This document shows positions 1 through 64,000 of a stretch of DNA of 64,000 nt, piece after piece. The DNA lies in NCBI GenBank assembly GCA_964443495.1, contig CAYUCS010000001.1:469496-533495 (forward strand), in the 5' to 3' direction. The notes beneath the pieces are model-generated. The model was not told the origin of the DNA, ran no database searches, and was given only the letters and a program-made list of their open reading frames with translations. The translations under genes were made by a program, and so were the position numbers. Position 1 is the stretch's first letter. The number at the start of each line of letters is the position of its first letter. This stretch comes from an uncultured Gammaproteobacteria bacterium (GTDB taxonomy: Bacteria; Patescibacteriota; Patescibacteriia; Patescibacteriales; GWE2-39-37).

Positions 1-1
1 T

Positions 2-1015
2 ATGCCGAAGCAGTTGCAGCAGATCGTTGGCGACCAGACCTTGCTGCAGAAAACTTATGAGCGGCTGCGCACCGGCTTCGCGGCCGAGGATATCTATCTG
101 GCCACCGCCGCCGGACAAGCCGAGGCGATCCACGAGCAACTGCCAGACCTGCCCAAGGACCATCTCATCCTCGAACCCTGCCGGCGGGACACGGCTGCTG
201 CCATCGGCCTGGCTGCTGCCAAGATCCACCGTGACCATCCCGGCGAAATAGTCATCAATATAAATTCCGACCATTACATCAAGGATGAGACCGAATATCT
301 GCGCGTTATCGGGTTGGCCGAGAAGGTTCTGAGCGAAAAGCCGGAAGCGGGGGTGCTGATCGGGGTCAATCCGACCTATCCTGAGACCGGTTATGGCTAT
401 ATCAAGATGGGCGAGGAGTGGAAAGAGCTCGACGGAACCAAGGTCTTCGAGATTGCCGAATTCAAAGAGAAGCCGACCATGGAAAAGGCTCAGGAATATT
501 TCGAACGTTGGGAGTATCTGTGGAATATCGGCTGTTTCGCCTTCAGGACGGACCATCTCCTGTCCTTGTATGAAAAGTTCCTGCCGGAAATGCACGGTCA
601 TTTGATGGCCATCCAAGCGTCTTTTGGAACTCCCGAGCAGGAGGCGGTTATCGAGCGCGAATTCGGCCAAATCACGCCGATTTCCATGGACTACGGCATT
701 ATCGAAAAGGCGCCGCAACTTCTCGTTATTCCTGCGGATTTCGGCTGGGCGGATATCGGGCACTGGAAGACTGTCAAGGACATGCTTTCCAATGTCGCCG
801 AGGATAACGTGACGAAAGGCAAAGTCCTGGCGATCGACAGCCAGAATAATCTGGCTTATTCTTATACCGGCAAATTGATCGCCATGGTCGGCGTCAAGGA
901 TATGGTCGTGGTGGAAAACGGCGACACTATCCTGGTTTGCTCCAAGGAGCGGGCGCAGGACGTGAAAAAGGTGGTCGATCAGCTCAAGGCTGAGGGAATG
1001 GATGAATATCTTTAA
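2..1015 (+). CDS. manC: Mannose-1-phosphate guanylyltransferase-type sugar-phosphate nucleotidyltransferase; 5' end cut by the window edge
   Basis: The ORF is open to the window edge. Its first residues (PKQLQQIVGDQTLLQKTYERL) match the segment that follows the N-terminal G-x-G-x-R-L loop in ManC/CpsB-type enzymes, so the true start lies upstream. Later segments (VNPTYPETGYGYI, FKEKP, WNIGCF, GWADIGHW) fit the family. Confidence 0.7.
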   Translation: MPKQLQQIVGDQTLLQKTYERLRTGFAAEDIYLATAAGQAEAIHEQLPDLPKDHLILEPCRRDTAAAIGLAAAKIHRDHPGEIVININSDHYIKDETEYLRVIGLAEKVLSEKPEAGVLIGVNPTYPETGYGYIKMGEEWKELDGTKVFEIAEFKEKPTMEKAQEYFERWEYLWNIGCFAFRTDHLLSLYEKFLPEMHGHLMAIQASFGTPEQEAVIEREFGQITPISMDYGIIEKAPQLLVIPADFGWADIGHWKTVKDMLSNVAEDNVTKGKVLAIDSQNNLAYSYTGKLIAMVGVKDMVVVENGDTILVCSKERAQDVKKVVDQLKAEGMDEYL

Positions 1016-1018
1016 ACT

Positions 1019-2077
1019 ATGAAAAAACAAGCTTGGTTGTTAGCTTTCGTTATCATGCCGTTGGCCGCAGTCGCAGCCATCAGCTTTTTTGCTTGGGAGC
1101 TGCAGCGCAAACCAGACACCAAAGGTTCCGGTCAGATCTCGTTCGTTATCGAGCGCGGCGAGACCTTGAAGCAGATTAGCCGTTCACTCGCTGACAAGGG
1201 AGTGATCAGCTCGTCTTGGTTTTTTGAGATGGTGGTCCGTTTGAGCCACAAACAAAACAAGCTGCAGGCTGGCGAATATGATTTGCCGCAAGGACTTTCC
1301 TTGCTGCAGCTGATCGAAGCCCTGGGCAATGCCCAGGCTAACCAGGTTCAGGTCACTTTTCTGGAAGGGGATAGTATCAGGAACTTAGCCGACCAACTGG
1401 CTAAGGCAGGGGTGATGGCCACATCGAGTTTCATTGAAGCTGCTGGCCGCCCGACCGTTGATTATGGCAAGCTGCCGCTGTCCGAGCCACGACCGATCGA
1501 GTTCAAGAATGATTTCAGCTTCTTGGAGGACAAGCCGGGTCATTACGGTTATGAGGGCTATCTTTTTCCAGACACTTATCGCTTCAGCAAAACAGCCACC
1601 TCGGGTCAGATAATCAATAAAATGCTGAAGAATTTCGATTCGAAATTGACACCGGCAATGCGCCAAGAGATAGCGAGGCAGGGCAAGACGGTTTGGGAAA
1701 TCGTCATTATGGCTTCTTTGCTTGAAAAGGAGGTGCGTACGCCGACTGATATGAAGATGGTTTCCGACCTGTTCTGGCGCAGGCTTGCCCGGGGGCAAGC
1801 CCTGCAGTCAGACGCGACGCTAAGTTACGTCTTTGATGATACGGTCGCTGCCCATTCGGCCGAGGACCTTCAATCGGAGTCTCCTTATAACAGCTATCGT
1901 TTCAGGGGCTTGCCTCCTACGCCGATCGGCAACCCCGGATCGGCCGCCCTTGAAGCCGCGATCTATCCGGAGCCGAATAGCTACAACTTCTTCCTGAATG
2001 ACCCCAAGACAGGGGAAACCGTCTTTGCCGAGAGTTTCGAACAGCACAAGCAAAATAAAAGGAAATACCTATACTAG
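1019..2077 (+). CDS. mltG: Endolytic murein transglycosylase MltG (YceG-like)
   Basis: It has an N-terminal TM anchor and a YceG-type body (TFLEGDSIR, LASLLEKEVRTP, QSDATLSYV, YNSYRFRGLPPTPIGNPG). It starts 4 nt after manC. Confidence 0.8.
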   Translation: MKKQAWLLAFVIMPLAAVAAISFFAWELQRKPDTKGSGQISFVIERGETLKQISRSLADKGVISSSWFFEMVVRLSHKQNKLQAGEYDLPQGLSLLQLIEALGNAQANQVQVTFLEGDSIRNLADQLAKAGVMATSSFIEAAGRPTVDYGKLPLSEPRPIEFKNDFSFLEDKPGHYGYEGYLFPDTYRFSKTATSGQIINKMLKNFDSKLTPAMRQEIARQGKTVWEIVIMASLLEKEVRTPTDMKMVSDLFWRRLARGQALQSDATLSYVFDDTVAAHSAEDLQSESPYNSYRFRGLPPTPIGNPGSAALEAAIYPEPNSYNFFLNDPKTGETVFAESFEQHKQNKRKYLY

Positions 2078-2244
2078 GCACTATTACAACATAACTCGCA
2101 CATTTCGCGCTCATCTTCACGCCATCTTTGCTTAAAAAATCCTTCAAAGTATCTCGATACTCTTCAGGATTTTTTAAACAAATCTGACGCAAATCTGAAC
2201 GCGAACCGCGCAATTTATTTTGTAGTAGCGCCTAAAACAAAATC

Positions 2245-4626
2245 ATGTTCGATAACATGGCTCAGGGGTCTGGTTATTCCGGACCGGTTGCGAATCGTCC
2301 GCCACAAAACAACAAGATGCAGATCTTGGTTTTTGCGATTCTCGGAGGGGTGATCGTCATCAGCGTTATGGTCGGCTTCATCAAGACTTACCTCGGAACG
2401 ACCAAGCAACCGGCAACCAAGCCCCCTGCGGCCACCTCGACCAATCCGCAGAACCACTCGACTTCGACCGGCACAGGCTTGCCGGAGAACGGCCAAGCAT
2501 CCACTTCCGACCCTTATGGCTGGTCGGGGGATTTTTCCAACGTCAAGGCAGAGACTTTGAAATTTTCCGATTATTATGAAGCGCCCAAGGATAAATACGA
2601 GGCCAAGGCCGATTCGATCAGGATGCCTTTATCAATCAAGGTCGATGTCGCAAATTATTATGATTTTTCGCGCAAGGTAGAATTGTCAGAGAAGCAGATC
2701 GATGAACTGAACAAGAACGGCTTTACCGTGATGGACAACATCTTCAAGAAGGAGGCTGCTGATTTTTACGGCCTGAACAATCTGATCAGCAAGAAGGACA
2801 TGCCACAGTTCATCAGCTCCGATTTTATCTGGTATTTTTATCAGAATCAGATGAAGGAGGTGTTCGCCGACATCAAGGTCGGCACATTCTATAAAGACCT
2901 TTGGAAGATCAATAAGGAATTTTTCCAGATCGCCAATGCCCGCTACAAGAAGACCAAGGCTAAGGTCGGCACAGCCAACGACCCTGTGCTTGAAGCTGAG
3001 CGCTTGGAGGCGGCTTTTTTCGCCGTCGGGCTGGAGCTTCTTAGGCCCAAATCGGGCCAGATTTCCGGAGAGGAATTGTCAACCGGCAACAAGTTTTCCG
3101 CAAGTGAAAAAGACGACTATGTCTTCGAGCTGCCTGACTACTTGGCCGCGGACGTGGCCAAGGAATTGGCTTTGATCGCCAAGGCCGATAGCACTGACAA
3201 GTCCCCCGTGCTGCTGTATGAGCGCAATTATGAGGAGTTCGCGCCGATAGCCGAAAATCAAGGCAACGCCAAGCTGGCTAACTTCTACCTGGCCCATCGC
3301 TGGTTCAATTCGGTCTTCCCGCTATATTATCGCGATGACTCATGCAAGGATTGCCTGCTTGACCAGAATGATTGGCTGATCAATTTCATCGCTAACGCCT
3401 TCATCGCCAAGGATTTCGCCGATAATCAGGAACTGAAGAACCGCTGGGCCAGGATCTATAAGGTGGTGTCATATTTTTCCGGTTTGCGCAAAGACTTGAC
3501 CTACCTCCATTATAACGAGGTGATGTCTAATCTTTTCGGCGAGGGCTATGATCCGGAGCAGATCTTTTCGATCGAGCCGGAACGTCAAAGGGCGGAACAG
3601 GCTGCCAAGAAAGTCCAAGCCGAGATCGCCAAGCGTGATGATTATTACGGGCTGGAGGGTAGCTATGACCGAGCCGATCCCCAGACCAAGCCGATCTTAG
3701 GAATGCGCCTTTTGCAGACCGACTTTTGGCCGGACTATTTCATTTTCAAGCAGCTGATCCACCCGAAGGTATCCAAGTTCCTGCCAGCCAAAAAGGAGCT
3801 AACGGCCAAGAACGTTACTGCTTGCCCCAATGTTACCCGCGTGAAGTCCGAGGCTGGCGATGTCCGATGCGCCGCTATCGGCCTGGATATCATCAATATC
3901 CTGCAGCCTGTAGTTTCGAACGCATATTTCAACGAGAATACTTCGTATCGCAACTATACCCAGCAATCGGATGCTTTGAAGAACCAGCTTTTGAATTTCA
4001 GCGCCAACAGCTGGCACGCCAGCCAGTACTGGTCGACCCTGGATGTCATGCGCAAATCCATGCTGAAGCCGATGGAATTGACCGGGCCAATCATAACTAA
4101 CACCGGCAATTGGCGCAACCGCCAGACGACAGCCGCCTTGGCCGCTTGGGTCAATCTGCGCTTGCCTGCGGACAAGCTGGTTCCTAACTTGGAAAACGTT
4201 TCTGGCGGCGACTTGCCTGAGTCAGCCTACTTCGTCGAGCCTTCGCCGGTGCTGATAGATGAGCTTCTGGCAAATGCGCGCATGCTCGGCAAGATGATGG
4301 GCGCCTTGCGCCTAGTCAAGGATGTCGATCTGACCGGCAAGAAGCTGGCCGAGGTCCAGGACGAGCTCCTGAAGTTGAAAGCCATCATCAAGAAGGAGAT
4401 GGCGGGGGAAAATCTGGATAACAACGATCTGGCTAATCTGGCCAATTTTTCGAGGAAGTATCTGGTCGCCAAGGCTGGCGAGAAGCGCACCGTCTTTACG
4501 TTCGACAAGCTAAAAACCGCCGAGGATATCGGCACCTTGAAGCTAGTTGTCATTATCGAACAGATTAAAGGCAAGAAGTACTTAGCTATCGGTCCGGTTT
4601 ATAGCTTGCAAGAGGGTCAAAGGTAG
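2245..4626 (+). CDS. Hypothetical large membrane-anchored extracytoplasmic protein
   Basis: This is a 793-aa ORF with one N-terminal TM helix (ILVFAILGGVIVISVMVGF) followed by a T/S/P-rich linker. I recognised no catalytic motif. Confidence 0.6.
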   Translation: MFDNMAQGSGYSGPVANRPPQNNKMQILVFAILGGVIVISVMVGFIKTYLGTTKQPATKPPAATSTNPQNHSTSTGTGLPENGQASTSDPYGWSGDFSNVKAETLKFSDYYEAPKDKYEAKADSIRMPLSIKVDVANYYDFSRKVELSEKQIDELNKNGFTVMDNIFKKEAADFYGLNNLISKKDMPQFISSDFIWYFYQNQMKEVFADIKVGTFYKDLWKINKEFFQIANARYKKTKAKVGTANDPVLEAERLEAAFFAVGLELLRPKSGQISGEELSTGNKFSASEKDDYVFELPDYLAADVAKELALIAKADSTDKSPVLLYERNYEEFAPIAENQGNAKLANFYLAHRWFNSVFPLYYRDDSCKDCLLDQNDWLINFIANAFIAKDFADNQELKNRWARIYKVVSYFSGLRKDLTYLHYNEVMSNLFGEGYDPEQIFSIEPERQRAEQAAKKVQAEIAKRDDYYGLEGSYDRADPQTKPILGMRLLQTDFWPDYFIFKQLIHPKVSKFLPAKKELTAKNVTACPNVTRVKSEAGDVRCAAIGLDIINILQPVVSNAYFNENTSYRNYTQQSDALKNQLLNFSANSWHASQYWSTLDVMRKSMLKPMELTGPIITNTGNWRNRQTTAALAAWVNLRLPADKLVPNLENVSGGDLPESAYFVEPSPVLIDELLANARMLGKMMGALRLVKDVDLTGKKLAEVQDELLKLKAIIKKEMAGENLDNNDLANLANFSRKYLVAKAGEKRTVFTFDKLKTAEDIGTLKLVVIIEQIKGKKYLAIGPVYSLQEGQR

Positions 4627-4640
4627 TTTTGGGCCGGCTA

Positions 4641-4668
4641 TTGACAAAAATGGCTAATCTGTTAGAAT
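4641..4668 (+). promoter_or_regulatory. Sigma70-type promoter of rplJL
   Basis: TTGACA lies at 4641-4646 and TAGAAT at 4663-4668, separated by a 16-nt spacer. Confidence 0.6.
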
Positions 4669-4816
4669 AATCTTACATCAAAATATCGCTTTACCAGAGA
4701 CCGCAGGCGCACAAGATAAGTCCTGCCGAGGTGAGGGCCATTTTTAGGTTCTTGTTGCTGTGGTAAAGCCACAGTTTTTTTGTATGAATCGCCTTTTGAG
4801 TAATTAAATAATAATT
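4669..4816 (+). promoter_or_regulatory. rplJ 5' leader (candidate L10-leader autoregulatory RNA)
   Basis: An untranslated leader of about 150 nt lies between the promoter and the rplJ ATG and ends in a terminator-like hairpin. The position matches known L10(L12)4-controlled leaders. I could not verify the fold beyond that hairpin. Confidence 0.45.
4758..4781 (+). terminator. Leader attenuator hairpin upstream of rplJ
   Basis: The stem CTGTGG (4758-4763) pairs with CCACAG (4769-4774) across a 5-nt loop, followed by seven T at 4775-4781. It sits 35 nt upstream of the rplJ ATG. Confidence 0.55.
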
Positions 4817-5344
4817 ATGGCTAAAAGCAGAGTAAAGAAGCAGACCGAGCTGCGAACCTTAGAGGAGCGAGTCGGACGAGCCAAGTCCGTTGTTTTCGCT
4901 AATTTCAGCGGTTTCGGTGTGCAGGCCAGCGAATCCTTGCGCAATGCGTTAAGGGAAGAGCAGGCCGAAATGCTTGTTGCCAAGAAAACCCTGATCGATC
5001 TGGCCTTCAAGGGCAAGAATCTGGAAGGTTTTTCTGCCCGCAAGATGGATGGCCAGTTGGCCGCGATTTTCGGGTACGGCGACGAGGTGGTCCCAGCCAA
5101 GCTGGTGGCCAAGTATAAGAAGGAGAACGAAGGCAAGCTGGATTTCGCCGGCGGCGTTCTCGAAGGTCGCTTTATCAGCGCAGCTGAAGTGACTGAATTG
5201 GCAAAATTGCCAAGCAAGCAGGAATTGTATGCACAGTTGGTCGGTTCGTTGAACGCACCGGTATCCGGCTTCGTCAACGCCTTGGCTGGCAACTTGCGCA
5301 ACCTGGTTTATGTCCTCAAAGCTATCGAGGAGCAGAAAGCCTAA
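4817..5344 (+). CDS. rplJ: 50S ribosomal protein L10
   Basis: The N-terminus is L10-like (KSVVFANFSGFGVQASESLRNALRE, AEMLVAKKTL) and rplL follows directly. Confidence 0.9.
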   Translation: MAKSRVKKQTELRTLEERVGRAKSVVFANFSGFGVQASESLRNALREEQAEMLVAKKTLIDLAFKGKNLEGFSARKMDGQLAAIFGYGDEVVPAKLVAKYKKENEGKLDFAGGVLEGRFISAAEVTELAKLPSKQELYAQLVGSLNAPVSGFVNALAGNLRNLVYVLKAIEEQKA

Positions 5345-5374
5345 CACATTTTAAAAAATCATTAATTAAAAACT

Positions 5375-5785
5375 ATGACTGAAGAAATCAAGACCGAGGA
5401 AACCGTAGAGGTTCCTGCAAAATTCCAGGCGCTCGTTGCCGAAATCGAAAAGATGAGCGTCATTGACCTGGCCGAATTGGTCAAGGTTCTCGAGAAGAAG
5501 TTCGGCGTTTCCGCTGCTGCTCCTGCCATGATGATGGCTGCTGCCGGCCCAGCTGCTCCGGCAGCTGAGGAAAAGTCCAGCTTCGATGTCGAATTGACCG
5601 ATGCTGGCGCTAACAAGATCAACGTCATCAAGGTTGTTCGCGAAATCACTGCTTTGGGCTTGAAGGACGCCAAGGATTTGGTGGACGCAGCTCCTAAGAT
5701 GGTGAAGGAAGGTGTCAAGAAAGAAGAAGCTGAGGACATCAAGAAGAAGATCGAAGAAGCTGGCGGCAAGGTTACCTTGAAGTAA
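5375..5785 (+). CDS. rplL: 50S ribosomal protein L7/L12
   Basis: It has the Ala/Pro hinge ([21 protein letters not shown]) and the conserved C-terminal domain ([41 protein letters not shown]). Confidence 0.92.
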
Positions 5786-5802
5786 GCCAACTCAAATAAA
5801 AA

Positions 5803-5832
5803 AAAGAACGCTCGCGAGGGCGTTCTTTTTTT
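5803..5832 (+). terminator. Intrinsic terminator after rplL
   Basis: AGAACGC (5805-5811) pairs with GCGTTCT (5820-5826) and a T-run follows to 5832. Confidence 0.75.
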
Positions 5833-5850
5833 GTCTGAAAAGCCTTGTAG

Positions 5851-5879
5851 TTGACATTTTTATAAAAATATGTTATAAA
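5851..5879 (+). promoter_or_regulatory. Sigma70-type promoter (extended -10) for the 5992 gene
   Basis: TTGACA lies at 5851-5856, then a 17-nt spacer, then TGtTATAAA with the hexamer at 5874-5879. Confidence 0.55.
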
Positions 5880-5991
5880 GTAAAATTCGTGCTTTTAACC
5901 CAAAGCAGGCACCTTCAATAACGAAAGGAGATTACTACGGAGTGTCAGGGTATTCTTTCTTTGTCAAATCATCGCCACCAAGGAGGCAGTC

Positions 5992-6504
5992 ATGAAAGGG
6001 AACGTAGGTTTCAGTAATCCGTCTTTGTCCATCGCTCTGGCCGCATTTTCAATCCAGGATGACATCAATGGTCTTGAGGGAACGGACCGCAAATCGCACC
6101 AGCTGCTGGAAAGGAGCGCTGCGACCAGTGCTTGTGAGCGCAAGGAAATGGCGCGCATGCACAATGTCGAGGTCAGGGTGCCGAAAGTCGACGGCCTCAG
6201 ATTGCAGGACGAACAGGAAATCGAGGACACCAAGATACCGGCGCATTACCATCACGTCAAGCACATCGACGGAGTAATCGTAAATTGCCACTACTACGGC
6301 ATCTCGCCGTTCGATTTCGGACGCGCTATTACGGCTACCGTCGAGATCATCGACAAGATCATGGGCGACCGGCGTTTCACCTTCATGAATTTCAGGAAGG
6401 TAACTATTCCTTTTCCTGAGTTCGACATGAAAATCATGCCCGATGTCGAGGGCATCGCTTTGGCCGGCACCAAGCATTCGGTGCATTTCATTCCCAGAGC
6501 CTAG
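5992..6504 (+). CDS. Hypothetical protein (170 aa)
   Basis: A strong SD (AAGGAGG) sits 6 nt upstream of the ATG. The gene has its own promoter and terminator. I recognised no motif. Confidence 0.6.
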   Translation: MKGNVGFSNPSLSIALAAFSIQDDINGLEGTDRKSHQLLERSAATSACERKEMARMHNVEVRVPKVDGLRLQDEQEIEDTKIPAHYHHVKHIDGVIVNCHYYGISPFDFGRAITATVEIIDKIMGDRRFTFMNFRKVTIPFPEFDMKIMPDVEGIALAGTKHSVHFIPRA

Positions 6505-6523
6505 CGGGCTCAATCCGCAAAAC

Positions 6524-6556
6524 AAAAGGGCGTACGCAAGTACGCCCGTTTTTTTA
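6524..6556. terminator. Terminator shared by convergent genes
   Basis: GGGCGTAC (6528-6535) pairs with GTACGCCC (6540-6547) across a GCAA loop, with a T-run at 6549-6555. It lies between the stop codons at 6504 (+) and 6570 (-). Confidence 0.75.
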
Positions 6557-6569
6557 TGTTCAAAAAGGC

Positions 6570-8792
6570 TTATAGATTTATTTCCCAGGCGCTGGTGCCC
6601 GAAAGGATATAGGCTTTGCTGCCATCAGCGGCAAAGGCGGCGTCGCGAGGCTCGTTCAAGCCGTCGAAAGTCGCCTGGTTGATGAAGTTGCCGTTCTTGT
6701 CCAAAACGACAATGCGCTTAGCCGCCGGTTCGAAGATGAAGAATTTGCTATTAGCGATGAAAAGCTTAGCCGCCTTGGTGACCGGCGGGAGTATTTTGGC
6801 TGCAGTGAATTGTTCAGCCTGACCTTTAAGATATTTGTAAATCTGCCCGTTGGCTCCGAGGACGAATATAGACGAGTCGATCGAAAGGGCGACGGCTGAT
6901 TCCAGTTCCGTAGCCGGCTGCTTCAGCCAGGCAGAAGCGCCGCCATACGCCGATCCTGATTTGCTGAAGCGATATATCTGCTTATCGGCCGTGTTCAGCA
7001 CGTATAGCTTGCCGTTGTAGATCGCTTGATTGGCTATGCCGGCAGGGTTGCCGATCGCGGCTAGGCTGTATTGTTTGGCCTTGCCGCTTGCAGGCGCGAA
7101 TTCGACGATCTTGTCATTGTTCAGGAAGCTGACCGTTTTTTCGTCCAAAGCAGGGAAGCGGAGAGCGGAAACGGCCGTGCCCAGGTCCGTTTGGGCCGTG
7201 CCTGATTTGGCTGCCAGATCGAAGTCGTAGATAGCGGAGTTGGCGGTGTCTCCGGCAATGAGCCGATTGCCGATAAGCGATAGGTTTTCCGGCTTGGCTT
7301 CTGGCTTGAGCTGCGTGAAATTGACCGCTTCTGTCGGGTTGGTCTTGTTCTCTTTGCGCAGCTTGGCGACCTGCTGCTCGTATTTCTTGAACAGTTCGGC
7401 GTATTGAGGGTCATCGTTCGGAAGTTGGTCGAGCAACGGCTTGATTTCGGCAAGAAGCTGGTTGGCCCCATCTTCGTTCTTATAGATCAAGCTGGACTCG
7501 ACTGCCGTCTCTTTCTGTTCGATTATCTTGGCTGAATCCTGACGGTTCTGTTTCAGGGCTTCTTCGTAGTTGCGTTGCTTCAAGGTGAAGAGGTTCTCAA
7601 CGAAGAAGCCGATGCTTACCAGTACGACGATGATTATCGCTTGGTGCTTGCGTTCGAGATTCTTGAACCAGAGAAAGAAGCTGCCGATGCCTTGCCTGGC
7701 TGACGCCAGACGTTTCAGCCATTGGTCCGCTTTCAGCGCCTGCGGCAAACCTTTGATCAAATCGATAAGCACCAGGAAGAAGGCCAAGATGATCTGTGAT
7801 GATTTTTTGAGCCAGAACAGTCCGGTCCGTTTTTTGCTGGCAACGCGGTCTGAGATGGATAGTTGCCCGCCTTTGGAGGATTTTGACGGGGAAGATCCCG
7901 GACCAGGCCGCCAGCGGGTGATTTTCTGGAGCCAGGATTTGAAATCGATTACGCCGGAAGGGGTGAGCAGCCTTTCGGTCGCCTGCTCCGTCGAATTGAG
8001 GGAATTTATCGAGTTCTGGCTTGAGCCTGAAAGGATGACCCGGTCGGCCGGACTGGCCGCCTGTCCCACGGTGTTCTTGATGATCAGGGCCAGGAACGAA
8101 ACGTAGGCGTTGACTTTGGTCAGCTGGTTTTTCAGCTGCTCGACGGCTGAAACAGGGGAAAGGGTCGTTACGATTTCCATGAGCTGCTTTGAAGAGACGT
8201 ATTCGGGCAAAGCTTCGTTAGAAAAGATGAAGTAGCCTTTTTCAGGCAACTGGCCGTTGATGACGTTGGAAAAAATCTTGGTAGAAACGACCGGGGCGGG
8301 CGGTTCTGAGTCGATCCGTCCGGTGATTTCGGTGATGCGGTAATCGCGTCCGTCTTGGTCTTTGGGGTTGAGATAAGCTAAGAAGGCCTTATTGGCGCCG
8401 ATGATGGAAAAATGGAGCTCGTTTTCGAAAATAACGCCGACCGTGGCGCTGATGGAGCGCAGCTCGAAGTCGATGGCTGGATTCTGCATGAAATCTGCCA
8501 GATTCTTGTTGGTCTTGGCCAAGGCGGCTTCGAAGATGTGCTCGATCTTGATAGTGCTCAAACGCTCGCGCAGGATCAGCTTCTCGTTCTGGTAGTAGTT
8601 GTGAGTCAGTTCGCTGACCAGGTAATTGATGAATTTGGCCCCGCCCGAGGCGTTGGCCGGCAGTTCTATCAGTATGAAAAGACGCCCGGCAAGCCCCTCT
8701 TTATGGGCGTCGGGTTGAGCCAGATAGACCTCGCCCAGCTGGCTGCTTTTTTGGGCGGGCGTCAGGATGAGTTGAGCAATTTTATAAAACAT
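6570..8792 (-). CDS. Hypothetical three-part protein: N-terminal degenerate PP2C-like region, central TM segments, C-terminal beta-propeller-like repeats
   Basis: This is a 740-aa ORF. The N-terminus resembles the PP2C/SpoIIE core (ATVGVIFENELHFSIIGANKAFLAY where phosphatases have GDSR). Hydrophobic helices lie near residues 330-400. The C-terminus carries repeated IY/FD strand motifs (QIYRFSKSG, GQIYKYLKG, RIVVLDKNGNF). Confidence 0.55.
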   Translation of the reverse strand: MFYKIAQLILTPAQKSSQLGEVYLAQPDAHKEGLAGRLFILIELPANASGGAKFINYLVSELTHNYYQNEKLILRERLSTIKIEHIFEAALAKTNKNLADFMQNPAIDFELRSISATVGVIFENELHFSIIGANKAFLAYLNPKDQDGRDYRITEITGRIDSEPPAPVVSTKIFSNVINGQLPEKGYFIFSNEALPEYVSSKQLMEIVTTLSPVSAVEQLKNQLTKVNAYVSFLALIIKNTVGQAASPADRVILSGSSQNSINSLNSTEQATERLLTPSGVIDFKSWLQKITRWRPGPGSSPSKSSKGGQLSISDRVASKKRTGLFWLKKSSQIILAFFLVLIDLIKGLPQALKADQWLKRLASARQGIGSFFLWFKNLERKHQAIIIVVLVSIGFFVENLFTLKQRNYEEALKQNRQDSAKIIEQKETAVESSLIYKNEDGANQLLAEIKPLLDQLPNDDPQYAELFKKYEQQVAKLRKENKTNPTEAVNFTQLKPEAKPENLSLIGNRLIAGDTANSAIYDFDLAAKSGTAQTDLGTAVSALRFPALDEKTVSFLNNDKIVEFAPASGKAKQYSLAAIGNPAGIANQAIYNGKLYVLNTADKQIYRFSKSGSAYGGASAWLKQPATELESAVALSIDSSIFVLGANGQIYKYLKGQAEQFTAAKILPPVTKAAKLFIANSKFFIFEPAAKRIVVLDKNGNFINQATFDGLNEPRDAAFAADGSKAYILSGTSAWEINL

Positions 8793-8832
8793 TCATCTTC
8801 AACTCACGATAAAAAATAGAGCCAATAATGAA

Positions 8833-8861
8833 TTGACTGCCACTATATTATACTATAAAAT
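8833..8861 (+). promoter_or_regulatory. Candidate promoter for the 8916 gene
   Basis: TTGACT lies at 8833-8838, then a 17-nt spacer, then TAAAAT at 8856-8861. The -10 assignment is ambiguous in this AT-rich stretch. Confidence 0.4.
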
Positions 8862-8915
8862 AATAGTAAAGAACAAGCGTAATTCATCGTCGGTTTTGCA
8901 GATTAACTTTTGCCT

Positions 8916-9512
8916 ATGCTCGAAAAGCTATTCGGATCACGTACCCGCGTCAAGCTGATGAAGCTTTTTTTGTTGTCGCCCGATCGACGGCTAACCTTGG
9001 TTGAAATCGTTAAGCTGCTTAAGCTGCAGCTGGTTCCGGTCAAGAAGGAGTTGGACAATCTGGTCGAATTCGGCATGATTGAGCACATTCTGGCCGAGGA
9101 GGTCGGCGGCGACGACAAGAACGGCCCGAAGCAAGAAAAGAAACATTACCGTCTCGACCCCAATTTTGTCTTAAAGGAAGAGCTCAAGGCCCTGATCGTC
9201 AAATCCCAAATCCTTTATGAACGCGACTTCCTGGACCGCCTGATGAAGCTTGGCCGCATAAAGCTGCTGGTGCTGACTGGGGTTTTTGTGAATTTGCTTG
9301 ATTCGCCGATCGACATCCTGATTGTCGGCAAGATTAACAAGGTCAAGTTGGTCGCCCTTTTGACTCAGTTGGAGCAAGAATTAGGACGGGAAGTGAACTT
9401 CACATTCATGGAACCGGGAGAGTTTACCTTTCGTCTAGGCATGACTGACGTATTCCTTTACAACGTCCTTGAAGGCAAGCGATTGATCTTGATTGATGAA
9501 TTTGGTGTATAA
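8916..9512 (+). CDS. Putative winged-helix DNA-binding protein
   Basis: The N-terminus resembles a wHTH (SRTRVKLMKLFLLSPDRRLTLVEIVKLLKLQLVPVKKELDNLVEFGMIE). I use the ATG at 8916; the tracked ORF begins at a TTG at 8910. Confidence 0.45.
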   Translation: MLEKLFGSRTRVKLMKLFLLSPDRRLTLVEIVKLLKLQLVPVKKELDNLVEFGMIEHILAEEVGGDDKNGPKQEKKHYRLDPNFVLKEELKALIVKSQILYERDFLDRLMKLGRIKLLVLTGVFVNLLDSPIDILIVGKINKVKLVALLTQLEQELGREVNFTFMEPGEFTFRLGMTDVFLYNVLEGKRLILIDEFGV

Positions 9513-9586
9513 TTAGCCAAAAAAATTGAACTATTTGCAAGGTGCCAGAAATGGCATTTTTTGTTTGCGAGAAAATACCCATTCTA

Positions 9587-9615
9587 TTGACATTTTTAGC
9601 ATAAAATGTTACCAT
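9587..9615 (+). promoter_or_regulatory. Candidate promoter of the glycan locus
   Basis: TTGACA lies at 9587-9592, then a 17-nt spacer, then TGtTACCAT. The -10 is weak; an alternative CATAAT lies 3 nt further on. Confidence 0.35.
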
Positions 9616-9695
9616 AATATATCAATTTTAAAGCTATCAGTTTAATCCCTACGCCGCTATGAGCAGGGATTTGCTAGCCTGGTCGGAAAAACAAT

Positions 9696-10547
9696 ATGGA
9701 GTTAGCCCAATTCTATCAATTGATCAAGAAAGGCAAGATTACTCTCGTCATGAGCGTCTTGATTTTTACCTTGTTCGCCTTAGCTTTCACCTTCCTGCGA
9801 CCGCTCGAATTCCGAGCACAGTCGCGCCTGCTGATAATCCAAAATAGCCAGGAGGGTGCCGACCCGTTCGTAGCAGCCAAGGCGAATGAATATCTTGGCG
9901 GAGTCCTGACCAAGATCGTCGCCTCGAATTCTTTTTTGGAGGAAGTCCTGGCATCCGGCTTGAATATCGATCAAGATCATTTCAGCAACGACCCGCACGA
10001 GCGCGCCAAGACTTGGCAAGACATGATCGTGGCCAGGTCATACGGCGATCTCGGGGTGATTGAGATATCCGTCTTCCATACCGACAGATATCAGGCAGAG
10101 CAGGTAGCCCAGGCTGTCGACTTGACGTTGAAGAATAAGAGCAGTGTCTTCTTGGGCACTGGCGACAAAGTCGAGGTCAAAGTGATCGATCAGCCGATAG
10201 CCTCGAAATGGCCGGTGCGCCCCAATATCGTTCTGAACATGGTCCTGGGTCCGGTTATCGGTCTGATATTCGGGCTGTTTTATCTTTATCTTTTTTCCAG
10301 GGCGGCGGTCGAAACAGTCGGTGCGCCAGCGGCTATGCCAGCAGCTGCATCGGCGATCGAGCCGATCAGCAGCCAGCAGCCGCAGCACGTCCAGGAGACA
10401 GCCCAGCCGTTGCCGCGAGAAGCCGCGATTCCTCCGGCAGAAGCGCCGATGGCCGCGCCGACAGCCGCGCCGATCCAGAAGCCGCAAAGCAATGAGTTCG
10501 ATATCGATGATATCTTGAATCAGGGCAATATAGGCAACTTGCTCTAG
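9696..10547 (+). CDS. Polysaccharide co-polymerase / chain-length determinant (Wzz-like) with an Ala/Pro-rich tail
   Basis: It has the two-TM PCP topology: TM1 is LVMSVLIFTLFALAFTF and TM2 is IVLNMVLGPVIGLIFGLFYLYLF, with a periplasmic-type loop between them. The N-terminus is Wzz-like. Confidence 0.6.
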   Translation: MELAQFYQLIKKGKITLVMSVLIFTLFALAFTFLRPLEFRAQSRLLIIQNSQEGADPFVAAKANEYLGGVLTKIVASNSFLEEVLASGLNIDQDHFSNDPHERAKTWQDMIVARSYGDLGVIEISVFHTDRYQAEQVAQAVDLTLKNKSSVFLGTGDKVEVKVIDQPIASKWPVRPNIVLNMVLGPVIGLIFGLFYLYLFSRAAVETVGAPAAMPAAASAIEPISSQQPQHVQETAQPLPREAAIPPAEAPMAAPTAAPIQKPQSNEFDIDDILNQGNIGNLL

Positions 10548-10688
10548 AAGGTTGTTTCGCGTCTGGCCCGGTCGTATCGACGGAGTCAGAAAGAGACAAA
10601 CTTGCGGTTCATTGACAATACGAGACAGTAAACCGGTCAGATGACCGATAATCCTCCTCTAGATTGAGGAAAACAGAAGGAGCACGCC

Positions 10689-11144
10689 ATGTTCAGCTTG
10701 GAGTTTGCCACGGACGGATTTTGGAACTTGATGTGCGCAATTGGCTTCGCAGGAATCATGTTTCTTTTTTGCCTCTTGTTCTGGTTTCGTTACCAGGACA
10801 GGCGCACTTTGCGCGAGGCGATACAAGGAAAGCTCCTGCAGCAAACTGCGCAGCAAGACGAAGAGGTAAGGGAGGTGTATGTTATCGGATATGCCGTCAA
10901 GGTCACGTATCGCGACGGCATCTGGTATTCGCCTTTCACCAATGCCTCAGGACAGAATTTCAACAGTTCGAACATCGACAGCTTGCGCCACTCGATCCGG
11001 ACTTGCATCAAAAAACCCCAAAGGTTTCGCGAGCAGTTCGTAAGATTGAAGGACGCAAAAATCATCACCAGCCTGACAGACAGGAAGGTGATCGACATCA
11101 ACGGCTCCGGCCATAACGAGAAAGCCGAAAGGAGGGCGTCATGA
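10689..11144 (+). CDS. Hypothetical membrane protein (151 aa)
   Basis: An SD (GAAGGAG) sits 7 nt upstream. There is an N-terminal TM helix (LMCAIGFAGIMFLFCLLFWF). The stop overlaps the next start in an ATGA. Confidence 0.6.
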   Translation: MFSLEFATDGFWNLMCAIGFAGIMFLFCLLFWFRYQDRRTLREAIQGKLLQQTAQQDEEVREVYVIGYAVKVTYRDGIWYSPFTNASGQNFNSSNIDSLRHSIRTCIKKPQRFREQFVRLKDAKIITSLTDRKVIDINGSGHNEKAERRAS

Positions 11145-12073
11145 AAGTAGTGGTCAAGCTTATCGCAGCGATGATGTTCAGCGGCCTCATTTCCGGCTGC
11201 GCGCACGAAATCATGCGCAAGGAAGAGATGCACCTCATACCTCTGCCAGCTAGGCAGGTCAAGCAGGTGACGGCAATAACCTTGCCCCTGCACCCCCAGC
11301 TCGACCTTGCAGAAGGCGGGGAACAGCGGACCACCTGGCCCGCCTATATCATCTTCAAAAATGGCAGGAAGCCTCTGAAACTCCACGCAGTCAGCCTGTT
11401 CGAGCAGCCGCTCGTCGAGATGGCTTGCACTAAGCCGCTTTTTGTCACCATCCCGTCAGCCAAGCCTGAGGATTTCGAAGGCGCGCTGATCGGGGTGTTC
11501 AACCGCACCATGACCGCCGCTTACGGGCAGGGCACTGAGATCAAATTGAAAGAAGCGGGCAAGCTCGACTACAAAGAGCTCGAGCCCTATCTGCCGAAAT
11601 TCAAGAGCGGGCAGGACTTCGCCAAGGCGATAGCCACCGACTCGGAAGAATTCAGGCAGCTTCTGGACATCTACTCCAGCGCTCTGGTCAAAGAGGTGAA
11701 GTGGATGCGGCAGTATCTAGCCGAAGAGCATCGCCTTGTCCTCAATCCCTCGAGCAAGCTGACAGACAAGCAGCTGGAGGAGATCATGTGGAAGGATTCT
11801 AAGGTTTACGGCTTTGCCCAGTGGCTTGGCAGCGACTGGAAGATCCTCGTGACCCTGCCGTTCATCGGTTTCAGGGAATCGGCGATAATCGTAGCGGCAA
11901 TGAAATTCATCACCGTCCCCGAGATTTTCATCGCGGACAAGACGAATTTCCCCGGCTACGAGCAGTATCAGCCTACATCCGGCGACGTGGCCAGGATGTT
12001 CCGGTACAACCGTCGTTATGACGCGTGCCTCAATCAGTTGGGGTACGTACCGAAATATTTCCTGGCTGAGTGA
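11141..12073 (+). CDS. Hypothetical lipoprotein (310 aa)
   Basis: The signal peptide ends in the lipobox LISGC. A GGAGGG SD is present and the start is ATGA-coupled to the upstream gene. Confidence 0.65.
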   Translation: MKVVVKLIAAMMFSGLISGCAHEIMRKEEMHLIPLPARQVKQVTAITLPLHPQLDLAEGGEQRTTWPAYIIFKNGRKPLKLHAVSLFEQPLVEMACTKPLFVTIPSAKPEDFEGALIGVFNRTMTAAYGQGTEIKLKEAGKLDYKELEPYLPKFKSGQDFAKAIATDSEEFRQLLDIYSSALVKEVKWMRQYLAEEHRLVLNPSSKLTDKQLEEIMWKDSKVYGFAQWLGSDWKILVTLPFIGFRESAIIVAAMKFITVPEIFIADKTNFPGYEQYQPTSGDVARMFRYNRRYDACLNQLGYVPKYFLAE

Positions 12074-12336
12074 CTTGACTCGCGGCCTCGGTCGCACAGA
12101 CATACGAAGTCCGTAACATCGCTTTGTTGCCGCTGTCAGAATATTCCCAAGTAAGCTGGTAGGAAGCCGTCGGCTCCCAGCAGGCTAGGCGTTGACCCGT
12201 CGGGTCCGTCGCAGTCGCGTCCGAAAGGCGTGACATGTCGCTTCCGTTAACTCGGAAGAAACAGGAATAGGATGAAAGCGTGCAAAAGGAATTCAATTTT
12301 TCCAGCTCTAGACAGTTGGAGGAAAGGAGTAGAGCC

Positions 12337-14151
12337 ATGAGAAAGCTGATCATGTCCATACTGATCGCTTTATTCGTCCTGATCGCCCCGGTTATGGGCA
12401 GCCAGGATGGAGACAAGCAGGTCAATATAGCCGCAACCGCGAAGCCGACAGCGCAGCAAGCTTGCATCGCTTGCCATCGCGCCTCGGCCCGTCCCGCGCA
12501 GCCAGTTGCCGCAAAAGCCGAAAAGGCCGAAGTTGTGACTGAGCTCAAACATGAAGTGGACGAAGGCGAGTGCCTTTGGAAGATCGCCGAGCGCTATTAC
12601 GGCGACGGCAACCTGTGGACCCGGATCCATAAAGCCAATCCCGGTATCAAGGATCCGAGACTGATCCACCCGCAAGACTCCCTCGTCATCCCGTTAGTCG
12701 GCACAGTGTCCCAATCGGCCAGAACCCCGGTGCCAACCGAGAAAAAGGCCCAGAAAGCCGAAGCGGCCAAGACTGGCAAGCCTGTAGTGAAGACTACGGC
12801 CGGAGTATTCCTTTGGACAGTAGCCGGCGGCAACCCCTTCGGGAAGCGCGATCATCGCAAAGCCCTGAGCCAATTGCCGACCGACGATCAGGAATTGAAA
12901 GATCTCCTGATCAAGAGCTTCACGACGAACGCCCCGCAAGCGGCGACCGTCAAGCCCGGTACCGATTTCGACTGGATCCTTTTCGGCGCTTACCAATGGG
13001 TCCATACGGCCCGTTGGTCCGGCAAAGAAGAGCTTCAGGCGCAGGTCTGGCCGGAGTTCGAGCATAAAGGGCGCTTCTGGAGGATTACGCTGACGGCCAA
13101 GTGCAACAACCTGGAAATCAGTTCCCGAGAGAAGCCGCCCGCACCGCCAGAAGCACCGCAACAACCGCCGCCCGCACCGCCAGTAAAGAAGGAGGGGTCT
13201 CCGCCTCCGCCGGCCAAGCAGCCGCCAAAGCAGGCACCGCCTGCCAGCAAGCCGCCATGCACCAGTTGCAGCTGGGCCCCCGACTACAAGGGTTCGCTCT
13301 TCATGGCTCCGCGCTGGGGAGTCAACTACCCCAACAAGGATCATGAGATGATCTACGGCGGGGAAATGGACATCTTCCCCGGCTACTGCGGCTCCGAAGA
13401 CAGCAAGTTCGTTCCCGGCGTTTCCATCAAAGGCGTCGGTTGGGACGGCCAATTCGGCGAGAAGAACGGGAGCCTGTTGAAGTTCAACGGCAACCAAATC
13501 GTCTATGGCGGGGTGGCGGAGTATCGCCAACCCAACGACCTGTCGATCCTGCACCTCCGCTACGGCGAGCAGAAGGGCCGAGCGTACAACAACACCGGCT
13601 ACGACGGCACCGAAGAAAACGAGCTGATCAACCTTGAAGCCAGACACCTGCACAAGACCGGCCACTCCTGGCCGAGCGAAGTGCAGGTCGCCGGCAGCGC
13701 CAACATCGATATCGGCGGCAAGAAAAAGTCGTCGGTCAACGGCACGCCGCTGACAACAGTGCAGGACCCGCGTCGCGACCAATCGCAGTACGCAGTCATG
13801 GTACAGGCATCCGCCTATGCCAGCGACACGGTCGAACCCTTGGCCGGCCTCGTAGTGGATCACACTCCGGGTGCCAAGATGACCGGCGTCGAGCCTTACG
13901 TCGGCGCTAAAGTCCTCGAGGAACAGCTCGAGCCGTCGGCCCGTTACCGCATTAACATCGGCAAGGACGACCCCAGCGACACCTTCGGGGCTAACCTGGT
14001 CTGGAATTTCGACCGGACCTTGAAGAAGGCTTACCACCAGGTAGTCAAAGCCTGGTCTGACCGCGGCGTAGCTGAGGCTCAGGCCAAGGAAGCGCCCGCA
14101 TCACCCCCGCTCAAGACCATGGTGCCTGCTCCGACCCCGGATCAGCCCTAG
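12337..14151 (+). CDS. Secreted LysM-domain protein with a Pro-rich linker and a beta-rich C-terminal domain
   Basis: I chose the start at ATG 12337, which lies behind GGAGGAAAGGAG; the tracked ORF starts at 12280. It has a signal/anchor (ILIALFVLIAPVMG) and a LysM motif (CLWKIAERYYGDGNLWTRIHKANPGIKDPRLIHPQDSLVIP). A PPAPPEAPQQPPPAPP linker follows, then about 300 aa with an alternating polar/hydrophobic pattern. Confidence 0.7.
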   Translation: MRKLIMSILIALFVLIAPVMGSQDGDKQVNIAATAKPTAQQACIACHRASARPAQPVAAKAEKAEVVTELKHEVDEGECLWKIAERYYGDGNLWTRIHKANPGIKDPRLIHPQDSLVIPLVGTVSQSARTPVPTEKKAQKAEAAKTGKPVVKTTAGVFLWTVAGGNPFGKRDHRKALSQLPTDDQELKDLLIKSFTTNAPQAATVKPGTDFDWILFGAYQWVHTARWSGKEELQAQVWPEFEHKGRFWRITLTAKCNNLEISSREKPPAPPEAPQQPPPAPPVKKEGSPPPPAKQPPKQAPPASKPPCTSCSWAPDYKGSLFMAPRWGVNYPNKDHEMIYGGEMDIFPGYCGSEDSKFVPGVSIKGVGWDGQFGEKNGSLLKFNGNQIVYGGVAEYRQPNDLSILHLRYGEQKGRAYNNTGYDGTEENELINLEARHLHKTGHSWPSEVQVAGSANIDIGGKKKSSVNGTPLTTVQDPRRDQSQYAVMVQASAYASDTVEPLAGLVVDHTPGAKMTGVEPYVGAKVLEEQLEPSARYRINIGKDDPSDTFGANLVWNFDRTLKKAYHQVVKAWSDRGVAEAQAKEAPASPPLKTMVPAPTPDQP

Positions 14152-14154
14152 GCC

Positions 14155-14183
14155 TTGACAAACTCCCCATGATGGACTATACT
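14155..14183 (+). promoter_or_regulatory. Sigma70-type promoter for the 14364 gene
   Basis: TTGACA lies at 14155-14160, then a 17-nt spacer, then TATACT at 14178-14183. Confidence 0.6.
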
Positions 14184-14287
14184 CTGAAGTTCACTGTAAT
14201 ATTGTGAATAATGAGCTCATTCCATTAAACAGGAGGTAACAAGCGAACCATAAGGCAGAAGTCAACTATCAACCCATTCGGAACCGC

Positions 14288-14328
14288 GCTCCGGGTTTTA
14301 CGGAGCTAGGCTCCGAAGCAACCCGGAG
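14288..14328 (+). promoter_or_regulatory. Structured segment of a 180-nt leader with mutually exclusive pairings
   Basis: Four segments are involved: A is GCTCCGGG (14288-14295), B is CGGAGC (14301-14306), C is GCTCCG (14310-14315) and D is CCCGGAG (14322-14328). B pairs with C while A pairs with D (nested), or A pairs with B and C with D (tandem). Confidence 0.4.
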
Positions 14329-14363
14329 ACAGTGTTCTCCACACTACAGAAGGAGGAATAGTT

Positions 14364-14753
14364 ATGAAACGTCTTATCAGTTCCATCACGGTGGCTCTGG
14401 CCATCACCCTCAGCAGCGCGCTGGCATTCGCTGGCGTATCCCAGGTCTGTGTCGACGGCGACACTATCCGCGTGCCCGCACGCGCCATGGCTGGACTGAA
14501 TCAGTCCGGCACCATCTACGCGGCCTGCGACGAGAACCAGTGGGGCCAGGGCGACATGACCGGCTATGAGCTGGTCAAGGATTCTTCCGGCGATTTCACG
14601 ATCGCCAAATCCAAGATCGCTGACGGGCGCTTCCACCCCGTCAACCTCGCCAACGGCAAAGTCATCTGGGCCAAGACCCACACGGTCAAGAGCCTGACGG
14701 TCGACCGCTCCGAAGGCGGCACCAACCTCAAGGCAGAAGCAGCCTGCAAGTAA
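14364..14753 (+). CDS. Hypothetical small secreted protein (129 aa, 4 Cys)
   Basis: An AGAAGGAGGA SD sits 6 nt upstream. The signal peptide is ITVALAITLSSALAFAG. A terminator follows. Confidence 0.65.
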   Translation: MKRLISSITVALAITLSSALAFAGVSQVCVDGDTIRVPARAMAGLNQSGTIYAACDENQWGQGDMTGYELVKDSSGDFTIAKSKIADGRFHPVNLANGKVIWAKTHTVKSLTVDRSEGGTNLKAEAACK

Positions 14754-14777
14754 GCTGCAAGTTCTTTCGTATCACCC

Positions 14778-14809
14778 GGGCGCTACCCCCAAGTAGCGCC
14801 CCTTTTTTT
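14778..14809 (+). terminator. Intrinsic terminator
   Basis: GGGCGCTAC (14778-14786) pairs with GTAGCGCCC (14793-14801) and a T-run lies at 14803-14809. Confidence 0.8.
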
Positions 14810-14830
14810 ATCCAAAAAAGGGAACGGTAG

Positions 14831-14859
14831 TTGACAAAAATGGCAAAATATGATATATA
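14831..14859 (+). promoter_or_regulatory. Sigma70-type promoter for the O-antigen-ligase-like gene
   Basis: TTGACA lies at 14831-14836, then a 17-nt spacer, then TGaTATATA with the hexamer at 14854-14859. The first 14 nt are identical to the rplJ promoter (TTGACAAAAATGGC). Confidence 0.55.
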
Positions 14860-14878
14860 TATTAGTCCAAGCAAACCT

Positions 14879-16261
14879 ATGGCGACATTAGCAATAACGC
14901 AAAATTTAAGCCAAAGTAAGCTAATCTTATCCAAAATCGGCCTCTTCCTCGGCTGTTTGGCCAGTTTTTTGCTGTTAAGCAAGCTTAGCAGCTTCACCCT
15001 TGCCTTAGTTTTTGTGGCGGCAGTATTTTTCTTCTTCGTTTGGCGCAAGGAACTGTGGCGGCTTTTGCTTTTGGCCCTGCCGCTGCTCACTTTGGGCAAG
15101 GTTATATTTTTCGAAGTCCGGCCGGGACTCCTGTATGAGATGACCTTGTCCGAGGCGATACTCCTTTTCGTCCTGATCGTCTTCCTGATCGACCGCACGG
15201 TCGCCAACACCTGGAATAAGGTGGTCGTAGATTGGATTACCTTGGCATTATTCGCGACTTTTGTTTTGGCAGCCAGTTCGTACCAGGCAGGCATGAGCGC
15301 GACGGCATACATCTATGTCATCAAGATACTCGGTTTCAGCTGCCTCGCCTTTTTTATGGCGCGCAATCTGATCGATTCGGCACCGCGGGTTTCCGCCTTC
15401 TACCGTTCCATCGGCATCACGATCCTGATCATTGCCGGGGAAATCGCTTATAAATTTTTCCAGCTCGGCAGCACGCAGAAATTCTTTACCGACCGCAAGG
15501 GGGTGGTCTTGCCCGTGGCGCCGCTCGCCACTACGGCGGCCATCATGGTCTGCCTCACTTTGCTGCTGACCAGCTATTACCTGTGGCGCCACCAGCAGAC
15601 TAAGCGCAGCTTCATCTGGCTGGGCGTCATCATCGTCGCCTTGGCCGCGATTTTTCTCTCGTTGGGCAAGGCCGCCCTGATTAGTCTCGGAATCGGCTTA
15701 GCCTTCCTGTTCGTCAAGATCCGTGAGCGCCGCACCGCCTTGATGATAGCGGCGTCAGCCACGGTATTGACGATCATCCTGATGTTTTCTCCGGTGGCGG
15801 TCGTGCTATGGGAGCGCGTCGCCAACACCCTGGCCGATGCCAACACGCAGTATCGTCTCTTGGAGTATAAGACTTCCTGGAAGATATTGGAGAACCACTG
15901 GCAATTCGGCGTCGGCGCCGGCCAGCAGGTGGAATACTTCAAGAAGATGCTCGGTTATGACGAGAGCGACCTCTTGAATAATTTCATCCTCCAAGCCGCA
16001 GTGGATCTCGGAGCGCTCGGCGTCGCCATGGTAACGCTGCTCATGGCCAGCGTCATGGGGCAAGCGGTCTATACCAAGCGCCGGTCCCCCCGCGAACGCT
16101 GGCTCGGTTATGGCGTCATTGCCATGCTGATGGCCGCCTTCATCAACGGCCTGGTCGAAGTGACCTTCCTGGCCCTGCCTTATGCCTTGGTCTTCTGGCT
16201 CTCTCTCGGAGCTTTGATAAATATAAGCGCGTATGAAAAAAGTATCAGCAGTAATCATTAA
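14879..16261 (+). CDS. O-antigen ligase / Wzy-type polymerase family membrane protein
   Basis: It is polytopic, with at least 10 hydrophobic helices and a large loop in the C-terminal third, typical of Wzy_C proteins. I moved the start to ATG 14879 because the tracked TTG at 14831 is the -35 box. Confidence 0.6.
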   Translation: MATLAITQNLSQSKLILSKIGLFLGCLASFLLLSKLSSFTLALVFVAAVFFFFVWRKELWRLLLLALPLLTLGKVIFFEVRPGLLYEMTLSEAILLFVLIVFLIDRTVANTWNKVVVDWITLALFATFVLAASSYQAGMSATAYIYVIKILGFSCLAFFMARNLIDSAPRVSAFYRSIGITILIIAGEIAYKFFQLGSTQKFFTDRKGVVLPVAPLATTAAIMVCLTLLLTSYYLWRHQQTKRSFIWLGVIIVALAAIFLSLGKAALISLGIGLAFLFVKIRERRTALMIAASATVLTIILMFSPVAVVLWERVANTLADANTQYRLLEYKTSWKILENHWQFGVGAGQQVEYFKKMLGYDESDLLNNFILQAAVDLGALGVAMVTLLMASVMGQAVYTKRRSPRERWLGYGVIAMLMAAFINGLVEVTFLALPYALVFWLSLGALINISAYEKSISSNH

Positions 16262-17078
16262 TTACAACACCCCCGAACTGACAGGCCGCGCGATCGTGCG
16301 GCTGCTTGAGCGTGCCGACGGATACATCCAGGAAATAATCCTGATCGACAACGGATCGTCCGCGCCGATGCATATTGAGGATTTTACCGACGAACGCATA
16401 CGCTATATCGCCAATGATTCCAATCTCGGCTTCGCCCGCGCTGCTAATCAAGGCATGCGCTTGGCCGAAGGGGAATTTATACTTTTGATTAATTCCGACG
16501 TGATCGTCGAAGCCGGCGCCATCGGCAAGCTGGCCGACTATCTCGAACGCAACGACCAAGCCGGTATCGTCGGGCCGCAGATGGCTTACCCGGACGGAGA
16601 GTTCCAAGTCAGTTGCGGCCGATCGTTCAGTCCTTTGTCGGAGCTGATACGCCTGTCGACCCTTTATAGATATGTTCCTGGCGGCAGCCTGCTTTACCCC
16701 AACCGTTTCAACCGTTCATTGTTCGCTCACGGCGGACAAGTCGGCTGGGTCTCGGGCGGCTGCCTGATGCTCAAGCGGGAGCTATTGGAGAAAATCGGGG
16801 AGCTGGACGAGAAATTCTTTTTCGGCGTCGAGGATATCGATTTCTGTTCCCGGGCGACCGAGGCCGGCTGGCAGGTGGTCTATCTGCCAAAAGCCAGAGT
16901 GCTCCATTATCACGGCTATTCGGCCGGCGGCCGGCGCACCCTTGAACGCATGAAGATGGAGCGCGACAACTTGGAATATTTCATGGGCAAGCATCGGCCG
17001 GAGCATTTTTTCGAACGCAAGCTGGTCAAGCTGATGCACACGCTGAAGATTTCCATTTTAAGACTATTCATACATTAA
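16233..17078 (+). CDS. Family 2 glycosyltransferase
   Basis: It carries GT2 hallmarks: VIINYNT, LIDNGSS, LLINSDV and a C-terminal ED/FC motif region. Confidence 0.8.
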   Translation: MKKVSAVIINYNTPELTGRAIVRLLERADGYIQEIILIDNGSSAPMHIEDFTDERIRYIANDSNLGFARAANQGMRLAEGEFILLINSDVIVEAGAIGKLADYLERNDQAGIVGPQMAYPDGEFQVSCGRSFSPLSELIRLSTLYRYVPGGSLLYPNRFNRSLFAHGGQVGWVSGGCLMLKRELLEKIGELDEKFFFGVEDIDFCSRATEAGWQVVYLPKARVLHYHGYSAGGRRTLERMKMERDNLEYFMGKHRPEHFFERKLVKLMHTLKISILRLFIH

Positions 17079-17082
17079 TCAT

Positions 17083-18072
17083 ATGAAAACCTATCAACCG
17101 ATCGATGCGACTATCGCCATCACCTACCGCTGCAACTCCCGTTGCCAGATGTGCAACATCTGGCAGGACGAGCATCCGGCCGAGCTGCCGCTCGAGTACT
17201 TCCGCAACCTCGCCCCGACGTTGAAGCATATCAATCTGACGGGGGGCGAGCCGTTCCTGCGCGCAGACCTGCCGGAAATAGTCAGGATCATCAAGGAAGT
17301 CTCGCCCAAGGCCCAGATCATCATCTCTTCCAACGGCCTGGCCACCGAGCTGATCCGCGACCAGATCGGCAAGGTCCTGGCGATCGACCCGCATGCGGGT
17401 GTCCGCATTTCGATCGACGGACTCGGCCCGGTCCATGACAAGATCCGCGGCATTCCCGGAATCTTCGAGCGCGCCATCGCGACGATCAAGATGCTCAAGG
17501 AGTCGGGTGTCGCCAACCTCGGGTTGAGCTTTACTATCATGGACGACAATGCCGGCGAACTGCCGAAAGTCTATGACCTTTCGCGCGAGCTCGGCATCGA
17601 GATGGCTTTGGCCCTGGTGCAGAATTCCGACATTTACTTCCAAAAAGAGTCCAACCGCGTCACCGCTTTGGCTGCGGTCGAGCGCGATCTTACTTATCTC
17701 ATCAAGAAGGAGCTTAAGAGCTGGAAGATCAAACGCTGGCTCCGAGCTTTCTATGATTACGGCCTGCTTCTTTACGCCAGGAAACAGCAGCGTTTGTTGC
17801 CGACCGGCGCCGCCAAGGATTCGCTTTTCATCGAGCCGAGCGGCACGATTTATCCGAGCAACTTGATCAGCCAGAAGCTGGGCAATCTGGGCGACGGCAA
17901 GTTGGCCGAAACCTGGTTCTCGCCAGAAGCGGAAAAGGCCAGGCAAGAGATGGAGGCTAAGAAGATGAGCGAGTCATGGATCATCTGTACGATCCGCGGC
18001 GAGATGCGCCGGCACCTGCCGACCGTCGGCTGGTGGATATTGAAGCACAAGTTTTTTGGTGCCAAGGTTTAG
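17083..18072 (+). CDS. Radical SAM enzyme
   Basis: The CNSRCQMCNIW sequence is a CxxxCxxC cluster motif, and GGEPFL is a SAM-binding motif. I saw no C-terminal Cys-rich SPASM motif. Confidence 0.75.
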   Translation: MKTYQPIDATIAITYRCNSRCQMCNIWQDEHPAELPLEYFRNLAPTLKHINLTGGEPFLRADLPEIVRIIKEVSPKAQIIISSNGLATELIRDQIGKVLAIDPHAGVRISIDGLGPVHDKIRGIPGIFERAIATIKMLKESGVANLGLSFTIMDDNAGELPKVYDLSRELGIEMALALVQNSDIYFQKESNRVTALAAVERDLTYLIKKELKSWKIKRWLRAFYDYGLLLYARKQQRLLPTGAAKDSLFIEPSGTIYPSNLISQKLGNLGDGKLAETWFSPEAEKARQEMEAKKMSESWIICTIRGEMRRHLPTVGWWILKHKFFGAKV

Positions 18073-18085
18073 GGTTTGTGAATTG

Positions 18086-18183
18086 ACTTTCTGGCATCGC
18101 TCCTTTCAGTCAGGAAAAATTCTGGGGCTTTTCTGCGAAAAGCTTACGAATTTTTATTCCTTCAAGGAGCGATGCCAGAAAGT
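18086..18183. repeat. 98-nt near-perfect palindrome (long hairpin)
   Basis: The outer arms are 20 nt and perfectly complementary: ACTTTCTGGCATCGCTCCTT (18086-18105) and AAGGAGCGATGCCAGAAAGT (18164-18183). Inside, GGAAAAATTC pairs imperfectly with GAATTTTTATTCC. The apex is GCTTTTC-tgc-GAAAAGC. Confidence 0.8.
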
Positions 18184-18266
18184 TTCCAAGTTTGATAAAA
18201 TGGAATCCTTTAAAATTGTGGACTCACGAAGTTTGTCTGTTCATAAAATTTATTTGTAATCAAAAA

Positions 18267-19475
18267 ATGAAAATCCTGCAAATCAACAAATTCTATTATC
18301 TCAAAGGCGGAGCCGAACGCCATCTCTTCGAGTTGTCCAAGCTGCTGGAGGTGAACGGCCACACGGTCATACCGTTCTCGATGCAGGATCCGCAGAATCA
18401 GCCGACGCCGTACGCGAAGTATTTTGCCAAGCCGGTTGATTTTGATAGTTTCAGCCTTTCAGCCTTATTCAAATTTTTTTACAACTGGGAAGCGGTCAGC
18501 CAGCTCAAGCGGTTGCTGCGTGACGAACGGCCCGATATCGCCCACCTGCATAACGTAGCTCATCAGCTGACCCCGTCGATTATCCGTGTCCTGAAGAAGC
18601 ATGGAATTCCGGTGGTGATGACCTTGCATGATTACCAGCCGATTTGTCCGAGTTATCAGTTATATACGAAAGGGCAATATTGCGAGCGTTGCAAGGGCGG
18701 CAAATATTACCAGTGCGCTTTGAACCGTTGCGTTAAAGATTCGACAGCCAAAAGCTTGATGAGCATGCTGGAACTTTACCTTCATCGACGCGTTTTTAAG
18801 AACTACGATCTGGTTGATCATTTTGTTGCTCCAAGCCGCTTCATGGCCGATGTTTCGATCGCCTTCGGCATGCCCAAGGAAAAGATGTCGGTGGTTTATA
18901 ATTTTCTAGGCGATGGACAGCGCGCAGAGCTTGAAGGCGAGGCGGGCGCATCAGCAGGGGATTATCTGCTGTATTTCGGACGCCTGACCGAAGAGAAGGG
19001 TGTCGGCGATTTACTGAAGGCTGCAGCCAATAGCGCAACATCGCTTAAGATAGTCGGCACAGGCGCTGAGCGTGAAAGCTTGGAGGCTGAGGCCAAGGCT
19101 TTGGAGTTGGGAAGCAGGGTAGAATTTTTGGGTTATCAGGAAGGAAGCGCCTTGGCCAGATTGATCAAAGGTGCCAAAGCAGTGGTGCTGCCGGCACGTT
19201 GGCCGGAAAATATGCCTTACAGTCTGATTGAGGCCTTGGCGGCGGGCCGGCCTTTGCTGGTTTCCCGCATCGGCGGATTGACCGAACTGGTCGGTTCTGG
19301 CCAAAACGGCTTCACTTTCGCGCCTGGCAATGTCGAAGAGCTCAAAGAGGCCATCCGAAGGCTTGATCGGGCCGATTACGGCGCCATGTCCGAGGCTTCG
19401 AAAGAGTTGTCAAAAACGTTCGGCAGTGGACAATTTTACAGCAAAATCAGTGAAATATACGAAGGGTTGATTTAG
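18267..19475 (+). CDS. Family 4 glycosyltransferase
   Basis: I place the start at MKILQINKFYYLKGGAERH. The C-terminus has the GT4 E-x7-E region (PENMPYSLIEALAAGRPLLVSRIGG). The tracked ORF extends upstream to 18192. Confidence 0.8.
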   Translation: MKILQINKFYYLKGGAERHLFELSKLLEVNGHTVIPFSMQDPQNQPTPYAKYFAKPVDFDSFSLSALFKFFYNWEAVSQLKRLLRDERPDIAHLHNVAHQLTPSIIRVLKKHGIPVVMTLHDYQPICPSYQLYTKGQYCERCKGGKYYQCALNRCVKDSTAKSLMSMLELYLHRRVFKNYDLVDHFVAPSRFMADVSIAFGMPKEKMSVVYNFLGDGQRAELEGEAGASAGDYLLYFGRLTEEKGVGDLLKAAANSATSLKIVGTGAERESLEAEAKALELGSRVEFLGYQEGSALARLIKGAKAVVLPARWPENMPYSLIEALAAGRPLLVSRIGGLTELVGSGQNGFTFAPGNVEELKEAIRRLDRADYGAMSEASKELSKTFGSGQFYSKISEIYEGLI

Positions 19476-19525
19476 ATATAAATAGCTAATATTAAATAAA
19501 AAATAGTAAATAACCTTAAAAACCC

Positions 19526-19554
19526 TTGACAAAATATTCCATTTATAGTAGTAT
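19526..19554 (+). promoter_or_regulatory. Sigma70-type promoter for the IPT/TIG gene
   Basis: TTGACA lies at 19526-19531, then a 17-nt spacer, then TAGTAT at 19549-19554. Confidence 0.5.
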
Positions 19555-19608
19555 AGATTGTTTATCGATATATTTCGTCGATGGCTTTAATTTTTTAAGC
19601 GAAACCGT

Positions 19609-22131
19609 ATGAACTACCCAAGTAGTTTGAAGGTAAAAATCAAATCGATCGTTTCGCTCCTATTGATCGTCTCAGTGGTGGCCCAGGGAGTCGTGCTTAC
19701 GGCCAACGCAGCCGATCCCATGCCTCTGCCTGCCAAACCGGGCGCAAACATGATCAAGGGCGGCAGTTTTGAAACCGATCTCTACACGAGCTGGGGTATC
19801 TGGCAGACCGATACCGCTCGCCAATATACTTTATTCCGCTCCTATGAGTCCGCTTTCGGACAAGGTTCGTACGCGGCAGGAATCGAAGTTTCCGGTCCGG
19901 CTGGCAATCGAGCCAGCGCCGGTCTGGTCGGCTCCAAATCCAATGCCTTCTTGATGGAGCCAGGAAAGCAGTATTGGCTGCGCTATTACGCCAAGGCCTC
20001 TGCGCCGAGCAAGCTTTCTGTCTATTTGGAGAACAGCTCAAGCTATGTGCCGAGAACGCCTCTTTTCGAGCAGTCGGTCGGCACCGAATATGGCGAATAC
20101 AGCCAGATTGTCGCACCGGAAATCACTGCCGCCGAGCCAGGCCTCATGGTCTTCGCTTTCGGCGATACTGCCTCCGGCACCACCATGTTCCTCGATGGCG
20201 TCTCGTTGGTGGAATTGAACAGCAAATTGACGACCTCCGAGATTCGCGGCTCGATCGGCGATACCAGGAAGGTCTTGCAGTTCAATAACTTGAGCTACTT
20301 GTCCGAAGGCGACATAGAAGTCGAGCTTCCTTATTATAATCCAGCGACCGCCCAGCCGGAACGTAAGAAATTCCGCATCGACAGCATGACCGGCTCAGTC
20401 GCATATTTCAGCTTCTATCCCCAGACTTTCGGCGGAGTCGGCCGCGTCTATATCAAAGGCCAGCCCGTCGGACAGTTCAATTACAATGTCGTGCCGAAGA
20501 TTATCGAGCTGATCCCATCGATGCTCGAAGCCAACCAGGATGCCACTATCCGTGTCACCGGTTTCAATCCGGCAGCCGATGCCAGCTTCGTCGTGGTCCG
20601 AGTGACCGACAAGGCAGGCAAGGTATGGGATAAATGGCTCAAGCCGATCCGTTTCGATTCGCAGCTGAATTACGTTACCATCAAGCTCCCGACCGGCGTG
20701 GTTGCCGGCAATATGTTCATGCAGACTTCGTTCCAGAACGTCGCCGGCAAGAGCACGGAGAATCGCACCACCCAGGTTGCCTACAAGGTGAAGCCTGTCA
20801 TCTATAAGATGGTTTGGAGCCAGCGCGGTTACGACCAAGTCGGCGACAAATTACTGATTTACGGCAAAGGCATTTCCAGCCGCCCGGTAGTCACTTATTG
20901 GAACAGCCAGGGCAAGGCCATCGGTACCCAATCTGCCAAGGTCGTCGATATTTTCGAGAATGATGAATTGATCGAGACCGTGGCTTTGAAGAATGCCAAT
21001 TCCGCGACCGTGACCGTTACTGTCAACGGCGTGGTTTCCGACAAGGGTCAGGCATTGTCATATTCGGCCAAGCCCCGTTTGAAGGCTATCGCGACCAAGA
21101 ACAGCCGTTTCTCGACCCAGACGGCGGAGCGCTTGCCGGCAGCAGCCATCGGCGAAACCATCACCTTGACCGGCGAGGGCATCAACCCTGATGCCAGCTC
21201 GACCACGGCGATCGAATTCCAAGGTTACGGCCAGCGTGTCATGGCCCCGGTCGTCAAACAGACCAGCGGCAGCATTACCGTCGTCGTGCCAAACTCGGCC
21301 CAGACCGGCTTCGTCGCCATCGTCATGAATAATCAGAAATCCAATTTTCTGCCTTTGGAAATAATTCCTAAGATCATCAGCGTCGCCCCTGATCCAGTCC
21401 AGCCGGGGCAGCCGATGGCTATCACCGCTTATGGCGTCGGAGGCAATGCCAACTTGGCTAAAGTCGTCTTCACATTGACTACCAGCGAGAAAGTCGAGGT
21501 CACTCCGGATAGCGTCACGGTCGGCGCCAACGGCACAGTCGTGACCCTGACCGCTCCGATGGCGATTTCAAACAAATATTCTTCGGTCAATCTGCGTTAT
21601 GACCGTTGGCAAGACGATGGCAAAGTGAGTTTGTCGGTCCGACCGACCATCACTGACGCTCAGATCGACTTGAATACTGGAATCCTGACGATCAGAGGCT
21701 ATGGCTTCTCGATCAACTCACGGGAGAACCTGGTTACCTACAAATACGCGGATCAGAATCATACCGTGATCAATCCCAGGGTCCAGATGATCGGAGTCTA
21801 TCCGACTGCTGACGGACAGGAAATCAGGATTAGATTGCTTGATACCTATCACTACGGATACGTTTCGGTCAAGGTCGGAGAGTATACCAGCAATGAGGCT
21901 GACTTCGGCCCGGTGTCGATCCGCAAGGTCGTCCGCTCCGTCGAGATGGTAAAAGAGCTTAACCAGGTTACCGGCGTAGTTTATATCTATGGTTACAATT
22001 TCGGTACCGAAGGCGGCGTGAGGGTAGGCTCCACTTGGGCCAACGTCATCTATCGCAGCGAGTTTTACATCATTGCCACCATCGATCAATCCTTGCTTAA
22101 TTCTGGACCTGTCATCGTAACAAAACCTTAA
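19609..22131 (+). CDS. Secreted surface protein with an N-terminal CBM-like domain and multiple IPT/TIG-like Ig-fold repeats
   Basis: It has a signal peptide (SLLLIVSVVAQGVVLTANA). A GGSFE...W segment resembles CBM4/9. Repeated P-x-I/V-x-x-I/V-x-P modules occur (PKIIELIPS, PVIYKMVWS, PRLKAIATK, PKIISVAPDPVQPGQPMAITAYG). Confidence 0.65.
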   Translation: MNYPSSLKVKIKSIVSLLLIVSVVAQGVVLTANAADPMPLPAKPGANMIKGGSFETDLYTSWGIWQTDTARQYTLFRSYESAFGQGSYAAGIEVSGPAGNRASAGLVGSKSNAFLMEPGKQYWLRYYAKASAPSKLSVYLENSSSYVPRTPLFEQSVGTEYGEYSQIVAPEITAAEPGLMVFAFGDTASGTTMFLDGVSLVELNSKLTTSEIRGSIGDTRKVLQFNNLSYLSEGDIEVELPYYNPATAQPERKKFRIDSMTGSVAYFSFYPQTFGGVGRVYIKGQPVGQFNYNVVPKIIELIPSMLEANQDATIRVTGFNPAADASFVVVRVTDKAGKVWDKWLKPIRFDSQLNYVTIKLPTGVVAGNMFMQTSFQNVAGKSTENRTTQVAYKVKPVIYKMVWSQRGYDQVGDKLLIYGKGISSRPVVTYWNSQGKAIGTQSAKVVDIFENDELIETVALKNANSATVTVTVNGVVSDKGQALSYSAKPRLKAIATKNSRFSTQTAERLPAAAIGETITLTGEGINPDASSTTAIEFQGYGQRVMAPVVKQTSGSITVVVPNSAQTGFVAIVMNNQKSNFLPLEIIPKIISVAPDPVQPGQPMAITAYGVGGNANLAKVVFTLTTSEKVEVTPDSVTVGANGTVVTLTAPMAISNKYSSVNLRYDRWQDDGKVSLSVRPTITDAQIDLNTGILTIRGYGFSINSRENLVTYKYADQNHTVINPRVQMIGVYPTADGQEIRIRLLDTYHYGYVSVKVGEYTSNEADFGPVSIRKVVRSVEMVKELNQVTGVVYIYGYNFGTEGGVRVGSTWANVIYRSEFYIIATIDQSLLNSGPVIVTKP

Positions 22132-22154
22132 TATATCTGTAATATTATATTCCC

Positions 22155-23330
22155 ATGAGAATTGCCGTAATCGGACAAAAAGGAATACCAGCCAAATTCG
22201 GCGGCGTCGAAAAGCACGTCGAGGATCTGGCCATCAACCTGGCGCAGCGCGGCCACGAGGTGTACGTTTACACTCGCCGCAATTACACGCCGGCTGACCT
22301 TGCGTCCTTCCGCGGCGTCAATCTGGTTAGCCTCCCGAGTGTCAACTCCAAGCATCTCGATGCTATAAGCCACACCTTCCTAGCCTGCCTCGACGTCGCT
22401 CGCCGCGACGTCGATGTGGTTCACTTCCACTCCATCGGGCCATCGTCCCTTTTGTGGCTGGTCAAGCTCTTGAAGCCGCGCACGCCGGTAGTAGCCACTT
22501 TCCATACCCAGTGCTACATGCACCAGAAGTGGAACAGCCTGGCCAAGTTCTATCTGAGATTCGGCGAGCTGGTCTGCTGCAAGCTGTCTGACCGCGCCAT
22601 TGCCGTGTCGAAGACGCTGCAGGCTTACGCGCAGAAGAAATATCGCAACAATATCGTCTATATACCAAACGGAGTGACTGTCAGGCCGGTCGGCGACACT
22701 GACGCCTTGGATGCCTGGCAGCTCATCCCTGGCGGCTACGTCCTGGCAGTTTCCCGGCTGGTCAAGCACAAAGGCATCGGTTATCTGATCGAAGCTTTCA
22801 AGAAGATTGAAACCGACAAGAAGCTGGTCATCGTCGGCGACAGCGCCTTCACTGATAGCTACGTGGCGCAGATCCGCCGCTTGGCCGAAGGCGATCCAAG
22901 GATTATCTTTACCGGCAATCAGACCGGCGAAGCCTTGAAGCAGCTGTTCAGCCACGCCTATATCTTCGTCCAGCCATCAGAATCTGAAGGCTTGTCCATC
23001 GCTTTGCTCGAGGCTATGGCCTACGAGCAGGCCGTGCTGGTCAGCGATATCCCGGAAAATCTCGAGGCCCTGCCGGGCAATGATTACGTCTTCAAGAGCA
23101 AGAGTATCCGCGATTTGCGCCACAAGCTCGAGTCAGTCTTAGTTGCTCCTGAGGCAGTCAGCCGTAACCGGCGAGTCAACAGGGAACATGTCCTGAAGCA
23201 CTACAATTGGAAGGATATTACCGATGGCATCGAGCAGGTCTATGAAGAAGCTTTGGAAATAAGGCGCGCGCAACCTCGCCGTTTCCGCCGATTGAAAGTC
23301 ATCGGCCAGCTGATGCACCTCTGGTTTTAA
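22155..23330 (+). CDS. Family 4 glycosyltransferase
   Basis: The sequence includes MRIAVIGQKGIPAKFGGVEKHVEDLAINLAQRGHEV and SESEGLSIALLEAMAYEQAVLVSD. Confidence 0.8.
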   Translation: MRIAVIGQKGIPAKFGGVEKHVEDLAINLAQRGHEVYVYTRRNYTPADLASFRGVNLVSLPSVNSKHLDAISHTFLACLDVARRDVDVVHFHSIGPSSLLWLVKLLKPRTPVVATFHTQCYMHQKWNSLAKFYLRFGELVCCKLSDRAIAVSKTLQAYAQKKYRNNIVYIPNGVTVRPVGDTDALDAWQLIPGGYVLAVSRLVKHKGIGYLIEAFKKIETDKKLVIVGDSAFTDSYVAQIRRLAEGDPRIIFTGNQTGEALKQLFSHAYIFVQPSESEGLSIALLEAMAYEQAVLVSDIPENLEALPGNDYVFKSKSIRDLRHKLESVLVAPEAVSRNRRVNREHVLKHYNWKDITDGIEQVYEEALEIRRAQPRRFRRLKVIGQLMHLWF

Positions 23331-23438
23331 GCCGAAATCAAATATCTTAACCGGCCCGCCGCAAGCGGGTCGGTTGCTGTCAGGCTTTATTATTTCCGGC
23401 GGATATGTTAAAAATCCTAAAGAGCATAAAAATATTTT

Positions 23439-23810
23439 ATGAACATCTTAAAAGTAGATACAACCGACCCCGAAGAGCTGACTGCCGCTATATATAGGGA
23501 TGAAGGGTTGATTGCTGAAGAAAAAGTGCCGGCCCGCCGCCGTCAATCCGAAGAGCTTTTGCCAGCCATCGATCGCGCTTTGGCCAAGGCAGGCTTGCGC
23601 ATGGTCGATCTGGATAAGATTATCGTGGCCAACCAGGGCGGAAGCTTCACTTCGTTGCGCATCGGAATCGTTACTGCCAACGCCATGGCTTACGCTTTGC
23701 AGATTCCGGTCGAAGGCACTGCCAATGAAGCCAATCGGGCAGGCAAGGCGTACGTTGAGCCTGTTTATGATAATACCCCCGAATTCGTCGTGAAGAAGAA
23801 AAGCCTTTAA
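23439..23810 (+). CDS. tsaB: Short TsaB (YeaZ)-like protein, t6A pathway
   Basis: GGSFTSLRIGIVTANAMAYALQIPV matches the TsaB GPGSFTGLRIG motif. At 123 aa it covers only about the N-terminal half of canonical TsaB. Confidence 0.55.
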   Translation: MNILKVDTTDPEELTAAIYRDEGLIAEEKVPARRRQSEELLPAIDRALAKAGLRMVDLDKIIVANQGGSFTSLRIGIVTANAMAYALQIPVEGTANEANRAGKAYVEPVYDNTPEFVVKKKSL

Positions 23811-23864
23811 AAAAGGATTTTCCTGTGGATAAAAAAGAATAATCTTCATATTTTCTGGAAAAAA

Positions 23865-23898
23865 ATCATCCCCACCTTTTGTTAGGGGGTGATTTTTT
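23865..23898 (+). terminator. Intrinsic terminator after tsaB-like gene
   Basis: ATCATCCCC (23865-23873) pairs with GGGGGTGAT (23885-23893) with one G-U pair, followed by a T-run to 23898. Confidence 0.65.
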
Positions 23899-23940
23899 AT
23901 ATATTTTGTTTAATATTCGCCTATTAGGATTGGCGGTAAA

Positions 23941-24018
23941 GTGGAGGCAAGTGGTTGACTTCAGCCTATTCGTGGGGTAGAATGAAATAAGAAAGGTGAA
24001 AAGTGGGGAAAAGTGGAG
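23941..24018 (+). promoter_or_regulatory. Array of MraZ-box-like direct repeats around the mraZ promoter
   Basis: The repeats are (A)AAGTGGnG-type: GTGGAG at 23941, GTGGTT at 23951, GTGGGG at 23972, GTGGGG at 24003 and GTGGAG at 24013. The spacings are 10, 21, 31 and 10 nt, which places them all on one helix face. Confidence 0.6.
23955..23983 (+). promoter_or_regulatory. Sigma70-type promoter of the mraZ operon
   Basis: TTGACT lies at 23955-23960, then a 17-nt spacer, then TAGAAT at 23978-23983. Confidence 0.6.
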
Positions 24019-24168
24019 GATTATCCAATCGCCTCCCGCCCACTCGCCTAGCCCGTTTACCCATGCTTGTCAGCCTTGCCCGAGTCATTACTGGCTCTAA
24101 GGCACAAAAGGGGTTCGGTTAGCCCGGCTAGCCGCACTCCTCCTGAGCCCTAAGACGAATTACGGTTT

Positions 24169-24600
24169 ATGTTTATCGGCGAATACAAGCACAATCTGGA
24201 TGCAAAAGGAAGGCTGGCGATACCAGCTAAATTTCGCGTACTGTTGGAGGGCGGTGCCGTGGTAACTAAGGGTTTGGACAGTTGCTTGTTCCTTTATCCG
24301 AAGAAAGAGTGGGAACAGTTGGCCAGGAAGTTGGCCGCTTTGCCGATCAGCAAGGCCAATACCCGAGCTTTTTCGCGTTTGATGCTGGCCGGAGCTGCTG
24401 AAGTCGATTTCGATAGCCAGGGTCGTATCATCTTGCCGGAACATCTGCGCAAGTTCGCCGGCCTGAACAAGACGACCGTCGTTGCAGGCCTGTTCGATCG
24501 TTTGGAAATCTGGGATGAAGCGATTTGGGAGGCTTATAAAGAGGGTACTGAAGCCAAGAGCGGCGACATCGCTGAGGCCCTGGGCGAATTAGACGTTTAG
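24169..24600 (+). CDS. mraZ: Transcriptional regulator MraZ
   Basis: MFIGEYKHNLDAKGRLAIPAKFR and a second DxxGR repeat (DSQGRIILPEHLR) are present. rsmH follows. Confidence 0.92.
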   Translation: MFIGEYKHNLDAKGRLAIPAKFRVLLEGGAVVTKGLDSCLFLYPKKEWEQLARKLAALPISKANTRAFSRLMLAGAAEVDFDSQGRIILPEHLRKFAGLNKTTVVAGLFDRLEIWDEAIWEAYKEGTEAKSGDIAEALGELDV

Positions 24601-24601
24601 C

Positions 24602-25552
24602 ATGTCCAATTATCATATACCGGTAATGCTCGGAGAGGTTATCGAATATCTGGAGCCGGTCAAGGGCGGCAATTATCTGGACGGGACTTTCGGCGGCGGC
24701 GGCTATAGCAAGGCTATCGCGGCAAAGTGCCAGCCGGGACGGGTCATCGGATTCGACTTGGATCCTTTGGCTCATGAGCAGGCGGAAATCATCAAAGCAT
24801 CGGGCATCGATAATATACATGTGATCCCTGACAATTTCAGTCGGATGAAGGAGAACCTCGAAACCGAAGGCTGGTTGGAAAAGATCGGCAGCTTCGATGG
24901 GCTAGTGCTCGACTTAGGCCTGTCATCGGCCCAGCTGGCTGACCGTGAACGCGGCTTTTCTTTCCAGGCAGACACCCCCCTCGACATGAGTTTCGGCGGC
25001 GCAAAGAGGAGCGTCGAAACGACCGAGGAAATCGTGAATGGCTGGACGGAAAAAGAACTGGAACGCATCTTGCGCCAATACGGCGAAGAGTCGCATTCCC
25101 GGGCCATCGCCAGGGCGATAGTCCGGGCTAGAGCCAAGGCTCCGATAACCACGACCGGACAGCTTATTTCCGCGATTGAGTATTCCTTGCCGCCCAAGGC
25201 TAGGCACGGACAGAAGCATTTCGCCACCAAGACCTTCCAGGCTTTGCGCATCGCTACTAATCGCGAACTTGAAAGCCTGGAGCTGGTGCTGGCGCAATCG
25301 CTAGATCTCCTGAAACCTGGCGGAAAGCTGGTGGTAGTCAGCTACCACAGCCTCGAAGACCGTATCGTCAAGCAGTTCATCCGCGAGCAGACCATCGATT
25401 GCGTCTGCCCGCCGACCCTGCCGGTCTGCAGTTGCGACCATCGGGCCACGATGAAAAGCCTGACCAAAAAACCGGTTCTGCCGACTGAAGAAGAAATCAA
25501 CGATAACCCTCGGGCCCGTAGCGCCAAATTAAGAGCTGCGGCCAGGATATAA
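24602..25552 (+). CDS. rsmH: 16S rRNA (cytosine1402-N4)-methyltransferase
   Basis: The sequence includes HIPVMLGEV, DGTFGGGGYS, SYHSLEDRIVKQF and NPRARSAKLR. Confidence 0.92.
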   Translation: MSNYHIPVMLGEVIEYLEPVKGGNYLDGTFGGGGYSKAIAAKCQPGRVIGFDLDPLAHEQAEIIKASGIDNIHVIPDNFSRMKENLETEGWLEKIGSFDGLVLDLGLSSAQLADRERGFSFQADTPLDMSFGGAKRSVETTEEIVNGWTEKELERILRQYGEESHSRAIARAIVRARAKAPITTTGQLISAIEYSLPPKARHGQKHFATKTFQALRIATNRELESLELVLAQSLDLLKPGGKLVVVSYHSLEDRIVKQFIREQTIDCVCPPTLPVCSCDHRATMKSLTKKPVLPTEEEINDNPRARSAKLRAAARI

Positions 25553-25561
25553 AATAAAAAA

Positions 25562-25879
25562 ATGTCTCGCTCCAAAAAAATCACAAAAACCAAGAATTTG
25601 AAAAATCTGCAGATATATAATCGAGTGCTTCTTTTGGCCATGGTCGTCTGCGGCATCGCTTACCTCATCGGCATCAATGACTTGTCAATCAAGAATTACA
25701 TGCTCTTGGAAGAGAGGAGGAGGGCGAGCGCCGTCAGGAACGAGATCAATCAGCTCGAGGTCAAGGCCATGTCTTTAAGTTCCTATAATAATCTGGCTCA
25801 GCGGATCGCCGACCTGGAAATGGTCAAGGTGGATCAGGTCAAATATCTCAATGCCAATCCGGCGGTGGCATTGAAGTGA
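25562..25879 (+). CDS. ftsL: FtsL/DivIC-like cell-division protein
   Basis: It is 105 aa with a basic N-terminus, one TM helix (VLLLAMVVCGIAYLIGI) and a coiled coil. It occupies the canonical position between rsmH and ftsI. Confidence 0.55.
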   Translation: MSRSKKITKTKNLKNLQIYNRVLLLAMVVCGIAYLIGINDLSIKNYMLLEERRRASAVRNEINQLEVKAMSLSSYNNLAQRIADLEMVKVDQVKYLNANPAVALK

Positions 25880-27795
25880 GCCATTGCCCGAAAATGTCTT
25901 TCCGACAGCGCAACAACAAGAAGAACGCAGCACAAGATAATCGCATTAGGTTCATAATGGCGGTTGTTTTTTTGTTCGGCGGAACCACGATCTGGAAATT
26001 ATACGACCTCCAGGTGCGGCAACATGGCCATTTCGTCGCGCTGGCGCAGCGGCAGCAGCAGGGAATCAGCACCTTGTTGCCCAAGCGCGGGCGGATATTC
26101 ATCCAAGACAGCCAGGAGTTCAAGGCCAACGGCGAGCTTTTCCCGCTGGCGACTAACAAACAGTTCGCGACGCTTTATGCCAAGCCCGGATTGATCAAGG
26201 ATGTTCCGGCCGCCGCCGAAGCCCTTTACGCCACTTATAACCAGGCGCGCGTCGAACGCGAAATCGACAGCCTTATCGCCAACGATCCGAACATGGCATC
26301 GAGCACCGCCGAATTCAGGCAAGTCAAGAAAGAGTTGGAATTGCGCCAGCGCAAAGAGAAAATTATCAACGAATACCTGTCGGTGCTGAGCCGGAAAGAC
26401 GATCCCTATGTACCAATATCGAAAAAAGTAGAAGAGGAAGAGGCCTTGGCGATAAAAAATTTGAAAATCGAAGGATTGGAATATGATATGTTCCAGGACA
26501 GGTTTTATCCGGAACGGAATGTCGGCTCGCACTTGCTGGGCTTTTTGGGTTATGTCGATGACGTCAGGCGCGGCCGATACGGCCTTGAAGGATTCTTCGA
26601 GCGCGAGCTGGCTGGCAGCAGCGCCACTATGCAGGTGCAGAAAAGCGGTTCTGGCGACGCTATGCTTAGCAGCGACCAGCTTGGCAAAGTCGAGGATGGC
26701 AGCGACCTGATTTTGTCGATCAATCGTTCCGTCCAGTTCGAGACTTGCCGTCTGCTCAAAGCGGCCGTGGATCGCCATGGCGCCGACGGCGGAAGCGTCG
26801 TGATTATGGAGCCTAAAACCGGGGCCATCATCGCCATGTGCGCAGTGCCGGATTTTGATCCGAATAATTACCGCGAAGTCTCGAATATCGAAGTATTCAA
26901 CAACCCGGTCATTTTTGACAGCTATGAGCCCGGCTCGACCTTTAAGGCCATTACCATGGCGGCGGCGGTAGATCAGGTCAAGGTGGGCCCGAATACTACG
27001 TACAGCGACAAGGGGTACATAATGGTTGAAGGTTGGCCGAAGCCGATCAAGAATTCTGATTACGAATCCAAGGGAGGGCACGGCGTGACGAACATGAATA
27101 TCGTCTTGCAAGACTCGCTCAACACCGGCTCATATTTCGCCATGCAATCGATCGGCGCGCCGATGTTCGCCGAATATCTCAAGCGTTTCGGCTTCGGCGA
27201 AAAGACCGGCATCGAGCTGGAGACCGAAACGGCGGGCAATATCAGCAGCATGACCGGCAAGAAGATACGTCCGGTGGCCGCGGCCACTGCCTCGTTCGGC
27301 CAGGGCATTACGGCCACGCCGATCCAGATGATCAATTCCTACGCCGTGATAGCCAATGGCGGCATGCTGATGAAACCATTCCTGGTCAAGGCAATCATCT
27401 CTCCTGACGGCCAGCAGATAGTCACTCAGCCGACCCAGGTCCGACGCGTCATTTCCAACCGTACCGCAACATTGATGACCGGCATGCTGGTTAATGCAGT
27501 TGAAAACGGCCACGCCAAAAGAGCCAAGGTGTCCGGTTATTACGTGGCTGGCAAGACCGGCACTGCGCAGGTGGCATCGAAGGACAAGAAAGGTTATGGC
27601 GATCAAACCATCCAGACCTTCATCGGTTACGCGCCTGCTAATAGTCCTAAATTCGTCATGCTGACCCGTCTGGATGATCCGAAAGATTCCAAATTCGCTG
27701 AAAGTTCGGCAGTACCGTTATTTGGTGAAATCGCCACTTTCGTATTAAACTATTATCAAGTACCACAGGAAAGAAAGGTTGAGTCCAAAAAATAA
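25876..27795 (+). CDS. ftsI: Class B penicillin-binding protein (FtsI/PBP2-type transpeptidase)
   Basis: It has a TM anchor, SxxK (GSTFK) and KTG (AGKTGTAQ) motifs, and sits in the dcw context. An alternative ATG lies at 25894. Confidence 0.85.
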   Translation: MSHCPKMSFRQRNNKKNAAQDNRIRFIMAVVFLFGGTTIWKLYDLQVRQHGHFVALAQRQQQGISTLLPKRGRIFIQDSQEFKANGELFPLATNKQFATLYAKPGLIKDVPAAAEALYATYNQARVEREIDSLIANDPNMASSTAEFRQVKKELELRQRKEKIINEYLSVLSRKDDPYVPISKKVEEEEALAIKNLKIEGLEYDMFQDRFYPERNVGSHLLGFLGYVDDVRRGRYGLEGFFERELAGSSATMQVQKSGSGDAMLSSDQLGKVEDGSDLILSINRSVQFETCRLLKAAVDRHGADGGSVVIMEPKTGAIIAMCAVPDFDPNNYREVSNIEVFNNPVIFDSYEPGSTFKAITMAAAVDQVKVGPNTTYSDKGYIMVEGWPKPIKNSDYESKGGHGVTNMNIVLQDSLNTGSYFAMQSIGAPMFAEYLKRFGFGEKTGIELETETAGNISSMTGKKIRPVAAATASFGQGITATPIQMINSYAVIANGGMLMKPFLVKAIISPDGQQIVTQPTQVRRVISNRTATLMTGMLVNAVENGHAKRAKVSGYYVAGKTGTAQVASKDKKGYGDQTIQTFIGYAPANSPKFVMLTRLDDPKDSKFAESSAVPLFGEIATFVLNYYQVPQERKVESKK

Positions 27796-27799
27796 TAAT

Positions 27800-29092
27800 A
27801 TGTTCAAAAAAATATTACAATGGAAATTAAGGTTCTGGTCAAGGCTTATTTTGAATAAGTACCAGCCGGAAGTTATCGGGGTTACCGGCAGCGCTGGCAA
27901 GACTAGTTCGCGCGAAGCCATTTATACGGTTTTGGCCAGCAAATTCCAGGTCCGCCAGAACATCAAGAATTATAATAATGAAATCGGCCTGCCCCTGACC
28001 ATCATCGGCATCGAATCACCCGGCCGCTCGCTTTTCGGCTGGAGCAAGGTTTTTTTGAAAGCCGTCGGTCTGCTTCTGAAAAAAGACAAAACCTATCCCG
28101 ATATTCTGGTTTTGGAAATGGGTGTTGATCACCCGGGTGATATGGCGTACCTGGTAAATTTCGTCAAGCCGAAGATCGGGGTGGTCACCCTGATCGGGCC
28201 GATGCATCTTGAGCATTTCGGCACGATTGAAAAGATAGAAAAGGAAAAGGGCGGGCTGGTAACTTCGCTGCCCAATGATGGCTGGGCGATCGTCAACTAC
28301 GACGACGAACGCTGCCGTGCTATCGGCAAGGCAAGCAAGGCCAAGACCTTGACTTATGGCTTCGATCAGAAAGCAACGGTCCGGGCAGTCGAGATATTCT
28401 TCAGCTTCGAGCATCAGGCCGATCATGACGACCTGGCTGGCGTCAGCTTCAAATTGAGCTATGACGGTTCGATCGTGCCAGTTTTACTGCCCAAGGTTTT
28501 GGGTTATGGCGCCATTTATGCCGCTTTGGCCGGCGCGGCCGTGGGTGTGGCTTACGGCATGAATTTGGTAGATATCGCCCAAGCATTGCGCAATCTGCAC
28601 TCGCCCAAGGGGCGCATGAATATCATTCCCGGCATAAAGAATACCTTGATTATCGATGACACATATAACGGTTCGCCGCAGCCGACTATCGCTGCTTTGA
28701 AGGTGGCGGGCAAGATTCCTTTGGCTAAGGGCGCAAGAAGGATCGCCGTGCTTGGCGACATGATGGAGCTTGGGCACTTTACTCAAGAAGGGCATCGCAA
28801 TGTCGGGCGCACCGCGGCCGAAAACCATGTAGACATCCTGGTCGCAGTCGGCGAACGTTCAAAAGAAACAGCCAAAGCTGCCGAGCAGGCTGGCTTGCCT
28901 AAGGACAAGATATTCAAATTCGATTCTTCTGAAGACGCCAAGGGCTTCCTTCGTGAGCTTTTAGTTCCTGGCGATCTGGTCCTAGTCAAAGGTTCCCAGT
29001 CGATGCGGATGGAGAAAGTGGTCAAGAAAGCGATGGCTGACCCATCAAAAGCCAAAGAGTTGCTTGTCAGGCAGGATTGGGTCGACGCATAA
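27800..29092 (+). CDS. murF: UDP-N-acetylmuramoyl-tripeptide--D-alanyl-D-alanine ligase
   Basis: GVTGSAGKTS is the P-loop, and the body is Mur-ligase-like (LEMGVDHPGDM, DDTYNGSP, GDMMELG). I use the start at MFKKILQ; the tracked ORF starts at 27779. Confidence 0.85.
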   Translation: MFKKILQWKLRFWSRLILNKYQPEVIGVTGSAGKTSSREAIYTVLASKFQVRQNIKNYNNEIGLPLTIIGIESPGRSLFGWSKVFLKAVGLLLKKDKTYPDILVLEMGVDHPGDMAYLVNFVKPKIGVVTLIGPMHLEHFGTIEKIEKEKGGLVTSLPNDGWAIVNYDDERCRAIGKASKAKTLTYGFDQKATVRAVEIFFSFEHQADHDDLAGVSFKLSYDGSIVPVLLPKVLGYGAIYAALAGAAVGVAYGMNLVDIAQALRNLHSPKGRMNIIPGIKNTLIIDDTYNGSPQPTIAALKVAGKIPLAKGARRIAVLGDMMELGHFTQEGHRNVGRTAAENHVDILVAVGERSKETAKAAEQAGLPKDKIFKFDSSEDAKGFLRELLVPGDLVLVKGSQSMRMEKVVKKAMADPSKAKELLVRQDWVDA

Positions 29093-29107
29093 AACAAATT
29101 ATTCGAG

Positions 29108-29135
29108 CAGGCCGGCAAACGCCGGCCTGTTTTTT
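29108..29135 (+). terminator. Intrinsic terminator after murF
   Basis: CAGGCCGGC (29108-29116) pairs with GCCGGCCTG (29121-29129) across an AAAC loop, with a T-run at 29130-29135. Confidence 0.85.
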
Positions 29136-29171
29136 AGTGTGATTTTAGCTTATTTTAGGTAAAAAATAACA

Positions 29172-29200
29172 TTGACATTGATGCAATATTATGTTATTAT
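29172..29200 (+). promoter_or_regulatory. Sigma70-type promoter (extended -10) for the TPM-LemA pair
   Basis: TTGACA lies at 29172-29177, then a 17-nt spacer, then TGtTATTAT with the hexamer at 29195-29200. Confidence 0.55.
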
Positions 29201-29295
29201 TTACAATTCGCACCTTGAAAAATTTTTCAGAATTTACGCAAAGTTAGCGGTAAAATACAGAGAAGTTCACTACCACTCAGCAAAGGAGGAAGAAG

Positions 29296-31347
29296 ATGAA
29301 GCGATGGAAAACTATGATGTGTCTGGTGGCCGCGCTAGTGTTGGCGGCAACGGCGGTATTTGCCTTTGATTTCGGCATAAATCTACCACCGAAACCGCAG
29401 GGGTTTGTCAACGACTATGCCAATGCGATCAACCCCGAACAGGAACGGCAGCTGGAAAATCGCCTGGCCCAGATTCAAACGAAGGGTTTGGCGACGATCA
29501 CCGTTCTGGTGGTCAAGAACCTTAACGGCAACGAGATTTCCGAGTATTCGATCAACGTTTGCGACCTGTGGAAGGTTGGCAAGAAAGGAGCTGATAACGG
29601 CGTATTGATAACCATCGCCACTGATGAGCGTGGCAAAAACGGCAAGCCAGGCCGGAGAAGGATCGAGGTTGGCCGGGGGCTTAACGGCGTTTTGACCGAT
29701 GCGGCGACCGGCCGCATAAACAAGGCCACACGTGAAACCTTCGATCGAGGCGATATCGGCGGCGCGCTCATGGCGACTGCCGACAGTATCGAAAAGTTGC
29801 TGGCCAAAGAGAAGGCAGCTCAACCGCCAGCTGTCAAAGCGGCGGCGAAGCCGGATAAGGCGATCGACTTTTCGGGCATCTTGCTTTATGCGCTGATGTC
29901 CATCGTGTCGATAGTCGTGCTGGCGCTCATTGGCAACGGAGTAATCAAGCGTATCAATCGCAACCGAGAAAGGAGGGAGGCGGAAGGAATCAAGAGCGAA
30001 CTGATGAAGGAGTACGAAAACACTATCCAGGCAATCGGTGCGGTTCTCTGCGAAGCAGAAAAGGATGCTCTGCGATTGCCGAAGCTGGCCAGTGCGGAAG
30101 GTTTGGCTATCATCAACAACATGCGCAAGATTCGTGATGAAGTCGTGCGCTCGAGAGAGCTGTTCTGCGCGGAAACGTCCTTGAAAGGGCTGGTACGCGA
30201 CCAGCCGAAGATCAAAAACATCCTTCTGGAAAGGCAGGGCGCTTGCAAAGTCTTCGGCGACCTGATCAAGGCGTTGCCGCAGCAACTTGAACAGAAATTC
30301 GTTCAGGCGGCCGGCAAGGTCCTCGAGTTCGAGCAAAAGATCGAGGCGCAGGAGAAGCAAGCTGCTACGATGTCAAAGGAAGGTTATGTCGTGGAGACCA
30401 AGCAGCTGACTGCCTTCGAAAATGAGCTTCGGCTGCTTAAGGCGACTATCGATGAACAGTCGCAACATCCGGATGAAATCGTCTGGAAGCTTTGGTCGGA
30501 CAAGCTGGAGGCTATAAGCGCCAGCATCGGAAAGCCGAAACGCGTACGCGAGGAGGCTTCCGCCCTTATCCGCAAGAACCAGGAGCTGTTTGCCGACCTT
30601 GCCAGCAAGAATGCGCAAGCCGTTGCCACTCTGTCAAAATTACAGACACAGCTGCCAACGGAGGCGTGGCAGGATTTGCCGCGGCAATGCGGCGAAATCG
30701 AGAAACGCTTTTCGACTTTCAAGGCGCTCAATCTAACAGCATCCGATGCTAATGAGATTTCATCTGAAATTCCCGATTTCGGCCTTACCCAAGCCAAGGC
30801 GGCAGGCGCTGAGCTTGACGCTGTCAGGAAGACGTATAAGGCGATAGAATCCTTGGCGTCTGAATTCGAACAGGCCAAAGTTGAGTATCTAGCGGCTTTC
30901 GAGAGGGCAGAGCAAGCTGTCAGGGCAGCGATTTCCGCCGTAAAGGCAGAGGGCGTCACAAGAGAAACTTCGGGAAGAATCAAAAATCTCGAAGGCAAGC
31001 TTGCTGAAGCCAGGGCGCTGGTGCTGCAGGCCAAACAGGGGCAGATGGTCAACTTGATGGTTGTCATGACGCTGATAGCTGGCGTAAGCAAAGCAGCCAA
31101 AGAAATAAGCAGGTTGGCCGAAGAGCAAGCCGAGGCTCACCAGGCGGAGTTGAGAAGGCAGGCTCGCTTGAAAAAAGAGCGAGAGGACGCCGACCGCCGC
31201 GAACGTGAGCGGAGCATGGCAGTGGTTTCTGATGACGATGACTGGAGAAGAAGCCGCGGAGGCGGGGGTGGAGGCATCGTCCTTGACTCGCCATCGCCAA
31301 GCCCTGATACTGGCGGGGGCTTTGACGGCAGCGGCGCTGATGACTGA
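29296..31347 (+). CDS. TPM-domain (YgcG-like) membrane protein with a long coiled-coil extension and a Gly-rich tail
   Basis: It has a signal peptide and a TPM core (VNDYANAINPEQERQLENRL, TVLVVKNL, GVLITIATDER, RIEVGRGLNGVLTD), followed by a TM helix (ILLYALMSIVSIVVLALIG). About 400 aa of heptad-rich sequence follows, and the protein ends in RSRGGGGGGIVLD...GGGFDGSGADD. Confidence 0.75.
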   Translation: MKRWKTMMCLVAALVLAATAVFAFDFGINLPPKPQGFVNDYANAINPEQERQLENRLAQIQTKGLATITVLVVKNLNGNEISEYSINVCDLWKVGKKGADNGVLITIATDERGKNGKPGRRRIEVGRGLNGVLTDAATGRINKATRETFDRGDIGGALMATADSIEKLLAKEKAAQPPAVKAAAKPDKAIDFSGILLYALMSIVSIVVLALIGNGVIKRINRNRERREAEGIKSELMKEYENTIQAIGAVLCEAEKDALRLPKLASAEGLAIINNMRKIRDEVVRSRELFCAETSLKGLVRDQPKIKNILLERQGACKVFGDLIKALPQQLEQKFVQAAGKVLEFEQKIEAQEKQAATMSKEGYVVETKQLTAFENELRLLKATIDEQSQHPDEIVWKLWSDKLEAISASIGKPKRVREEASALIRKNQELFADLASKNAQAVATLSKLQTQLPTEAWQDLPRQCGEIEKRFSTFKALNLTASDANEISSEIPDFGLTQAKAAGAELDAVRKTYKAIESLASEFEQAKVEYLAAFERAEQAVRAAISAVKAEGVTRETSGRIKNLEGKLAEARALVLQAKQGQMVNLMVVMTLIAGVSKAAKEISRLAEEQAEAHQAELRRQARLKKEREDADRRERERSMAVVSDDDDWRRSRGGGGGGIVLDSPSPSPDTGGGFDGSGADD

Positions 31348-31387
31348 TCATGACCCCGAAAGGGAATAACCAAGGAGGAAGACATTG

Positions 31388-31969
31388 ATGAAAAGGATTT
31401 GTTCGATGGTTTTGCTGTTTGCAGTACTAACCCTTTCCGGCTGCGGCTACAACACGATGCAGGCCAATGAGGAAGCGGTGACTGCCGCCTGGGGAGATGT
31501 CGAGGCGTCGTACCAGCGTCGCGCTGATCTGATTCCGAATCTGGTCGAGGTGGTCAAAGGTTACGCCAAGCACGAGAGCGAGACGCTCAAGGCCGTAACC
31601 GAGGCTCGGGCCAAGGTCGGTTCGATCCAGCTCAACCAGGCTATGATCAACGATCCGGCGATGCTGAACAAATTCCAGTCGGCCCAGGGAGAGCTTTCGA
31701 GCGCCCTGTCGCGCCTGATGGTGGTGGTCGAAAAATACCCGGATCTCAAGGCGAACCAGCAATTCGCTGACCTGCAGAACCAGATGGAAGGCACGGAGAA
31801 TCGGATCAACGTCGCGAGATCGCGCTATAACAAGGCGGTCCAGGAGTTCAATGTCAGCATCAGGACCTTTCCGAACAGCCTGACCAACTCGATGCTCCTG
31901 CATCTCGCGAGAAAAGAGCCGTTCAAGGCCGATGAAAAGGCCAAGGTCGCTCCGCAGGTCAAATTCTGA
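31388..31969 (+). CDS. lemA: LemA family protein
   Basis: The lipobox-type N-terminus is LTLSGC. LemA core segments are present ([61 protein letters not shown]). Confidence 0.85.
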
Positions 31970-31988
31970 AAAACGCACCTTGCATAAC

Positions 31989-32019
31989 AAAAAGCCGCTT
32001 GGAGACAAGCGGCTTTTCT
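31989..32019. terminator. Bidirectional terminator between convergent genes
   Basis: AGCCGCTT (31993-32000) pairs with AAGCGGCT (32007-32014), flanked by an A-run and a T-run. Confidence 0.7.
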
Positions 32020-32033
32020 ATTTGCTGAAACGG

Positions 32034-32786
32034 TTATTTGTTTTTAGCGATCTGCTCGGATGAGCTGATCTGATGGTAATGTATCGCGACATCGGCAATC
32101 CATTTGCGCACGCTTTCAGGGTCGTGGCCGGCACAGGTGCTGCCGCACTTCCAGGAAATCATCTCGGCCGGATTACGGGCACCCCTTTTGACCATCGACT
32201 CGATACGGTCACCTACCACCTTGATGGCGTGTTCCGGGGAGTCGAAGCAGGAGTAGCCGCTGGCGGTCGTGTTTTCCTTGCCGCGGTAGCCCCAGTAATT
32301 GTAGCATTCGGCGCCGTTCTTCTTGGGAGAATAGATGCCGAACTTGCTTTCTTTCATGGCGATGCCGACCAGGTAGGCGGCGACCTTGGTTTCTCTTTCG
32401 GAGATGGCATCAACCATCTTTTCCATCGGGGTGTTTTTGACGATGGAAACGACCTTGTTTCTCAGTTGGCTGTTTTTGGGAATCGGGGTAGGAAGGCATT
32501 CGTCCGATGAGTCTTTCTTAAAGGATGAGTAGGGTCCAGGCAGGCAGCCGCGGGCCGATTTCTTGCTCCCGGCGTAAAGGTAATAGTGTAGCTCATCGAC
32601 CTCGTTCTGGGGTAATAGGATAAAGAAACCGGCGATGCCGACGACAATAAGGCCTACCAACCCCTTATTCAATAGGAATGACGGCACTGCCGAGGTCTTG
32701 AGGTCTTCTGTCGTGGCAGGTGCCTGCTGCTTATTCATAGCTCTCAGCCGCTTTTGCAGCTTTAGTCTTTTTAAGCGATTTTTCAT
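32034..32786 (-). CDS. Membrane-anchored protein with a lytic-transglycosylase (SLT/lysozyme-like) C-terminal region
   Basis: It has an N-terminal TM helix (LVGLIVVGIAGFFILL). GIAMKESKFG resembles the catalytic E-S motif of SLT domains. The assignment is tentative. Confidence 0.4.
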   Translation of the reverse strand: MKNRLKRLKLQKRLRAMNKQQAPATTEDLKTSAVPSFLLNKGLVGLIVVGIAGFFILLPQNEVDELHYYLYAGSKKSARGCLPGPYSSFKKDSSDECLPTPIPKNSQLRNKVVSIVKNTPMEKMVDAISERETKVAAYLVGIAMKESKFGIYSPKKNGAECYNYWGYRGKENTTASGYSCFDSPEHAIKVVGDRIESMVKRGARNPAEMISWKCGSTCAGHDPESVRKWIADVAIHYHQISSSEQIAKNK

Positions 32787-33087
32787 AGGTTATCCGGGCT
32801 TTGCCCAAAAAAAAAGAACGGCCGCGTTCGGGCCATTCAAGTATGCAAACCTTAGCATAAATATCTAAAATTGTCAACCCCGGGGTGTCAAGAGTTGCCA
32901 TTGTTCGCCTTGGATCGCATCGACTGTGAGACTTACAATGATTTCATTTTTATACATGGAATGGACAGAAAACTTGCCTTGGTATATGGATTTTTTTTGA
33001 AATGAAAACTTTTATTTGATAAAATTATGACAAGATATATATTTTAGAAAATCCTGTCATTTTGTCAGTCATTAATTTAACAAAAAT

Positions 33088-33291
33088 ATGCCATCACTTG
33101 AACGATTTGTTGAAATAACGCTAATTACTTCATGCCTACTTTTTATCATTCCATTTATTTTTATATTTAAAAGCATAATAAAAAAAGACATATCCAGAGT
33201 TGGCAAATTTTTTTTATTGGTGATTTTAACTATTACATCTTTCGTCGCAACAGTCTTGGTTGTTGGATGGGTTTTGCATTTTTGGCTATAG
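33088..33291 (+). CDS. Possible small membrane protein (67 aa) in an AT-rich stretch
   Basis: It has two hydrophobic helices and a terminator hairpin follows. There is no SD, and AT-rich sequence makes chance ORFs likely. Confidence 0.3.
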   Translation: MPSLERFVEITLITSCLLFIIPFIFIFKSIIKKDISRVGKFFLLVILTITSFVATVLVVGWVLHFWL

Positions 33292-33324
33292 ACTTTGTTC
33301 AAGTCTATAAATTGGCTATATACT

Positions 33325-33354
33325 AAAAATCCACACATGAAAGTGTGGATTTTT
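33325..33354. terminator. Bidirectional hairpin terminator
   Basis: AAAAATCCACAC (33325-33336) pairs with GTGTGGATTTTT (33343-33354). Confidence 0.65.
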
Positions 33355-33360
33355 AGTATA

Positions 33361-33384
33361 TTTGTAGCGCTACGGGGAATCGAA
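33361..33384 (-). repeat. Duplicated 3' end of tRNA-Glu (T-loop to 3' trailer), att-like
   Basis: The 24-nt sequence TTTGTAGCGCTACGGGGAATCGAA is identical to 33473-33496. The adjoining sequence cannot form the T-stem or the rest of a tRNA. Confidence 0.85.
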
Positions 33385-33432
33385 GGGGCGGAAGCCCCAC
33401 AACGGCTCCGAGGTTCTCAGGCCTCATAACCA

Positions 33433-33468
33433 TACAAAAACAAAACCGACCCTTGAGCGGGTCGGTTT
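33433..33468 (-). terminator. Terminator downstream of tRNA-Glu
   Basis: ACCGACCC (33445-33452) pairs with GGGTCGGT (33459-33466). On the minus strand a T-rich run (TTTGTTTTT) follows. Confidence 0.7.
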
Positions 33469-33476
33469 CATTTTTG

Positions 33477-33548
33477 TAGCGCTACGGGGAATCGAACCCC
33501 GGTTACCAGGATGAGAACCTGATGTCCTAACCACTAGACGATAGCGCC
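33477..33548 (-). tRNA. tRNA-Glu (anticodon CUC)
   Basis: I folded the cloverleaf by hand on the minus strand. The acceptor is GGCGCTA/TAGCGCT, the D arm is GTCT-AGTGGTTA-GGAC and the anticodon arm is TCAGG-TTCTCAT-CCTGG. The variable loop is 4 nt, the T arm is CGGGG-TTCGATT-CCCCG and the discriminator is A. CCA is not encoded. Confidence 0.85.
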
Positions 33549-33628
33549 AAATATTCGGTTTTTTTCAAATAAAATAGCCCTTTAGCGAGGGTATTTTATA
33601 TAGAAAATAGTATAGAACAAAACTGAAA

Positions 33629-34564
33629 TTATGTCAAAACCTGATGGATTATTTCCGGGTAGCCCCTCAAGAATTCGCTGGAGCTGACTTCGGATTTGCC
33701 CTCAAGCTGCAGACGCTCGACAATCAGGGCATCGATGCCGCACTGGATCGCCAAGTGGCCGTGATCGATGAAGACCTCGCCGTGGCGGTACTGTTCGATG
33801 CGGTGCGGTTCGTGCTCTACTTTGGTAATCTTAAGGATCTGGCCTTGCCAGGTAGTCCAGGTGCCAGGCCAGGGTGTCATTGCCCGGACTTGCCTTTCCA
33901 GGCGATGCGCGGAATGAGACCAGTCGATGCGGCCGTCTTCTTTGGTGAGCGTTTTGACGTAACTGGCGTGCTCATTATCTTGCGGGTGCAGCTTGAGCTC
34001 GCCCGAGATATAGTGCTTCAGGACTTCAGGCAAGATGCCTGCGCCTAAAGGAGCGAGTTTTTCAGCCAAGGTCAGCGGGGTTTCTTCGGGGTCGAGCTCG
34101 ACTTTGGCCTGGAAGATGATCGGGCCGGTGTCGAGCGACTTGTCCATCTTCATTATGGTGACGCCGCTCTCGCGGTCGCCGTGCAGTATCGGGGCTTGCA
34201 AGACCGCGGCACCGCGGTATTTGGGCAAGAGGGAAGCGTGGATATTGATACAGCCGTGTCGAGGCAGGTTGAGCACGGATTCCGGTATGATCTGGGCATA
34301 AGCGACGACCACGATGACATCCGGCTTCAATCCGGCAAGTTCGGGCAGGATGTCGCTGATCTTTTCCGGCTGAAAGACCGGAATGCCGGCCTTCAAAGCA
34401 GCTTCCTTGACCGGTGTCGGGGTGATAATCTGCTTGCGCCCGATGGGCCGGTCCGGTTGGCTGACAACTCCGACCACGTCAAAATTACGGTCCTTGAGCA
34501 GGGCTTCTAGCGTCGGAACGCTGAACGACGGGGTGCCGATAAATATTGTCCTGATTCGGTTCAT
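33629..34564 (-). CDS. fmt: Methionyl-tRNA formyltransferase
   Basis: The sequence includes RTIFIGTPSFSVPTLEAL, INIHASLLPKYRGAAVLQAPI and the C-terminal domain. I use the ATG at 34564, 4 nt after the def stop; the tracked ORF extends to 34606. Confidence 0.9.
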   Translation of the reverse strand: MNRIRTIFIGTPSFSVPTLEALLKDRNFDVVGVVSQPDRPIGRKQIITPTPVKEAALKAGIPVFQPEKISDILPELAGLKPDVIVVVAYAQIIPESVLNLPRHGCINIHASLLPKYRGAAVLQAPILHGDRESGVTIMKMDKSLDTGPIIFQAKVELDPEETPLTLAEKLAPLGAGILPEVLKHYISGELKLHPQDNEHASYVKTLTKEDGRIDWSHSAHRLERQVRAMTPWPGTWTTWQGQILKITKVEHEPHRIEQYRHGEVFIDHGHLAIQCGIDALIVERLQLEGKSEVSSSEFLRGYPEIIHQVLT

Positions 34565-34568
34565 GAAG

Positions 34569-35051
34569 TTATTTTTTCTTTTTCGCGGTTGATTTTTTCG
34601 GGTCAAGATAGTCGATGAACAGCACCCCGTCGAGATGGTCGATCTCGTGCTGCAGCCCGCGAGCGATCAGGCCCTCGGCCTCGATGATGCCTTGCTTGTT
34701 CAACTCGGTCGTGAATTTGCAGCAGACTTTCTTGTGGCGGCTGATCTTGTGGAAGACGTCCGGCAGGGAAAGGCAGCCTTCCTCCTGCGTTTCACGGGCC
34801 CAAGATCGCTTGGTGATTTTGGGATTGATCAGGCAGATCGGCCCCTGGTCGGTATTGATCGTGATGAGGCGGATATTGTGGCCGACTTGAGGGGCAGCCA
34901 AGCCGACGCCATCCTTCTTGATCATGGTGTGCTTCATGTCGGCAATAAGCTTCTTGAGTTCCTTGGAGCTCAAGTCCTTGATTTCGACCTCGGCCGACAT
35001 CTTGCGCAGCCGCGGGTCGGGATGAGTGAGTATATTCAATAAATCAGGCAT
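34569..35051 (-). CDS. def: Peptide deformylase
   Basis: The three deformylase motifs are GLAAPQVG, EGCLSLP and QHEIDHLDG. Confidence 0.92.
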   Translation of the reverse strand: MPDLLNILTHPDPRLRKMSAEVEIKDLSSKELKKLIADMKHTMIKKDGVGLAAPQVGHNIRLITINTDQGPICLINPKITKRSWARETQEEGCLSLPDVFHKISRHKKVCCKFTTELNKQGIIEAEGLIARGLQHEIDHLDGVLFIDYLDPKKSTAKKKK

Positions 35052-35076
35052 ATTTTTGTGATTATTTAGCTAGTTT

Positions 35077-35105
35077 ATTTAATCATTAAATGGCGTTTTT
35101 GTCAA
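35077..35105 (-). promoter_or_regulatory. Candidate promoter of def-fmt
   Basis: On the minus strand TTGACA lies at 35105-35100, then a 17-nt spacer, then TTAAAT at 35082-35077. The -35 context TTGACAAAAACGCC resembles two other promoters in the window. The -10 is weak. Confidence 0.35.
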
Positions 35106-35148
35106 CTTAACAGGCGCTGGCCGGCCTGTTATACTTAAGCATATCTTT

Positions 35149-35463
35149 ATGACAGACGTAAAATTTGACGAAGGTTTCCAGTCCTTCGGCGACATCTTTA
35201 AGAATAGGAACAAGATTCCGGCGAAAAAGCCACCGGCTTACGAGTGGCAGGATTTGGCTTTGCAGATTATCAAGGAGTTGGGCGTGCCCAATTTCAAGCG
35301 CAACTCGGTCTTCAAGGTTTGCAAGGAATACAACAAAGTAATCGTGATGCAGGCGCTTAACGACACTAAAGAGCTTTGCCAGACCGGAGAGAAGTGGAAA
35401 TATTTCTTCAAGATAATCGACAAGAAGCCCGACGCGCCAGATGAAAAAAAACAGCCCGAGTAG
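35149..35463 (+). CDS. Hypothetical protein (104 aa)
   Basis: This is a clean ORF whose stop lies inside a terminator hairpin. I recognised no motif. Confidence 0.5.
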   Translation: MTDVKFDEGFQSFGDIFKNRNKIPAKKPPAYEWQDLALQIIKELGVPNFKRNSVFKVCKEYNKVIVMQALNDTKELCQTGEKWKYFFKIIDKKPDAPDEKKQPE

Positions 35464-35477
35464 GCTGTTTTTTTTTG
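35444..35477. terminator. Bidirectional terminator between convergent genes
   Basis: An A-run is followed by ACAGCC (35451-35456) pairing with GGCTGT (35463-35468), then nine T. Confidence 0.75.
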
Positions 35478-35533
35478 TAGCTATGCGTAATTTTCTATGC
35501 ACCCATGACAAAAGAATCATTGATTGGCGTAAG

Positions 35534-35962
35534 CTATTTTTTCATCCCCCCTTGCTTCGTGGCGAAGCCATCATATGTTTCTTCGTCATTTTTCCAAAGC
35601 ACCTCTAAGCTTTCGACATCAACCACCTCCGCCACCGCACTCAAAGGGTAATACTCGCCATCGACACGCAAATGGCCGCTTTCAATCACGGACAAATCAT
35701 CGATTTGCGCATATATTTTCCTCTTGATTCCGCTTGGCATATATACTTCTACATCGTATGCCTCGCCTTCTTTAAAGATGCCCATGGCCTCTGCTTCATC
35801 CAACTGTTTTTTCTTGATCATGAATTCCTTCCCGGCAGCAAATCCGCGCTCCAGGGTTGCGGCCCTGTCATCGCTCATTCGCTTTTGATCTTCGGTCAAG
35901 ATGTTTTCCTCGACATTACGTATTTGCTCAGATGTTCCTTGAGCACCGAATTTTTCTTTCAT
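35534..35962 (-). CDS. Hypothetical protein (142 aa)
   Basis: The ORF has plausible composition. I recognised no motif. Confidence 0.45.
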   Translation of the reverse strand: MKEKFGAQGTSEQIRNVEENILTEDQKRMSDDRAATLERGFAAGKEFMIKKKQLDEAEAMGIFKEGEAYDVEVYMPSGIKRKIYAQIDDLSVIESGHLRVDGEYYPLSAVAEVVDVESLEVLWKNDEETYDGFATKQGGMKK

Positions 35963-36143
35963 TCTATTACTATTAGTAGTTAGAAAAAATTATTTTCAGC
36001 CAATGTTTGAGATATGGGAAGTTTTGCGGAGTGAAATAGAGTGTGCCAACTAATTTTCAAGACATTTTTTGAATATCGGATTTACATTCATGAGCTATTT
36101 TATGGATTGCTGATCCAGCCGATCCCACCTCATGCATCCTGCA

Positions 36144-36572
36144 CTATCGTGGTTGAGTTGGCAATGCCCCGTAGCTGTTATGGTAGATTTTGCCTGGCTT
36201 CGGATGTGTGCATTTCAGTGAGGTCCATATGTCGTCTATGCGCAGGTTGGTGCTTTCCACTAAATTGTACTGATAGACGATTCGTTCGACACTGTGGACC
36301 GTTAAATTGCTACCGAGTTGTCTGCCTTTGGGCCAAGACACCCAAAGCTTACCGTCAGGCGCCAGGTGTGGCTTCAATGCTTTGAGCCGGGAGTGCAATT
36401 CAGCTTCGGTGATTACGAAACAGTTTATATAATCAAACATGCCTTTCAGCTCATCACTGACCTGCGCCTCCGGTGCGCCAATGGCCGCTATGGCCTCGGC
36501 TGGAGCATTCGAATAATATGTCCTCATGCCTGGCTTCAGGCCCATTTTTTGCCAGATCGGTCTTTGTAGCAT
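36144..36572 (-). CDS. Hypothetical protein, possibly DUF3052-like
   Basis: As I recall, the N-terminal pattern MGLKPGMRTYYSNAP...WVSWPK resembles the DUF3052 family. This was not verified. Confidence 0.4.
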   Translation of the reverse strand: MLQRPIWQKMGLKPGMRTYYSNAPAEAIAAIGAPEAQVSDELKGMFDYINCFVITEAELHSRLKALKPHLAPDGKLWVSWPKGRQLGSNLTVHSVERIVYQYNLVESTNLRIDDIWTSLKCTHPKPGKIYHNSYGALPTQPR

Positions 36573-36740
36573 AGACGTAATTAATTGCGAGAAAAGAGGT
36601 ATGAATTGGGGTCTGAAAAAATTGACCCCCTGAATATTAAAATGCCAATTTATTGAGCCGTATATACAGTGTTTTCGGATGAGGTTTAAAATTCTTTTTC
36701 GTTATTTTGTATTCAATCTGGGCGAACTAAATTTATAGAA

Positions 36741-37628
36741 TCATAAGCTGGAGATCGACCAGCCAGATGGAGTTTTTATTAATTGAACGCTTGAACCAAT
36801 ATTGGTGCCATCAGCCTGCTTGCTTATTGCGTTAAATTCTGCAAATTCATCGCCAATCGAATCTGCCGTTGAATTTTTCAATGATTGTGCTAGGTCATTC
36901 CTGATACTTTGATTGGAAAATAATAATGTGTATTCTTCCTCCTTGTAGACATCATTCATATCAAAAATAATATATCTTAAAGCCTTTTTTACATCGTTAG
37001 CAGCAAGGGCATCGGCGCAACCCATAAGAGCTTCGGCTGGATTATTGGAATAAATTCTAGTTGCAGATATGCGGTCACCGAATTCTTTTGTCGTTTTTTC
37101 AAAATCATCGGATATTAAAAATATTTTCCATGAATCATGATTTTGCGAATTGGCTTCTCCCGGTGCGCCTTCTTGAATATTTACTGCCAAAATCATCCCC
37201 TTTTTATTATTTATTTCAAAAATATATTCATCAGGATTTGAGCCTCCTGTATTATATGGTTTTATTGTCTCTAGCGCATTATTAATATCATTTAATTTTT
37301 TATCCGAAGAAAACCAATCATTTATAATGACTTTATTCTTTTCTAAATATAGAGGATTAAATGCTAGCAAGAAACCATTTTTATCCTTGTTCTTAATGGA
37401 GAGTTTTACATATTCAATTAATTCATTTGAAGTCGGAAAATTCGCATTATTTTCTGCATTATTTTTTTCACTGTATGATTTTTTGCTTGTATCAGCAACA
37501 GATGTATCTTCAGCAACAATAATATTTGGCCTTGTTTTGTACATTGTAAATGCCATATAAAATGAGCCTATTGCAATAGCAATAATTACTGCTAAGCCTA
37601 AAATTATGTATAATATTTTTTTATTCAT
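36741..37628 (-). CDS. Hypothetical membrane-anchored protein encoded by very AT-rich DNA
   Basis: It has an N-terminal TM helix (ILYIILGLAVIIAIAIGSFYMAF) and an Asn/Lys/Ile-rich composition. I use the ATG at 37628; the tracked TTG start is at 37640. Confidence 0.55.
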   Translation of the reverse strand: MNKKILYIILGLAVIIAIAIGSFYMAFTMYKTRPNIIVAEDTSVADTSKKSYSEKNNAENNANFPTSNELIEYVKLSIKNKDKNGFLLAFNPLYLEKNKVIINDWFSSDKKLNDINNALETIKPYNTGGSNPDEYIFEINNKKGMILAVNIQEGAPGEANSQNHDSWKIFLISDDFEKTTKEFGDRISATRIYSNNPAEALMGCADALAANDVKKALRYIIFDMNDVYKEEEYTLLFSNQSIRNDLAQSLKNSTADSIGDEFAEFNAISKQADGTNIGSSVQLIKTPSGWSISSL

Positions 37629-37855
37629 AGCATTGATCAATTTGTATTTAAAATATTAGTTTTACCCGGGTTAAGTTTGTATTAATTGAGTCAAAGATTT
37701 TTTAATATTTCGCCCAACGTATCCAAATATGAGAAGTTTTTGTCCGCTTCCTTATTATATATCAACAGAGAAAAAGGGCAAAAATTTGGGTTGAGAAAAA
37801 TTTGCTTTCCTTATTAATATAAATTGTGCAAATTTTTTGAACCTCATATTCGGTG

Positions 37856-37922
37856 TTGTCGGATGTATCTAAAAACAAATTATTCCTTATTTGAGCCCTG
37901 TTTTTTTCAAGCCCTTTTGAAA
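37856..37922. repeat. Left arm of an imperfect inverted repeat
   Basis: TTGTCGGAtgTATCTAAAAACAAATT ... TTTTTTCAAgCCCTTTTGAAA pairs with the reverse complement of 38263-38320. The outer block is 26 nt with 2 mismatches and the inner block is 21 nt with 1 mismatch. Confidence 0.8.
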
Positions 37923-37932
37923 CTTTGTGTCA

Positions 37933-37960
37933 TTGACATTTTTGGATTTCCTGCTATATT
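37933..37960 (+). promoter_or_regulatory. Sigma70-type promoter of the 59-aa mini-gene
   Basis: TTGACA lies at 37933-37938, then a 16-nt spacer, then TATATT at 37955-37960. Confidence 0.55.
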
Positions 37961-38013
37961 GATGTTAAATCAAGCGCCAAATTGTACCTAAAATCAACCG
38001 AGGAGGATATGTC

Positions 38014-38193
38014 ATGACAAAAAAAAGAGCAGTGACTAAAGAGAAGTCGGACACCAGTCAGCCCCAGAAAATAGTCGGCGTAGGCGCAGAGGCAACGTTC
38101 CCTTACAACGAACGTCAATGGGAAGAACGGCAAAGACTGGAAAGAGAAAGCGGTCCAAGACCATTTTCCGAGTTTGATCCTCAAACTTGGTAA
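38014..38193 (+). CDS. Small protein (59 aa) missing from the ORF track
   Basis: AGGAGGA sits 6 nt upstream of the ATG at 38014. My hand translation is MTKKRAVTKEKSDTSQPQKIVGVGAEATFPYNERQWEERQRLERESGPRPFSEFDPQTW, ending at TAA 38191-38193. The gene has its own promoter and terminator. Confidence 0.55.
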   Translation: MTKKRAVTKEKSDTSQPQKIVGVGAEATFPYNERQWEERQRLERESGPRPFSEFDPQTW

Positions 38194-38227
38194 CCCTTAG
38201 GCAGTCAATAGTCACATCTGGCTAACG

Positions 38228-38255
38228 CGGGACTTATCCATAGTTCCGTTTTTTT
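38228..38255 (+). terminator. Intrinsic terminator of the mini-gene
   Basis: CGGGAC (38228-38233) pairs with GTTCCG (38243-38248) with one G-U pair, followed by seven T at 38249-38255. Confidence 0.6.
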
Positions 38256-38262
38256 ATTTGTA

Positions 38263-38320
38263 TTTCAAAAGGGTTTGAAAAAATATTAATAAAGAATTTG
38301 TTTTTAGATATTTCCGACAA
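38263..38320. repeat. Right arm of the imperfect inverted repeat
   Basis: Its reverse complement reads TTGTCGGAaaTATCTAAAAACAAATT ... TTTTTTCAAaCCCTTTTGAAA, matching 37856-37922. Confidence 0.8.
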
Positions 38321-38377
38321 CTCGTTATTATGCGAAATGATTTCGCATTTCGTGCTTGAATGCGTGTGTTATGCGAA

Positions 38378-39169
38378 CTAGAGTTTGAAATTCATGGTGA
38401 GGTAGCCGACGCCGAAGGGGGCTTCGTAGGCCAGGCGTTCCGGCTCGTGTTTGATGCCGTCGAGGACGCCTAAGAGTATGAGAATGGATTTGAGGCCGCA
38501 TTCATTGGCTTCGCGGATAAGGAGGTGGTTCATGTTCAAGAGCTCCTCAGGCTGGTTTTTGGCGATGCTTTCGACCACTTTCTGGTCGAATTTAGCCGCC
38601 TTTGGCGAGTAGCCGGCCGGCGCTTCCTTGGTCAGGCGATGCGAAAGGTCGCCTGAAGCGATAATAGCGATGCGGTTCTGGCTGTAGATGAGTTCGCGCT
38701 TCAAGAGTTGGCCGAAATGGAAGTGAGCTTCGTAATCTAAGCCTGAGTAGTATAACGGAATGACCCTGAATTGCGGCGCGCTTGGCGGCATCAAGAGGAA
38801 AAGGGGGATGGCGGAGCCGTAGTCGAGGGTGGTCTGACTGATCAGCTGCAGCGGCGCCTTGGTCTCGAGGTTTTCGCGGATGCGGTGCGCCAGGCCGACG
38901 TCGCCCTGGACGGTGAATTTGGTAGCGAAATCGCCGAAGTGTTCGAAATTCGCCTGGAACTCCGGGCTGAGATTCATGGAAAAAGTCTTGCCCTGAACCA
39001 GGCCGTGCGGAGAAAGGATGACAATCGTGTCCGCCTTGCTGGAGTAGAGGTTTTCTTTAAGCTTCTTGTAGGCATCATCAGTTGCTTTGAGCCGCCCGGC
39101 ATTTTCCTTGCCGATGGCAGGAATTAATAAGGGAGGGTGGGGAACGATCGCCGCAAAGACGATAGACAT
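38378..39169 (-). CDS. LigB / class III extradiol-dioxygenase-fold protein (Memo-like)
   Basis: The N-terminus VFAAIVPHPPLLIP...IVILSPHG and a later SGDLSH motif are typical of this fold family. The substrate is unknown. Confidence 0.5.
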   Translation of the reverse strand: MSIVFAAIVPHPPLLIPAIGKENAGRLKATDDAYKKLKENLYSSKADTIVILSPHGLVQGKTFSMNLSPEFQANFEHFGDFATKFTVQGDVGLAHRIRENLETKAPLQLISQTTLDYGSAIPLFLLMPPSAPQFRVIPLYYSGLDYEAHFHFGQLLKRELIYSQNRIAIIASGDLSHRLTKEAPAGYSPKAAKFDQKVVESIAKNQPEELLNMNHLLIREANECGLKSILILLGVLDGIKHEPERLAYEAPFGVGYLTMNFKL

Positions 39170-39173
39170 AAGA

Positions 39174-40688
39174 TTAGCTTTTAGAAATAGTATTGGCAGC
39201 GTTGGCCTGGTCGCTTACCAGGGGCGGCTGCGTGCCAGTTTGAAGCTCTTTAAGAGGCTCGCCTTGCGGGTAGTAGTAAAGTATTTTTGGCGAGACATTG
39301 ATGACATTTTCCCATTTATAACCCAGTTTTTCAAAAATTTTACCGGAATAGATCGGGTGCTTCTGGCCGTCAGCAATGACGAAGACCGAGGTGCTGGTCA
39401 AAGATTTCAAAAGCTGGCCGTCTTCGAAAAGTATCGGAGCGACCGTCGGGATGGCCGCTAATTCTTTGGATGAGACCGGAGTGGCTTTGCGTCCTTTGAA
39501 TTTGATCTGGATGATTACGCGGTCAAGGATCGGCGCTTTGGTATTATCCTGGACCCAGTAGATGCCGCCGGTTTTCTTGTCCTGGAGCAGCGCGCCGGTC
39601 GGGTAGCTGGAGGTGGCAGTAATCGGCGTACCGTTCTGGTAGGCATTGATGTCATCCCAGCTGGCGCTGACGACCTCTTCGGGGTTGAAGCCGAGCTTCT
39701 TGAAGGAAGCGCTAGAAGTGATTGGCCGCTTGTAGTCGCCGTCCAACAGGAAGATGCCGCCGTTGGGCGAGCGCACCAAGGCGTATTGCGGGAATTTGAT
39801 CGGCGAGCCGGTATTGTATGCCGCAAGCTGCGTGGCTGTAGTTTTCAGGATGCGTGAAGTATCATATCTGGAAGAAAGGGCGCCCTTGGAAACGAATGGG
39901 CGCTTTTTGCCGTTCTGGATCAGCCAGACGCCTTTTTCGCCCTCGACCTGCAAGAGCGAGCCGTTAGGGTAGGCGGAAGAGATGCGGGGGAAGTAGCGCT
40001 GCCAGATGTTGTAAAAATTGAAGTTGCCGTTATAGACGTGCGGGGTGTAGTTGTACAGCGCGGCCGTGGCCAGGTTCTGCGGGGTGACGACCATCGGCTC
40101 ACGGCCGGTGTTCGAGACGGTATAAGTCTGGTTAGGCTTGTAGTTATAAAGCTGCGGGTTTTCCATGTAATCGCGGAATTGCAGGGAAGCGCTGTTGACC
40201 TGTTTCCAGAAGCCTTGGTAGCGCGGGCTGCAACCGCCGGAATCAGGGCAGCCATAGCCGACGGCCCAATCGACGCGGGTCTGGCTCGGCTTGGTCTTGA
40301 GTTCGACCAAACTGCCTTCTTTCTGCAAGAGTACGATCAGGAATTTGGGATTGACCTTGTTGGTTATAGCTCGGTCGTAGATGATTTCGGCAGCTGTCTT
40401 TACCGGGCCTGTGCAAGGCTTGTAAACCCCGGTCGGGTTGTAAAGGTCGGTATCGAGACAGGTGTTGGTCTGGTAGGTAGATAAGAAACCGCCTTTCAAC
40501 GAGAGGAAGTTGCGGACTTCATCCAAGCTCATGGCGGAGCTGTCGAGGACTTCGGCGTCGCCGATGATATTATGGGGGTTGAAAGTCTGTTCAGCCAGGG
40601 TTTGAGCCTTGGCCTGCCAAGCCGAAGCGGTGATGGCTGTCAGTGCTATGGCAAAAAGGCCGAAGCGTTTTAGGTTGGTCTGTTTCAT
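39174..40688 (-). CDS. Hypothetical secreted protein with four repeated small beta domains
   Basis: It has a signal peptide (FAIALTAITASAWQAKA). Repeats occur in the C-terminal half (GVWLIQNGKKRPF, GGIFLLDGDYKRPI, GGIYWVQDNTKAPI, SVFVIADGQKHPI). It lies 4 nt upstream of the LigB-like gene. Confidence 0.6.
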   Translation of the reverse strand: MKQTNLKRFGLFAIALTAITASAWQAKAQTLAEQTFNPHNIIGDAEVLDSSAMSLDEVRNFLSLKGGFLSTYQTNTCLDTDLYNPTGVYKPCTGPVKTAAEIIYDRAITNKVNPKFLIVLLQKEGSLVELKTKPSQTRVDWAVGYGCPDSGGCSPRYQGFWKQVNSASLQFRDYMENPQLYNYKPNQTYTVSNTGREPMVVTPQNLATAALYNYTPHVYNGNFNFYNIWQRYFPRISSAYPNGSLLQVEGEKGVWLIQNGKKRPFVSKGALSSRYDTSRILKTTATQLAAYNTGSPIKFPQYALVRSPNGGIFLLDGDYKRPITSSASFKKLGFNPEEVVSASWDDINAYQNGTPITATSSYPTGALLQDKKTGGIYWVQDNTKAPILDRVIIQIKFKGRKATPVSSKELAAIPTVAPILFEDGQLLKSLTSTSVFVIADGQKHPIYSGKIFEKLGYKWENVINVSPKILYYYPQGEPLKELQTGTQPPLVSDQANAANTISKS

Positions 40689-40712
40689 AAGATAGTTAGA
40701 AGTTACCTACAT

Positions 40713-40741
40713 ATTATAATAAAATTCGGGCTCAAAGGCAA
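40713..40741 (-). promoter_or_regulatory. Promoter for the 40688 operon
   Basis: On the minus strand TTGCCT lies at 40741-40736, then a 17-nt spacer, then TATAAT at 40718-40713. Confidence 0.5.
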
Positions 40742-40763
40742 TATTGCCGGGATGTGATATAAT
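40735..40763 (+). promoter_or_regulatory. Extended -10 promoter for the membrane cluster
   Basis: TGaTATAAT has its hexamer at 40758-40763. The -35 (AAGGCA) is weak and overlaps the divergent promoter within the GGCAATATTGCC palindrome. Confidence 0.4.
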
Positions 40764-40789
40764 GAAAGCAATTGGGGATAAATATCTTT

Positions 40790-42253
40790 ATGAACAATTC
40801 TCCTGAGCTGCTAAGTTACGTCAAAATATCGCTCAGCCAAGGCGAAAGCCGTGAGCAGATTGAGGTCGCCCTGAAAGGCGGCGGCTGGACAATCGAGGAA
40901 ATCGGCCAGGCCTTCGACCAGGTCAGTGCCGGCACGGTCACCAAGCTGATACTGCCCGTGCCAAAGCGCCCTCGGGACAGCAAGGGGCAGATCGTCACGA
41001 CGATCGCCATCCTGGGCACGCTGCTGGTCGGGCTCGGTGTTATCCTGTTCATTGCCTCGAACTGGCAGCAGATCGGCCCGTGGCCCAAGGTCTTGATGGT
41101 CTTCGCGGCTTTGTTCGGCACTTACTTCGCCAGCGATTATCTACAGTATAAGAAAGACCGGCCGCGCTTGGCGCGGGCGTTGGCCTTTCTGGGGACGCTC
41201 CTCATGGGCGGCGCGATCGTCCTGATCGCCCAGATTTTCAATATCGTCGCCGAGAATAACAATACTCTATTATATTGGGCTTTGCTCATCCTGCCGATCG
41301 TTTACGGCTTGGAACTCAAGATGGGCCTGGCCCTGGCCACCGTGCTGGTCTTTATCTGGCAATTCGCCAAGAGCGCCGGCGGCATCGACATTTTTAATTT
41401 TTTCGATTCGAGCGCCCACACTGTCAATTATTGGTATCCTTTGCTGCTCGGCGGCATCATGGTGCCGCTGGCATATCGGCTCAGGGCCACCAAGGTCCAG
41501 CCGCTGAATGCGATCGGCTTGTGGCTATGGCTGATTTTGGCGTCGTATTTCTGGGCGGAGAATAGCATTCGTCCTGGCGACGGCAATTATAATTACGACC
41601 ATGGCATTCCGGGGCTGCTTGTCATTACCACCATGCTTTACGGCGTAGCGATTTTCTGTCTCGGCCGGCTGCACCAGATGTACGAGAAATGGAAAGGGAT
41701 GGAAGCCGGCTACACGATCCTGGGTTTCTTCATGGTTTTTTTCCCGAGCTTCCTGCTTTCATTCGCTGAACTGGGCGATGAGATCCTGGATAGCAATGTT
41801 CCGCCGGTGTCGGCCATCGGCTGGCAATCTGCCACCGCCCTGGCCGTTTTGGTCGTGTCCGCCTTGGTGTCGATGTGGCTCTACCGCGTCACGGAATCGA
41901 CCAAGCGGCTGTATCTGGGCGGCAATGCGGCCGTCGGCGCCGTGCTGGCCCTGGTTTTCGCCATCCTATTTTTCCCGACGACCTTCTACGTCGTACTTTT
42001 CAACGTCCTGGTTTTCATCGAGAGCCTGGGCCTGATGTGGTACGGCTACGAGAGCCGTGACAAGGGCTATATCAATCTTGGGTTAGCTTTCTTCCTGCTT
42101 ATGATATTGGTCAAATATTTCCAATGGGGCTATGATCTGTTCGACCGTTCGCTGTTCTTCATCGGCGGCGGCCTCGTCCTGATCGGCCTGAGTTATTACG
42201 GCGAGAAACAGCGTCGCCGCTTAATCCAGCAAATAAACCAGCCGCATGCGTAA
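40790..42253 (+). CDS. Polytopic membrane protein, DUF2157-like
   Basis: A soluble N-terminal module is followed by about 11 TM helices. It lies immediately upstream of a GDYXXLXY protein, the usual partner of DUF2157/DUF4401 proteins. The family call is from memory of that association. Confidence 0.45.
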   Translation: MNNSPELLSYVKISLSQGESREQIEVALKGGGWTIEEIGQAFDQVSAGTVTKLILPVPKRPRDSKGQIVTTIAILGTLLVGLGVILFIASNWQQIGPWPKVLMVFAALFGTYFASDYLQYKKDRPRLARALAFLGTLLMGGAIVLIAQIFNIVAENNNTLLYWALLILPIVYGLELKMGLALATVLVFIWQFAKSAGGIDIFNFFDSSAHTVNYWYPLLLGGIMVPLAYRLRATKVQPLNAIGLWLWLILASYFWAENSIRPGDGNYNYDHGIPGLLVITTMLYGVAIFCLGRLHQMYEKWKGMEAGYTILGFFMVFFPSFLLSFAELGDEILDSNVPPVSAIGWQSATALAVLVVSALVSMWLYRVTESTKRLYLGGNAAVGAVLALVFAILFFPTTFYVVLFNVLVFIESLGLMWYGYESRDKGYINLGLAFFLLMILVKYFQWGYDLFDRSLFFIGGGLVLIGLSYYGEKQRRRLIQQINQPHA

Positions 42254-43610
42254 ACCGACCACTCGACAATTCTTCTGGATTTCCGTCGCCTTGCAGGCCT
42301 TGTTCCTGGTGGCTATGATAGCAACCAACCGCTTTACTTTGCTGACCGGCAAAGAAATTTTCCTGAGGACGGCGCCGGTCGATCCGCGCAGCCTTTTCCA
42401 GGGCGACTATGTGATCTTGAGCTATGCCATCAGCCGCATCGATTTGTCGAGCGTCGCGGTCTCGCCATCCGACCTGGGCAGCATCAAGCAGGGCCAGACG
42501 GTTTACGTTTCATTGGCTGCCGAGCCGGGACAGAAGTATTCCAGCGCCAAAGGGGTCAGCCTGTCCAAGCCGGCTGCGGGCGACTTCATCAAAGGCAAGA
42601 TCCGATATGTCGATTATTATCAAGGCAATGTTGATTGCCTGCCGGGCAGGGACTGCATCTTGAAGAACGGCGGCAAGCCGACCAGTATCAGCGTGACCTA
42701 CGGCATCGAAAGTTATTTCGTGCCCGAGGGGCAAGGCCGGCAGCTCGAGCGGGTCAACCGCCGGGGCGGAACGCCGCTGATCATCGGCGTTTCGGTCGAT
42801 CGGACCGGCCGCGGGCTGATCAAGAGCCTGGTCATCGATGAGACTTTGATCGATGCCGGCGATATCAACCAGGTCGTCGAAGTGGCAAGCACGACAGTCA
42901 ACACCTACGACAGCCAGCGGCAGCGCATCGAAGGCGATTCCGAGCTGACCTCGCTCATGCGGGATATTTCCGAGGCGCTGCAGGAATATCGCAACAAGAA
43001 TTACGTCTACCCGGCCAAGCCTCAGGGATTGCCGCCTTACGATGAACTGGCCAAGCTGGCCACCGAAGATAACGCGCGTTTCCGCTATCTGAAATCGCGC
43101 GCCGACAATCGCAAAGGCGTCATCGTTTGGCTTGACAATTCGAATTATGCCGACGGCTATTGCGTCTTCGCCCAGTCCGTCCGCGATCCGCTGATTTGGT
43201 ATGTCATTGACTCGAATGATGCCATCATTGACGCTCCTCGCGAACTTAACCGCCAACCGCTTAGCTTGTCCGATTGCGGCGTTGCCGTCAAACAGCCGCT
43301 AGCTACCGTCGAGGGCTACATTTTCATCGATAATAATGGCGATAAGACGTTCGATGCCGGCGATCGGCCATTCGTGGATGCCGAAATCTATCTGAACAAG
43401 CTTTTTGACGACGGTAACGGGTGGCAAAAGATGGTCAGGCCGGGAAGCGATGGCCACTTCAAGTTTTCGGTATATGACGAGGGCTCTTTCGGGCTCGGTG
43501 CGAGCTCCAAGCTGGACACGCCAGTCAATATCAATTACAGCAAGACGAATACTATCGTTGTCAATCAAGGCGATGCCAGTACTCATAACAATATCCTGAT
43601 CAGCTTTTAA
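42246..43610 (+). CDS. GDYXXLXY-domain protein with a C-terminal SdrD-B/CarboxypepD_reg-like beta-sandwich
   Basis: It has an N-terminal TM helix and a literal GDYVILSY motif. The C-terminal GYIFIDNNGDKTFDAGDRPFVDAEIYL is a typical SdrD B-like repeat signature. The start overlaps the upstream gene by 8 nt. Confidence 0.65.
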   Translation: MRKPTTRQFFWISVALQALFLVAMIATNRFTLLTGKEIFLRTAPVDPRSLFQGDYVILSYAISRIDLSSVAVSPSDLGSIKQGQTVYVSLAAEPGQKYSSAKGVSLSKPAAGDFIKGKIRYVDYYQGNVDCLPGRDCILKNGGKPTSISVTYGIESYFVPEGQGRQLERVNRRGGTPLIIGVSVDRTGRGLIKSLVIDETLIDAGDINQVVEVASTTVNTYDSQRQRIEGDSELTSLMRDISEALQEYRNKNYVYPAKPQGLPPYDELAKLATEDNARFRYLKSRADNRKGVIVWLDNSNYADGYCVFAQSVRDPLIWYVIDSNDAIIDAPRELNRQPLSLSDCGVAVKQPLATVEGYIFIDNNGDKTFDAGDRPFVDAEIYLNKLFDDGNGWQKMVRPGSDGHFKFSVYDEGSFGLGASSKLDTPVNINYSKTNTIVVNQGDASTHNNILISF

Positions 43611-43627
43611 CTACTCAAAATATTCTT

Positions 43628-44152
43628 ATGAACGAGCAGATTGTCAATTATCTCGTCACCAATCGGGATAAGTATCCTCGCGCGGTGCTAACCAACATGC
43701 TGGTCAAGTCGGGCTACAATCCGAAGGAGATCGAGGAGGCCGCCGCCATGGTGTTCGGCGGGCAAGCGGGTTCCGACGGCTCAGGCCCGAGCGCGCCATT
43801 CAATTTTTGGAATTTTTCCGCCAGGGTCGTGTACGATTCGCAAGCCCAGCGGCGCAAGGATTTCTGGTTCGGTTTTTGGGCTCCGTTGCTATCGACGGTA
43901 GCCTTTTCCTGGATCCCGTCGCTATTGCTTTATGCCAGCGGCATGGCAGCCGACCTCTCGTTCATCAAGGACATTTTCGGCATCATTAATTCCGTAGCGA
44001 AGCTGGCCATATTCATCGGCATCTTCTATCTGTGGAACCGCCGCCGCTTGATCAGCTATGGCATTATCGGCGGCTATCTGTTTAATTTTTTCGTCTCGAT
44101 CATTATCGTCGGAGTCGTGCTGTCGATGATTGGCTTAGCATTCATGAGATAA
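43628..44152 (+). CDS. Hypothetical membrane protein (174 aa)
   Basis: A soluble N-terminus is followed by 3-4 TM helices. Confidence 0.55.
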   Translation: MNEQIVNYLVTNRDKYPRAVLTNMLVKSGYNPKEIEEAAAMVFGGQAGSDGSGPSAPFNFWNFSARVVYDSQAQRRKDFWFGFWAPLLSTVAFSWIPSLLLYASGMAADLSFIKDIFGIINSVAKLAIFIGIFYLWNRRRLISYGIIGGYLFNFFVSIIIVGVVLSMIGLAFMR

Positions 44153-44161
44153 TTACCAAAT

Positions 44162-44833
44162 ATGAAATCGACTGAAAAAAACCTATTCATTGCCGTCTGT
44201 TGCATTTTTGTCATGCTTGCCGCCTTTTTTGCTACGGCGTTGATCATGAGCGAGCCCGACATCAAGCAGCCGACTACCGGCAAAAAGCCTGCGAACGACT
44301 TCGCCGCGAAGTCTGAGCGCCTGCCAGATATTTCCCCTAGAGACGGTTTTAACCGCCCCGAGGCGGCTCAGCCAGAAGCGATTTTTGCGAGCACGAGTTC
44401 AGTGACTGTAAACGTCATCAACGGACGCAACCACCCTCGCCCATTATTCTGCCATTTGGCCAAGGGCGGCGTCGATATCCAGACAATACAGGTTGCCGAG
44501 GCTCGCTGCCTTTTCGTGAATCTCAGCCCTGGAACTTACGATGTCGATCTCAATGATGGCGCTACGTCTATCGATCGCCAAACCTTCACCGTACCTAGCG
44601 AGCGTAGCCTATCCTTGACGCTAGTCGCCAATAACCCCAAGACGTTCTGTCGTGATAGCGATAACGGGCTGGCTTACGACCAGGCCGGAATAACTTTTGA
44701 CCAGTACGGCGGAGAATTCGCCGATACCTGCATTTCCGACCGGACCCTGCGCGAATATTATTGCGAGAATAACCAACTCAAACAATCAGACACCACATGC
44801 GACGGCTTGTGCGTCGTAGGTGCCTGTAAATGA
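44162..44833 (+). CDS. Hypothetical anchored/secreted protein with a Cys-rich C-terminus
   Basis: It has an N-terminal TM/signal anchor (LFIAVCCIFVMLAAFFATALI). The C-terminus is FCRDSDNG...YCENN...CDGLCVVGACK. It is ATGA-coupled to the next gene. Confidence 0.55.
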   Translation: MKSTEKNLFIAVCCIFVMLAAFFATALIMSEPDIKQPTTGKKPANDFAAKSERLPDISPRDGFNRPEAAQPEAIFASTSSVTVNVINGRNHPRPLFCHLAKGGVDIQTIQVAEARCLFVNLSPGTYDVDLNDGATSIDRQTFTVPSERSLSLTLVANNPKTFCRDSDNGLAYDQAGITFDQYGGEFADTCISDRTLREYYCENNQLKQSDTTCDGLCVVGACK

Positions 44834-46644
44834 ACAATATGAGCGATCAACCAAACACCGCTTCGGAATCGACTGGCGATGAGCCTGTCAATCCATCCAC
44901 GCCTCCGCCTCCGCCTCCGCCGCCTCCGGACCCAACCAATCCCGGCTTGCCGAAAAACCAGTCGGCTCAGTCGGGTTCCGGTCAGTCGCTGGAAGAGAAT
45001 ATCGGCGCCAAATGGTTCGCCCGTGTCGGCATTATCGTCTTGCTTTTAGGCATTTCATTTTTTCTGAAATACGCTTTCGATAACAATTGGGTGCCACCTG
45101 GCGGCCGAGTACTGATCGGCGTCGCTGTCGGCGGGGTACTCCTGGCATTGGGCGAGAAAACGCGGGCCAAGTACTTTGCCTATAGCCAACTGCTGTCCGG
45201 CGGCGGCTTGTCGGTGATGTACCTGTCGCTGTACGCCGCTTACGATTTCTATCACCTCATCACCCAGGGAGCGGCCTTCGTGGCCATGTCGCTCATCACG
45301 GCGGCCGGTATCGGCTTGAGCGTGCGCATGGACGCCCGCAACCTGGCCATCATGTCGGTGCTTGGCGGCGTCTTGACTCCGTATCTCGTGTCGAGCGGGC
45401 ATAACAACCAAGTGATACTTTTCGTTTATTTGATCATCTTGGACCTGGGCGTACTGGTCACCTCGGTCTTCAAGCACTGGCGTTCGATACAGTATGTCAG
45501 CTTGGCTGGCACCTTCCTTTTGTTCTCCGGATGGTATGATCGATACTATGATTTTACGCAGCTCAAGAGTACTTTCCTGTTCCTGACGATCTTTTTCCTG
45601 ATCTATTCCGTCGCCTTGGTCATCTATAACCTGCTGGAGAAAAAGAAATCAAGCGGCCCTGAACAGGTGCTGACCCTGATTTTGGGCGTCATCTATTTCT
45701 GTATTAGCTACGGCATGCTCGACCCCGAGTATCACAAGCTGATGGGGCTGTTCGCCATCACTCTCGCCGCTTACTACTATATGGGCGCCTATCTGGTCAG
45801 GATGAGCACGCCTGATGATGATAACCTGTATTCCTTCCTGGCCTTCATGTCAGCTTCGGCTGGAAGCTTGGCTATCCCGCTGCAGTTCGAACAGGCGACC
45901 ATCACGATCGGTTGGGCGCTTGAGGCTTCGTTGCTGTTCTTCTTGGCTGCCCGCTTGGGCAAGCGGAGCATCGCCGCTTTCGGCATAGCGATTTATGTCT
46001 TGGCCTTGAGCCGCTATCTTTTTGTCGATATCACCCGCACCCCGGTAATCGTCGATCCGATCGTCAACAAGGCATTCATGGCGGCCGGCTTCCTTATCGC
46101 CACTTCCGTCGCCTCCGCTTGGGCTTTTTTCAAGTCTGCTGCCGTGCCGGAAAAGGATGACGATTGGTTCCACCGCCGGCACTTTATCGTAGCCTTCGTC
46201 TTGGCGGCCAATCTGCTGGCGTTTTTCGCCGGTAATCGCGAGATTACCCATTACTACAACGGCAAGTCGCAAGTCGCGCGTAACGATTACTATCAGCAGC
46301 AGCGTCTGGTGCCGGCTCAGGATTACAAGGCCCGGCTTGAGCAATCCGATGTTTTGAACAAGCAGCTTAAGCGCAATCAAAGCCGCTCGAGCATCGGCTT
46401 GTCGCTCTTCTGGATCCTGCATGCCATCATCATCCTGGCGGCCGGCTTCTTCATCGGCAACAAGGGCTTGCGCGTCGGCGGGCTGATACTTTTGCTCTTG
46501 GCCATCCTGAAGCTGTTCTTCTACGATCTGTGGAATCTCGGCACGCTTTACCGCATCGTCTCAACCATGAGCCTGGGCATAGTGCTGCTCTTGATTTCAT
46601 TCATCTATCAGAAGTACAAGGATAAGATCATGCAGATATTCTGA
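44830..46644 (+). CDS. Polytopic membrane protein, DUF2339-like
   Basis: A Pro-rich N-terminus (PPPPPPPPPDP) is followed by LEENIGAKWFARVGIIVLLLGISFFLKYAF and about 14 TM helices, the pattern I associate with DUF2339. Confidence 0.5.
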   Translation: MNNMSDQPNTASESTGDEPVNPSTPPPPPPPPPDPTNPGLPKNQSAQSGSGQSLEENIGAKWFARVGIIVLLLGISFFLKYAFDNNWVPPGGRVLIGVAVGGVLLALGEKTRAKYFAYSQLLSGGGLSVMYLSLYAAYDFYHLITQGAAFVAMSLITAAGIGLSVRMDARNLAIMSVLGGVLTPYLVSSGHNNQVILFVYLIILDLGVLVTSVFKHWRSIQYVSLAGTFLLFSGWYDRYYDFTQLKSTFLFLTIFFLIYSVALVIYNLLEKKKSSGPEQVLTLILGVIYFCISYGMLDPEYHKLMGLFAITLAAYYYMGAYLVRMSTPDDDNLYSFLAFMSASAGSLAIPLQFEQATITIGWALEASLLFFLAARLGKRSIAAFGIAIYVLALSRYLFVDITRTPVIVDPIVNKAFMAAGFLIATSVASAWAFFKSAAVPEKDDDWFHRRHFIVAFVLAANLLAFFAGNREITHYYNGKSQVARNDYYQQQRLVPAQDYKARLEQSDVLNKQLKRNQSRSSIGLSLFWILHAIIILAAGFFIGNKGLRVGGLILLLLAILKLFFYDLWNLGTLYRIVSTMSLGIVLLLISFIYQKYKDKIMQIF

Positions 46645-46653
46645 TCACATAAT

Positions 46654-46682
46654 AAAAAAGCCGCCATATCGGCGGCTTTTTT
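46654..46682. terminator. Bidirectional terminator (DUF2339-like gene / clpB)
   Basis: An A-run is followed by AGCCGCC (46659-46665) pairing with GGCGGCT (46671-46677), then a T-run. Confidence 0.8.
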
Positions 46683-46697
46683 ATTATGCAAAATCGC

Positions 46698-49334
46698 TTA
46701 TTTGACTGCCAGGGTGACCTCGTCCTTGACGCTCAAGTCGATGACCACCTCTTGTCCTTCCTTGACTTTGCCCTCGATGATTTCCATGGCGAGCTCATCA
46801 AGTATCTTGTTCTGGATGATGCGCTTCAGGGGGCGGGCGCCGAACGTCGGATCATAGCCCTTCTCGGCCAGCATCTTCTTGACCTTCGGAGCGACCCTGA
46901 TAGTGATTTCCTTGTTCTTGAGGCGCTCCGCGACCTTGTGTATCTCAAGATCGACGATTCGCGACAGGGCTTCCTTGGAAAGGCTGCGGAAAATCAGGAT
47001 TTCGTCGATGCGGTTCAAGAACTCGAGCTTGAAATGCTCGCGCAGGATCTTGTCTATCTTTTCCCGCATCTCCTCGTCGCGCCATTTTTCTTCTTCCTGC
47101 TTGGTGCCGATGTCGGAAAAGCCCATGGTGTGCTCGCGTATCACCTCGTTGCCGAGGTTCGAAGTCATGATGATGATCGTGTTCTTGAAGTTGACAGTGC
47201 GGCCTTTGGAATCGGTCAGCTGGCCGTCGTCCAGGATTTGCAGCATGGAGTTGAAGACCTCCGGATGCGCCTTTTCGACTTCGTCGAAGAGGATGACAGA
47301 GTAAGGGCGGCGCCGGACGCGTTCAGTCAGCTGCCCGCCTTCGTCATAGCCGACGTAGCCGGGAGGGGAACCGATGAATTTGGCGACCGAATGCTTTTCC
47401 ATGAATTCGCTCATGTCGATGCGGATCATGGCTTGGCGGTCATTGAACATGAATTCTGCCAGGGCCTTAGCTAGCTCGGTCTTGCCGACGCCGGTGGGGC
47501 CGACAAAGAGGAAGGAGCCGATCGGCTTCTTTTCCTCGGCGATGCCGGCGCGGGAACGGCGCAGGGCGTTGGAGAGGCGCTTGATCGCCTCGTCCTGGCC
47601 CACGACCTGCTTGCCCAGCTCGTGTTCGGCCTTGGTCAGCTTGTGCATCTCGCTCTCGAGCATCTTGGCCACCGGGATGCCGGTCCAGCGGGAGACGGCC
47701 TTGGCAATGTCTTCCTCATCGATCTCTTCCTTGAGGATGCGCTGGCCGTTCTGCTGTATCTTCATCAGGATCGTTTCCTGTTTCTTGATTTCTTTTTCCA
47801 GGTTAGGGATGCGGCTGTAGCGGATCTCGGCGACCTGGGTCAGGTCGTCGCCGCGCCGCTCGATGATTTCGGCTTGCGATTTCAATTCGTCGATATTTTT
47901 CTTGGACTCGCGGATCTTGCTGATGGCCTCCTTCTCGTTCTGCCAGTGCAGCTCGAGCTGGTTGGCGGTTTCGCGATGCTGGGCCAGCTCCTTGTTGATC
48001 TGGCGCAGCTTGTAGGATGACTTCTTTTCTTTCGATAGGCCGGCCTTGGCAATCTCGAGGCGTTTGATTTCGCGCTTCAAGTCGTCCAGCTCCTGCGGGC
48101 TGGAGTCGATCTCGAGGCGCAGGGAAGAGGCGGCCTCATCCATGAGATCAACGGCCTTGTCGGGCAGGAAACGGTCGGAAATGTAACGGGAAGAGAGCTT
48201 GACTGCCGCTATCAAGGCATCATCGGTGATGCGAACGCCGTGGTGGATCTCGTATTTTTCCTTGATGCCGCGGAGGATGGCGATGGCATCATCTTGGTTC
48301 GGTTCGGTGACGAAAATCGGCTGGAAACGTCGCTCAAGAGCAGCGTCCTTTTCTATGTATTTTTGATATTCCTTGGTGGTAGTCGCGCCGATGGCATGGA
48401 GTTCGCCGCGGGCCAGGGCCGGTTTGAGCATGTTGGAAGCATCCATGGCGCCCTCGGAAGCGCCGGCGCCGACCAGCGTATGCAGTTCGTCGATGAAGAG
48501 GATGATCTTGCCGGATTGGCTCTGGACTTCTTTCAGGACGGCCTTCAGGCGGTCCTCGAATTCGCCGCGGAACTTAGCACCCGCAATCAAGCCGGCTAGG
48601 TCTAGCGAGACCAGCTCTTTGCCTTTGAGCGTCTCAGGCACGTCGCCGGCGACGATGCGCTGGGCCAGGCCCTCTACGATGGCGGTCTTGCCGGTACCGG
48701 CTTCGCCGATCAGTACGGGGTTGTTCTTGGTGCGGCGGGAAAGGATTTGCATGATGCGCCTGATTTCCTCATCGCGGCCGATGACCGGATCGAGCTTTTC
48801 GGCTCGGGCTAAAGCGGTCAGGTTGACCGTGTATTTTTCCAGGGTCTTGTATTTTGTTTCCGGATCCGGGTCGGTAATCTTCTGGCTGCCGCGCAATTCG
48901 GTCATGATTTTCAAAAAGGAGTCATAATCGACGCCCATGTCCTTGAGCAGCTTCTGAGCCTTGGATTTGACATTGACCATGGCGGCCAGGATGTGCTCGG
49001 TCGAGATGAATTCGTCTCCGAAATTATCCGCTTCCTGCTTTGCATTCTCAAGGATCATCGCCACTTCGGGCGTGCCTTGGACGGTGCCGACGTTGGCCTG
49101 GGTCTCGATTTTCGGCAGGCGGTCAAGCTCGTCATTCAACCGTCGTTCTAGCTCGCGCGGGCTGATCTTGAGCTTTTCCAAAACCGGCCGGACCAGGCTC
49201 TCGCTCTGCTCGAGCAGGGCAGCCAGGAGGTGCAGCGCTTCGATCTGCTGCTGGCCGTTCTCTTGGGCGATCATCTGAGCGTTGATGATCGCCTCTTGGG
49301 ACTTATGGGTGAATTTATCAAACATATTGTTCAT
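46698..49334 (-). CDS. clpB: ATP-dependent chaperone ClpB
   Basis: This is an 878-aa ORF with Clp N-terminal repeats and two Walker A sites ([30 protein letters not shown]). A long middle coiled coil lies between the two AAA modules. Confidence 0.92.
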
Positions 49335-49410
49335 ATTTTTTTATTTAAGACCGTTCATGACCGCTTCATGGAAGCTGATGATGAACTGGCAGCTTACGTG
49401 CTGCCGGTAG

Positions 49411-49437
49411 TTAGCACTCTGTTACTTTGACTGCTAA
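49411..49437. promoter_or_regulatory. CIRCE (HrcA operator) upstream of clpB
   Basis: TTAGCACTC-tgttacttt-GACTGCTAA differs from the consensus TTAGCACTC-N9-GAGTGCTAA at one position. It lies just downstream of the clpB promoter. Confidence 0.75.
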
Positions 49438-49441
49438 TTTA

Positions 49442-49470
49442 ACTATATGAGATACTTTTATTATTGTCAA
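49442..49470 (-). promoter_or_regulatory. Sigma70-type promoter of clpB
   Basis: On the minus strand TTGACA lies at 49470-49465, then a 17-nt spacer, then TATAGT at 49447-49442. Confidence 0.65.
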
Positions 49471-49483
49471 GAAACGGCATTAA

Positions 49484-49518
49484 GAAAAAAGTAAGGCGCC
49501 TGATGATCCAGGCGCCTT
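49484..49518 (-). terminator. Terminator of the hotdog-gene pair
   Basis: AAGGCGCCTG (49493-49502) pairs with CAGGCGCCTT (49509-49518). The T-run on the minus strand corresponds to the A-run at 49484-49490. Confidence 0.8.
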
Positions 49519-49540
49519 GCATGGGCGCGACGCGTAAGCG

Positions 49541-50071
49541 TCAGTTCTTTTTGAGATGGGAATCCCGCTTCATGCCCGTGATGGCGGAGAATTCGGCGAC
49601 GGTCTGCTCTTTGCCGGCGACGAATTTGGTGATCTTGGCATCGCAGGAGAAGGAGCGGGAGCGGTCGTCGACGTTGGAGCAGGTGATGAAGAGGATGTCG
49701 TAAGGCTTGGCCTTGTTGCGGATTTTCTTGCCGTTGTCCATGTAGATCTGGGGCATGATTTCCGGCCGGCCGTTGAGCAGGTAGTACAACATAGCCGCCG
49801 CCAGGTTGGCCATTTCGGACAGGATGTGTCCCGGGCAAGTCGGATCGCCCGGAAAGTGGCCGGCGAAGAAGGGGTCCTCTGGACGGAGGAAGCGGACGGC
49901 CGTAGCAGTCTTGGCTTCGCGGTCGAATCCGACCATCCCGTCGATGAGGCCCAGGGCGGGGAAATCGTGGGGCAGGATGCCTGCCGTCTTGATGCCGAGG
50001 CTGTTCAGGGTAATCTTCGTGGCGGTTCCTTCTGACGGTTCTTCGACTTCCAGGAAATTGAATTCTTGCAT
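49541..50071 (-). CDS. FabZ-like hotdog-fold dehydratase homolog (single domain)
   Basis: LPHDFPALGLIDGMVGFD and FFAGHFPGDPTCPGHILSEMANLAAA match the FabZ/FabA active-site region. I use the ATG at 50071 behind AAAGGAGAA; the tracked ORF starts at 50122. Confidence 0.6.
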   Translation of the reverse strand: MQEFNFLEVEEPSEGTATKITLNSLGIKTAGILPHDFPALGLIDGMVGFDREAKTATAVRFLRPEDPFFAGHFPGDPTCPGHILSEMANLAAAMLYYLLNGRPEIMPQIYMDNGKKIRNKAKPYDILFITCSNVDDRSRSFSCDAKITKFVAGKEQTVAEFSAITGMKRDSHLKKN

Positions 50072-50147
50072 AACATATTCTCCTTTGCGGGGCGATTGTC
50101 GAGCTTGGGGTGGATGTTGCAAAGCCGATACGCGGCCATGGTGACGT

Positions 50148-51143
50148 TCAACGCGGCGCCAGGGTGATTTTGCCGATCCTGGCCGCGATGCCGCCCTTCT
50201 TGTCGGTTACGACGGCGGAGCAGGCGAAATCGCTATTGCCCATGTCATCATCGGTGCAGGTGAGGTGGAGTATTTCTCCGGGCAGGATCGGGCGCAGGAA
50301 GGAAACCTTCTCGGTAACGCTCGGAAGTTGGGCGCCTTCGTTTTCTCCGCCTAGGCAGTGGCGGAAGACGGCGGCGGTCAGATAGCACATTTCAAGGATG
50401 AAGTTGGGCAGGCAGACTTTGGAGCCGTTGAAGTAGACTCCTGAGTCGGACAGGTTCCTGACAGCCGTGATGCTGGTCGGAGTGCCGCCCCGATTGACGT
50501 AACTGATGATGCCGTCGATCAGCATGGAGGCGCCGCCATGGGGCAGGATTTTCTTTTCCCAGATGTTCTGGCGGTCCAGCAGTGTCCCGGCGTAATCATG
50601 GTACTTGAATTCGGGGTAGCTTGTCGGGTCGCCGTTCTTCTCAGCGCAATTTTCATAGCTGCTTAGCGAGATTGCCAGCCCGTCGAAAGTGGCGACTGTC
50701 TTGCCTCGCTGGTTCTTGACCAGGACGGTGCAAGAAAACGAATGCCCGATAATTTCCGGGTCGATGCAGGTGAGGTACAGCGTATCGCCGGGCTTGGCCG
50801 GGTTGCGGTTAGTGATCTTGTCTACCGAGAGGGAATCGGGGATGCCGATAGCGCGTCCATAGAGGCAGAAATAGAACAAGCAGACGGTCTGGTAAGCCAT
50901 GAGCAACATGTAGTGCCGGGGCATGACCGGGTTACCGGGAAAGTGTCCTTCGAAGTACTGGCCTTGATCGGACAGTTGCCGGTAAGCTGTAATACTGACG
51001 CCATCTTCAGTGCGGGGGTGAAATTCCAAGACTCCATCGATCATCATATTGGAGCCGCCTTCGGCCAGGATGCCCTTATTCACGATACTGTTGCGTTCAA
51101 GATCCACTCCGTTCACTTTGGCATAAACCGGGTTCTTGTGCAT
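50148..51143 (-). CDS. Tandem (double) hotdog-fold protein: FabZ-like N-domain plus His-less C-domain
   Basis: Domain 1 has YFEGHFPGNPVMPRHYML. Domain 2 aligns to it (ILPHGGASMLIDGIISY ... VYFNGSKVCLPNFILEM), but NGSK replaces GHFPG. An AAGGAGA SD sits upstream. Confidence 0.6.
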   Translation of the reverse strand: MHKNPVYAKVNGVDLERNSIVNKGILAEGGSNMMIDGVLEFHPRTEDGVSITAYRQLSDQGQYFEGHFPGNPVMPRHYMLLMAYQTVCLFYFCLYGRAIGIPDSLSVDKITNRNPAKPGDTLYLTCIDPEIIGHSFSCTVLVKNQRGKTVATFDGLAISLSSYENCAEKNGDPTSYPEFKYHDYAGTLLDRQNIWEKKILPHGGASMLIDGIISYVNRGGTPTSITAVRNLSDSGVYFNGSKVCLPNFILEMCYLTAAVFRHCLGGENEGAQLPSVTEKVSFLRPILPGEILHLTCTDDDMGNSDFACSAVVTDKKGGIAARIGKITLAPR

Positions 51144-51248
51144 GACATTTCTCCTTGTTTGGAAATGAATCCGCGAAGCGGGTTGATTTAAAGATCAAAG
51201 AATGAATATATTTAAACACGTTATTTGCCAATTCGTCAATAGTGATAA

Positions 51249-51278
51249 CAAAAAAAGCCCCCGATTAGTTCGGGGGCT
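51249..51278 (-). terminator. Terminator between the 536-aa gene and the hotdog genes
   Basis: AGCCCCCG (51256-51263) pairs with CGGGGGCT (51271-51278). The minus-strand T-run corresponds to the A-run at 51249-51256. Confidence 0.75.
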
Positions 51279-51301
51279 TGGAAGGTGCGTTTTTGCCGCG
51301 A

Positions 51302-52912
51302 TTAGGCGGCGAGTCTGCGTTCAATGAACGTGGGTTGATGAACCGGGACATCACCTCCTTTGTTTTTCTTTATTAGAAAAGGGATAGCTTTGCTGCGGTC
51401 CTCCGCGTTTGAGCGTGGATTGCTCATAATGAGTTCCGCGGCGCGCGAAACCAGTTCGGCCTGTTCGGCACTGGTAAGGTCGAAGTAGTCCGGGTACTCG
51501 CAGATCACCACGAGGTTGGTGTTGTGATGGTGCTGCTCGATAATCTCTTTCATGGCGGCGGTGATTTTTGTCGGGTAGCTATTGAAGGCCACCAAATGAT
51601 TGAGCACCGTGCTCCAGGTTGACTCGGCGTAGTTCTTGGGTAGGCTGCGGGAAAATTCCCGCATGAATTCATATGCCTTGTTTTCCCACTCGGCAGAGCC
51701 TTGAATCGACAGGACCTTGTCGATAAAGTCAGCCTTCTTCATCTTGAGGTTGCGCATGTCCAGATGGGCGTGGTAACCGTTGATGATGGAAGCCGCTTCT
51801 TCCGACAGGAAGTCGAAGAGCTGGCCGTTGAGCCGGTCGGTGATGCATGCGGTGTTTTCCAGGAATATGCGGACGAGTTCCTGATCTGAGCGGCGGCTGA
51901 GCTGGCCGTAGAGTTCGACTACGAGGTCGGCTTGTTCCTGGTCGTCAGTGACTCCCAGTTCCTTGGCTTTCAACAGCATGTCGGAAAGCTTAGGAAAAGC
52001 TCCGACTCCCAAAGTAGCGGTTTGCCAGGAGGGAGAAGTCCTGAGCTCTTCCTTGAAAGCGTTCCAAAAGATGGTTCTGCTTTCCGGCTGGCAATAGCGC
52101 AGCAGTAGGAACAGCCCGCGAAGCCTGGAGATTCCGGTCCAGCCTCCGATTTCGCCAGAAAGCCTGGCGATAACCTGCGACTGGAAGCTGTCCAGTTCCT
52201 TCGCGCCCTCGATGAGGGTCTTGTAGTGATCGAAGCTGTGCCTGGTCTCGTCGCTTTCCAGGACGATCCGGCCGATTTCCTCACGGGAAAACAGTGCGGA
52301 CTGGTGCTCGTTGAAACCGAGGCGCCAGTAGGCAGCGGCGTAGTCGGCAGTCTTGAGGCTGCCGTCCAGGTGAAGGCGATCGAACGCCCAGGCCATAACC
52401 TTGCTGCCGGTGCCCATCGTAAAAGCGTGACGGAGAGCTTTCTCCCTGAAGCCATGCATGGTGGCATAGCGCAGGGTTTGGGCGGGACGGTGGAAAAGTT
52501 CGCCGTACCACGTTTCGGGGCCGATGATGCCGCGGCAATCGTCACGGTTGAAGCGGATAGACCACAGCTTGTGGGGGTGCTTCGCTTTGACGATTTTTTC
52601 GGCGATCACACGCTGTTTTTTGGTGCCGTAGATGGCCGGGACGTACAGGTCGCAGAAACGGAACCCTTTGTCAGCGATCAGGCGCCAGGCGGCAACGATC
52701 TGCTTGCGGTCAAGGCAATTGCCAGCGAACGTTTCATAAAGAAGGAGGTCGGGGCTGACTGTGGCGCCTTTGGCGTATTGGATAGCGCTTTCCAGGCAGG
52801 CGATGGTTTTGGCGTTCAGGCTGGGGCGGTAATGAATGGTCATCTCCGTGTCTCCTTTCGGGTTGCTGGTTGTTGAGGTTTGGTTGCTGTCATGGGCTTC
52901 GATTTTCTTCAC
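51302..52912 (-). CDS. Hypothetical protein (about 536 aa), no recognised domain
   Basis: I chose the GTG at 52912, 6 nt behind AAGGAGA. An in-frame ATG at 52843 also has an SD. The tracked start at 53050 lies inside the promoter. The sequence looks largely helical, and I found no motif. Confidence 0.6.
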   Translation of the reverse strand: MKKIEAHDSNQTSTTSNPKGDTEMTIHYRPSLNAKTIACLESAIQYAKGATVSPDLLLYETFAGNCLDRKQIVAAWRLIADKGFRFCDLYVPAIYGTKKQRVIAEKIVKAKHPHKLWSIRFNRDDCRGIIGPETWYGELFHRPAQTLRYATMHGFREKALRHAFTMGTGSKVMAWAFDRLHLDGSLKTADYAAAYWRLGFNEHQSALFSREEIGRIVLESDETRHSFDHYKTLIEGAKELDSFQSQVIARLSGEIGGWTGISRLRGLFLLLRYCQPESRTIFWNAFKEELRTSPSWQTATLGVGAFPKLSDMLLKAKELGVTDDQEQADLVVELYGQLSRRSDQELVRIFLENTACITDRLNGQLFDFLSEEAASIINGYHAHLDMRNLKMKKADFIDKVLSIQGSAEWENKAYEFMREFSRSLPKNYAESTWSTVLNHLVAFNSYPTKITAAMKEIIEQHHHNTNLVVICEYPDYFDLTSAEQAELVSRAAELIMSNPRSNAEDRSKAIPFLIKKNKGGDVPVHQPTFIERRLAA

Positions 52913-53029
52913 GGCAAGTCTCCTTTTCTCAAATGAGTTGGCATGATGCCAAGTTGGAGGGCGGTTTGATTCATTTATGGGGTTGTCAATGTCCCTTAAG
53001 CTTATATGGAATATAACCTTAAACATTCT

Positions 53030-53058
53030 ATTATACCTTATTTTTGACAAATTGTCAA
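53030..53058 (-). promoter_or_regulatory. Consensus promoter for the 536-aa gene
   Basis: On the minus strand TTGACA lies at 53058-53053, then a 17-nt spacer, then TATAAT at 53035-53030. Both hexamers match the consensus exactly. Confidence 0.7.
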
Positions 53059-53072
53059 CATTCTGGTGTAAT
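53044..53072 (+). promoter_or_regulatory. Divergent promoter for the WecG-Nudix/gltX operon
   Basis: TTGACA lies at 53044-53049, then a 17-nt spacer, then TGTAAT at 53067-53072. Its -35 and the opposing -35 together form the palindrome TTGACAAATTGTCAA (53044-53058). Confidence 0.5.
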
Positions 53073-53165
53073 CAAGCTAAAATAGCGTTGGATTTAAACA
53101 AAAAAAAGGGCCTGGCAGGCTTGTTTTTTGGCTTTTATTAGTCTATAATTCAAATACCTACCCAT

Positions 53166-54383
53166 ATGGAAAAAATCTCGATATTAGGCGTCAATATCAG
53201 TGTCATTGATCGCGCCGCCGCCTTGAAGCGGATCGGCGAATATTTGCGTGGTTCGGGGCAGCATTTCCTGGTTACGCCCAATCCGGAGATAGTCTTGGCG
53301 GCTAATCAGGACGAAGAGCTGCACCACATCCTGAACAAGGCCGACCTGTCGTTGATGGACGGCATGGGGTTGAAGCTAGCCGCCCGGCTCAAGGGGGTCA
53401 GTGCACCGCGAGTGACCGGTGCCGACTTGGTGCCGGAACTTCTGACTCTGGCCGAAGAGAAAGGGCTGCGGGTCTTGGTGGTCAATTGGCGCGACGGCTT
53501 GTCCAGTGCAGCCGACATCGAAAGCTCGCTGAAGGGGAGGTATCCGCGCTTGGATCTGGCAGTGCAGTCTGTCGATCGCTTCGGCCGAGACTTCGATCCG
53601 GCCGCGGCCGGGCAAGCGGCCGTCATGCTGGTTACCCTCGGCGCCCCTTACCAGGAAAAATTCATTTACCATAATCTGAAAAAGGTCCCGAGTTTGCGCT
53701 TGGCCGCCGGAATCGGCGGAGCGCTGGACTTCTTATCAGGCAAGGTCAAGCGGGCACCGAAATTTATGCGGCTCCTGGGGTTGGAGTGGTCCTGGCGGCT
53801 TTTCCAGAAACCGGCCGGCAGCCAAGGCCAAGCGGTTTACCGCCGCTATCGCCGCATCTGGCGGGCCGTCTTCGTCTTCATGTGGCGTTTCCTGGTCTGG
53901 CAATATGTCCGCCCGCGGATGTACCGACCGAACGTCGCCTGTCTGATTTATCGCCGCAACGGCGAGCGGTACCAGGCACTGGTCGTCCGCCGCGCCTATT
54001 CGGCCGAACCGCACTGGCAGCTGCCTCAGGGTGGCACCGACGGGGAAGACCCGAAGGATGCCGGCTTGCGCGAAGCCACCGAGGAGTTGGGCACGGACAA
54101 GTTCGCAGTCAGGGCGGTTTACAAGGATGTCTGGCGCTATGAATTCAATGGCGCCCTGGGCAAGCACCCGGTCACCCGTGATTCCGGGTACAAGGGTCAG
54201 AAGCAGTCCTTGGCCATTCTTGAGTTTTTGGGCGACGATGCTGAAATCAAGCTGAACTATTGGGATCATGATTTCTGGCAGTGGGTCGATACCGACCAGT
54301 TGGTCGCCACGGTCCATCCAGTACGACAGAAATCGACGCAAGTCTTTTTGGATAAATTCAATCAATATTTGAAAACCATATGA
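53166..54383 (+). CDS. Fusion protein: WecG/TagA/CpsF-family glycosyltransferase (N-terminal) plus Nudix hydrolase (C-terminal)
   Basis: The N-terminal half has ILGVNISVIDRAAALKRI, LVTPNPEIV and LSLMDGMGLKLAARL. The C-terminal half has the Nudix box QGGTDGEDPKDAGLREATEELG. Confidence 0.7.
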   Translation: MEKISILGVNISVIDRAAALKRIGEYLRGSGQHFLVTPNPEIVLAANQDEELHHILNKADLSLMDGMGLKLAARLKGVSAPRVTGADLVPELLTLAEEKGLRVLVVNWRDGLSSAADIESSLKGRYPRLDLAVQSVDRFGRDFDPAAAGQAAVMLVTLGAPYQEKFIYHNLKKVPSLRLAAGIGGALDFLSGKVKRAPKFMRLLGLEWSWRLFQKPAGSQGQAVYRRYRRIWRAVFVFMWRFLVWQYVRPRMYRPNVACLIYRRNGERYQALVVRRAYSAEPHWQLPQGGTDGEDPKDAGLREATEELGTDKFAVRAVYKDVWRYEFNGALGKHPVTRDSGYKGQKQSLAILEFLGDDAEIKLNYWDHDFWQWVDTDQLVATVHPVRQKSTQVFLDKFNQYLKTI

Positions 54384-54580
54384 AACTCAAAATCAAGAAG
54401 TACATCTATCTTTTGAACGACCTGACCAACCAGCTATTGAAGAAGGACAGGGAAGATCTGGCCGAGAAAGTCTGGCGCTTGCAGCGCTGGGTCATCGGCC
54501 TGAGCTTCGCCCTGCTGGTCTTGGCTGTCGCCCTGGCCTTTTTCCTGTTTCCGTACATCATTAAATTGTTAAACGAATAA
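54380..54580 (+). CDS. Small membrane protein (66 aa)
   Basis: It is ATGA-coupled to the upstream gene and has one TM helix (VIGLSFALLVLAVALAFFLF). It ends 1 nt before gltX. Confidence 0.45.
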   Translation: MKLKIKKYIYLLNDLTNQLLKKDREDLAEKVWRLQRWVIGLSFALLVLAVALAFFLFPYIIKLLNE

Positions 54581-54581
54581 T

Positions 54582-56075
54582 ATGAGCACCCGCGTCCGTT
54601 TCGCGCCCTCGCCGACCGGTTTCCTGCACATCGGCAGCCTGCGCACCGTCCTGTTCAACTACCTCATCGCCAAGGCGATGGATGGCACTTTCATCCTGCG
54701 CATCGAGGATACCGACCAGAAGCGCGAAGTGGCCGGCGCGGCCGAGCACCTGGAAGAAATCCTGAAATGGCTCGACATCCATTTCGATGAGAGCCCGCTC
54801 TCTGGCGGCCCGTTCGGGCCGTACGTCCAGAGCCAGCGCCGGGGGCATTACGACAAGTTCGCCGCCATCCTGCTCGAGACCGGACACGCTTACCGCTGTT
54901 TCTGTTCCTCTGAGGAAATCGCCAAGATGAAAGAGGAGCAGCAGGCCAACAAGCTGCCGCCCCGCTACGACCGCCGCTGCCGCGACCTGTCCAAGGAAGA
55001 AGTCGAGGCCCGCGTCAAGCGCGGCGACTCGTTCACCATCCGCCAGGCCATGCCGCTCGAGGGCGAGGTCACGGTCTATGACGAGCTGCGCGGCGACATT
55101 ACTTTCAAGGCCGACAATCTGGAGGACCACGTGCTCATCAAGGCTGACGGCATGCCGACCTATCAGTTCGCCAACGTGGTCGACGACCACTTGATGGAAA
55201 TCAGCCATGTCGTCCGCGGCGACGAATGGCTTTCCTCGTTCCCGAAGAACATCTTGCTTTATCAATATTTCGGCTGGCAGCCGCCCAAGTTCGTCCACAT
55301 CCCGCTGGTGCTGAACAAGGAAGGCGGCAAGCTGTCGAAGCGCCAAGGCGACGTGGCGGTCGAGGACTACCGCGCCAAGGGCTACCTGCCCGAGGCGTTG
55401 CTCAATTTCTGCGCCCTCCTCGGCTGGCACTCCAAGAGCGACGAGGAGATCATGTCGATCGAACGGATCATCAGCGAATTCAAGATCAAAGACATCGGCA
55501 CCAGCCCGGCCATCTTCGACACGGACAAATTGGATTATATAAACGGCCATTACATCCGCCAGAAATCGGTCCATGAATTGGCCGACCTGGTCTTGCCGTA
55601 CCTGGTCGAGGGCAAGCTGCTCGACGTCCAAGCCGGGCAGTGGCTCAATAATCTGACGGGCGAGAAGTTGACCCGCCAGCAGCTCGAGCTGTTCGTCGGC
55701 CTGGCCCACGACCGCCTGCGCAAGCTGTCAGAAATCAACGAGCTAGTCGATTACCTCTTCCAACCGAAATTGAAATACGAGGGCGCACTGCTCGTCTGGA
55801 AAAAGAGCGACGCCGTGACCACCAAGAAGAACCTCGAAGCCGCAGCCGAAGTGCTCGAGCGCATCCCCGAGACCGAGTGGACCCGCTTCACCATCGAGGA
55901 GGCGCTGATGAACCACATCCAAAGCGCCATGATCACAGTCGGTGAAGTCCTCTGGCCGGTGCGCGTAGCCATGACCGGCCGAGACAAAAGCCCCGGCCCG
56001 TTCGAAGTAGCCGAAGCCTTGGGCAAGGAAAAGGCGATTGAAAGGATTAAGGCCGGAGTGGTAAAGCTGAAGTAG
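54582..56075 (+). CDS. gltX: Glutamate--tRNA ligase
   Basis: VRFAPSPTGFLHIGSLRT carries the HIGH motif and KLSKRQG the KMSKS motif. The class I GluRS body is present. Confidence 0.92.
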   Translation: MSTRVRFAPSPTGFLHIGSLRTVLFNYLIAKAMDGTFILRIEDTDQKREVAGAAEHLEEILKWLDIHFDESPLSGGPFGPYVQSQRRGHYDKFAAILLETGHAYRCFCSSEEIAKMKEEQQANKLPPRYDRRCRDLSKEEVEARVKRGDSFTIRQAMPLEGEVTVYDELRGDITFKADNLEDHVLIKADGMPTYQFANVVDDHLMEISHVVRGDEWLSSFPKNILLYQYFGWQPPKFVHIPLVLNKEGGKLSKRQGDVAVEDYRAKGYLPEALLNFCALLGWHSKSDEEIMSIERIISEFKIKDIGTSPAIFDTDKLDYINGHYIRQKSVHELADLVLPYLVEGKLLDVQAGQWLNNLTGEKLTRQQLELFVGLAHDRLRKLSEINELVDYLFQPKLKYEGALLVWKKSDAVTTKKNLEAAAEVLERIPETEWTRFTIEEALMNHIQSAMITVGEVLWPVRVAMTGRDKSPGPFEVAEALGKEKAIERIKAGVVKLK

Positions 56076-56079
56076 TAAT

Positions 56080-56967
56080 ATGTGGGAAAATATCACTAAA
56101 TTATTAAGTTTTACAGGGGTGAGTGACAAATCAGTGTGGCAGGGAATTCTTATTAGCTCACTATTGATTCCAATTGTTTTAGTTTCACTCAAGAAGGCTA
56201 CTACATGGTGGAATGAAAAAAGACCGTCAAAAATGGTTTTAAATAAATTTCTTGATAAAAGGCGAATAGTTTATTTTTTTCATTCCCAAATGTCAGGAGC
56301 AGACGAGCAATATGAATTGAATAGGGCTCAAAAATATATAACAAGATTTCCGAATCCGTTACCAACAGACAGAAATAATTTAGAGATTCAACGAAAATGT
56401 AACATCGATCCAGTTATTTCAGTTGCTGAGGCTGAGTGTTTTGCGGATGTGTATAATGTTTTAGGTTTAGCTGGTAAAAATGGCGATGTAAATTTTGCCG
56501 ATTTAATCAAAAATTGGGATGTTTGGTCTGAGTCTATTTTTTCAATTGGCTTCAACCCTAAGACACAAAAACTAATTGAGCGGTGTGCCCCTATACATTT
56601 TGAATTATTAGGGGGTAGTTTAAAATTAAAAGACGCGAATATTGTATATGATTCTGTTTTGCCAAATGATGCAGGAATAATTCAGAAGACTTATACAAGA
56701 GACACTCAAACGCCAATTTTTATTTTGGCAGGTCTGGGAACTATTGGAACTAGTTCGGCTGGGTATATATTCAAACAAAATTATATAAAAATCGGAAAAT
56801 TGTTTGGGAGTGATCCCTTTTGCATATTTTTAAAAGTAAAAATCAATGAAGGTAGAACATCTGCAATTGCTGACAAAATATATCCTCATCCGAAGCTCTT
56901 TAGGAAAATTATTTTTCCACTAACATATTATGGTTATAAAAAAAGGAAAGTTTTTGATTATAGTTAA
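56080..56967 (+). CDS. Hypothetical membrane-anchored protein encoded by AT-rich DNA
   Basis: It starts 4 nt after gltX. It has one N-terminal TM helix (ILISSLLIPIVLVSL). A glycine-rich segment occurs (FILAGLGTIGTSSAGY). I did not recognise the family. Confidence 0.55.
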   Translation: MWENITKLLSFTGVSDKSVWQGILISSLLIPIVLVSLKKATTWWNEKRPSKMVLNKFLDKRRIVYFFHSQMSGADEQYELNRAQKYITRFPNPLPTDRNNLEIQRKCNIDPVISVAEAECFADVYNVLGLAGKNGDVNFADLIKNWDVWSESIFSIGFNPKTQKLIERCAPIHFELLGGSLKLKDANIVYDSVLPNDAGIIQKTYTRDTQTPIFILAGLGTIGTSSAGYIFKQNYIKIGKLFGSDPFCIFLKVKINEGRTSAIADKIYPHPKLFRKIIFPLTYYGYKKRKVFDYS

Positions 56968-57027
56968 TTCTGTCTTTTAAACGAAAATTTTGGAAAGGAG
57001 TTGATCTTATCAATGGAGGTGAGTGAC

Positions 57028-57402
57028 ATGAGAAAAGTCGTCTGCGTGGTTGTTATCGATGAAGGACGCATCCTGTTGGTGCGCAAGGGTGATTTCTGGA
57101 TCCTGCCGGGCGGCAAGCCTGAGGCTGGCGAGAACGACCTTGATTGCCTCATGAGGGAATTGGGCGAAGAGCTTTCCGGGCTCGAAATGCAACCGCCATT
57201 CTTTCTTGGCGAATTCATCGGCACTGCGCCTTACAAGGGCTACACCTTTGCCGCCCAGGTCTATATGGCTGGCGGCAGCGGCGAAGTCGCCCCGAAGGCC
57301 GAAATCAACGCGGCCGAATGGACTGACCAGCCCGAGGCGTATAACCTCAGCGACCTTGTAGTCAAGATCGTCGCCCACCTCCGCCAGGAAGGCTATCTGT
57401 GA
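57028..57402 (+). CDS. Nudix hydrolase (MutT-like)
   Basis: The Nudix box is GGKPEAGENDLDCLMRELGEEL. I use the ATG at 57028 behind GGAGGTGA. Confidence 0.8.
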   Translation: MRKVVCVVVIDEGRILLVRKGDFWILPGGKPEAGENDLDCLMRELGEELSGLEMQPPFFLGEFIGTAPYKGYTFAAQVYMAGGSGEVAPKAEINAAEWTDQPEAYNLSDLVVKIVAHLRQEGYL

Positions 57403-57423
57403 AAGCAGATAGCCCCTTTCCAA
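57402..57423 (+). repeat. 22-nt direct repeat, copy 1
   Basis: AAAGCAGATAGCCCCTTTCCAA is identical to 58228-58249. Copy 1 also forms the right half of a 9-bp hairpin (GGCTATCTG at 57391-57399 with CAGATAGCC at 57406-57414) that spans the Nudix stop codon. Confidence 0.85.
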
Positions 57424-57453
57424 AGCTTTTGTTAAAAAATTATTTTGTTTCAC

Positions 57454-58194
57454 ATGAAACTGAACATGGCAATCAGTATTTTATTCGGCACGGCGATGGT
57501 CGGTTCTTTCGTCTATTCCATAATCGGTAACGCCAAGGATGGGAAGCGCATCTTTTACTACGAGTGGAAAAAGATCGCCATCGACCCGACGCTGTATGCT
57601 CTTTTATTTTCCAATATTTTCGTCATATTCAATGCCGTCCGGGGCAATATCGATTTTTATAATATATTCCTGATTTTCCTTTCGCAGAATATGCTCCTGG
57701 GCCTCATGACTTCTTGGCGGATCTTGTTCAATCCGGAGACCATCTTCCTCCCGCCGGAGGTTCCTGTATTGCCGAAAAGATTCATGGCCAGAGCCTATGG
57801 AGCTTTCAAGCAGCTGCTCTTCTTTGCTATTTTCAACGGAATCTATTTTTTGTTTGCACGCACCTTTTTTAAACCGAGTCCGATAGATTACCAGCTTTTT
57901 GCCACCTCGGTAGGCATGTTCGCGGCTTCGCATTTGTTTTCTTATTATTATGAATTGCACCGTTCCAAAAGAATCCGCGCTTCCGGCTCATTGGTAGTGC
58001 AACCGATACTGCGGATTATCTTGCTTCATATAGCCATCGTGATTGCCGGCGGCGTCGGCGGGGTATTCGTTTCCTATCTGCTGTTATTAAAGACGGCGAT
58101 GGACTCATTTTTCAATGCCCTGGAGCAAGGATACATCCATCGAAAATTCGCTTGCGTTTACAACGAGCAAACGATGGAAGAGTCAAGCCGTTGA
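57454..58194 (+). CDS. Hypothetical polytopic membrane protein
   Basis: It has about 6 TM helices. I use the ATG at 57454. The gene is flanked by the 22-nt direct repeats. Confidence 0.55.
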   Translation: MKLNMAISILFGTAMVGSFVYSIIGNAKDGKRIFYYEWKKIAIDPTLYALLFSNIFVIFNAVRGNIDFYNIFLIFLSQNMLLGLMTSWRILFNPETIFLPPEVPVLPKRFMARAYGAFKQLLFFAIFNGIYFLFARTFFKPSPIDYQLFATSVGMFAASHLFSYYYELHRSKRIRASGSLVVQPILRIILLHIAIVIAGGVGGVFVSYLLLLKTAMDSFFNALEQGYIHRKFACVYNEQTMEESSR

Positions 58195-58227
58195 TTTATA
58201 CGCGGCTTCAAATGTTTTAAAAACGTA

Positions 58228-58249
58228 AAAGCAGATAGCCCCTTTCCAA
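58228..58249 (+). repeat. 22-nt direct repeat, copy 2
   Basis: AAAGCAGATAGCCCCTTTCCAA lies 826 nt downstream of copy 1 and 9 nt before the HD-gene ATG. Confidence 0.85.
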
Positions 58250-58257
58250 GATTTTTT

Positions 58258-58914
58258 ATGGAAGAAATAATCGAACAACTTAATGGCGAGATCAATGTCA
58301 TGTTCAAGGACGAAAATAGCGGCCATGACATCTATCATCTGCGCAGGACTTTGAATATCGCACTGGCAATCCAGGAAAAGGAGGGCGGTGATAGGCTGGT
58401 CATCGGCGTGGCCGCTTTTTTGCATGATATCCATCGTATCATGCAACGCGAGACGGGCAGTTACTGTTCACCCAAGGACTCGTTGCCGAAAGTCAGGGAA
58501 CTGCTCAATCAGACTAGATTGTCCGAAGAACAGAAGGAAAGGATTATTCACTGCATCGAGTTTCATGAAGAATATGATTTTTCGCATCAAGGCAAGTCCG
58601 TCAGCGACATCGAAACCTTGATTTTGCAGGATGCCGACAACTTGGACGCGATTGGTGCCATCGGTATCGGCAGGACCTTTGCCTTTGGCGGGATGAGCCG
58701 CCAGATGTGGGTGCCGGAAATTCCGTTCGACCGGCCGAACTATGATGAGGAATCAGAAAGGGATCCGTCGACAATCCATCATTTTTATAGCAAGCTCTTA
58801 AAGCTCAAGGAAAACATGAATACTGAAACCGCTAAGCAGATGGCCGCCGAACGGCACAAATTCATGGAGCTGTTCTTGAATGAGTTTTTTGATGAATGGA
58901 ATGGAAAGAAATAA
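58258..58914 (+). CDS. HD-domain phosphohydrolase (YedJ-like)
   Basis: H...HD metal-binding motifs are present (GHDIYHLRR, AAFLHDIHR, QDADNLDAIG). Confidence 0.7.
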   Translation: MEEIIEQLNGEINVMFKDENSGHDIYHLRRTLNIALAIQEKEGGDRLVIGVAAFLHDIHRIMQRETGSYCSPKDSLPKVRELLNQTRLSEEQKERIIHCIEFHEEYDFSHQGKSVSDIETLILQDADNLDAIGAIGIGRTFAFGGMSRQMWVPEIPFDRPNYDEESERDPSTIHHFYSKLLKLKENMNTETAKQMAAERHKFMELFLNEFFDEWNGKK

Positions 58915-58919
58915 CCGCA

Positions 58920-59498
58920 ATGGAGTTAGACAGGCAAAATTTCGAAAACGAGTCGTTCAGCAAGGTTGTCATACCTGGTCATGATTTGCAGCATAAAGAA
59001 TTCTCGAGCTGCAAATTCATAAAGTGCGATTTCAGCGGTTGCGATTTTTCGGGGACGACGTTCATCGATTGCGAGTTTGTCGATTGCAATCTCTCGAACA
59101 TCAAAGTTGATAAGTGCAGCTTCCAGAAAGTCGCCTTTGCCAATTGCAAGATTGTCGGTGCCGCTTTTTCCAATATCAATACGCTGCTGATCGAATGGTC
59201 ATTTACCCGTTGTCTCATCGAGTTGTGCAATTTCAGTTATCTGGGATTGCGGAAGTCCAAGTTCGCCGCCTGCACCATCAGGGAATCGGACTTCATCAAG
59301 GCGAACCTTATGGAGTCGGATTTTTCCAATTCCGACCTGCAGGGCAGCAAGTTCAATGACGCCAATCTGGAAAAAGCCGATTTCAGAGGGGCGATAAATT
59401 ACTATATCGACCCGACGCAGAGCAGGATCAAAGGCGCGAAATTCTCCTATCCGGAGGCCATGTCGCTGCTTGATTCGTTCGAAATCGTTATTGATTAG
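58920..59498 (+). CDS. Pentapeptide-repeat protein of Qnr/MfpA size and layout
   Basis: Continuous A(D/N)LxF-type pentapeptides occur (CKFIKCDFSGCDFSGTTFIDCEFVDCNLSNIKVDKCSFQKVAFANCKIVGAAFS ...). The protein is about 190 aa. An alternative start at 58896 would overlap the HD gene. Confidence 0.75.
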   Translation: MELDRQNFENESFSKVVIPGHDLQHKEFSSCKFIKCDFSGCDFSGTTFIDCEFVDCNLSNIKVDKCSFQKVAFANCKIVGAAFSNINTLLIEWSFTRCLIELCNFSYLGLRKSKFAACTIRESDFIKANLMESDFSNSDLQGSKFNDANLEKADFRGAINYYIDPTQSRIKGAKFSYPEAMSLLDSFEIVID

Positions 59499-59520
59499 CC
59501 GATTAAAATAACCATCCGCC

Positions 59521-60105
59521 ATGTTATACGCAAATGAAGTCGGGGAAGTGCAAAGCATTTTAAATGAGCTTAAGGTTCCTTATTATCTGAATGCCGGCAC
59601 GGCCCTTCACTTGAGGAAGTTTTTCGATGACAAGAACGGTGATTGCGATATACGCGTTTACCATCCCGACATAAAAGCACTATTCGAGGTTTTTCGCGAG
59701 CGCTACCCGGATTCGATCAGCTTGCGGCCGCCGCTCAAGTATAGCGGCGGTACCTATGACACTTTCTGCATCGAGCTTGAATTGGGCACTTCTTTCGATA
59801 TCTACACCGAGATGATTGCTGACTGCGACATGGGACGTTTCGTTTTCCCGTTCGATGAAGCGACTTTCGCCGATGTCGATCTTGTCGAATTCGAGAATCT
59901 GATTTTGCCGGTCGCTTCACTCGAGAATTTGCTCCTTTATTATCTTGTCTTGCGGCGCGGCCGAAAGGACAAGAAGGATGACGGCATCGGAATCAGGAAC
60001 ATACTGGCAGCGGAAGGGTTTGATGCGGAAAAATTCGAGAAGATCATGGCGAAGCTGCCGTATGGTGAAAAGGTGAGGGAGATTTATCAGGGATATAAAA
60101 AATAA
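59521..60105 (+). CDS. Nucleotidyltransferase-fold protein resembling ANT(2'')-type adenylyltransferases
   Basis: VPYYLNAGTALHLRKFFDDKNGDCDIRV parallels the G-G/S...D-x-D nucleotidyltransferase signature (compare LPLWIGGGWAIDARLG...HDDIDL of ANT(2'')-Ia as I recall it). The size is similar. Confidence 0.45.
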   Translation: MLYANEVGEVQSILNELKVPYYLNAGTALHLRKFFDDKNGDCDIRVYHPDIKALFEVFRERYPDSISLRPPLKYSGGTYDTFCIELELGTSFDIYTEMIADCDMGRFVFPFDEATFADVDLVEFENLILPVASLENLLLYYLVLRRGRKDKKDDGIGIRNILAAEGFDAEKFEKIMAKLPYGEKVREIYQGYKK

Positions 60106-60114
60106 TCAATTTAC

Positions 60115-60789
60115 ATGACTGGATTCGATAAATATCTTAAAAGCCTTGCCGTTCACGAACGGCAGAAGTCGGCCCATCTCGATCCGCGTTCGACGATCTT
60201 GGTCAATGCCGGTATCGGCTTGAATTGGCTGGGCGACTATCTGGCGAATCCGAAAATCAAGTTCAAGAAGGTGTCTGTTCCCGTTGAGAAAATCCTATTT
60301 ACCGGCACGGAGCCGAAGTGGAACAAGATATTGATCGATAGATGCGAGCGCTCGGTCGTAAAGTTCCGTACGCTCATCGAAAAGGATGAGCGCTTGCGCA
60401 AGAAATTGACCAACGAGGCCTCGTTCGGCAAAGAGCCGATACTGCTGCGCGGGCCGGACGAGCAGGGGATGTATCATGTCTTTGACGGCATGCATCGTTT
60501 CGTCGGCGCCGTGTTGGCCGGCAAGAAATCAATATACGCTTATGCCGCAACCAATGAGCGAAAGCATCTGCCTGTTTGCGAGGCCCATGTCGTCTACGAC
60601 CTGATCCGCGGCTTTCAGAGGCACGCTAAGGATGAGCGAGGGAAAGTTGAGCTGTATCACGCTTTAAAGCTGCTGTCCCGGACTTACGGCAATGTGCCCG
60701 ACTTGCTTAAAAAGCGGTTCGACGCCAAACACGTCGCCGATAATGACGTGCAGGAAATCATCAAAAGGGTTATCAATGAATCAAAATAA
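60115..60789 (+). CDS. ParB/sulfiredoxin-fold (ParB-like nuclease domain) protein
   Basis: YHVFDGMHRFVGAVLAG matches the DGxHR core of the ParB/Srx fold. Confidence 0.5.
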   Translation: MTGFDKYLKSLAVHERQKSAHLDPRSTILVNAGIGLNWLGDYLANPKIKFKKVSVPVEKILFTGTEPKWNKILIDRCERSVVKFRTLIEKDERLRKKLTNEASFGKEPILLRGPDEQGMYHVFDGMHRFVGAVLAGKKSIYAYAATNERKHLPVCEAHVVYDLIRGFQRHAKDERGKVELYHALKLLSRTYGNVPDLLKKRFDAKHVADNDVQEIIKRVINESK

Positions 60790-60798
60790 TTTCGTATT

Positions 60799-61254
60799 AT
60801 GACAATCACGATCTGTTCAAGCATCGATTTTTCTCCCAAGGTCATCGAGATTAAGAAAGAACTTGAGGCAGCAGGCCACCAAGTTAATATCCCGTATTTC
60901 ACCCAGAAAATACTGGACGGAGAAATTTCCTACGAGCAATATATGGCGTCGAAAGAGCAGGCTGGCGGCGACATCCTTTTGCGCGAGGCCGAGCCGGTCG
61001 ACCTGATCAGGCGCTACTGGGATTTTATCAAGGGGTCGGACGCTATCCTGGTTATGAATCTGGACAAGAAGGGAATCGCCAACTACGTCGGCGGAAGCAC
61101 GCTGATGGAGATGGGCTTCGCCTATGGGCACGGCAAAAAGATTTTTTTCTACAATCCGATTCCTGCCCGCAGCGAGCGGATGCATTACGTCGATGAGATT
61201 ATCGACATGAAGCCGGTGGTTATAGGTGGGGATTTGAGCAAGTTAGTTAATTAA
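60799..61254 (+). CDS. Nucleoside 2-deoxyribosyltransferase-like protein (paralog 1)
   Basis: It has a small Rossmann-like layout: ITICSS..., then ILVMNLDKKGIANYVGGSTLMEMGFAYGHGKKIFF. Confidence 0.55.
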   Translation: MTITICSSIDFSPKVIEIKKELEAAGHQVNIPYFTQKILDGEISYEQYMASKEQAGGDILLREAEPVDLIRRYWDFIKGSDAILVMNLDKKGIANYVGGSTLMEMGFAYGHGKKIFFYNPIPARSERMHYVDEIIDMKPVVIGGDLSKLVN

Positions 61255-61259
61255 TATCT

Positions 61260-61805
61260 ATGGCAATCAGCATCACATATTTCGTTCACGGGACGACAGG
61301 GGATAATGAGAAAGGAGTCTCTTCAGGCTGGTCGGACGTGGATTTGTCAGAGTTGGGTGTCAATCAGTCGGTCGCCTTGAAAGATCAGGTTACTGATAAA
61401 CGCTTCGATGCGGTTTTCTGTTCAGATTTGATTCGAGCGATCCATTCGGCTGAGTTGGCCTTCGGCGGCAAGGCGCCGATCCTCCATGATGCCCGGCTGC
61501 GGGAATGCAATTATGGGGAATACAACGGGCGAGAGTCGGAAATCGTCGAACCGATGCAGGAAAGGAGCATTACCGAGCGCTTCCCGGACGGCGAAAGCTA
61601 CGAGGACGTCAAAGCGCGGATCGGCAGCTTCGTTGATTTCTTGAAAGAGAATTACGACGGCAAGTCGGTGGCCATCGTGGCGCACAAAGCACCGCAGCTG
61701 GCCCTTGATGTGCTGCTGTGCGATAAGACCTGGGAACAAGCTTTCGCCGAGGATTGGCGCAAGACCAAGGCCTGGAAGCCGGGTTGGCAATATTCAGTTG
61801 ATTAA
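61260..61805 (+). CDS. Histidine phosphatase (phosphoglycerate-mutase) family protein with a variant VHG motif
   Basis: YFVHGTTGDN sits where the family has RHGET. Other family segments are SDLIRAIHSAE, LRECNYGEYNG and VAIVAHKAP. Confidence 0.6.
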   Translation: MAISITYFVHGTTGDNEKGVSSGWSDVDLSELGVNQSVALKDQVTDKRFDAVFCSDLIRAIHSAELAFGGKAPILHDARLRECNYGEYNGRESEIVEPMQERSITERFPDGESYEDVKARIGSFVDFLKENYDGKSVAIVAHKAPQLALDVLLCDKTWEQAFAEDWRKTKAWKPGWQYSVD

Positions 61806-61817
61806 CAAAAAACACTT

Positions 61818-62222
61818 ATGATAATCACCATTTGCGGCAGCTCGACTTTCGCCGAAGAGATGGGCAAGGCGGCTGAGCTGTTGGAAGGCAAGGGGCACGT
61901 CGTTTACGTGCCGGAACCGCTCGTGACCGAGGCTTGGTACCAGGAAAATTACGGCCGAGAACATTTTCTGGAAATGAAACCGGTCTTCATCAAAAGGCAT
62001 TTCGATAAGATAGAAAATTCGGACGGCATCCTGATCATGAATATGGAGAAGAAGGGCATCAAGGGTTACCTGGGCTCGAACACCTTGATGGAGCTGGCTG
62101 TGGCCTACTTTTTAGGCAAAAAAATATTCCTTTTGCATCCTGTCCACGACGACCATCCGCACTTCGAGGAGATTGCGGCACTGGGCTCGACCGTGTTGCA
62201 CGGTAATCTGGATAACATCTGA
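61818..62222 (+). CDS. Nucleoside 2-deoxyribosyltransferase-like protein (paralog 2)
   Basis: ITICGSS... and ILIMNMEKKGIKGYLGSNTLMELAVAYFLGKKIFL align with the gene at 60799. Confidence 0.55.
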   Translation: MIITICGSSTFAEEMGKAAELLEGKGHVVYVPEPLVTEAWYQENYGREHFLEMKPVFIKRHFDKIENSDGILIMNMEKKGIKGYLGSNTLMELAVAYFLGKKIFLLHPVHDDHPHFEEIAALGSTVLHGNLDNI

Positions 62223-62231
62223 AGACATGAT

Positions 62232-62834
62232 ATGCGGCAAAAATTCTCAAAACCAATCAGGGCCGACCAGGACGCTTACTATATGAGCTGCCCGGAGGCG
62301 GTCGGGCGGCATCTTGCCGGCCGGCTGTCGCGTTTCGATTCCGCGGTCGAGCTTTGTTGCGCTGTCGGCATGGCGGTTATCCCTTTGGCTGAAAAGATGA
62401 GTAAAGTGGTCGGCGTCGATATCAGCGAATCAAGGATCGCCGACGCCAAGCACAACGCCCGATTGTATGGCGTCGAAGATAAGATCCGGTTTATCGTTGG
62501 CGACGTGCTCGATCGCGAACTTTTGAAAGGCGTTTCGGCCGAAGTGGCCGTCCTTGATCCTGATTGGAGCGCTGCCGGGTCGGAGAAGTCCGTGCACGTG
62601 AACAATATCGATGAGACTCAGCCGAGTATGCGGGAAATGTTTACCTTGACTAAGGAGTGTATCACGCCCAACATCGTGATCAGGGTGCCTAAGCACTTTA
62701 CCTTCGCCACCTTAGCTGATTTCGGCAACTGCCGGCTTGAGAGCATCGTCTGGGGCGGCAAGACGAGATTCAAGCTGGCCTACTTTTCCGATGATATCAC
62801 GGTAAACGAGGAAACGGATTACTTTTTTGATTAA
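62232..62834 (+). CDS. Class I SAM-dependent methyltransferase (cap-guanine-N2/Tgs1-like layout)
   Basis: VELCCAVGMAVIPLA is motif I, VVGVDISESRIADAKHNA is motif II and FIVGDVLD...VLDPDW follows. Confidence 0.6.
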   Translation: MRQKFSKPIRADQDAYYMSCPEAVGRHLAGRLSRFDSAVELCCAVGMAVIPLAEKMSKVVGVDISESRIADAKHNARLYGVEDKIRFIVGDVLDRELLKGVSAEVAVLDPDWSAAGSEKSVHVNNIDETQPSMREMFTLTKECITPNIVIRVPKHFTFATLADFGNCRLESIVWGGKTRFKLAYFSDDITVNEETDYFFD

Positions 62835-62873
62835 GAATTATAGACAAAGCGCTTAAGAAATAAAATAACCCAT

Positions 62874-63110
62874 ATGACAATTGACAAGCCGAACTGCAAG
62901 ACGGGCCTCAAGAAGGATATCATTAAACAAGAAGTTTTTGAACGCGAAGTCGCTTTGTGCCGAAATTTGGCAAACGAAAACGGCGGCAAGTGCGGTTGGG
63001 GCGTGTGCAAGGATTGCGGCGTCTTGCCCCTGCTTTTCAAATTGCATAAGGGCGTACTGGTGGAAGACGCTAACGAAGTGGCGGAGCTTAAACGAGAAAT
63101 TTTAAAATAA
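62874..63110 (+). CDS. Small Cys-containing protein (78 aa)
   Basis: This is a clean ORF in the operon. It contains CGWGVCKDCG. The family is unknown. Confidence 0.45.
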   Translation: MTIDKPNCKTGLKKDIIKQEVFEREVALCRNLANENGGKCGWGVCKDCGVLPLLFKLHKGVLVEDANEVAELKREILK

Positions 63111-63114
63111 GGTT

Positions 63115-63771
63115 ATGAAATTATTGCTCACGTCAGCTGGACTGACAAACAAGACTATTGCCGGTGCTTTGGCAGATTTGGCCGGCCGGCCGCTTACCGA
63201 ACTTAATCTGGCCTTCGTGCCGACTGCTGCCAATGTCGAACCGGGTGATAAGTGGTGGCTCATCAATGACCTGGTGAATTGCAAGAATCTCGGTTTCAAG
63301 TCGATTGACATCGTCGATATTTCGGCGTTGCCGCAGGACATCTGGCGGCCGCGGCTAGAGGCGGCGGATGTCTTTTTGTTCGGTGGCGGCAATACCTTCC
63401 ATCTGATGTATTGGCTCCAAAAATCCGGCTTGTCTTCTTTGCTGCCGGAATTGCTCGAGACCAGGGTCTATGTCGGAATCAGCGCCGGCAGCATGGTGGC
63501 TTGCAGAAGCCTTGACTTGAGCATGTCGGCAAAGCTTTATGACGATGTGCCCGGAGAATATGACAAGGACGAGGGGCTTGGTTATGTTGATATCTTAGTA
63601 AGGCCGCATCTGAACTCGCCATATTTCCCGAATCTGAATCTGGAAAATCTAGAGAATCTGGCGGCGGAATTTCCAGAAACTTTTTATGCTCTCGATGATA
63701 ATTCGGCCATAAAGATATATGGCGAGCACGCCGAGGTTATTTCCGAAGGCGTTTGGAAAAAATTCAATTGA
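63115..63771 (+). CDS. Peptidase S51 (dipeptidase E-like) family protein
   Basis: The sequence includes MKLLLTSAG, FVPTAAN, LFGGGNTFHLMYWL and GISAGSMVA (nucleophile Ser context). Confidence 0.7.
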   Translation: MKLLLTSAGLTNKTIAGALADLAGRPLTELNLAFVPTAANVEPGDKWWLINDLVNCKNLGFKSIDIVDISALPQDIWRPRLEAADVFLFGGGNTFHLMYWLQKSGLSSLLPELLETRVYVGISAGSMVACRSLDLSMSAKLYDDVPGEYDKDEGLGYVDILVRPHLNSPYFPNLNLENLENLAAEFPETFYALDDNSAIKIYGEHAEVISEGVWKKFN

Positions 63772-63782
63772 TTTTAGCAATT

Positions 63783-63813
63783 AAAAAACCGGCCAATCTT
63801 GGCCGGTTTTTTT
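63783..63813. terminator. Bidirectional terminator ending the long operon
   Basis: An A-run is followed by ACCGGCC (63788-63794) pairing with GGCCGGT (63801-63807), then seven T. Confidence 0.85.
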
Positions 63814-63819
63814 GTATGT

Positions 63820-64000
63820 TTATTTCCAGACGACGATCATATTCTTTTCAATCTTCGCTATCGGTTCGTGGTAGCCGGTCGGGTAATCCCTGATGGCCTC
63901 GAATAGGACCTTGGCGCTATATTCATAGCCCTCGCCTTTGCGGGTGCCAGGATCGTTGGTGATAAAGACTTTGCGCTCAGGGTCATAGCCGCGGATGACA
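63820..64000 (-). CDS. 3' end of a minus-strand gene running off the window (C-terminus ...VIRGYDPERKVFITNDPGTRKGEGYEYSAKVLFEAIRDYPTGYHEPIAKIEKNMIVVWK)
   Basis: I translated the minus strand by hand. It is open to the window edge and ends at TAA (63822-63820). The GYD...ITNDPG pattern resembles C39-like/papain-fold peptidase C-termini, which is tentative. Confidence 0.45.
   Translation of the reverse strand, partial: VIRGYDPERKVFITNDPGTRKGEGYEYSAKVLFEAIRDYPTGYHEPIAKIEKNMIVVWK

Follow-up and report, generated by a model that had tools for sequence, protein, structure and literature searches.

A small gene enclosed by two long inverted arms raises the question of what kind of genetic element it belongs to. 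The gene and its arms occupy positions 37,856 to 38,320 of a 64,000-nucleotide stretch of DNA (the window) from a genome of the candidate phyla radiation (CPR). The sequence-only reading of this stretch offered two answers, a MITE-like or cassette-like mobile unit and a segment that inverts between its arms. Comparison with related genomes indicates that 37,856–38,320 is probably one gene cassette within an integron-like array of a Moranbacteria-type CPR genome. The gene-capture system behind it seems to be run by a Xer-type recombinase, not by a true integron integrase.

The small gene and its inverted arms

The transcription unit described from the sequence is present in all its parts, comprising a TTGACA-16-TATATT promoter, an AGGAGGA sequence ahead of a 59-codon open reading frame (ORF), and a hairpin followed by a run of seven T residues (Table 1). 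The promoter matches the consensus at 11 of 12 positions and is the top-scoring promoter of the region. A TTGACA-type -35 box at an equal spacing from the inner block of the arm is found in four related loci (L001, L015, L016 and L067), the last of which also carries the terminator hairpin. The cargo unit is self-sufficient (promoter, gene and terminator), and it faces against the direction of the array.

Two homologues of the 59-aa protein were found, P0001 (78% identity) and P0124 (61 aa, 45% identity). The motifs KSxxxxPQK, FPYN and a C-terminal PRxFSEFDPQTW are common to all three proteins. The overall dN/dS of the gene is 0.46, with four synonymous versus three non-synonymous changes in codons 23–59. 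A search of the protein against Pfam gave zero matches and its exact look-up returned no record. The gene call, for which conservation by tblastn had been proposed as a check, stood up, with both homologues stop-free and conserved in their motifs; this argues that the ORF is a real, conserved gene. Three large proteins that also matched the 59-aa query (P0122, P0123 and P0125) were judged spurious, with short or repetitive matches, because their alignments span just 21–27 query residues each.

The two-block inverted repeat around the gene was likewise recovered. The outer arms, of 35 nt (37855–37889 and 38287–38321), are complementary at 86%, and the inner arms, of 21 nt (37902–37922 and 38263–38283), at 95%. 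Each block occurs at two sites and nowhere else in the 64-kb window, with shuffle expectations of 0.00 and 0.02 matches. The arms differ in length (68 nt on the left, 59 nt on the right) because the linkers between the blocks differ by 9 nt.

Further copies of the arms, with unrelated cargo, were found in other Moranbacteria and Parcubacteria genomes. The left arm is conserved at 84–95% in seven other loci and the right arm at 86–92% in 13 others. In these genomes, the cargo genes enclosed by such arms of about 68 nt number at least 10 and are unrelated to one another, with different cargo in the same arms at nine loci, and the 59–61-aa gene with the same arms is found in three distinct neighbourhoods (the window, L001 and L067). 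The GC content of the element is 28–40% versus 55% for the host, and it shows about 90% identity to copies in genomes of 36–45% GC. The arms are best read as the two halves of one site-specific recombination site. The role of their inner block lies outside the model proposed here; it may be a mere extension of the hairpin.

Table 1. Positions of the cassette, its cargo and the neighbouring array parts in the window.
Feature	Position	Strand	Description
Cassette 1, putative recombination unit	37718–38320	-	in array orientation, 5' TTGTCGGAAAT ... cargo ... ACATCCGACAAC, folded core, G
Cargo promoter	37933–37960	+	sigma-70-type TTGACA-16-TATATT, TG extension
Cargo gene	38014–38193	+	59-aa charged protein; Shine-Dalgarno AGGAGGA at about 38000–38006
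Cargo intrinsic terminator	38227–38256	+	hairpin 38227–38249, 8-bp stem, then T7
Left arm	37855–37922	+	outer block GTTGTCGGATGTATCTAAAAACAAATT, linker TTCCTTATTTGAGCCCT, inner block TTTTTTCAAGCCCTTTTGAAA
Right arm	38263–38321	+	inner block TTTCAAAAGGGTTTGAAAAAA, linker, AATTTGTTTTTAGATATTTCCGACAAC
Structured repeat #1, attC-like	37695–37890	+	about 190 nt; nhmmer E = 1e-37
Repeat #1, segment	37707–37718	+	ATTTCGCCCAAC
Repeat #1, next segments	up to 37736	+	GT, ATCCA, AATATGAGAAG
Repeat #1, helix P2		+	AAGTTTTTG...CAAAAATTT, three-way-junction fold
Repeat #1, variable stem-loop P3	37793–37805 pairing with 37828–37838	+	fold
Repeat #1, segment	37839–37854	+	GAACCTCATATTCGGT
Repeat #1, segment	37855–37866	+	GTTGTCGGATGT
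Cassette 2 cargo	36741–37640	-	AT-rich membrane protein, 295–299 aa
Decayed structured repeat #2	36533–36706	+	nhmmer E = 3.5e-16; just downstream of the 299-aa gene
attI-like remnant	38322–38379	+	AAC|TCGTTA-TTATGCGAAA ... GTTATGCGAACT
Conserved 104-aa gene	35149–35463	+	tblastn, 56–59% identity in three related loci

A structured repeat at the end of each cassette

Canonical attC sites are imperfect palindromes of the form RYYYAAC ... GTTRRRY, which fold as a single strand and measure 57–141 nt. When the arms were considered as classical attC sites flanking the gene, the AAC and GTT boxes seemed to face the wrong way and this assignment was rejected. The problem of box orientation is solved because the left arm ends a larger palindrome on its other side. 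This arm is the outer end of structured repeat #1, its outer block GTTGTCGGATGTATCTAAAAACAAATT doubling as the 3' arm of the repeat, and the right arm, when read in array orientation, is the 5' end of the cassette.

The consensus structure of the repeat is a three-way junction closed by paired AAC and GTT boxes and, in addition, by another pairing arm (..ATATGCGAAG / CCGCATAT..). Neither box varies, and the four bases adjoining each fit RYYY/RRRY only loosely. The two boxes lie about 155 nt apart, the fold is branched and its stem extends beyond them. Compensatory changes are observed at 20 of 31 base pairs. Pairing reaches 92.3% versus 76.6% in shuffles (0 of 500 shuffles were as high), and falls to 36–50% when the partners are slid. 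The DNA folding of a single repeat sequence reproduces the same three-way junction. The folding energy is ordinary (z = -1.4 and -1.2 for the two strands), and the support for the structure is the covariation, not the stability.

The two strands of the repeat are not equivalent, as 91 G·T pairs were counted versus 16 A·C mismatches, and two of the G·T positions vary little or not at all (25/25 and 23/25 repeats). This excess of G·T over A·C identifies the folding strand as the antisense strand of the array genes, which is the forward strand in the window. This points to the bottom-strand folding that belongs to an integron-like architecture. In scans of viral contigs, the inner block and the repeat pattern gave one weak match each, with no full repeat in either.

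A further regularity connects the two ends of a cassette: the four bases beside GTT at one end are complementary to the four beside AAC at the other. In cassette 1 these are GTCG (37858–37861) and CGAC (38315–38318), complementary at 4/4 positions. Among 26 cassettes, 10 are complementary at 4/4 positions (6.5% in shuffles) and 4 at 3/4 (13% in shuffles); the rule is broken in about 12, part of this being due to decayed sites or automatic pairing. The first cassette beside the attI-like site obeys it in the window and in four related loci (L060, L063, L064 and L070). Complementary tetranucleotides across a cassette are a signature of integron cassettes, and they suggest that the cassette 5' end is derived from the cassette's own site (complementary R' and R''). 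The crossover points of cassette 1 would be placed at AA|C, at 38320/38321 and 37717/37718. Moreover, a sub-family of the repeat core accompanies this cassette type in the window and in six other loci.

Arrays and their recombinase in related genomes

In relatives, the arrays consist of co-oriented accessory genes, each followed by a repeat of about 190 nt. The repeats are located on one strand and the ORFs on the other, as observed in the window and in five other loci. The cargo includes restriction-modification, CBASS, GmrSD, HicAB, GNAT and SnoaL genes, and such cargo is typical of cassette arrays. The sole transposase found in the loci, an IS3-like one in L043, is unrelated.

In all six loci fetched via the recombinase, the array lies just upstream and divergent, with repeats 0.3–1.2 kb from the recombinase on its divergent side and attI-like motifs in every case. 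The array starts at a conserved double-stranded site, ATTTCnnnnAAC|TCGTTT-ATATGCGAAC, and a second copy of TTATGCGAAC overlaps the recombinase promoter. The attI-like junction can be read as two inverted 11-bp arms around 7 bp, AGTTCGCATAT-AAACGAG-TTAGGCGAAAT, with 8 of 11 positions symmetric. A recombinase divergent from a co-oriented array, with an adjoining attachment site, corresponds in its layout to an integron-like architecture. The adjacency of recombinase and array could instead mark a conserved variable hotspot and not catalysis.

The recombinase is a tyrosine-type enzyme of 272 aa, with 71–89% identity over more than 100 clusters, and its neighbours are core genes such as lepA and def-fmt. 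Being so conserved, it may simply be a housekeeping Xer protein. Its best solved relative is VchIntIA (160 bits), followed by XerA (151 bits), and XerD is far lower (87 bits). It scores 224.5 bits against the XerA model NF040815 (cut-off 220), and 212.5 bits, in two pieces, against the integron integrase model TIGR02249 (cut-off 265). The enzyme is colinear with Pyrococcus XerA, and its residues 184–195 (12 aa) stand opposite residues 186–240 (55 aa) of VchIntIA (2A3V). An additional domain around patch III has been described as specific to IntI (Messier and Roy 2001, as cited in PMC9668308). This domain is absent from the recombinase in the alignment to 2A3V, so the system is designated integron-like and not an integron.

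The window retains only part of this arrangement. Its attI-like remnant can be aligned, in four of the six recombinase loci, to the 135 nt that precede the recombinase start codon. Its motifs recur in the other two loci, and it also aligns with L015, which is truncated to the same degree. The homology ends at the stop codon of the LigB-like gene, where other genomes continue with the recombinase gene that is missing here. A tblastn search with the recombinase of the family across the 64-kb window found nothing, and integrase, resolvase and transposase families are absent among the 25 listed of the 60 Pfam families matching the window. The earlier observation that no recombinase lies nearby therefore holds for both of these tests. 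The array is considered an orphan because the recombinase is absent and only an attI-like stump remains. On the other side of cassette 2, whose 299-aa membrane protein gave zero matches in Pfam, the decayed repeat #2 retains its right arm and central stem, with the left arm replaced. The 104-aa gene represents the far edge of the variable region and holds the same position relative to the arrays in related genomes.

Proposed mechanism and competing explanations

According to the proposed mechanism, the recombinase would exchange one strand at AA|C (G|TT on the opposite strand), between a folded repeat and either the attI-like site or another repeat. Its predicted binding arms are ATTTCnnnnAA and ATATGCGAA. 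Cassettes would leave as circles and then reinsert, in the fashion of integrons. The integration cut would fall deep within the palindromic hairpin, not at its base, and for this reason about 68 nt of one arm would remain at the cassette 5' end, with the complementary arm and the core remaining at the 3' end. These two leftover pieces would form the inverted repeat around the small gene. The locus in the window has lost its recombinase gene and kept only the attI-like stump; its array is thus probably frozen, barring a recombinase encoded elsewhere in the genome.

The likeness to sedentary chromosomal integrons and to CALIN extends to many features. Both have a tyrosine recombinase divergent from co-oriented, mostly single-gene cassettes, and a double-stranded attI-like site with repeated recombinase-type motifs adjoining the recombinase gene. 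In both, the cassette ends in an imperfect palindrome within AAC...GTT whose bottom strand folds, and begins with a TTnnnn complementary to the nnnnAA of its own site. Homogeneous repeats with unrelated cargo, a cargo with many defence genes, toxin-antitoxin genes and uncharacterized small genes, and recombinase-less orphan arrays such as that of the window (as in CALIN) are also shared. However, the IntI-specific segment of 55 residues in VchIntIA is represented here by 12 residues, and the score lies under the integron-integrase cut-off. The site is a three-way junction of about 155–190 nt instead of a simple hairpin of 57–141 nt, and its pairing runs 20–68 bp outside the AAC/GTT boxes, so that an integrated cassette ends up between long inverted repeats. 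The hosts also differ, being CPR bacteria in this case.

A broader proposal is put forward tentatively, with slightly less weight for it than against it: that Moranbacteria and related Parcubacteria possess an undescribed integron-like form of gene capture. This would employ a Xer-type recombinase devoid of the IntI domain and single-strand sites of about 190 nt, folded as three-way junctions and cut deep inside the hairpin. Such a system could have arisen independently, or it could be a relic of the transition from Xer/dif to integrons. Literature searches on integrons, attC sites and cassettes in Patescibacteria, CPR, Moranbacteria and Parcubacteria found no description of such a system, a negative result that does not amount to evidence of absence. 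The origin of integrons is placed at the point where a Xer-like recombinase acquired an additional helix that enabled it to handle folded single-stranded sites (PMC4792948). If the proposal is true, a cassette system run without the extra helix would make this question testable. It would also bring the candidate phyla radiation, with its tiny genomes and poorly known routes of gene gain, within the range of cassette capture, and explain a hypervariable hotspot of restriction-modification, CBASS, GmrSD and toxin-antitoxin genes. The signature of sequence and structure could serve to annotate such arrays, including the many small genes missed by gene callers, such as the 59-aa one.

Several other explanations have to be weighed against an integron-like cassette. 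The recombinase might serve the cell as its usual resolvase of chromosome dimers, with dif as the site that precedes its gene. Xer-exploiting cassettes would then pile up at dif as do IMEX (CTX phage) or pdif modules, with no dedicated platform for gene capture. The pass against the XerA model, the colinearity with the Pyrococcus enzyme, the strong conservation beside lepA and def-fmt and the near-symmetric junction AGTTCGCATAT-7-TTAGGCGAAAT all agree with this explanation. Precedents exist as well: XerS and difSL adjoin each other, and the CTX phage inserts itself in the form of folded single-stranded DNA, its attP reportedly being recombined with dif by Xer. As in CTX-type IMEX, the substrate of a Xer-family recombinase would be a forked single-stranded hairpin of about 150 nt that mimics a double-stranded core site, with two arms and a spacer. 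However, those elements are phage genomes, and the present arrays are made of small cassettes with their own folded sites beside the recombinase gene. The pdif modules, said to occur in Acinetobacter plasmids, are similarly discrete units within inverted recombinase sites, found in varied contexts and served by a Xer-type recombinase, but their sites are plain double-stranded ones of 28 bp in alternating orientation. Here the repeat is large, structured and always co-oriented, the array has a defined start, and up to at least six co-oriented single-gene units follow one another, each with its own folded site, which is a property of integrons and unlike IMEX or pdif. A dif-based explanation is considered unlikely, and it departs from the main explanation mostly over the other roles of the recombinase.

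A non-autonomous transposon of the MITE or mobile insertion cassette type, moved by a transposase in trans through terminal inverted repeats (GTTGTCGGA..TATCTAAAAACAAAT), would account for long inverted repeats around variable passenger genes in many genomes, for the covariation of both ends of one unit and for the lack of an internal recombinase. Nevertheless, a target-site duplication is missing from the flanks (CGGT|GTTG and CAAC|TCGT), and about 45 loci yielded no transposase with such ends. The left repeat runs on into the structured repeat, which also follows cassettes without long arms. The ends are parts of a site-specific recombination site, and the units form co-oriented arrays beside a tyrosine recombinase gene and its conserved attI-like site. 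A transposon is very unlikely on these grounds; the MITE-like part of the original suggestion falls with it, and the cassette-like part is upheld by the three neighbourhoods and the at least 10 cargoes.

A structured non-coding RNA, either antisense or a 3'-end element with regulatory arms and no DNA recombination, would fit the strong covariation and the invariant G·U pairs equally, and a promoter-like TTGAGA-18-TAATAT lies inside the repeat. At the gathering score, tRNA alone among the families of Rfam 15 matches in the window, and by E-value nothing better than E = 2 was obtained in 37600–38400; to our knowledge, Rfam contains no attC family. The RNA explanation leaves unexplained the complementary tetranucleotides across whole cassettes, the motif that the repeat has in common with the site preceding the recombinase gene, and the recurrence of one cassette in different neighbourhoods, which makes it highly improbable.

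Finally, the suggestion of an invertible segment, in which a promoter flips between the arms, hardly seems credible, even though the arms are inverted and the inner block, with 6 asymmetric bp at its centre, resembles a small core site for a recombinase. No invertase was found in the window, and the cargo has one and the same orientation relative to the arms in each of the three genomes carrying it (the window, L001 and L067). The promoter stands on the left-arm side in seven of the fully read cassettes. Furthermore, after a flip the promoter would point at a gene that is part of a separate cassette, cassette 2. Its leader starts with GTTGGGCGAAATATTAAAAAA, the reverse complement of 37698–37718 and a generic cassette 5' end, and the GC content of its cargo is 0.27–0.37 versus about 0.55 for the host.

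Inverted arms around a small gene

Every element that the sequence-only reading had listed here (inverted repeat, promoter, Shine–Dalgarno sequence, ORF and terminator) was found in the window, and the unit at 37718-38320, hereafter cassette 1, is real. The inverted repeat comprises outer arms of 35 nt (37855-37889 and 38287-38321, 86% complementary) and inner arms of 21 nt (37902-37922 and 38263-38283, 95% complementary). Each block occurs at only these two sites in the 64-kb window, against 0.00 and 0.02 matches expected in shuffles. The GC content is 27-41% across the cassette unit and the adjoining 299-aa gene vs ~55% in the genome.

The 59-aa gene is genuine, as had been called. One homologue was retrieved by a word-indexed search (P0001, 78% identity, from a Candidatus Moranbacteria MAG) and a further one by exhaustive HMMER search (P0124, 61 aa, 45% identity); the motifs KSxxxxPQK and FPYN are common to all three proteins, whose C-terminal FSEFDPQTW is identical. 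Between the window gene and P0001, dN/dS is 0.46, with four synonymous and three non-synonymous changes in the conserved C-terminal 37 codons. A Pfam search with the 59-aa protein gave no match.

Copies of this gene in the window and in two loci from other genomes (L001 and L067) have the same arms, promoter position and orientation (3/3). Their neighbourhoods differ: the window copy has a LigB-like gene to one side, the L001 copy has gyrA as its neighbour, and the L067 copy sits mid-array among repeats. Judged from these sequences, the gene appears to move between neighbourhoods.

An inner-block scan of one genome per species found paired, inverted matches in several Moranbacteria and Parcubacteria genomes. 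In the loci examined, the same left and right arms of ~68 nt enclose wholly different genes, whose products include proteins of 63, 75, 112 and 287 aa as well as small transmembrane proteins; between cassettes, homology ends a few bases inside the inner blocks. Contigs in MAGs assigned to Gammaproteobacteria or Bdellovibrionales (L012, L020, L007) also carry repeats and cassettes of CPR type, at 84-92% identity; these contigs are probably mis-binned.

Two earlier proposals can be weighed against these data. An invertible segment had been suggested, but the orientation of the cargo relative to the arms is identical in the window, L001 and L067. The alternative had been a MITE-like or cassette-like mobile unit, and its cassette half stands, with the same gene in the same arms in three neighbourhoods. 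The MITE half gives way, like the invertible switch, to a site-specific cassette, given the unrelated cargoes in the same arms and a left arm that coincides with the end of a structured repeat.

The structured repeat and the cassette ends

Leftward of the left arm, conservation runs ~160 nt further; the arm is the terminal part of a longer structured repeat. Profile searches find this repeat in arrays, on one strand only within any locus, with the array ORFs on the opposite strand and one repeat after each ORF. Its consensus is ATTTC(G/A)-nnnn-AAC-GT-n5-ATAT-(GAG|CTG|GCG)-AAG ... AATTTGGG ... followed by a variable stem-loop and then A(A/G)CC-(CTC|CAG|CGC)-ATAT-n5'-TG-TT-nnnn-GATGT.

RNAalifold analysis of 25 repeats predicts a three-way junction of 31 pairs, with compensatory changes in 20 of them. 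Paired cells amount to 92.3% vs 76.6% in column shuffles (0/500 reach the observed value) and 36-50% with partners slid. The alignment holds 91 G·T pairs vs 16 A·C mismatches, with little or no variation at two of the G·T pairs; the folding strand is thus the window + strand, antisense to the array genes.

Features of the array in the window and in compared loci
Feature	Position	Strand	Remark
Promoter TTGACA-16-TATATT	37933-37960	+	11/12 matches, TG extension; best promoter match in region
59-codon ORF	38014-38193	+	AGGAGGA upstream
Terminator hairpin	38227-38249 plus T7	+	best terminator match in region
Inner block, two copies	37901-37923 and 38262-38284		short inverted arms TTTCAA / TTGAAA around asymmetric 6-bp centre
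Repeat, window	36533-36706 (decayed), 37695-37890
Repeat, L023			three to five copies
Repeat, L009/L064			three and a half copies
Repeat, L043			six or more copies
Repeat, L032			five copies
Array order, 1			attI stump
Array order, 2	37718-38320		cassette 1
Array order, 3			cassette 2: 299-aa membrane protein and decayed repeat
Array order, 4	36144-36572 and 35534-35962		perhaps two older cassettes (142-aa ORFs), no repeat left
Conserved 104-aa gene	35149-35463		far edge of variable region, as in L002, L004, L064
Defence cargo (listed jointly)	L060 5311-9006; L063 6632-8469; L061 7578-8007; L043 9277-10230

Read in the array direction, a unit starts with (G)TTnnnnGAAAT and closes with ACATCnnnnAAC followed by the folded core and a G. 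The tetranucleotides of the window cassette, GTCG and CGAC, are complementary, as are those of 3/3 cassettes in L064, three in L043 and the first in L060, L063 and L070. Complementarity extends to 4/4 positions in 10 of 26 cassettes and to 3/4 in 4 of 26 (shuffles, 6.5% and 13%). The two tetranucleotides within one repeat were compared and are not complementary. A given core sub-family keeps to its upstream cassette, and the neighbours downstream vary. In integrons, strand exchange at G|TT yields this tetranucleotide and core pattern, a cassette taking its 5' end from its own site.

The recombination site would be a long palindrome, with the crossover inside it, beside AAC/GTT, rather than at its base. 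Since pairing outside the AAC/GTT boxes extends ~68 bp in the sub-family of cassette 1, integration would leave a 68-nt arm at the cassette 5' end; the complementary arm and core would remain at the 3' end. We infer these steps, beyond the architecture itself, from sequence. The inner block, ATTTTTTCAA-GCCCTT-TTGAAAT, is shaped like a small tyrosine-recombinase core site and is dissimilar to the system's other arms and sites; in the model it is only the outer end of the long stem. The cargo of cassette 1 brings along both a promoter and a terminator and faces against the array direction, so that no array promoter would be needed for it.

The recombinase and its relatives

A 272-aa tyrosine recombinase is encoded in L009, divergent from the array. 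When its homologues were fetched with their flanks, blind to surrounding content, 6/6 independent loci (L060, L061/62, L063, L064-66, L070, L071) had repeats on the divergent side, at 0.3-1.2 kb upstream. The accessory genes between these repeats include RE_ApaLI with a methyltransferase and CBASS, HicAB, GmrSD and a beta-lactamase-fold protein.

Conservation covers the 135 nt that precede the start codon of the recombinase, which read ATTTCnnnnAAC|TCGTTT-ATAT(G/A)CGAAC-TT ... GTTAT(G/A)CGAAC-TTTTAGTATAAT. The motif (A/T)TATGCGAA of this attI-like site is also the inner paired arm in every folded repeat, so that the folded repeat may rebuild, as a hairpin, the two-arm core of the attI-like duplex. 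The second motif overlaps the -35/-10 region of the recombinase, which suggests autoregulation.

Architecture and logic are those of integrons. The structured repeat is larger than attC, and branched. The recombinase has 12 residues where the integron integrase VchIntIA has a 55-residue IntI-specific segment, and so fails the defining IntI test; its TIGR02249 score (212.5 bits) is under the cut-off of 265 bits. It passes the XerA model, yet it scores as well with VchIntIA (160 bits) as with XerA (151 bits), and far lower with XerD (87 bits). Also close in mechanism are CTX phage, whose DNA is integrated by Xer as a folded single strand, and pdif modules on Acinetobacter plasmids. Literature searches for such arrays in CPR bacteria found no description, which is no proof that none exists. 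The sequence comparisons make it probable that cassette 1 belongs to a site-specific, integron-like system of cassettes, array and recombinase; the further claim that this system is a Xer-based counterpart of integrons not described before has slightly less than an even chance.

Related arrays act as defence-gene hotspots. Among the genes they carry are an ApaLI-type restriction-modification pair accompanied by a CBASS (SMODS/AGS-C) gene, HicAB and two GmrSD genes, together with a gene for a Fic-like protein, which was assigned by eye from a motif. An IS3-like transposase ORF, also identified by eye (L043, 444-1277), stands at one edge of the longest array seen and has no relation to cassette ends. 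A peptide deformylase gene in L014 (6102-6635) is flanked by an IR-type cassette and the structured repeat that comes next, so that def looks like a cassette itself; a 2025 paper (PMC12690207) reports multiple deformylase genes in many bacteria, often located in mobile genetic elements.

An orphan array in the window

In the window, the stretch 38322-38379 matches the attI-like region as far as the second motif, and the homology ends precisely where the LigB-like gene has its stop codon. In L015 (1700-1797), from an unrelated genome, recombinase-proximal homology is lost at the same point, just past the second TTATGCGAAC motif, which suggests that the recombinase gene has been lost or moved more than once, perhaps through recombinase action. 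In agreement with the earlier remark that no recombinase lies nearby, no recombinase homologue was found in the 64 kb, and the Pfam families listed include none. With its attI-like remnant, no recombinase and the 104-aa edge gene, the window array is an orphan, the counterpart of a CALIN.

A second AT-rich stretch (32800-33400, 30-32% GC in a 55% GC genome) lies beside tRNA-Glu (33476-33548) and may be another foreign insertion; repeat-profile and block-pattern searches found no copy of the repeat or blocks in it. The gene order in L064 (1-12406) is GluRS-WecG-LigT-96aa gene-cassettes-recombinase-def-fmt; in the window (33629-35463), def-fmt is inverted and lies beyond the 104-aa gene on the other side, and the recombinase is gone.
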